Shown here piece by piece: positions 1-23,118 of a stretch of 23,118 nucleotides of DNA; the stretch's first letter is position 1, and each line of letters starts with the position of its first letter. The position numbers and the translations under genes were made by a program. Below the pieces are notes generated by a model. That model was not told where the DNA came from and ran no database searches. It was given only the letters and a program-made list of their open reading frames with translations. Origin of the DNA: Candidatus Dadabacteria bacterium (GTDB lineage Bacteria > Desulfobacterota_D > UBA1144 > Nemesobacterales > CSP1-2); NCBI GenBank assembly GCA_040289575.1, contig PSLL01000018.1:37564-60681 (forward strand). The letters run 5' to 3'.

Positions 1-1155
1 AAGCAGGATATGTTCAAGTAGGAGGTATTTGCTTTTGTCATTGTATAGAATAATATCGATCTTCAAAGGCTCAAAGAGGAACCTTCTGTAGTTTTGAATG
101 ACAAGAGATATTTGAACATTATTGTTTTCTGATCTTAATCTGTTTATCAATTGTTTGATTGATTTGTCCGTTCCGGAGGGCAGTATCAGAATTTTTTTTA
201 TTTTTTTGCCAATCAATTGATTCTTCTTATTCTTGTCGTTTAAAAGCAAGGGCTTTTTTAAAGTTTTAAGCTCTCCCCAATTGTTAACGGTAAAATCCCA
301 AACCCCAAGGAAACTAAGCAGGGCTAAGTGGTAATACCCATTTATAAACCTGAAGACCGCTCCCTCAAAAATTCTCCTTAGAAAATTGTATATGTACTTG
401 GCTCTGGATAAATTACCTGCATACTTACTAATGGTTAAGAGGGGATTTCTGATTCCATAATAGGCATCTATAGAAACCCCTCTCTTCTCCGTGAAGGGCG
501 GATGATAGACAATAGCATGAGAAACGGAGACGACTTTATATCCCTTTCTATTCATGGCAAGTCCATAATCCATATCCTCCCATAGGAAATAGTACCTTTC
601 ATCAAAAAATCCGACTCTTTTAATTGCATCGGCTCTTATTAATGAGACCCCGGAACCAACATAATCTACTCTGAATATTTCATTTCCCTCAAAATCCGGC
701 TCATTACAAAATAGCGGGAAGACCTGACCGGTTCCTAAGTCTATATTTGCACCGATCTCTACAATGAGATTGTGATTATTTTTATTCAAAATCTTAGCTC
801 CTGCCATCCCTATACTTTCGTCCTTCTCCATTATGCCGACAAGTATGGATAAACAATTTTTATGTACTAAAAGGTCGGAATCCAAGAGCCATAAATATTT
901 GTATATCTCTAATGAGAGGGAGTACTTAATACCTATATTAAATCCAATTGGCGCTCCGTAGTTTTTGTCATTTCTTAGGATTTTAATTTGCGGATAATGA
1001 CTTTTTATTTCACTAATATCATCTGTAGAATCATTATCGACTATAATGACATCGAAGTCGCTATAATCTGTTTCAAAAACGGAGTTTAACAACTCAATCA
1101 GGTCTTTCTTTCGGTTATGGACGGGGATTATTACTCCAATCCTAGCGCTTTTCAT
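1..1155 (-). CDS. Glycosyltransferase family 2 protein, 3' end truncated by the window edge; paralog of the adjacent GT2
   Basis: Missing from the ORF track, apparently because no stop lies in the window. Segments translated by hand from the ATG at 1155: MKSARIGVIIPVHNRKKDLIELLNSV...IIVDNDSTDD...YKYLWLLDSDL...GFFDERYYFLWEDM...IDIILYNDKSKYLLLEHILL. These include GT-A fold motifs (VIIP, VDNxSxD, DxD). The start overlaps the end of the upstream GT2 by 14 bp. Confidence 0.9.
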   Translation of the reverse strand, partial: MKSARIGVIIPVHNRKKDLIELLNSVFETDYSDFDVIIVDNDSTDDISEIKSHYPQIKILRNDKNYGAPIGFNIGIKYSLSLEIYKYLWLLDSDLLVHKNCLSILVGIMEKDESIGMAGAKILNKNNHNLIVEIGANIDLGTGQVFPLFCNEPDFEGNEIFRVDYVGSGVSLIRADAIKRVGFFDERYYFLWEDMDYGLAMNRKGYKVVSVSHAIVYHPPFTEKRGVSIDAYYGIRNPLLTISKYAGNLSRAKYIYNFLRRIFEGAVFRFINGYYHLALLSFLGVWDFTVNNWGELKTLKKPLLLNDKNKKNQLIGKKIKKILILPSGTDKSIKQLINRLRSENNNVQISLVIQNYRRFLFEPLKIDIILYNDKSKYLLLEHILL

Positions 1156-2548
1156 GGCTGTATTTTAATGATTTAACAATGAGAATGAGTGTCAGCGGGA
1201 TAGCTACAATTTGTCCTACTATTGTAGCAAGCACTATCTTCCAAGCGTCTTTTCGCATTCCCCTTAATTTGAATTGCCTATCCGTTTCGCTAAAGGCATA
1301 GTATTTTTTAGACGCATAGGCAAACGGCGAGTCGGAGATTTCATTTGGGGTTATTGAAATATCGAAATTACGGGCGAGTAGTTTTAAAAAAAGAATTGTA
1401 TGTTCAAAGAATATATATTTTGTTTTGTCGTTGTATAGGATAAAGCTATCAATGGGGAGCTTCTCGAACAGATTCTTTCTATAATGCTGGATGAGTAGAG
1501 TAATACAACATGTCTCATAATTGTTCTTGATAAGATTGACTAGGTTTGAGATTTTCTCATGATTGCCTGTAGGCAGGAGGAGGATTTTGTTTCCTTTGAG
1601 AAAATCGGCCTTTCGGCTTTCGTAAGACTTGTCACTACTCCATTTGCCCGTGTCGCGTTTAAATTCTCTCCATCTGTCCATTAGAAAATCTTTTATAGAG
1701 TAATAGAGTAAGTTACTCAAATATTTATTCTTGTTTAGATAAAAAAACAGAATTCCCTTAGAGGAGTAGGACGCTATTCTGTAAAAGATTTTTACTCTCT
1801 TTCCCAGGTCTGCGTGTTTTGAAAATGCGAGAAGGGAGTTTCTGTTGTTATAATAATGTATTGGCGGCCAGTCTTTTTCCGTAGGATGGTATACAATGGA
1901 TTTAGTAACTCCAGCCACTTTTTTCCCTGTTTTTCTTACGCTCAGTCCGAGGTCTGTGTCATCCCACCAAATGAAGTACCTTTCATCTATAAGGCCCATT
2001 TTGAGGAATAAATCCGCTCTGACCAAGGCAGAGCACGCCGCTACGTAGTCTACATCATAAATGCCGTCTTTGACCTCGGATATTCTATAATTTTCCATAA
2101 AGGGCTTTACAATGCCTGTATCCCAGTCAATGTTTAGACCCAATTCGACAATTAGTTCTTTGTTGTCGGGATTGATTATCATTGATCCAGCAATCCCTAT
2201 ACTCTCATCCTTTTCCATCGCCTTTACTAATTCTACCAATGTATCTTTTTCCACCATTGCGTCATTATCCAAAAGCCAAATATATTTATATCCTCCTTTT
2301 TCGAGTGCATGCCTTATCCCCGTATTGAATCCGCCTGTGCCGCCCAAGTTCCTGGAATTCACTATGAGGTTTATTTCGGGGAATTTTTCTTTTATCGTCT
2401 CGACTGAGCCGTCCTCAGAGGCATTATCAACGACCGTGATTTCATAGTTGTCGTAATTTATATCTCTAAGGGAGTTAAGGAGGTTGATGGCATAGTCTTT
2501 TTTATTCCAGTTAACTATGACTATTGATACTTTTGGATAACTAGGCAT
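1142..2548 (-). CDS. Glycosyltransferase family 2 protein (rhamnosyltransferase-like GT-A domain with C-terminal extension and hydrophobic tail)
   Basis: Motifs VSIVIVNWN, VVDNASEDGS, NLGGTGGFNTG, WLLDND and DERYFIWWDDTD. Hydrophobic C-terminal segment IVLATIVGQIVAIPLTLILIV. Confidence 0.9.
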   Translation of the reverse strand: MPSYPKVSIVIVNWNKKDYAINLLNSLRDINYDNYEITVVDNASEDGSVETIKEKFPEINLIVNSRNLGGTGGFNTGIRHALEKGGYKYIWLLDNDAMVEKDTLVELVKAMEKDESIGIAGSMIINPDNKELIVELGLNIDWDTGIVKPFMENYRISEVKDGIYDVDYVAACSALVRADLFLKMGLIDERYFIWWDDTDLGLSVRKTGKKVAGVTKSIVYHPTEKDWPPIHYYNNRNSLLAFSKHADLGKRVKIFYRIASYSSKGILFFYLNKNKYLSNLLYYSIKDFLMDRWREFKRDTGKWSSDKSYESRKADFLKGNKILLLPTGNHEKISNLVNLIKNNYETCCITLLIQHYRKNLFEKLPIDSFILYNDKTKYIFFEHTILFLKLLARNFDISITPNEISDSPFAYASKKYYAFSETDRQFKLRGMRKDAWKIVLATIVGQIVAIPLTLILIVKSLKYSHEKR

Positions 2549-2566
2549 TTTTTAACTTGAATAATC

Positions 2567-3286
2567 TTATTTATTAATCACAAGGTGTAAATTCTTTATT
2601 TCTCCTTCTTCAAGGAATATTATTCTATCTACGATTTGCTCCATGAGTGCTCTATTATGGGATACTACAACCATCGCCTTATTTGATTTTATGTCCTTGA
2701 TCTTCCCGATGCATTTTTTCTGGAATGACTCGTCGCTTACGGCAAGTATTTCGTCTATCAAGAGGATTTCGGCGCTGCTGTGGATAGCGATAGAAAATCC
2801 GAGCTTAAGGTACATCCCGGAGGAATACTTTTTTACTGGCATATCAATAAATTTCTCAAGCTCGGAGAACTCTATAATCTCGGCCATGTGCTCCCTTATC
2901 TCTTTTAGTGTCATTCCAATAATGGTTCCATTCATGTATATATTCTCTCTGCCCGTTAAGTCGGGATGAAACCCGGCACCCACCGCTATTAAGGGGGCAA
3001 CCCTGCCCTTAACTGTAACCTCTCCTCTAGTAGGATACGTGACGGATGATATGAGCTTTAGAATCGTTGTCTTGCCGGATCCGTTCGGTCCGTAGAGGCC
3101 TACACATTCCCTTTCGCCTAGAGAGATATTTATATTTTTGAGTGCCCAGAATTCGTCCTCTTTGAGATCACATTTGTTTCCTCTGAAGATATTGATGAAA
3201 TCCTCTCTTAGAGACCTGTGAAACATATCTCTTATAGAATATTTTTTCCATACGTTTTTTAGTTCAACTATGACATCAGATAACAT
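2567..3286 (-). CDS. wzt: Polysaccharide export ABC transporter ATP-binding protein (Wzt/RfbB/TagH-like), without a C-terminal carbohydrate-binding domain
   Basis: Walker A GPNGSGKTT, GAGFHPDLTGRENI, signature YSSGM, Walker B LLIDE and H-loop VSHN. Overlaps the upstream permease gene. Confidence 0.9.
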   Translation of the reverse strand: MLSDVIVELKNVWKKYSIRDMFHRSLREDFINIFRGNKCDLKEDEFWALKNINISLGERECVGLYGPNGSGKTTILKLISSVTYPTRGEVTVKGRVAPLIAVGAGFHPDLTGRENIYMNGTIIGMTLKEIREHMAEIIEFSELEKFIDMPVKKYSSGMYLKLGFSIAIHSSAEILLIDEILAVSDESFQKKCIGKIKDIKSNKAMVVVSHNRALMEQIVDRIIFLEEGEIKNLHLVINK

Positions 3287-4055
3287 CTGCGAAGTCGCGC
3301 TCTGTTTTAATAAAGAATTTATATGATAGGAGATAAAATATGGTTATGATGATGCCTACGAGGACGAATTGCCAAAGCACTACAGATCTACCCTCAATCA
3401 CGCATCTCCTCATGTTTTCAATGATGAATGTAAGAGGATTGAGAAAGAGTATTAATTTGAACTTGACGTTGAGTTGATCAATTGAATACATGACTGGGGA
3501 TGCAAAAAACCAGGCTTGTATAAGAAATCCAGTAGCCAGTTTCACATCCCTATAATATACATTGACGCTTGATAAAAATAGAGATACGGCAATCGTAAAA
3601 AAAAGAAGCAATATAAAAAGTGGGATGAGCCAGACCACATTCCATGTAATGTGGATTTTATATGCAGCGAGAATTATGGCAAAAATCAGCGAGGCTATCA
3701 CATAATCTATGAAGGCGACCGAGATGCCCGATAGGGGCAGAATCTCACGGGGAAAATAGATTTTTGTAATCAGATCGTAGTGATTTGTCAGACTCGGTAT
3801 CGAGTAATTCAGTGAAGAAGAAAAGAATATCCAAGGCAGGAGGCCTGAATAGAAAAAGATCGTATGGGGATAATCCGCGACTTTTAATTTAAGCACATAG
3901 GAGAAAATAAACGTAAATAGTGCCATCATGCTTAGGGGTTGAATTATCGCCCATAGCACACCTATGATGGACTGGCGGTATCTTATGGTAAATTCCCGCC
4001 AGACAAATACCCGAAACAGGTCTTTGTATAAATAAAGCCTCTTTGCTATTTGCAT
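3276..4055 (-). CDS. wzm: Polysaccharide export ABC-2 permease (Wzm/RfbA-like)
   Basis: RYRQSIIGVLWAIIQPL, KIYFPRE, YYRDV, FFASPVMY, NPL and terminal ERDFADVI; multiple hydrophobic segments. Confidence 0.9.
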   Translation of the reverse strand: MQIAKRLYLYKDLFRVFVWREFTIRYRQSIIGVLWAIIQPLSMMALFTFIFSYVLKLKVADYPHTIFFYSGLLPWIFFSSSLNYSIPSLTNHYDLITKIYFPREILPLSGISVAFIDYVIASLIFAIILAAYKIHITWNVVWLIPLFILLLFFTIAVSLFLSSVNVYYRDVKLATGFLIQAWFFASPVMYSIDQLNVKFKLILFLNPLTFIIENMRRCVIEGRSVVLWQFVLVGIIITIFYLLSYKFFIKTERDFADVI

Positions 4056-4067
4056 GGGATTAAATCC

Positions 4068-5030
4068 CTACCCTTTGCCGCAATTTACTGTGTTTTTAGA
4101 TTTATTGTCAATTACAGTTTTTCTCTCATTATACTCAATTTTTCTGCCCGTCATTGAATAGAGAATTCCAAGCAAGAAGCCTAGGCTGAATTTGCCCCGC
4201 ATACGCAGCTTTTTACTTATTGGAAAAAGCAGTGTCGGCAGATACCTAGAGCCGTTCATAAGGAGGATTATCCATATAAGGAGTGGATATCTGTTTCTTA
4301 GTCTAGCAAAAGACATACCGACGGCAGCTGCTTTGTTGAGATTGTTTAAGATTAAGGGTGGATGTAGAAACTCAAGCCTTCGGGAATTGTAGAATTCCTT
4401 GCCGGATGCGATAAATCGCACTACAAGCTCAACGTCTTCCTGTCCTATTATATCTGAGACGAACCCGCCCAGTTCTTTGAGCACCTCTCTTTTATAAGCC
4501 ATACATCGGTTTGATGGGAAGTACGGATCGTGAAAACTGTATTTCCCATCGAGAACGCAGTAGCTTGTGCTGCCATGCGGTATTATGGCATCGGCGCTGG
4601 AGGTTTCAAATTCTTCAATCAAGTTAGATAGGAAATCGTTCTGTATTATCACCGTGTCATCATCGAGGAACAATATAAATTTCCCTTTTGATTTAGAGAT
4701 TCCAACGTTTCTTGAATATCCCATTTTGCCGTAATTTTCGCGGAGCGCAAAATACTTAACGTTGAGCCGGGATTTAAACTCTTCTAAAATATCCCTTCCC
4801 TCTTTAGTGCCTCCTTTATCTTCTATGAGGATCACTTCAAATCTCTCCTTGGGTAGATTCTGCTCGGATAGGCTGGAGAGCACGTTTTTAAGCATGTTGG
4901 TTCTCCCATAGAAGTTTATAATACAAGAGATATCGCACTCGGGATAAATATAATCGAGATCAGCGTCTCCTCTTAGGGAGAATGGGAATAATCTATAGGC
5001 TGAAACCAGCATTTTTGATCTTAAGCCCAT
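4068..5030 (-). CDS. Glycosyltransferase family 2 protein
   Basis: SCIINFYGR, EVILIED, SRNVGI, FILFLDDD (DxD) and GGF..EDVE motifs. First gene of the minus-strand cluster. Confidence 0.85.
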   Translation of the reverse strand: MGLRSKMLVSAYRLFPFSLRGDADLDYIYPECDISCIINFYGRTNMLKNVLSSLSEQNLPKERFEVILIEDKGGTKEGRDILEEFKSRLNVKYFALRENYGKMGYSRNVGISKSKGKFILFLDDDTVIIQNDFLSNLIEEFETSSADAIIPHGSTSYCVLDGKYSFHDPYFPSNRCMAYKREVLKELGGFVSDIIGQEDVELVVRFIASGKEFYNSRRLEFLHPPLILNNLNKAAAVGMSFARLRNRYPLLIWIILLMNGSRYLPTLLFPISKKLRMRGKFSLGFLLGILYSMTGRKIEYNERKTVIDNKSKNTVNCGKG

Positions 5031-5259
5031 TTAAACCTAAAGAATTATATGTTTCTTTCAGTTACAGTTGTAATTGTTCTAAATCAAAAGTCAAGAGCCA
5101 AAGATCCGATTCTATCCGCCGAATTAATTTTTATAATACAATCCGGTTCTAAAGCTTATGAGTGTCTCAGATTTAGTAAATGGATGGAAATGGTACAATT
5201 TATAGATAGCTTATGGTTAAACAGGTTTTTCTCTCTTATGAAGGTTGAAAGGAAATGTT

Positions 5260-5790
5260 ATGGATTCGGTAAATAAAATAGAGGTTCTCAAAGGTGATAT
5301 TACGGATATGGATGTAGATGCGGTTGTAAATGCCGCAAATACTGACTTGATTCTTGGCAGCGGGGTTGCCGGAGCCATAAGAAAAAGAGGCGGAGATTCA
5401 ATTCAAAAGGAATGCGACAGAATTGGCTCAATACCTCTGGGAGAGGCCGTTGTTACAGGAGCAGGGAGCCTTAAGTCGAGATTTGTGATCCATGCTACGG
5501 GGATGCATCTCGGCGGTTCTGTAACTGAGGAATCATTGAGAGCCGCTACTAAAAACAGCCTTATGAGAGCGGATGAGAAGGGAATAAAAACAATCGCGTT
5601 TCCTGCGATTGGAACGGGGGTTGGAGGATTCTCTCCAGACAGATGCGCTGAAGTTATGGTTGATGTAGTTTATAAGCACCTCGAAAGCAGAAAAACCTCC
5701 CTCGATATGGTTTACTTTGTTCTCTTTGACGAGCCGACTTACAGGGCTTTTGATGAGTGTCTTAGGGAGAAGTTGGGCTCTGATGTTTAA
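5260..5790 (+). CDS. Macro domain protein (YmdB/MacroD-like O-acetyl-ADP-ribose deacetylase / ADP-ribosylhydrolase)
   Basis: GDIT..DAVVNAAN..LGSGVAGAI..GG, VIHA and IAFPAIGTGVGG motifs. The ATG at 5260 follows AAGGAA and is preferred over the TTG at 5245. Confidence 0.9.
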   Translation: MDSVNKIEVLKGDITDMDVDAVVNAANTDLILGSGVAGAIRKRGGDSIQKECDRIGSIPLGEAVVTGAGSLKSRFVIHATGMHLGGSVTEESLRAATKNSLMRADEKGIKTIAFPAIGTGVGGFSPDRCAEVMVDVVYKHLESRKTSLDMVYFVLFDEPTYRAFDECLREKLGSDV

Positions 5791-5891
5791 TTGAGTCTTG
5801 TTGTTTCTCCCTTAAAAATTTAATTGAGTAATAAATATCGGCTGTAGAAGTATGGGTGTTTCTCCAATTAGCTTACATAGGTCTGTTGTCT

Positions 5892-5922
5892 TTGCGAAAA
5901 GTTATGTAACCGACTATAACTT
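5892..5922 (+). promoter_or_regulatory. Putative sigma70 promoter with an overlapping inverted repeat, upstream of the Nudix gene
   Basis: TTGCGA (5892-5897), 17 bp spacer, TATAAC (5915-5920). Inverted repeat AAGTTAT (5899-5905) / ATAACTT (5916-5922). Confidence 0.4.
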
Positions 5923-5955
5923 GTCTGTCTTTTAATTTAATTCGAGAAAAGATTA

Positions 5956-6561
5956 ATGCCACATCATGTGATAGAAGAACTCGAGAGGATTATAAAGGAA
6001 AGAAAGAGTATTAAGATAATTAGAGAGGAGAATTTTATCCATGCCTCCGTAATGGTAATCCTGAGAGAGGAAGGGGGTAGATATTCTATGCTCTTTATAA
6101 AGAGGCGAGAATACCTATCTGACCTCTTTTCAGGGCACATGGCATTCCCTGGTGGAAAGATGCAAAAGGGGGATGAGAATAAACTGGAGACAGCAATTCG
6201 TGAGACCCTTGAAGAGACGGGCATTGATTTAAGAAAGGACGGAAGGATTATTGGAGAATTAGATGATGTAAGTCCAGTTAATCCAAGGGCCAGACACTAC
6301 ATTGTCACTCCGTATGTGGCTCTTGTCGGAGGAGATATAATAAAGGTAAAGCCGAATGAAGAGGTAGCTGAGTTTGTCTGGATTCCGCTTTCGAATTTCA
6401 TGGATGAAAAAACGCTCGAAATAAGGGTCGTAGAAAGATATGGTATAAGACTAGAAGATTTTGCTTTTCATTACCAGAAATACGTAATCTGGGGAATGAC
6501 AGCAAGAGTCCTTCATCAGTTTCTATCTTTAGCGGGTTACCTCTTTAGTTGTGATAAATGA
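5956..6561 (+). CDS. Nudix hydrolase, CoA pyrophosphatase (NudL/NUDT7-like) family
   Basis: LFIKR....SGHMAFPGG followed by the Nudix box (ETAIRETLEETGI). C-terminal IWGMTARVL is typical of CoA pyrophosphatases. Confidence 0.85.
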   Translation: MPHHVIEELERIIKERKSIKIIREENFIHASVMVILREEGGRYSMLFIKRREYLSDLFSGHMAFPGGKMQKGDENKLETAIRETLEETGIDLRKDGRIIGELDDVSPVNPRARHYIVTPYVALVGGDIIKVKPNEEVAEFVWIPLSNFMDEKTLEIRVVERYGIRLEDFAFHYQKYVIWGMTARVLHQFLSLAGYLFSCDK

Positions 6562-6775
6562 TTTTATATTGAATTATCCATTACCTTGTTATTCCTTGCA
6601 CTTATATCCACTTTCTTTAGCCTCCGATTCCTAATCTCTAGATTTTCTTTCTCTGCGATGATAGAATTTTCGTATTGGTATTCCGAACCGCCTTATCCGA
6701 TTGGCGATATTTGTCGGAGGGCAATAGGCAATATCATAGGGGGAATTAAAAAAGTAAATCAGGACGGGAAAAAAG

Positions 6776-7207
6776 ATGAGAGGAGTAAACAAGGTAATTC
6801 TGATTGGCAATCTAGGACGTGACCCGGAAATAAGGTATACGACAAGTGGACAGGCAGTTGCTAACTTTACTCTTGCTACAACCGAGATACGTACTAATAA
6901 AGATGGTAAGAAGGACGAATTCACAGAGTGGCACAGAATTGTTGCATGGGGAAGGCTTGCTGAGATATGTGGCGAGTATTTATCTAAAGGAAAAACGGTT
7001 TATATTGAAGGGACCCTTCGAACCCGTTCTTGGGAGGATAAGGAGGGGAAAAAGAGATGGACAACAGAGGTAGTTGCGCAGAATATGCAAATGTTAGGAG
7101 GCCCGTCTGCGGAAAAATCTGCATCGGTCTCTGAAACTGAAGAGAAACTCACAGAGGATTTTGAGAGTGAAGAGCCGTTTGGCTCAGATGAAGATGTCCC
7201 ATTCTAA
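6776..7207 (+). CDS. ssb: Single-stranded DNA-binding protein
   Basis: [38 protein letters not shown] and acidic tail DEDVPF. Confidence 0.97.
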
Positions 7208-7252
7208 AAAACGTGCCGACAGTCTCTGTATGAAGGTCTGATAAATGTATCT

Positions 7253-7630
7253 ATGAGCGAAGGGATTAAAGGTAATAATATAGGTATAATCAAAAAGGTT
7301 CCAAAGCCCTGGGGATATGAAATCTGGTGGGCTCTTACAGATAAATACGTGGGGAAGATTCTCCATATTAATAAGAGCCACAGCCTGAGTTTCCAGTATC
7401 ATAATGTGAAGGATGAGACGATATATCTTTATACAGGCGAGATGATTATAGAGATTGAAGAGATTGGAAAGACTAGGGAAACGATAAAGCTCACAGCTGG
7501 CGACTGCATAAGAATAACTCCTCTTACAAAGCATCGGATGACTGCTGTGGAGGATTGTGATGTGCTTGAGGTATCTACTCCTGAGGTTGAGGACATAGTA
7601 AGACTTGAAGACAAATATGGGAGAGTATAG
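7253..7630 (+). CDS. Cupin domain protein (mannose-6-phosphate isomerase type II C-terminal-like)
   Basis: KPWGYE, SLSFQYH..KDET, HRM and EVSTPEVEDIVRLED.YGR. Ends 2 bp before glmU. Confidence 0.8.
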   Translation: MSEGIKGNNIGIIKKVPKPWGYEIWWALTDKYVGKILHINKSHSLSFQYHNVKDETIYLYTGEMIIEIEEIGKTRETIKLTAGDCIRITPLTKHRMTAVEDCDVLEVSTPEVEDIVRLEDKYGRV

Positions 7631-7632
7631 GT

Positions 7633-9018
7633 ATGGATTATGCTGCCATTATCCTTGCTGCAGGTAAGGGAAAGAGAATGAAATCCCAACTTCCAAAGGT
7701 CCTCCATCCGATCTTGGGATGCCCAATACTTAGTTACGTTTTGCATGCGGTTAATGAGATTTCTCCAAAGAGAATAATCGTTATCATAGGGCATGGTGGA
7801 GAGAGGATAAAAGGGGCTTTCCACTCTGATCAAATTGAGTATGTTCTCCAGAATGAACCACTTGGCACAGGACATGCCGCAATGTGCGCCCATGAGGCAC
7901 TTAAAGATTTTAATGGAACTGTAGTTATTCTAAATGGGGATTTTCCTCTTATTCGCCCTGAAACGCTCAAAGGCTTTATCGAGATGCACAGGAGAAGTAA
8001 AGGGGCGCTCTCGCTCCTTACAACCGTTCTTGATAATCCAGACGGCTATGGAAGGGTGATAAGAGGGAGAGATGGCGATGTTATACGAGTAGTCGAGGAG
8101 AAAGACGCTACGGCTGAGGAAAGGGAGATAAAGGAGATAAATTCTGGGGCGTATTGTGTCGAGTCTGATTTTTTATGGAAGGCGCTTCGAGAGATCGGCA
8201 GGAACAATGAACAGAAGGAATATTATCTTCCTGACATCATTGGGGTTGCGACCGAGAGCGGAAAAAGGGTGGTTGGGTATCCCGTTCCCGATAGTGAGGA
8301 GGTACTCGGAGTAAATAATAGAGTCGAGCTTGCGGGTGTTGAGCGGATTATAAAGAATCGAATAAATAGGAACCTTATGATCTCCGGTGTGACAATAATA
8401 GATCCGGATGTTACATACATATCTCCTCGGGTTTCCATCAGGACTGATACTATAATCTATCCGAACACATTTATTTATGGAGATACAACAATAGGGAATG
8501 GATGTCAGATAGGGCCATCTGTGTGGATTGAAGATTCAAAAATAGGAGAAGGGGTTACTATAAAGTTTTCTTCATATATAACAAAAGCCGTGATTGAGGA
8601 TGATGTAACAATAGGTCCATTTGCCCATATTCGTCCCGATGCTCAGATACTCACCGGAGCGAGGATCGGGAACTTTGTAGAGATAAAGAAATCAAAGATC
8701 GGTCGTGGATCAAATGTTCTTCATCTGTCCTATGTAGGCGATGGAGTTTTAGGAGATAGGGTGAACATTGGAGCAGGAACTATAACATGCAACTATGACG
8801 GATTTGATAAATATGAGACCGTGATTGAGGATGATGTATTTATAGGAAGTGATACTATGCTTGTTGCCCCTGTAAGGGTTGGAAAAGGGGCCACGACGGG
8901 GGCAGGCTCAACTATAACAAGGGATGTTCCCCCTGGAACCCTAGCAATAGCTAGGGCGAAGCAGGTGATAATTGAGGGATGGAAAAGAAAGCCGAGGGGG
9001 AGAAAGAGGAATGAGTAA
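7633..9018 (+). CDS. glmU: Bifunctional UDP-GlcNAc pyrophosphorylase / glucosamine-1-phosphate N-acetyltransferase
   Basis: ILAAGKGKRMKS..PKVLH, LGTGHA, GYGR, EINSG, EYYL.D, hexapeptide repeats, HLSYVGD and NIGAGTITCNYDG. Confidence 0.97.
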   Translation: MDYAAIILAAGKGKRMKSQLPKVLHPILGCPILSYVLHAVNEISPKRIIVIIGHGGERIKGAFHSDQIEYVLQNEPLGTGHAAMCAHEALKDFNGTVVILNGDFPLIRPETLKGFIEMHRRSKGALSLLTTVLDNPDGYGRVIRGRDGDVIRVVEEKDATAEEREIKEINSGAYCVESDFLWKALREIGRNNEQKEYYLPDIIGVATESGKRVVGYPVPDSEEVLGVNNRVELAGVERIIKNRINRNLMISGVTIIDPDVTYISPRVSIRTDTIIYPNTFIYGDTTIGNGCQIGPSVWIEDSKIGEGVTIKFSSYITKAVIEDDVTIGPFAHIRPDAQILTGARIGNFVEIKKSKIGRGSNVLHLSYVGDGVLGDRVNIGAGTITCNYDGFDKYETVIEDDVFIGSDTMLVAPVRVGKGATTGAGSTITRDVPPGTLAIARAKQVIIEGWKRKPRGRKRNE

Positions 9019-9088
9019 AACGGGTTAGGGCAAATTTCAAATCTGCCATTCAGTTCTAAGGAGAAATGAAGTTGAGAGGTTATATCTT

Positions 9089-10363
9089 ATGAGAGTTCTG
9101 GTAATTGGAAGCGGAGGCCGAGAGCATGCGCTTTGTTGGAAGATAAGACAGAGCCCACTTGTGGAAGCCGTCTATTGTGCGCCTGGAGGAGGGGGCATTT
9201 CAAATCATGCTGAATGTGTGGATATAAAGGTCACAGACATAGAGGGACTCCTCAGGTTTGCTAGGGCTGAAGAGATTGATCTTACAGTTGTAGGGCCTGA
9301 GCTTCCTTTGGTGCTCGGTATCGTAGATAGATTTCAAAAAGAAGAGGTTCGAATCTTTGGTCCGACAAAAGCGGCGGCCGAGATTGAAAATAGCAAGGTA
9401 TTTTCAAAAAATCTTATGAAGAAATATGGGATACCTACTGCCTTTTTCTCCACATTTTATAGGTTTGAAGATGCGGTGTCATGGGTAAAAGAGGTAAAAC
9501 CTCCACTTGTTGTAAAAGCTGATGGGCTTGCAGGCGGAAAAGGGGTTCTAATATGTAAGACCGAAAATGAGGCAATAGATGCACTCGATGCGATAATGAG
9601 AGGAAAGATCTTTGGAGATGCTGGAGACAGGGTTGTAATCGAGGAATTCCTTAAGGGTGAGGAGGCATCTTTTCTTGCCTTCACGGATGGTGAGACAGTG
9701 CTTCCTCTTGAATCTTCCCAAGATCACAAGGCACTTCTAGATGGTGATCAAGGCCCAAATACGGGAGGAATGGGTGCATATTCCCCGGCGCCTATAGTAA
9801 CCCCTGAGGTTCATAAAAGAATTATGGAAGAGATAATGATTCCCACTGTGAATGCCCTCAAAGAGGAGGGACGAACATATAAAGGTGTCCTTTACGCAGG
9901 GGTTATGATAGAGGATGGCAGGCCCAAGGTCTTAGAGTTTAACTGTAGGTTTGGCGATCCTGAAACGCAGCCGCTTATGATGAGAATGAAATCTGATATT
10001 GTTCCGATATTAAATGCGGTTGTAGAAGGGGATCTCTCTGGGAAAACAATTGAATGGAAGCCAGAGGCTGCGGTTTGCGTTGTAATGGTATCTCGGGGAT
10101 ACCCGGGTGATTACAAAAAGGGGTTCGAGATCAAGGGACTCAGGAATGTTGAATGTATGGAAGGAGTTGTCGTTTTTCATTCTGGAACCGCCATTCAGGA
10201 TGGAAAGCTTATAACAAATGGCGGCAGGGTGATAGGAGTTACAGCGCTCGGTAAAACTATTCCCAACGCAATTGATCTGGCCTATGGGGCTGTACAGAGG
10301 ATAGATTGCAAATCCCTCTATTATAGAACTGACATAGGGGAAAAAGCACTTAAGTACCTATAG
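9089..10363 (+). CDS. purD: Phosphoribosylamine--glycine ligase
   Basis: VLVIGSGGREHAL, VVKADGLAGGKGV, DHK....D.GPNTGGMGAYSP, EFNCRFGDPETQ and YYRTDIG. Confidence 0.97.
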   Translation: MRVLVIGSGGREHALCWKIRQSPLVEAVYCAPGGGGISNHAECVDIKVTDIEGLLRFARAEEIDLTVVGPELPLVLGIVDRFQKEEVRIFGPTKAAAEIENSKVFSKNLMKKYGIPTAFFSTFYRFEDAVSWVKEVKPPLVVKADGLAGGKGVLICKTENEAIDALDAIMRGKIFGDAGDRVVIEEFLKGEEASFLAFTDGETVLPLESSQDHKALLDGDQGPNTGGMGAYSPAPIVTPEVHKRIMEEIMIPTVNALKEEGRTYKGVLYAGVMIEDGRPKVLEFNCRFGDPETQPLMMRMKSDIVPILNAVVEGDLSGKTIEWKPEAAVCVVMVSRGYPGDYKKGFEIKGLRNVECMEGVVVFHSGTAIQDGKLITNGGRVIGVTALGKTIPNAIDLAYGAVQRIDCKSLYYRTDIGEKALKYL

Positions 10364-10533
10364 ATATGGGTTGTAGAAGGTAATCCTTGTGAAATACTAA
10401 GACACGCAAAAGAAAAAGGCGAATGTCATCCAGCAGGCTCCCCTATGAACTAAGGATAGAGTTCTTGTTTCTATATCGCTCCGGTATTTGATTGGATTTT
10501 AAGGGTCGTATTTGTAAGAGTACTGAGTTTTAT

Positions 10534-10563
10534 TTGACAAGATAAATATTTTATGATTATAAT
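10534..10563 (+). promoter_or_regulatory. Sigma70 promoter of the rpsL (str) operon
   Basis: Consensus TTGACA (10534-10539), 18 bp spacer, TATAAT (10558-10563). An AGGAG ribosome-binding site precedes the rpsL ATG at 10601. Confidence 0.8.
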
Positions 10564-10600
10564 TTAAGATTCACTTTAGTTTTATAGGAGACAGTAGTTA

Positions 10601-10972
10601 ATGCCCACGATCAACCAGCTTGTCAAAGAAGGGAGGGAGCAGCTAAAGAAGAAGAGCAAAGCCCCTGCACTCCAGGGCTGTTCTCAAAAAAGGGGCGTAT
10701 GTGTCAGGGTATATACTACTACTCCAAAAAAGCCCAATTCGGCTCTGAGGAAGGTTGCTCGTGTGAGGCTTACTAATGGCATTGAGATAACAGGCTATAT
10801 CCCCGGCGAAGGACATTCTCTCCAGGAACACTCTGTTGTCCTCATAAGAGGTGGTAGGGTAAAGGATCTGCCGGGTGTAAGATACCATATCGTAAGGGGT
10901 ACACTGGATGCGACCGGCGTACAGAACAGGAGAAAGAGCCGCTCGAAGTACGGTGCTAAGAGGCCCAAATAA
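10601..10972 (+). CDS. rpsL: 30S ribosomal protein S12
   Basis: [40 protein letters not shown]. Confidence 0.99.
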
Positions 10973-11049
10973 AGAGCGTTGTTTCGGGCCGTGTTAGGTA
11001 AACCGATTAATAAGTAGTGAAGAAATAGGAATTAGAAGGGAAAATCGAG

Positions 11050-11520
11050 ATGTCACGAAAAGGTTCAGTTTCAAAGAAAAGGACTTATGTCGATCCTAAA
11101 TACGGCGATTTGACTATAGCAAAGTTCATAAATTCACTCATGTATGATGGCAAAAAGAGCAAAGCCGAGAGACTCTTCTATAGAGCCATTGATATAGTGG
11201 GCGAAAAGATGGGGAAAGACCCAATTGAGGTATTTCGTACAGCAATGGAAAATGTAAAACCTCTAATCGAGGTAAGACCGCGCAGGGTTGGTGGAGCTAC
11301 ATACCAGGTCCCGGTTGAGGTAAATCCGTTTCGACGTCAGTCCCTTGCTATAAGGTGGATGATTAACGCGGCAAGGAGTAGGCAAGGGAAGTCAATGGAA
11401 GAGAAGCTTTCGGCAGAGATTATGGAAGCGGCTCAGGGGCGCGGAGGAGCTATTAAGAAGAGGGAAGATGTACAAAAGATGGCTGAAGCCAACAGGGCTT
11501 TTGCCCATTATCGTTGGTAG
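11050..11520 (+). CDS. rpsG: 30S ribosomal protein S7
   Basis: [34 protein letters not shown]. Confidence 0.99.
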
Positions 11521-11538
11521 ATTTAGGGGGAAAGAGAA

Positions 11539-13617
11539 TTGAGCAATATAGATATAAAGAAGACTAGAAATATTGGGATTGTTGCCCATATAGATGCGGG
11601 AAAAACTACGACTACAGAGCGCATACTCTACTATACGGGTCTTACATATAAAATAGGTGAAGTCCATGAGGGCACTGCCACAATGGACTGGATGGAGCAA
11701 GAAAGGGAGCGTGGAATTACAATTACCTCCGCTACGACTACATGTTTTTGGCGTGATCACAGGATAAATATCATTGATACACCGGGACATGTGGATTTTA
11801 CAATTGAGGTCGAAAGGTCTCTTAAGGTGCTCGATGGCACAGTTGTTGTTTTCGACGGTGTAGGAGGGGTTGAGCCGCAGTCTGAAACGGTATGGCGTCA
11901 GGCCGACCGATATGCGGTTCCTCGAATTGCTTTTGTAAATAAGATGGATCGGATAGGGGCGGATTTCTTCAGGGTTATTGATCAGATTAAAAATAGATTA
12001 AATTCTAATCCTGTTTTTGTTCAAATTCCATGGGTTGAAGACGACGAGTTCAAGGGAATAATTGATCTTTTAGATATGAAGCTCATAGTCTGGGATGAAG
12101 ACTCTTTTGGGTCTCAATACGAGTTTGTAGAGATCCCGGATAAAGTAAAAGGCGAGGCTGCCAAAGACAGGGAAAAGCTCATCGAGTCCATTGCCGATTT
12201 AGATGAGGGAGTGATGGAGAAATATCTCAATGGACAGTCCATTACAAAAGAGCAGATAAAAAGCGTTCTAAGAAAATCCACTATTGAAATAAAGGCGGTT
12301 CCGGTTTTATGCGGTTCCGCGTTTAAAAATAAGGGTATTCAGACTCTTCTTGATGCAGTTGTGGATTACCTTCCTTCTCCAATAGATTTGCCGCCGGTTA
12401 AGGGAATAAATCCATATAATGGTCAGGAAGAAATCAGGCGCCCGGAAGAAACCGATCCATTTTCTGCGCTTGCATTTAAAATAATGACCGATCCATTTGT
12501 CGGACAGCTTACATATCTTAGGGTGTACTCAGGAAAGCTCAGTGCCGGAACCACTGTTTACAATTCAACGAAGGGCACAAGAGAGAAGATCGGAAGGCTC
12601 CTTCGAATGCACGCAAACAAGCGTGAGGAGATTAAGGAGGTAAGCGCGGGGGATATTGCCGCCGCTGTCGGTCTTAGAAACACAACTACGGGCGATACAC
12701 TCTCAGATGAAAAAAAGCCCATAATTCTCGAAAGCCTTCAATTTCCTCAGTCGGTCATCTCTGTTGCAATTGAACCGAAGACCAAGGCCGACCAGGAAAA
12801 GCTGGGGATTTCTCTCGGCAAGCTCGCAATTGAAGACCCTTCTTTTAAGGTGAGATACGACGAAGAGACTGGACAGACAATCATATCGGGTATGGGAGAG
12901 CTTCACTTAGAGATAATCGTTGATCGCCTAAGACGTGAATTCAAGGTGGATGCAAATGTTGGGAAGCCCCAAGTAGCGTATAGAGAAACAATTACCGTGC
13001 CTGCTCAGGCGGAGGGAAAATTCATCCGTCAGACAGGGGGACGCGGTCAGTACGGTCATGTAAAGATCAGGGTGGAGCCACGTGAAAGAGAAAGTGGATT
13101 CGAATTCATAGATGAGATTAAGGCCGGGGCGATTCCGAAGGAGTACATACCTGCTGTAGAGAAGGGTATTAAGGAGGCAATGGAGACAGGCGTTATAGCT
13201 GGGTATCCGGTTGTTGACATTGCAGTTAGACTCTATGATGGCTCTTATCACGAGGTGGATTCATCGGAGATTGCATTTAAGATTGCGGCATCTATGGCAT
13301 TTAAGGACGCCATAAGGCGCGCAGGGGCTATAATACTTGAGCCTGTTATGAGTGTTGAGGTTGTTGTACCCGAGGAGTTTATGGGGGCTGTAATCGGAGA
13401 CCTAAGTTCAAGGAGAGGGAAGATATTAGGCACGGAGCTTCGAGGGGGAATGCAGGCTATAAAAGCCGAGGTGCCCCTTGCAGAGATGTTTGGATACGCA
13501 ACCAATCTGAGGTCTATGACTGAAGGGCGGGGAACATTTACAATGGAGTTCTCTCACTACTCCAATGTTCCTGAGATGCTCTCTGAGGGAATTAAAGCCA
13601 GAGTAAAGGGTGTGTAA
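11539..13617 (+). CDS. fusA: Elongation factor G (TTG start)
   Basis: [48 protein letters not shown] start follows a GGGGG ribosome-binding site. Confidence 0.99.
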
Positions 13618-13666
13618 TCTATAAAATGTATATCGGGGCCAGCTAGCTAAAAAGGAGAAGAAGGTT

Positions 13667-14851
13667 ATGGCGAAGCAGAGGTTTGAGAGGAAGAAGCCAC
13701 ATTTAAACATAGGGACAATAGGGCATGTAGATCACGGCAAGACGACACTGACAGCGGCGATAACGAAGATATTAGAGAGGAGGGGGATGGCCAAGTTCAT
13801 ACCATTTGATGAGATAGACAAGGCACCTGAGGAGAAGGAGAGGGGGATAACGATAAACATAGCACATGTGGAGTATGAGACTGAGCGTAGGCATTATGCG
13901 CATGTGGATTGTCCTGGGCATGCTGATTATGTAAAGAATATGATTACTGGGGCGGCACAGATGGATGGGGCGATATTGGTGGTCAGTGCTCCTGATGGGC
14001 CGATGCCGCAGACGAGGGAGCATATACTGCTGGCTAGGCAGGTGGGGGTGCCGTACATAGTGGTGTGTTTGAACAAGGTGGATGCTATGGATGACCCAGA
14101 ACTGCTGGATTTAGTGGAGTTGGAGGTAAGGGAGTTGTTGACGAAGTATGGGTTTCCTGGGGATGAGATACCGATAGTGAGGGTAAGTGCGCTGAAGGCG
14201 CTGGAGGGGGATGCGGAGGCGGAGAAGCAGGTATTGGAGTTGATGGAAGCGGTAGACAGGTATGTACCTGAGCCTGTGAGGGATGTGGACAAGCCATTTT
14301 TGATGGCAATAGAGGATGTATTTACGATATCGGGTAGGGGTACGGTTGTAACAGGGAGGCTAGAGAGGGGGAGGATAAAGGCTGGGGATGAGGTAGAGAT
14401 AGTGGGTTTTAGGGATACGAGGAGGACAGTTGCAACTAGTTTGGAGATGTTCAGGAAGATACTCGATGATGCGGTGGCAGGGGATAATGTAGGGGTGTTG
14501 TTAAGGGGGATAGGGAAGGATGAGGTAGAGAGGGGGCAGGTGTTAGCGGCCCCTGGGAGTATAACTCCTCATACAAGGTTTAAGGCGGAGGTATATGTAT
14601 TGACAAAGGAGGAGGGGGGTAGGCATACACCGTTTTTCACTGGGTATAGGCCACAGTTTTATTTAAGGACTACGGATGTTACAGGGAGTATAAAGTTGCC
14701 TGAGGGGGTAGAGATGGTAATGCCTGGGGATAATGTGAATATGGAAGTGGAGTTGATAGCGCCGGTAGCAATGGAGGAGGGTTTGAGGTTTGCGATAAGG
14801 GAGGGTGGGAGGACTGTTGGTGCTGGGGTTGTAACTAAAATCATTCAATGA
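13667..14851 (+). CDS. tuf: Elongation factor Tu
   Basis: [52 protein letters not shown]. Confidence 0.99.
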
Positions 14852-14861
14852 GGAGTTCTAA

Positions 14862-15020
14862 ATGGGAGATAACGTAGTGGTCATTGCCCTTGCTTGTAGC
14901 GATTGTAAGAGAAGAAACTATTCAACGAAGAAGAACAAGCAGACACACAAAGAGAAAATAGAACTCAAAAAATACTGCAGATGGTGCAAACATCACACCC
15001 TTCATAAGGAGACTAAATAG
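14862..15020 (+). CDS. rpmG: 50S ribosomal protein L33 (zinc-ribbon, C+ form), 52 aa
   Basis: Below the ORF-track cutoff. Hand translation [52 protein letters not shown] has two CxxC pairs. An AGGAG site overlaps the tuf stop; canonical position after tuf. Confidence 0.97.
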
Positions 15021-15065
15021 GCTATAGAAGAAAAATCTAAGAGATTGCCAAAGGAGTGGGACTTA

Positions 15066-15139
15066 AGGGCAGTAGCTCAACTTGGTAGAGCACTGGACTC
15101 CAAATCCAGCGGTTGGGGGTTCGAGTCCCTCCTGCCCTG
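15066..15139 (+). tRNA. trnW: tRNA-Trp (CCA anticodon); 3' CCA not encoded
   Basis: Acceptor stem AGGGCAG/CTGCCCT, D arm GCTC..TGGTA..GAGC, anticodon arm CTGGA-CTCCAAA-TCCAG, T arm GGGGG-TTCGAGT-CCCTC, discriminator G followed by TAA. Canonical position between rpmG and secE. Confidence 0.97.
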
Positions 15140-15238
15140 TAATACTGATGAGGGCTAGCCACAGATAATACAGATTTTGTAGAAGTATTTAATTTTCTTC
15201 ATATATGCTCTGTATTGCCAATGGCTAAGAGGAAATAG

Positions 15239-15442
15239 ATGGAAAGAGTAAGAGAAGTCATAGATAGAACCATACAGTTCTTCAAAGACGTTCAAGTTGA
15301 GATGAAGCGTATATCATGGCCTGCAGTTAAGGAAACAGTGCGCTCGACCGGGGCTGTGATTTTTATTTCAATTCTTCTTGCGTCTTTCTTAGGATTGGTA
15401 GACTTTTTGTTTTCATTATTGGTTAAGTATATCCTGACTTAG
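15239..15442 (+). CDS. secE: Preprotein translocase subunit SecE
   Basis: FFKDVQVEMKRISWP motif plus one transmembrane helix; lies between tRNA-Trp and nusG. Confidence 0.95.
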   Translation: MERVREVIDRTIQFFKDVQVEMKRISWPAVKETVRSTGAVIFISILLASFLGLVDFLFSLLVKYILT

Positions 15443-15467
15443 GGGATAACGTAACGAAGGAATACGT

Positions 15468-16028
15468 ATGACTAAGAGAAGGTGGTATGTGGTTCATATA
15501 AATACTGGCTTTGAAGATAGAGTAAAAACATTGATTGAAGAAAGAGTCAAATTGGAGGGGCTTGAGGATTTAATTCATGAGGTATTAGTTCCAACTGAAA
15601 CTATTGTTGAGCCGACAAAAGTCGGGAGAAAAAAGACCTCGGTTAGGAGATTTTTCCCAGGATATATTCTGGTCAATATGGAGCTTAATGATAGAAGCTG
15701 GCATTTTATAAGAAGCATACCAAAGGTAATAGGGTTCGTAGGCGGTAAACTCAAAGAGGGAAAGATTGATCCCGATTCAGTCCCCGACATAGATGAAAAA
15801 GAGGTTATGAAGATAAAGAGGCAGATAGAAGAAGGAACCCTGAAACCGAAGCCGAGGCTTACATTTGAGAAGGGAGAGACTATAAGGGTTGTAGAGGGTC
15901 CTTTTGCGAATTTCTCTGGTGTTATTGAAGAGGTAAAGCCTGAAAAGGGAAAGGTTCAGGTTCTTGTTACCATATTTGGTAGAACGACGCCGATAGAGCT
16001 GGATTTTAATCAAGTGGAGAAGATATAG
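15468..16028 (+). CDS. nusG: Transcription termination/antitermination factor NusG
   Basis: [19 protein letters not shown] motif [26 protein letters not shown]. Confidence 0.98.
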
Positions 16029-16029
16029 A

Positions 16030-16446
16030 ATGAAAAAGGTGATCGGAGAGGTAAAACTTCTAGTCCCTGCGGGAAAGGCGACGCCTTCGCCTCCTGTAGG
16101 TCCTGCCCTCGGACAAAGAGGGATAAATATAATGGAGTTCTGTAAAGGATTTAATGCCCAGACGTCAAAGATGGAGGGCATTTTGCCTGTTATAGTAACC
16201 GTTTATGCAGACAGGTCGTTTTCATTTATAATCAAGACTCCCCCTGTGTCATATCTGCTGAAGAAGGCCGCTGGCATTGACAAGGGTTCAGGCGAGGTGC
16301 CGAGGGTAAAAAAAGGGAAGGTAACGAAGGCTCAGGTAAGGGAAATAGCCAACCTCAAGCTCCCCGACCTCAATACCGATGATGTCGAGTCCGCAATGAG
16401 AATAGTTGAGGGAACGGCAAGGAGCATGGGGATTGATGTTGCATAG
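16030..16446 (+). CDS. rplK: 50S ribosomal protein L11
   Basis: [38 protein letters not shown]. Confidence 0.99.
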
Positions 16447-16450
16447 TAAC

Positions 16451-16508
16451 ATGATGCAGGATACAAGATAAAAACATAATGTATCATAAATCGTGCATCT
16501 TGCATCAT
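16451..16508. repeat. Imperfect inverted repeat built from GAT(G/A)CA(G/A)-type heptamer units, between rplK and rplA
   Basis: ATGATGCAGGATACAAGAT (16451-16469) matches the reverse complement of ATCGTGCATCTTGCATCAT (16490-16508) at 16 of 19 positions. Confidence 0.75.
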
Positions 16509-16548
16509 CTCGTTGCTAAACAGTGAGTGAATGTTAAGGAGACAGATA

Positions 16549-17271
16549 ATGGCAAGGGGTAAAAGGTATCTACAAGTTAGAGAAAAGGTTGATTCGGCAA
16601 AGCTCTATACAGTTGAAGAAGCGATAGACCTTATTGAGAAAACCAAGACCGCTAAGTTTGATGAGACTGTTGAGGTTACGGTTAAGCTCGGTATTGATCC
16701 ACGCCAGGCCGACCAACAGGTTCGAGGCGCTGTGGTTTTGCCCTATGGAACGGGCAGAAGCGTAAGGGTGCTAGTCTTTGCAAAAGGAGAAAAGGTCAAA
16801 GAGGCACAGGAAGCCGGGGCCGATTATGTCGGTGCCGAAGACTTGATTGATAAGATCTCCAAAGAGAACTGGCTCGATTTTGATGTTGCAATTGCAACAC
16901 CGGATGTAATGAGCCTTGTTGGGAAACTCGGTAAGATCCTTGGCCCAAGGGGACTTATGCCGAGTCCAAAGGTAGGCACGGTCACGTTTGAAGTGGCAAA
17001 GGCTGTAAAAGAGGCAAAGGCGGGCAGGATCGAGGTTAAGAACGATAAGGGCGGAGTGGTCCATGGCCCAATTGGAAAGGTTTCTTTCAGTCCAGCCAAG
17101 CTCAAGGGCAACTTTCTCATGTTCATGGATACAATCACAAGAATGAAGCCTCCTTCTTCAAAGGGGACTTTCATTAAAAAGATCGTGCTTTCAAACACCA
17201 TGGGCCCTGGAATAAAGGTTGACCCAGTAAGTGTCCGCGATGCACTAAAGGAATTTGAAGCGGCGGCGTAG
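16549..17271 (+). CDS. rplA: 50S ribosomal protein L1
   Basis: [43 protein letters not shown]. The ATG at 16549 follows AGGAG and is preferred over 16531. Confidence 0.98.
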
Positions 17272-17279
17272 GAAAGAAA

Positions 17280-17333
17280 GATGGATAATACAAGAGGGTT
17301 CTTATACGCATCGTGTATCTTGTATAATTCATC
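17280..17333. repeat. Imperfect inverted repeat related to the 16451-16508 element, between rplA and rplJ
   Basis: GATGGATAATACAAGA (17280-17295) matches the reverse complement of TCTTGTATAATTCATC (17318-17333) at 14 of 16 positions. Shares ATCGTG(C/T)ATCTTG(C/T)AT with the first element. Confidence 0.65.
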
Positions 17334-17352
17334 GTTTTAAAGGAGCAGAAAG

Positions 17353-17880
17353 ATGCTAAGCAAGGCTCAGAAGCAAGAGCTCGTAAGAGAGTTTAATGAG
17401 AGGTTTAGGTCTAATCCTTCTCTTTTTGTTGTAGAGTACAAGGGGCTTTCTGTAAAGGATATGGAGAAGCTGAGGCGCCACCTCAAAAAGGCTGGGGCCG
17501 ATTTCAGGGTCACAAAGAACACTCTTCTTAAAATCGCATCCCATGAAACCGATGTTGAGAAGATAAAAGACCTCTTTGATGGTCCGACGGCAGTTGCTAT
17601 ATGCAGAGAGGACCCTGTGTCAGTTGCCAGGGTTTTTACAGAATCCGTCAAGGAATTGCCGGTACTTAAACTAAAGGGTGGAATCGTTGAAGGCAGGATA
17701 ATAGGGATTGATGAGGTATCAAAACTGTCACAGCTTCCATCGAGAGAGGTGCTTCTTGCACAGCTTTTAGGGCTTCTCTCAAGTCCGATATCCAATTTTA
17801 TGGGAACTCTTATGGAGCTTCAGAGGCGTTTACTCTATGTTCTTAGTGCAGTTAAAGAGATGAAAGAAAAAAATGGATAA
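17353..17880 (+). CDS. rplJ: 50S ribosomal protein L10
   Basis: [36 protein letters not shown] ribosome-binding site. Confidence 0.97.
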
Positions 17881-17927
17881 AATTAGGGATGGTATCCCTA
17901 CCAAAATTCAAAGGAGGCTTTAAGAAA

Positions 17928-18323
17928 ATGGCAGAGGTTACAAGAGCTGATGTTATATCATATATTGAGCGCGCAAGTATGCTCGAGATCTCGGAGCTAA
18001 TAAAAGAGATTGAGGAGAAGTTTGGCGTAAAGGCTGCCGCTCCTCAAGTGGCGATGGTCTCCGCTGGAAGCGGCATCGGAGCGGCTGAGACAAAGGCGGC
18101 CGAGGCCGAAAAGACGGAGTTCAGCGTAGTGCTGAAGGCTGCGGGAGACAATAAGATTCAAGTGATTAAAGTTATAAGGGAACTTACTGCACTCGGTCTC
18201 AAGGAGGCTAAGGAGTTTGTAGAAGGCGCTCCTAAGACCGTAAAAGAGGGTGTGAAGAAAGAGGAAGCGGAGGCTATGAAGAAGAAGCTAGAAGAGGCTG
18301 GAGCAACGGTAGAAATCAGTTAA
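17928..18323 (+). CDS. rplL: 50S ribosomal protein L7/L12
   Basis: [35 protein letters not shown]. The ATG at 17928 follows AAGGAGG and is preferred over 17889. Confidence 0.98.
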
Positions 18324-18620
18324 GATATATTAGAAATTGCGGAGATTAAGACCCAAGCGATTACGACTACAAGATGTAGCGACTGACCATTTCTTTGGTT
18401 TGTGCTTATTCGACGGCTCGGCTGGCCATTCAATCCATTCGACAGGTTCAAAAGCGCTCATAGCGGACAGGCTTACTGTTTGTGTCTGAGTCAGTTGGAT
18501 CAAAAAAGGCTTGATCGGGAGCGGATAAAATAGTCTTGGTCAGGAGGAGAAGAGATAACTGACCGGCAGTCCCATTTAATAAACTTAGGACAAGAGGTTG
18601 GTCAGAGAGAATAAAGGTTT

Positions 18621-18654
18621 ATCCCTTTAGATCAGGGATTTTTGTCATTTTTTT
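18621..18654 (+). terminator. Possible intrinsic terminator/attenuator between rplL and rpoB
   Basis: Stem ATCCCT (18621-18626) / AGGGAT (18634-18639) with a 7 nt loop, followed by TTTTGTCATTTTTTT. Confidence 0.5.
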
Positions 18655-18698
18655 AAGCCTTCTTGAGTTTTAAATTTAAAGAAAGGGGGAGAGATAAA

Positions 18699-21600
18699 TT
18701 GAGTTCTAATTTGAGTTTTGAGGGAACAGAATCATACAGATTAAGAAAGAGCTTTTCAAAAATACCGATAGTTCTTGATGTGCCTCATCTCCTTGAGGTT
18801 CAGCTTAAATCTTATGCCGACTTCCTTCAAGCTGACATAAAACCTGAAGAGAGAAAGGAAATAGGGCTTCACCGCGCATTCAAGAGCATCTTCCCTGTTG
18901 AGGACTATAATCAGAGGGCATCTCTTGAGTATGTGAGCTATCGTATTGATAAACCCAAGCACGAACCGAATGAATGTCGTATGAAGGGCTACACCTATGT
19001 CGCTCCGCTTTATGTAACGTTCCGTCTTGTAATCTGGAATACGCCTTCCGAATCAGGCGATGAACGTACGATAAGAGACGTGAAGGAACAGGAGGTCTAT
19101 TTTGGCGAGGTTCCGCTTATGACATCAAACGGTGCCTTTATCATAAATGGCACTGAGAGGGCAATCGTTAATCAACTTCACCGCTCACCAGGGGTATTTT
19201 TTGATCAGGTAAAAAAAGACCAGACTACTGGAAGGATCTCTTTCTCAGCAAGAATCGTTCCGCAGGATGGAAGATGGCTCGATTTTGAATTTGACTCTAA
19301 GGACCTTCTCCATGTAAGGATTGATAGAAAGAAGAGGTTTCTCGTCTCCGTGCTTCTTAAATCACTTGGATACAGTGCCAAGGACATAATGCTCTATTTC
19401 TATCCAACTGAAACGATCTATTTTGAACACGATGGGATAAAAAAGAGCGTCGATCCGGAGATCCTCTTTTTTCAGAGATCGAGCACTGACATACTGGACC
19501 CCAAGACCGGCGATGTTATAGTTAAAAAGGGTAGAAAATTCGTAAGAAATCTCATTGAAAAGCTACATCAGGCAAAGATAGACAGGATTCCAATTCAAAT
19601 AACCGACGTAGTAGATAGACCCTCCGCCGATGATATAGTGGATGAAAAGACCGGAGAAGTTATAGTCAATTTCAATGAGGAGATTACAGAGGAGAAACTC
19701 CGGGAGATAATGGCGCGGGGAATAAAGGAGTTTAAGGTCTTCTACATAGATAATGTCAATGTAGTCTCATCACTTAGAAACACCATTCTAGCTGATAAGA
19801 TTAAGACCCCTCAGGATGCTATTGTAGAGATCTACAAAAAATTTAGGCCCACAGATCCGCCGACACTCAGCGTTGCAGAGAACTTTTTCTATAATCTGTT
19901 CTTTAATCCCGATACATACAGGCTCTCTAAGGTGGGACGCATCAAGATGAACTATAAACTTGGCTCTCCGGTTCCGGATGACGTGTTTACTCTTACAAAA
20001 GAAGATATAATGAGGACAATTAAGTATCTTCTTTACCTCAAAGGTGGGAGGGGAACGATCGAGGATATTGATCACTCTGGGAAGAAGGTAGTACGTACAG
20101 TAACAATCGACGACATTGACCATTTGGGGAATAGAAGAGTGCGCACTGTGGGAGAGCTCGTAGAAGATCGCTTCTATCACGGGCTTGAGAGGCTTGCAAG
20201 GTCTGTAAGAGAGAAGATGGGGTATCAGACCATAGAGAATTTCATGCCGAGTGAGCTCCTTATTCCAAAGACCGTTATAGCCGTCGTGAAAGAGTTCTTT
20301 GCTACTGGACAGCTTTCCCAGTTTATGGACCAGACAAATCCGTTGTCTGAAATCACGCACAAGAGAAGATTGAGCGCCCTTGGTCCAGGCGGTCTTACAA
20401 GGGAGCGAGCGGGGTTTGAGGTCCGCGATGTTCATGCCTCTCACTATGGAAGGATATGCCCCATTGAAACCCCTGAGGGACCCAACATCGGTCTTATCTC
20501 TAGTCTCAGCACATACGCAAAGGTAAACGAATACGGATTCATACAAACTCCATATAGAGTCGTAAAGAATGGAAGGGTAACGAATGAGATCGTCTATTTG
20601 AATGCTCTTGAAGAAGAGGAATACAGAATAGCTCAAGCAAATGCCCCTTTAGATGAAGAGGGGCGTTTTAAATCCGAGCTTGTCTCAGCACGCTATAGGG
20701 GCGAGTTCCTCATGGTCGAACGCGATAGGGTTGAGATGATGGATGTTTCTCCTGCTCAACTGGTCTCTGTTTCTGCATCCCTTATTCCGTTTCTTGAGCA
20801 TGATGATGCAAACCGTGCTCTTATGGGATCAAACATGCAGCGTCAGGCTGTTCCGCTTATTCGTACTACTGCGCCCCTTGTTGGGACAGGTCTTGAGAAA
20901 ACAGTGGCTAAGGATTCAGGTGTTGCGGTACTTGCAGTAAGAGATGGTTTTGTTGAGTACGTAGATGCTGCGAGGATTGTTGTAAGGGTTTCAAGCGATG
21001 GTAATGATGCTGGAGTTGACATTTATAACCTAATTAAGTTTCAAAGATCTAATCAGAACACGTGCTGGAATCAAAGGCCCGTCGTCAAGAAGGGACAGGC
21101 GGTTGCCAAGGGAGAAGTCATTGCCGATGGCCCTTCGACAGATCACGGTGAGCTTTCTCTCGGGCAGAATGTGATTGTAGCATTTATGCCCTGGGGTGGA
21201 TACAACTTTGAGGACGCGATTCTTATTAGTGAAAGGTTGGTTAAGGAGGATAAATTTACCTCTATTCACATTGAGGAATTTGAGTGCATGGCACGTGAGA
21301 CAAAGCTCGGGCGTGAGGAGATAACAAGGGATATACCCAATGTCGGTGAGGAAACACTCAAGGATCTGGATGAAAGTGGGATAATAAGAATTGGAGCTGA
21401 GGTAAAGCCCGGGGACATTCTTGTTGGAAAGATTTCTCCAAAAGGCGAGACTCAGCTCTCCCCTGAAGAGCGGCTCCTAAGGGCTATATTTGGGGATAAG
21501 GCGGGCGATGTCAAAGACACATCTCTTAGAGCCAACCCGGGGGTCTACGGGACTGTAATAGATGTGAGGATGCTTACCTCAAGGATGGTAGATAAAGATG

Positions 21601-22976
21601 AGAGGGCAAAAAGTATAGAGGATTTTGAGATAGCGCGCCTCAGACAGGATAGAGATGACGAAATAAAGATTCTCAAAGAAGGTGCCCTTGAAAGGATAAA
21701 GTCGCTTCTTCTCGATAGGGTTGCAGCACAGAGATTCATAATAAACAGAAAAACGTTGATCAAAAAAGGGGAAAAGATAACTGAAGGTGTGCTAAATAAC
21801 ATTCCGTTTGAAAAGCTCACTGACATCAGTGTTGAGAGGGGAGAGTCAGTTGAGCACGAGGTTAAAAGAACGATTGAAAGGACGCTTGAGCAGATTGATC
21901 TAGTGAAGTTGGTCTATGATCAGAGAATACAAAAACTCACCCGACCCGATGAGCTTCCGCCGGGGGTTTTAAAAATCGTGAAGGTGCATATTGCGGTAAA
22001 GAGAAAGCTTCAAGTAGGGGATAAGATGGCGGGAAGGCACGGCAACAAAGGGGTTATATCAAAGATCCTTCCCGAAGAGGATATGCCGTATCTGCCAGAC
22101 GGAACCCCGGTTGATATGGTGCTAAACCCTCTGGGAGTTCCTTCGAGAATGAACGTAGGGCAGATTCTTGAGACGCACCTTGGCTGGGCTGCAAAGGAGA
22201 TTGGGCGTCAGCTAAATGAGTATATTGAGCGTGAGTTTAGCTCGACTTCACTTAGAAGGAAGCTCAAAGAGATTTATGAATCGAAAGAGATCAGACGGTT
22301 TATAGATGAAATGAGTGATGAGGAGGTATTAGAGTTCACAAAGAGACTAAATGAGGGGATACCTATTGAATCCCCCGTGTTTGACGGCGCGACTGAAAAA
22401 GAGGTAAAGGATATGCTCAGATCGGCTGGGCTTCCGGAGGATGGAAAAACAATTCTTTTTGACGGGCGCACGGGGGAACCGTTTGATCAAAAGGTCACGG
22501 TTGGTGTTATGTATATGCTCAAACTCCACCATCTCGTAGAGGATAAGATTCATGCAAGAGCGATAGGTCCTTATTCTCTTGTCACTCAGCAGCCCCTCGG
22601 CGGCAAGGCTCATTTTGGAGGACAGAGGCTTGGAGAGATGGAGGTATGGGCTCTTGAGGCCTATGGCGCGGGCTATACGCTTCAAGAATTTCTCACTGTG
22701 AAATCAGACGATGTAGTTGGAAGAACCAGGATATTTGATTCCGTTGTAAAGGGCGACATGAATTTTGAGCCTGGCCTTCCTGAATCGTTCAAGGTTCTCG
22801 TAAAAGAACTCCAAGCCCTGGCACTTGATATAGATCTAATTGAAAACGACGGATTAGACAAGTTCACCACCGGTACTCCGGCGAAGCCTGCCCTTGGCAA
22901 GGGCGAAGGGCTTACCGCAGGCGTTGGGGGAAGAGCGGGATCACAGAGGTCAAAAGAAAAGACATTGAGAGACTAA
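18699..22976 (+). CDS. rpoB: DNA-directed RNA polymerase subunit beta
   Basis: [73 protein letters not shown]. Probable TTG start at 18699 after GGGGGAG; the ORF track starts at 18663. Confidence 0.99.
20055..20150 (+). repeat. Diverged in-frame 48-bp tandem duplication inside rpoB
   Basis: [16 protein letters not shown] (20055-20102) is followed directly by [16 protein letters not shown] (20103-20150). Hand count: 11/16 aa and 32/48 nt identical. Confidence 0.85.
22857..22922. repeat. GC-rich palindromic element within the RpoB C-terminal extension
   Basis: GCCTGC (22886-22891) / GCAGGC (22917-22922); GCCCTT-GGC-AAGGGC (22890-22904); CCGG-TACT-CCGG (22870-22881). Confidence 0.5.
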
Positions 22977-23118
22977 TCTTGGGTTAGAGAACATGATTTC
23001 TATATTAACAAATCCGACGTCTAGGCAGGAACAGTTGCGACAGACAGGCAGCAACCGGACACCAGTGGCTTACGCGGGTAGAAGGCGTCCAAAACGGAAG
23101 CGCTGAATAGAAGCTTCC

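Follow-up and report, generated by a model that had tools for sequence, protein, structure and literature searches.

The tuf gene in the analysed window, a 23,118-nucleotide stretch of the genome of Candidatus Dadabacteria bacterium, is recoded almost without C, with G dominant wherever the genetic code leaves a choice. Among the candidate causes, we tentatively place first natural selection for a particular nucleic-acid composition in the two genes that the cell uses most heavily. The features concerned, all on the forward strand, are:

13667..14851, +: tuf (EF-Tu, 394 aa), the recoded gene; C3 0.046, G3 0.514, total C 12.3%, G 37.9%
14834..14848, +: last five sense codons of tuf (ACT AAA ATC ATT CAA), which escape the bias yet lie inside the shared tract
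13648..14859, +: tract common to both tuf copies (collapsed repeat), starting 19 nt upstream of the ATG and ending 8 nt after the stop codon; C 0.121, G 0.378
11539..13617, +: fusA (EF-G), the upstream neighbour, used as control; ordinary usage, C3 0.17, G3 0.27
14862..15020, +: rpmG (L33), first gene of the tufB-type downstream context; recognised from its sequence and matched in the tufB loci of relatives
15066..15139, +: tRNA-Trp(CCA), tufB-type downstream context; predicted by aragorn (C112:52629-52702 minus the window offset), order kept in relatives
15239..16028, +: secE and nusG, tufB-type context; ordinary codon usage

Codon composition of tuf and its neighbours

By codon count, 18 of the 394 sense codons of tuf end in C and 203 end in G, compared to genome means of 0.21 for C3 and 0.24 for G3. 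Codon choice is dominated by AGG for Arg (29/30), ATA for Ile (24/27, against two ATT), AAG for Lys (20/21), GAG for Glu (35/38), CAG for Gln (7/8) and GGG for Gly (28/36), with GTR preferred over GTY (36 vs 6); Leu is written as TTR, Arg as AGG and Ser as AGT, i.e. with the C-free alternatives. The density of C per 60-nt line averages 7.4 (range 4-12) in tuf versus 11.0 (range 6-17) in fusA, with 4 C in line 14341-14400, 3 in line 14701-14760, and 17 in the fusA line 12661-12720, which is the richest in C of all fusA lines. Every count given in a first-pass annotation of the window was thus reproduced. Highly expressed genes near-universally prefer C-ending codons, and the claim that tuf usage runs opposite to this preference was borne out by its reversal for Phe (TTC 3/13), Tyr (TAC 1/9) and Ile (ATC 1/27); the C-ending codon is not preferred for Asn either (AAC 3/7). 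Among the 2063 ORFs of at least 150 aa in the genome, tuf ranks last in C3 (the next ORF having 0.071) and first in G3, as expected of the outlier it had been taken for, with groEL as the only other discrete outlier. On a tuf-likeness codon score, which is circular for tuf itself, the gene lies ~9 SD from the mean. EF-Tu identity to relatives is 81-94%. Antisense frames opposite tuf span only 61-121 aa.

The bias was shown to operate at the level of nucleotides, not of individual codons or tRNAs. With 146 C, where synonymous choice would permit anything from 117 to 496, tuf stands at 8% of its synonymous range, and EF-Tu proteins of the order also contain slightly fewer amino acids with obligatory-C codons (0.231 vs 0.256 in 80 other EF-Tus). 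Across 20 tuf genes of the order, NNY codons end in C in 70% of cases before A versus 19-28% before other bases, and in this tuf in 10 of 22 cases before A versus 2 of 44 otherwise (p 1e-4). This rule was found only in tuf and groEL, and was absent genome-wide, in fusA, in ribosomal-protein genes and in the tuf genes of the sister order. The 42 tRNA genes found are all single-copy except Met-CAT (3), Gln-TTG (2) and Thr-CGT (2), with C34 and G34 species both present; among them, the flat gene dosage gives no signal of preferred codons matching abundant tRNAs. Thirty ribosomal-protein genes (4530 codons; C3 0.168, G3 0.282) display no tuf-like shift for ATA, AGG, GGG, TTG or GTR, and correlate with the tuf shift at r 0.26, compared to 0.62 for groEL and -0.07 for fusA and rpoB combined. 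They do shift weakly the same way for AAG (0.59 vs 0.48), GAG (0.63 vs 0.55), CAG (0.73 vs 0.60) and GAT (0.75 vs 0.65).

Genes neighbouring tuf in the window, other than rpmG, have C3 values of 0.10-0.23 and G3 values of 0.22-0.34, and the genes flanking the two copies, fusA, rpsJ and rpmG, are of ordinary usage. Mixed usage had been described previously for fusA, rpmG and the last codons of tuf, and the same description applies to ACT AAA ATC ATT CAA and to the flanks as examined here. Among 19 tuf genes of the order (the truncated gene of G006 being left out), the last five codons include ATA for 4 of 30 Ile versus 413 of 448 elsewhere (p 4e-22, with related genes not being independent), and G-ending codons for 10 of 24 Lys, Glu and Gln versus 1197 of 1329 elsewhere. 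Confinement of the signature to tuf, as first described, applies at third codon positions; total GC skew is less sharply bounded, already reaching 0.07-0.47 in the 3' end of fusA and giving the tuf skew a soft 5' edge.

A collapsed pair of tuf copies

This genome carries two tuf copies that were collapsed in the assembly. The final 55 nt of the tuf tract, followed by rpsJ, form the start of contig C28, and contigs from independent assemblies fork at 13648 (X3, X4) and at 14859 (X1, X2, X4); tuf is the same in four independent assemblies apart from two differences. That both copies are nearly identical is inferred from their having collapsed into one. Two full-length tuf matches were also identified in 21 of 21 single-contig genomes of the order searched, and copy pairs from eight relatives are 99.1-100% identical over 1181-1304 nt. 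The second copy that the first-pass annotation proposed to look for, and on which its model of gene conversion depends, is present. In seven of the eight pairs homology ends within ~20 nt of the gene, so that the edges of the bias and of homology coincide, as that model supposed, save that the last five codons lie within the tract and are unbiased; the remaining pair (G016) shares 110 nt more upstream.

Both canonical contexts, fusA-tuf-rpsJ and tRNAs-tuf-(rpmG)-tRNATrp-secE-nusG, were recovered in seven of eight relatives with both loci fetched. The window displays fusA-tuf-rpmG and C28 displays tuf-rpsJ, and short contigs cannot tell which flanks pair. Hybrid junctions were found only in draft assemblies (G000, G005 with both junctions, G013 and G053), and one X3 contig, of depth 6, joins non-fusA upstream sequence to tuf-rpmG; the tRNA Thr-Tyr-Gly-Thr cluster located 5' of tufB in relatives is missing from this bin. 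The hybrid fusA-tuf-rpmG order, previously read as fitting the conversion model, is probably one path through the collapsed repeat, this being the simplest account of C28, the assembly forks and the arrangement in relatives. Collapsed tuf repeats of this kind create false gene orders in metagenome bins. In Salmonella, passages of one study describe a fusA-tuf-secE hybrid junction as the product of tufA-tufB inversion (PMC6735719).

Extension to groEL and maintenance across the order

The habit of tuf is shared partly, and more weakly, by groEL. On the tuf-likeness score, which is not circular for groEL, this gene ranks second with a length-scaled z of 6.4 (next ORF 3.9), and, of the 3119 ORFs with 70 aa or more, tuf and groEL alone are outliers. 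The ribosomal-protein genes, fusA, rpoB, dnaK and groES of this genome are ordinary. A signature of the heat-shock regulon was considered and rejected, with dnaK (score -0.69), groES (-0.77) and five hsp20 genes all unremarkable. In relatives, groEL is biased even where it occurs singly, as in G023 (one groEL and no further fragments of it in a single-contig genome; ATA 26/32, R3 0.66), and has a skew of 0.53 in G016; in some relatives with small genomes the tuf signature is present and groEL is unbiased. The same bias in another highly expressed single-copy gene had been named in the first-pass annotation as evidence against its own explanation, and groEL of G023 is such a gene.

Considering the seven groEL copies with a GC3 skew >0.4 and a recovered groES, groES was unbiased beside five (ATA 16/47 vs 133/185), with unbiased groES located 23-62 nt upstream of biased groEL. 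Bias in groES was found only in G015 (skew 0.71, ATA 9/11), where the gene lies inside a 99.4% identical duplicated tract extending from the start of groES to the end of groEL. In G022, groES is unbiased and the duplicated tract covers groEL only, stopping 10 nt short of groES. The groEL of G022 is itself weakly skewed, and the downstream part of its tract comprises the GGM tail and terminator and is not C-poor.

Across the order, the tuf bias is kept in 19 of 20 genomes. Relatives differ in the codon used (GGG/GGT, AGG/CGN, ACG/ACA/ACT), and in every one of them C-ending four-fold codons are shunned and ATA is retained, even beside flanks of 63% GC; the sign of AT skew also varies, from A3 0.34 and T3 0.14 in G005 to 0.15 and 0.38 in G004. 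At conserved residues, tuf codon identity between relatives (0.42-0.68) approximates that predicted from composition (0.40-0.60), with neighbouring genes behaving alike, indicating a bias that persisted through the turnover of silent sites. Silent sites of tuf are saturated between genomes, and a dS-type test of constraint therefore carries no signal. Furthermore, 10 of 12 polarised differences between copies within a genome run against the bias (T>C 5, G>T 3, G>A 1, A>T 1) and two run with it (binomial p 0.039, a flux test resting on these 12 sites). Since these differences erode the bias, something removes such changes. The recoded state is shown to be an equilibrium actively maintained in each lineage of the order, and neither a relic nor foreign DNA.

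Acquisition of tuf from a lineage with such usage genome-wide, or an artefact of metagenome assembly, is an extremely improbable origin. The AGG/ATA, purine-rich usage recalls that found genome-wide in thermophiles, and the genome is a 126-contig bin that includes some high-GC contigs. However, the EF-Tu tree unites the order (20 rows) and sister order (7 rows) in one clade against 80 other EF-Tus (SH-aLRT 99), and EF-Tu identity drops with taxonomic distance (family 88-94%, order 81-85%, class 74-77%). The persistence of the bias despite saturated silent sites, its presence in single-contig relatives and the agreement of the four independent assemblies also oppose such an origin. Within the sampled taxa, a foreign or chimeric origin is refuted; EF-Tu follows the species groups, which settles the point that the first-pass annotation had left to an EF-Tu phylogeny.

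Candidate causes and comparison with known systems

The two tuf copies, and groEL more weakly, are held in the recoded state, with C avoided at every synonymous opportunity, free third positions preferring G and then A, and T replacing C in two-fold NNY codons except where it would precede A. Selection on nucleic-acid composition would favour a sense strand or mRNA that is poor in C and rich in purines, which might fold weakly and offer Rho no C-rich, G-poor loading stretch, such that tuf and groEL could be made even when translation lags; gene conversion between copies would then spread and preserve the recoded state. We count in favour of this reading the maintained equilibrium, with silent turnover under a stable bias, and the removal of copy differences that erode it, as well as C avoidance at the nucleotide level that ribosomal-protein genes do not follow, the like composition of two non-coding stretches linked to the genes (upstream of tuf in G016 and between groES and groEL in G015), the restriction of the NNY-before-A rule to tuf and groEL, and the amino-acid shift. 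Also counted is the weak predicted folding of tuf, at -22.96 kcal/mol per 120 nt versus -27.9 +/- 1.3 for recodings with genome usage (z 3.8). A rho gene is present in the genome, and passages on Salmonella document Rho-dependent termination inside tufB as a control point (PMC6735719, PMC12360218), both of which are likewise counted. Against selection, groEL (-22.4 kcal/mol per 120 nt) and tuf lie at the weak-folding end without being extreme, ~1.3 SD from 40 random genes (-26.6 +/- 2.9), and G-runs, G4, SD-like and YC motifs were neither enriched nor avoided beyond codon usage in shuffles of the own codons of six tuf genes. An explanation through G-quadruplexes was dropped, with tuf containing zero canonical G3+ motifs and G-runs matching shuffles of its own codons. 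An unbiased groES, normally carried on the groEL mRNA, is not predicted by an mRNA-wide benefit such as Rho-proofing; the G015 and G022 groES pattern fits a tract-bound process better, and the tracking of tuf copy number by the bias, in the sister order and across phyla, is explained by selection only indirectly. Uracil-DNA glycosylase removes U best in A-U-A contexts, and the NNY-before-A rule could also come from repair.

Ranked second, and in our view possible but doubtful, is a modified form of the first-pass proposal, namely that homologous recombination or gene conversion brings with it a directional process, in which DNA repeatedly repaired from copy to copy would be damaged while single-stranded, or mismatches would be corrected with a strand-specific preference, leaving the coding strand of the repeated tract to drift towards G and away from C, whether coding or not. 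Such a process is consistent with the coincidence of the bias with the identical tract in every pair examined and with 13648-14859 here, with the composition of non-coding DNA inside tracts (C 0.04 and G 0.32 in the 110 nt upstream of both G016 tuf copies; C 0.10 and G 0.38 in the 61-nt groES-groEL spacer of G015), and with groES being biased in G015, within a tract, and not in G022. Copy number points the same way. Seven sister-order genomes with a single tuf show no bias (G3 0.09-0.13), and in a panel of 79 genomes of other phyla, a scatter returned by the related-loci search, the GC3 skew of tuf minus that of its flanks averages +0.15 with two copies (n=34) versus -0.01 with one (n=45; Mann-Whitney p 0.008), in a test uncorrected for phylogeny and with one-copy calls in draft genomes that may hide collapsed copies, both of which weaken it. 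An excess >0.2 occurs in 15 of 34 two-copy versus 7 of 45 one-copy genomes, two-copy tuf exceeds its flanks by 0.12 in G3 and 0.01 in C3, and a rough pairing of neighbouring clades on the EF-Tu tree agrees with prediction in 11 of 15 pairs (sign test p 0.12). The comparison of one-copy and two-copy genomes suggested in the first-pass annotation hence came out in the direction of conversion, which also draws on the two copies present here and on groES of G015. Conversion as the cause is nevertheless opposed by the biased single groEL of G023 and the skewed groEL of G016, by the escape of the last five codons within the tract, and by 19 of 34 two-copy panel genomes without excess. The mutational drive (C>T, A>G) originally proposed is not supported, as transitions cannot yield ATA over ATT or GTR over GTY and most derived copy differences oppose the bias, the latter objection touching the mutational version and not biased correction. 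GC-biased conversion would raise G and C together, contrary to a G3 raised to 0.51 and a C3 lowered to 0.046, and we know of no repair bias favouring G over A and T over C on one strand.

Less likely is ordinary translational selection for the best-decoded codons, which would be so weak in these slow growers as to be visible only in the one or two most translated genes. The products of tuf and groEL are typically the most abundant bacterial proteins, the bias is gene-specific rather than operon-wide (groEL and not groES, tuf and not fusA), the two-fold codons of ribosomal-protein genes shift weakly the same way, and the shortage of T before A where codons meet is similar to a codon-pair bias reported across life. 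Conversely, ribosomal-protein genes are opposite or flat for ATA, AGG, GGG, TTG and GTR, tRNA gene dosage is flat, the preferred codon varies among relatives while C avoidance is constant, linked non-coding stretches share the composition, and Phe, Tyr and Ile run counter to the usual C-ending preference; GroES, moreover, is needed at roughly half the amount of GroEL, and its gene is unbiased. We regard as very unlikely a transcription-associated mutational asymmetry, in which the non-template strand of the most transcribed genes would lose C (and A) by deamination while the template is protected or repaired. The excess of G over C on the coding strand matches the known asymmetry, and T over C in NNY codons and the C-poor transcribed leader of G016 also count in its favour. 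The abstract of a study of E. coli reports a strand inequality of silent changes that depends on expression, but with T>C, and not A>G, enriched in highly expressed genes (bioRxiv 10.64898/2026.05.22.727198). Weighing strongly against this asymmetry, the bias is not operon-wide, with groES unbiased in five of seven cases and fusA, rpsJ and rpmG ordinary; the sign of AT skew varies among relatives (G005 vs G004), the purine preference is left unexplained, and derived changes are mostly T>C.

The tuf bias resembles the major-codon preference of highly expressed bacterial genes, reportedly described by Sharp and Li and by Sharp et al. in 2005, in being gene-specific, strongest in tuf, attached to a conserved protein and held against silent turnover. 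It differs in that ribosomal-protein genes lack it, the preferred set is reversed (AGG, ATA, GGG, TTG, NNT>NNC), it tracks base composition rather than tRNA supply, and attached non-coding DNA shares it. The purine loading and AGR/ATA signature of thermophiles, said to have been described by Lao and Forsdyke in 2000, Lynn, Singer and Hickey in 2002 and Paz et al. in 2004, is similar in its purine-rich sense strand and its favouring of AGG and ATA; here two genes rather than the whole genome are affected, with extreme avoidance of C. Asymmetries from single-strand exposure, such as those of the vertebrate mitochondrial heavy strand or transcription skew, likewise produce a G-rich, C-poor strand, whereas in tuf T is not enriched, A is not consistently depleted, boundaries fall inside operons and recent changes oppose the bias. 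Enterobacterial tuf genes use classical C/T-ending optimal codons. The relatives examined here resemble the tufA/tufB pair of Salmonella and E. coli in having two 99-100% identical copies in str-operon and tRNA-tuf-secE-nusG contexts, and concerted tufA/tufB duplicates are reported for 6 phyla and 29 orders (PMC6053082). The passages of PMC6735719 and PMC6053082 that bear on the pair make no mention of a C-avoiding, G- or purine-ending recoding; PMC6053082 uses the word 'codon' a single time, when noting that optimised codon usage could be spread by conversion. No description of such tuf recoding was found in the literature searched, which took in few subscription journals.

As a textbook reference gene for codon adaptation, tuf serves to define the "optimal" codons of many genomes. 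Here, and in several other phyla of the panel, it obeys another rule, avoiding C and loading G or purines, which the ribosomal-protein genes of this genome do not obey. If selection on mRNA composition is responsible, the most abundant transcripts would be under a constraint ignored by standard codon-usage theory, with folding, Rho access and RNA-RNA interactions as candidates. Should the bias instead be tied to gene conversion, concerted gene families would be subject to a new bias of mutation or repair. It is conceivable, if doubtful, that genes kept identical by conversion are subject to a tract-bound, strand-asymmetric process by which the coding strand gains G and loses C, in genes and non-coding DNA equally, possibly through biased correction of heteroduplex mismatches or through damage to an always-invading strand. 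In that case the genes affected would include tuf in many phyla and, in some of these genomes, groESL, and bacteria would have a second type of biased gene conversion, as yet undescribed, that would account for the recurrent 'cytosine-starved' tuf of several phyla. In such lineages, a codon-adaptation index trained on tuf would be misleading.

Codon usage of tuf and the rules of its recoding

The recoding examined here concerns the following gene:

13667-14851, + strand: tuf, ORF encoding EF-Tu (394 aa)

All counts by which the first-pass annotation had described this gene as C-depleted were reproduced, both the 18 of 394 codons ending in C and those given per 60-nt line, as were the preferences described per amino acid. 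G-ending codons number 203 of 394, and preferred codons include AGG (29/30), ATA (24/27), AAG (20/21), GAG (35/38), CAG (7/8) and GGG (28/36). The two 60-nt lines singled out as C-poor hold 4 and 3 C, while the 17 C of the fusA line are the maximum among fusA lines (mean C per 60 nt: fusA 11.0, tuf 7.4). Surrounding genes in the window, excluding rpmG, have shares of codons ending in C (C3) of 0.10-0.23 and in G (G3) of 0.22-0.34. The genome (3.06 Mb, 126 contigs) contains 2063 non-overlapping ORFs of 150 aa or longer, none of which matches tuf in low C3 (0.046; next 0.071) or high G3 (approximately 0.515).

Scoring all ORFs by resemblance to tuf codon usage, a measure circular for tuf itself, set apart groEL (C30:27363-29006) as the sole further gene, with AGG 25/29, ATA 32/39, AAG 37/50, GAG 47/57 and C3 0.10. 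Scaled by length across 3119 ORFs of 70 aa or more, tuf reached z 11.2, groEL z 6.4 and the next ORF z 3.9. Tuf-like usage was not found in fusA, rpoB, dnaK, both groES genes or five hsp20 genes of this genome. Usage was also ordinary in 30 ribosomal-protein genes (4530 codons; C3 0.168, G3 0.282), which move with tuf weakly, and only in two-fold codons, their ATA, AGG, GGG, TTG and GTR showing either no shift or one opposite to tuf. Correlation with the tuf shift was r 0.62 for groEL, 0.26 for ribosomal-protein genes and -0.07 for fusA plus rpoB. Also identified was a second dnaK-like gene (C122:8069-9857) broken into two frames, which cover HSP70 positions 1-340 and 343-599, through either a frameshift or an error in sequencing. 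Short contigs of the assembly (C41, C94, C58, C102, C45, C107 and others) carry ORFs with GC3 above 0.8, far above the genome mean, and are probably contamination of the bin.

The recoding acts at the nucleotide level. The gene contains 146 C where its protein permits 117-496, placing it at 8% of the synonymous range, compared with a mean of 52% for 80 other tuf genes, and the avoidance of C extends to first positions (Leu TTR 20/29, Arg AGG, Ser AGT 5/6). Free third positions rank G > A > T > C, with A accepted after T or C (GTA 18, ATA 24, ACA 9) and shunned after a purine (GGA 0, AGA 0, AAA 1). Two-fold NNY codons carry T in place of C unless the next base is A: across 20 tuf genes of the order, 70% end in C before A versus 19-28% before other bases, and in this tuf 10/22 versus 2/44 (p 1e-4). 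This context rule recurs at lower strength in biased groEL genes, and is missing genome-wide, in fusA, in ribosomal-protein genes and in tuf of the sister order. Across the whole order the last five tuf codons are exempt, with Ile as ATA in 4/30 cases versus 413/448 elsewhere and G-ending Lys/Glu/Gln in 10/24 versus 1197/1329, related genomes in these counts not being independent. G-runs, G4, SD-like and YC motifs occur in tuf as often as in shuffles of its own codons.

Copy number and gene order of tuf

Contig C28 of the assembly opens with the final 55 nt of the tuf region followed by rpsJ, and the tRNA Thr-Tyr-Gly-Thr cluster located 5' of tufB in relatives was not found in the bin. Furthermore, contigs from four public runs split at 14859, one way to rpmG and the other to rpsJ, and those of two public runs also split at 13648, toward non-fusA sequence. 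Together, these findings indicate two tuf copies collapsed in assembly, sharing one tract:

13648-14859, + strand: tract common to both tuf copies (contig forks, start of C28)

The arrangement was canonical in 7 of 8 relatives with both loci retrieved, comprising rpsL-rpsG-fusA-tuf-rpsJ and tRNAs-tuf-(rpmG)-tRNATrp-secE-nusG. Their tuf pairs are 99.1-100% identical, with homology stopping about 20 nt or less beyond the gene, or extending 110 nt further upstream in one relative, G016. As hybrid junctions like the window's were seen in draft assemblies only (this genome and G005, G013 and G053), the window's fusA-tuf-rpmG order is most simply one path through the collapsed repeat. A real inversion between tuf copies would produce such an order too, and inversion between tuf genes is known in Salmonella (PMC6735719, available text). 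Thus, of the hybrid gene order and tuf duplication proposed by the first-pass annotation, the second copy is upheld and the hybrid order is most simply a repeat path. The junctions in G005 (L115/L116), G013 (L003) and G053 (L178), of the fusA-tuf-rpmG or tRNAs-tuf-rpsJ type, represent either recurrent mis-joins across the repeat or true tuf-tuf inversions. At 14360 and 14421 the window reads C and G, against G and A in all four public assemblies; the two differences are non-synonymous (Leu232 CTA to Val GTA; Arg252 AGG to Lys AAG), and may separate tuf copies or strains. Summed contig depth at 15022-15223 (tRNA-Trp at 15066-15139) is 3-30x that of the flanks in four runs, presumably owing to conserved tRNA sequence from other organisms.

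Distribution of the bias among relatives and in groESL

From 30 relatives of the order, 20 full-length tuf genes were retrieved; every one is C-poor (C3 0.04-0.24) and 19 are G-rich (G3 0.37-0.64; the exception, G029, has 0.23), over a flank GC of 35 to 63%. tuf tops its neighbourhood in G3 in 8/8 genomes and in GC3 skew in 6/8. The favoured codon varies between relatives, with avoidance of C-ending four-fold codons and the use of ATA, TTR and GTR constant. Codon identity at conserved residues is close to that predicted from composition, in tuf and neighbours alike, which shows that silent sites have turned over and that the order maintains the bias at equilibrium. EF-Tu sequences from the order and its sister order (same class) group in a single clade, separate from 80 other EF-Tus (SH-aLRT 99), so that horizontal transfer, an alternative raised at first pass, was rejected; assembly artefact was also rejected as the source of the bias.

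Seven sister-order genomes (approximately 1 Mb, 6-20 contigs, 92-94% complete) each have a single tuf, in the context fusA-tuf-rpsJ, with ordinary usage (G3 0.09-0.13; skew 0-0.11, 0.40 in one; ATA 0.18-0.32); an alternative reading is weak selection in fast-evolving reduced genomes. Beyond the class, we compared tuf GC3 skew minus that of flanking ORFs in 79 genomes of other phyla, drawn from an arbitrary best 80 among the matches listed. Mean excess was +0.15 in 34 two-copy versus -0.01 in 45 one-copy genomes (Mann-Whitney p 0.008, treating genomes as independent of phylogeny), and exceeded 0.2 in 15/34 versus 7/45, where one-copy drafts may conceal collapsed copies, or in 15/34 versus 5/43 without two unpublished one-copy genomes (G077, G121), both above 0.2. 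Rough pairing of adjacent clades gave 11/15 pairs in the predicted direction (p 0.12). Within this panel, a G-over-C tendency of tuf appears in Acidobacteriota and several Pseudomonadota. The suspected link with duplication is partly supported, excess being more frequent with two copies, but two copies are clearly insufficient by themselves.

The bias of groEL differs among genomes of the order, with skew of 0.5-0.8 in G010, G015, G011, G004, G005, G000 (the present genome), G016 and G003, and about 0 in G007, G018, G020, G021, G024, G026, G027 and G030; in the latter, tuf is still biased wherever recovered at full length. groES, 23-62 nt upstream, is unbiased beside 5 of the 7 groEL copies with skew above 0.4 and groES recovered (ATA 16/47 in those groES versus 133/185 in their groEL; p 3e-6). 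Only the two G015 copies of groES are biased (skew 0.71, ATA 9/11); there the operon pair is 99.4% identical from groES start through groEL end, and the 61-nt groES-groEL spacer is C-poor (C 0.10, G 0.38). The identical tract of G022 spans groEL and ends 10 nt short of an unbiased groES, and the 110-nt tract upstream of tuf in G016 is C-poor (C 0.04). In these three cases, composition tracks the repeated tract, not reading frame or operon. G023 (a single contig) and G016, however, each carry a lone groEL, without further fragments, that is nevertheless biased (ATA 26/32 and 29/35; R3 0.66 and 0.67) beside an unbiased groES.

The 110-nt segment shared by both G016 tuf copies (L121:3890-4000, L122) opens with a TTGACA-like box; the unit duplicated or converted there is thus a cassette in which tuf is preceded by a putative promoter of its own and a leader rich in purines and nearly devoid of C. 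The present genome also holds a second, diverged groES-groEL operon (C49:2-407; first at C30:27363-29329), whose groEL, 81% identical to the first, ends at the contig edge after 32 codons; its remainder was not found in the bin.

Recent changes and candidate explanations

Between tuf copies, G009 shows 10 differing sites, G005 shows 6 and G022 shows 2. Of the 12 sites (a small sample) that could be polarised by close relatives, 10 changed against the bias (T>C 5, G>T 3, G>A 1, A>T 1; p 0.039) and 2 with it, suggesting that new changes wear the bias down and that something restores it. This argues against a purely mutational origin, is compatible with biased correction, and leaves the C>T and A>G damage initially proposed as that proposal's least supported part. 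In G009, derived T>C changes make up 5 of the 10 differences, one in tufA (L113) and four in tufB (L114), all four at third positions, a pattern that would fit looser constraint on the tRNA-linked copy.

Transcription-driven mutation fails at bias boundaries inside operons. Classical selection for tRNA-matched codons does not explain why ribosomal-protein genes lack the bias, why relatives favour different codons or why non-coding stretches share the composition. Of the two readings that remain, we tentatively propose selection acting on nucleic-acid composition in tuf and groEL, the two genes in heaviest use, which fits a bias held at equilibrium while new changes erode it, the context rules, the unbiased last codons and the bias of groEL where it is single-copy. 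A directional process bound to the recombination tract, which we consider somewhat less likely, would fit the tract-following cases (G015, G022, G016) and the link of bias with tuf copy number, but is at odds with the biased single groEL of G023 and G016. In theory, conversion strengthens the effect of weak selection within a gene family, and composition selection and a tract-bound process may act together. The duplication and concerted evolution of tuf is well documented (PMC6053082, available text); a C-avoiding, G/purine-loading recoding of tuf, or groEL's share in it, was not found described in the literature covered, which lies mostly outside subscription journals.

Predicted folding of tuf mRNA (-22.96 kcal/mol per 120 nt) is weaker than that of genome-usage recodings (-27.9 +/- 1.3; z 3.8) and slightly weaker than that of shuffles of its own codons (z 2.2); groEL gives -22.4 and 40 random genes -26.6 +/- 2.9. 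A rho gene was found in this genome, and expression of Salmonella tufB is controlled via Rho-dependent termination (PMC6735719, PMC12360218; available text). By composition, Rho would be expected to act very poorly on the tuf transcript (12% C, 38% G) and very well on its antisense. Against any whole-mRNA benefit stands the lack of bias in groES, which shares the groEL operon.
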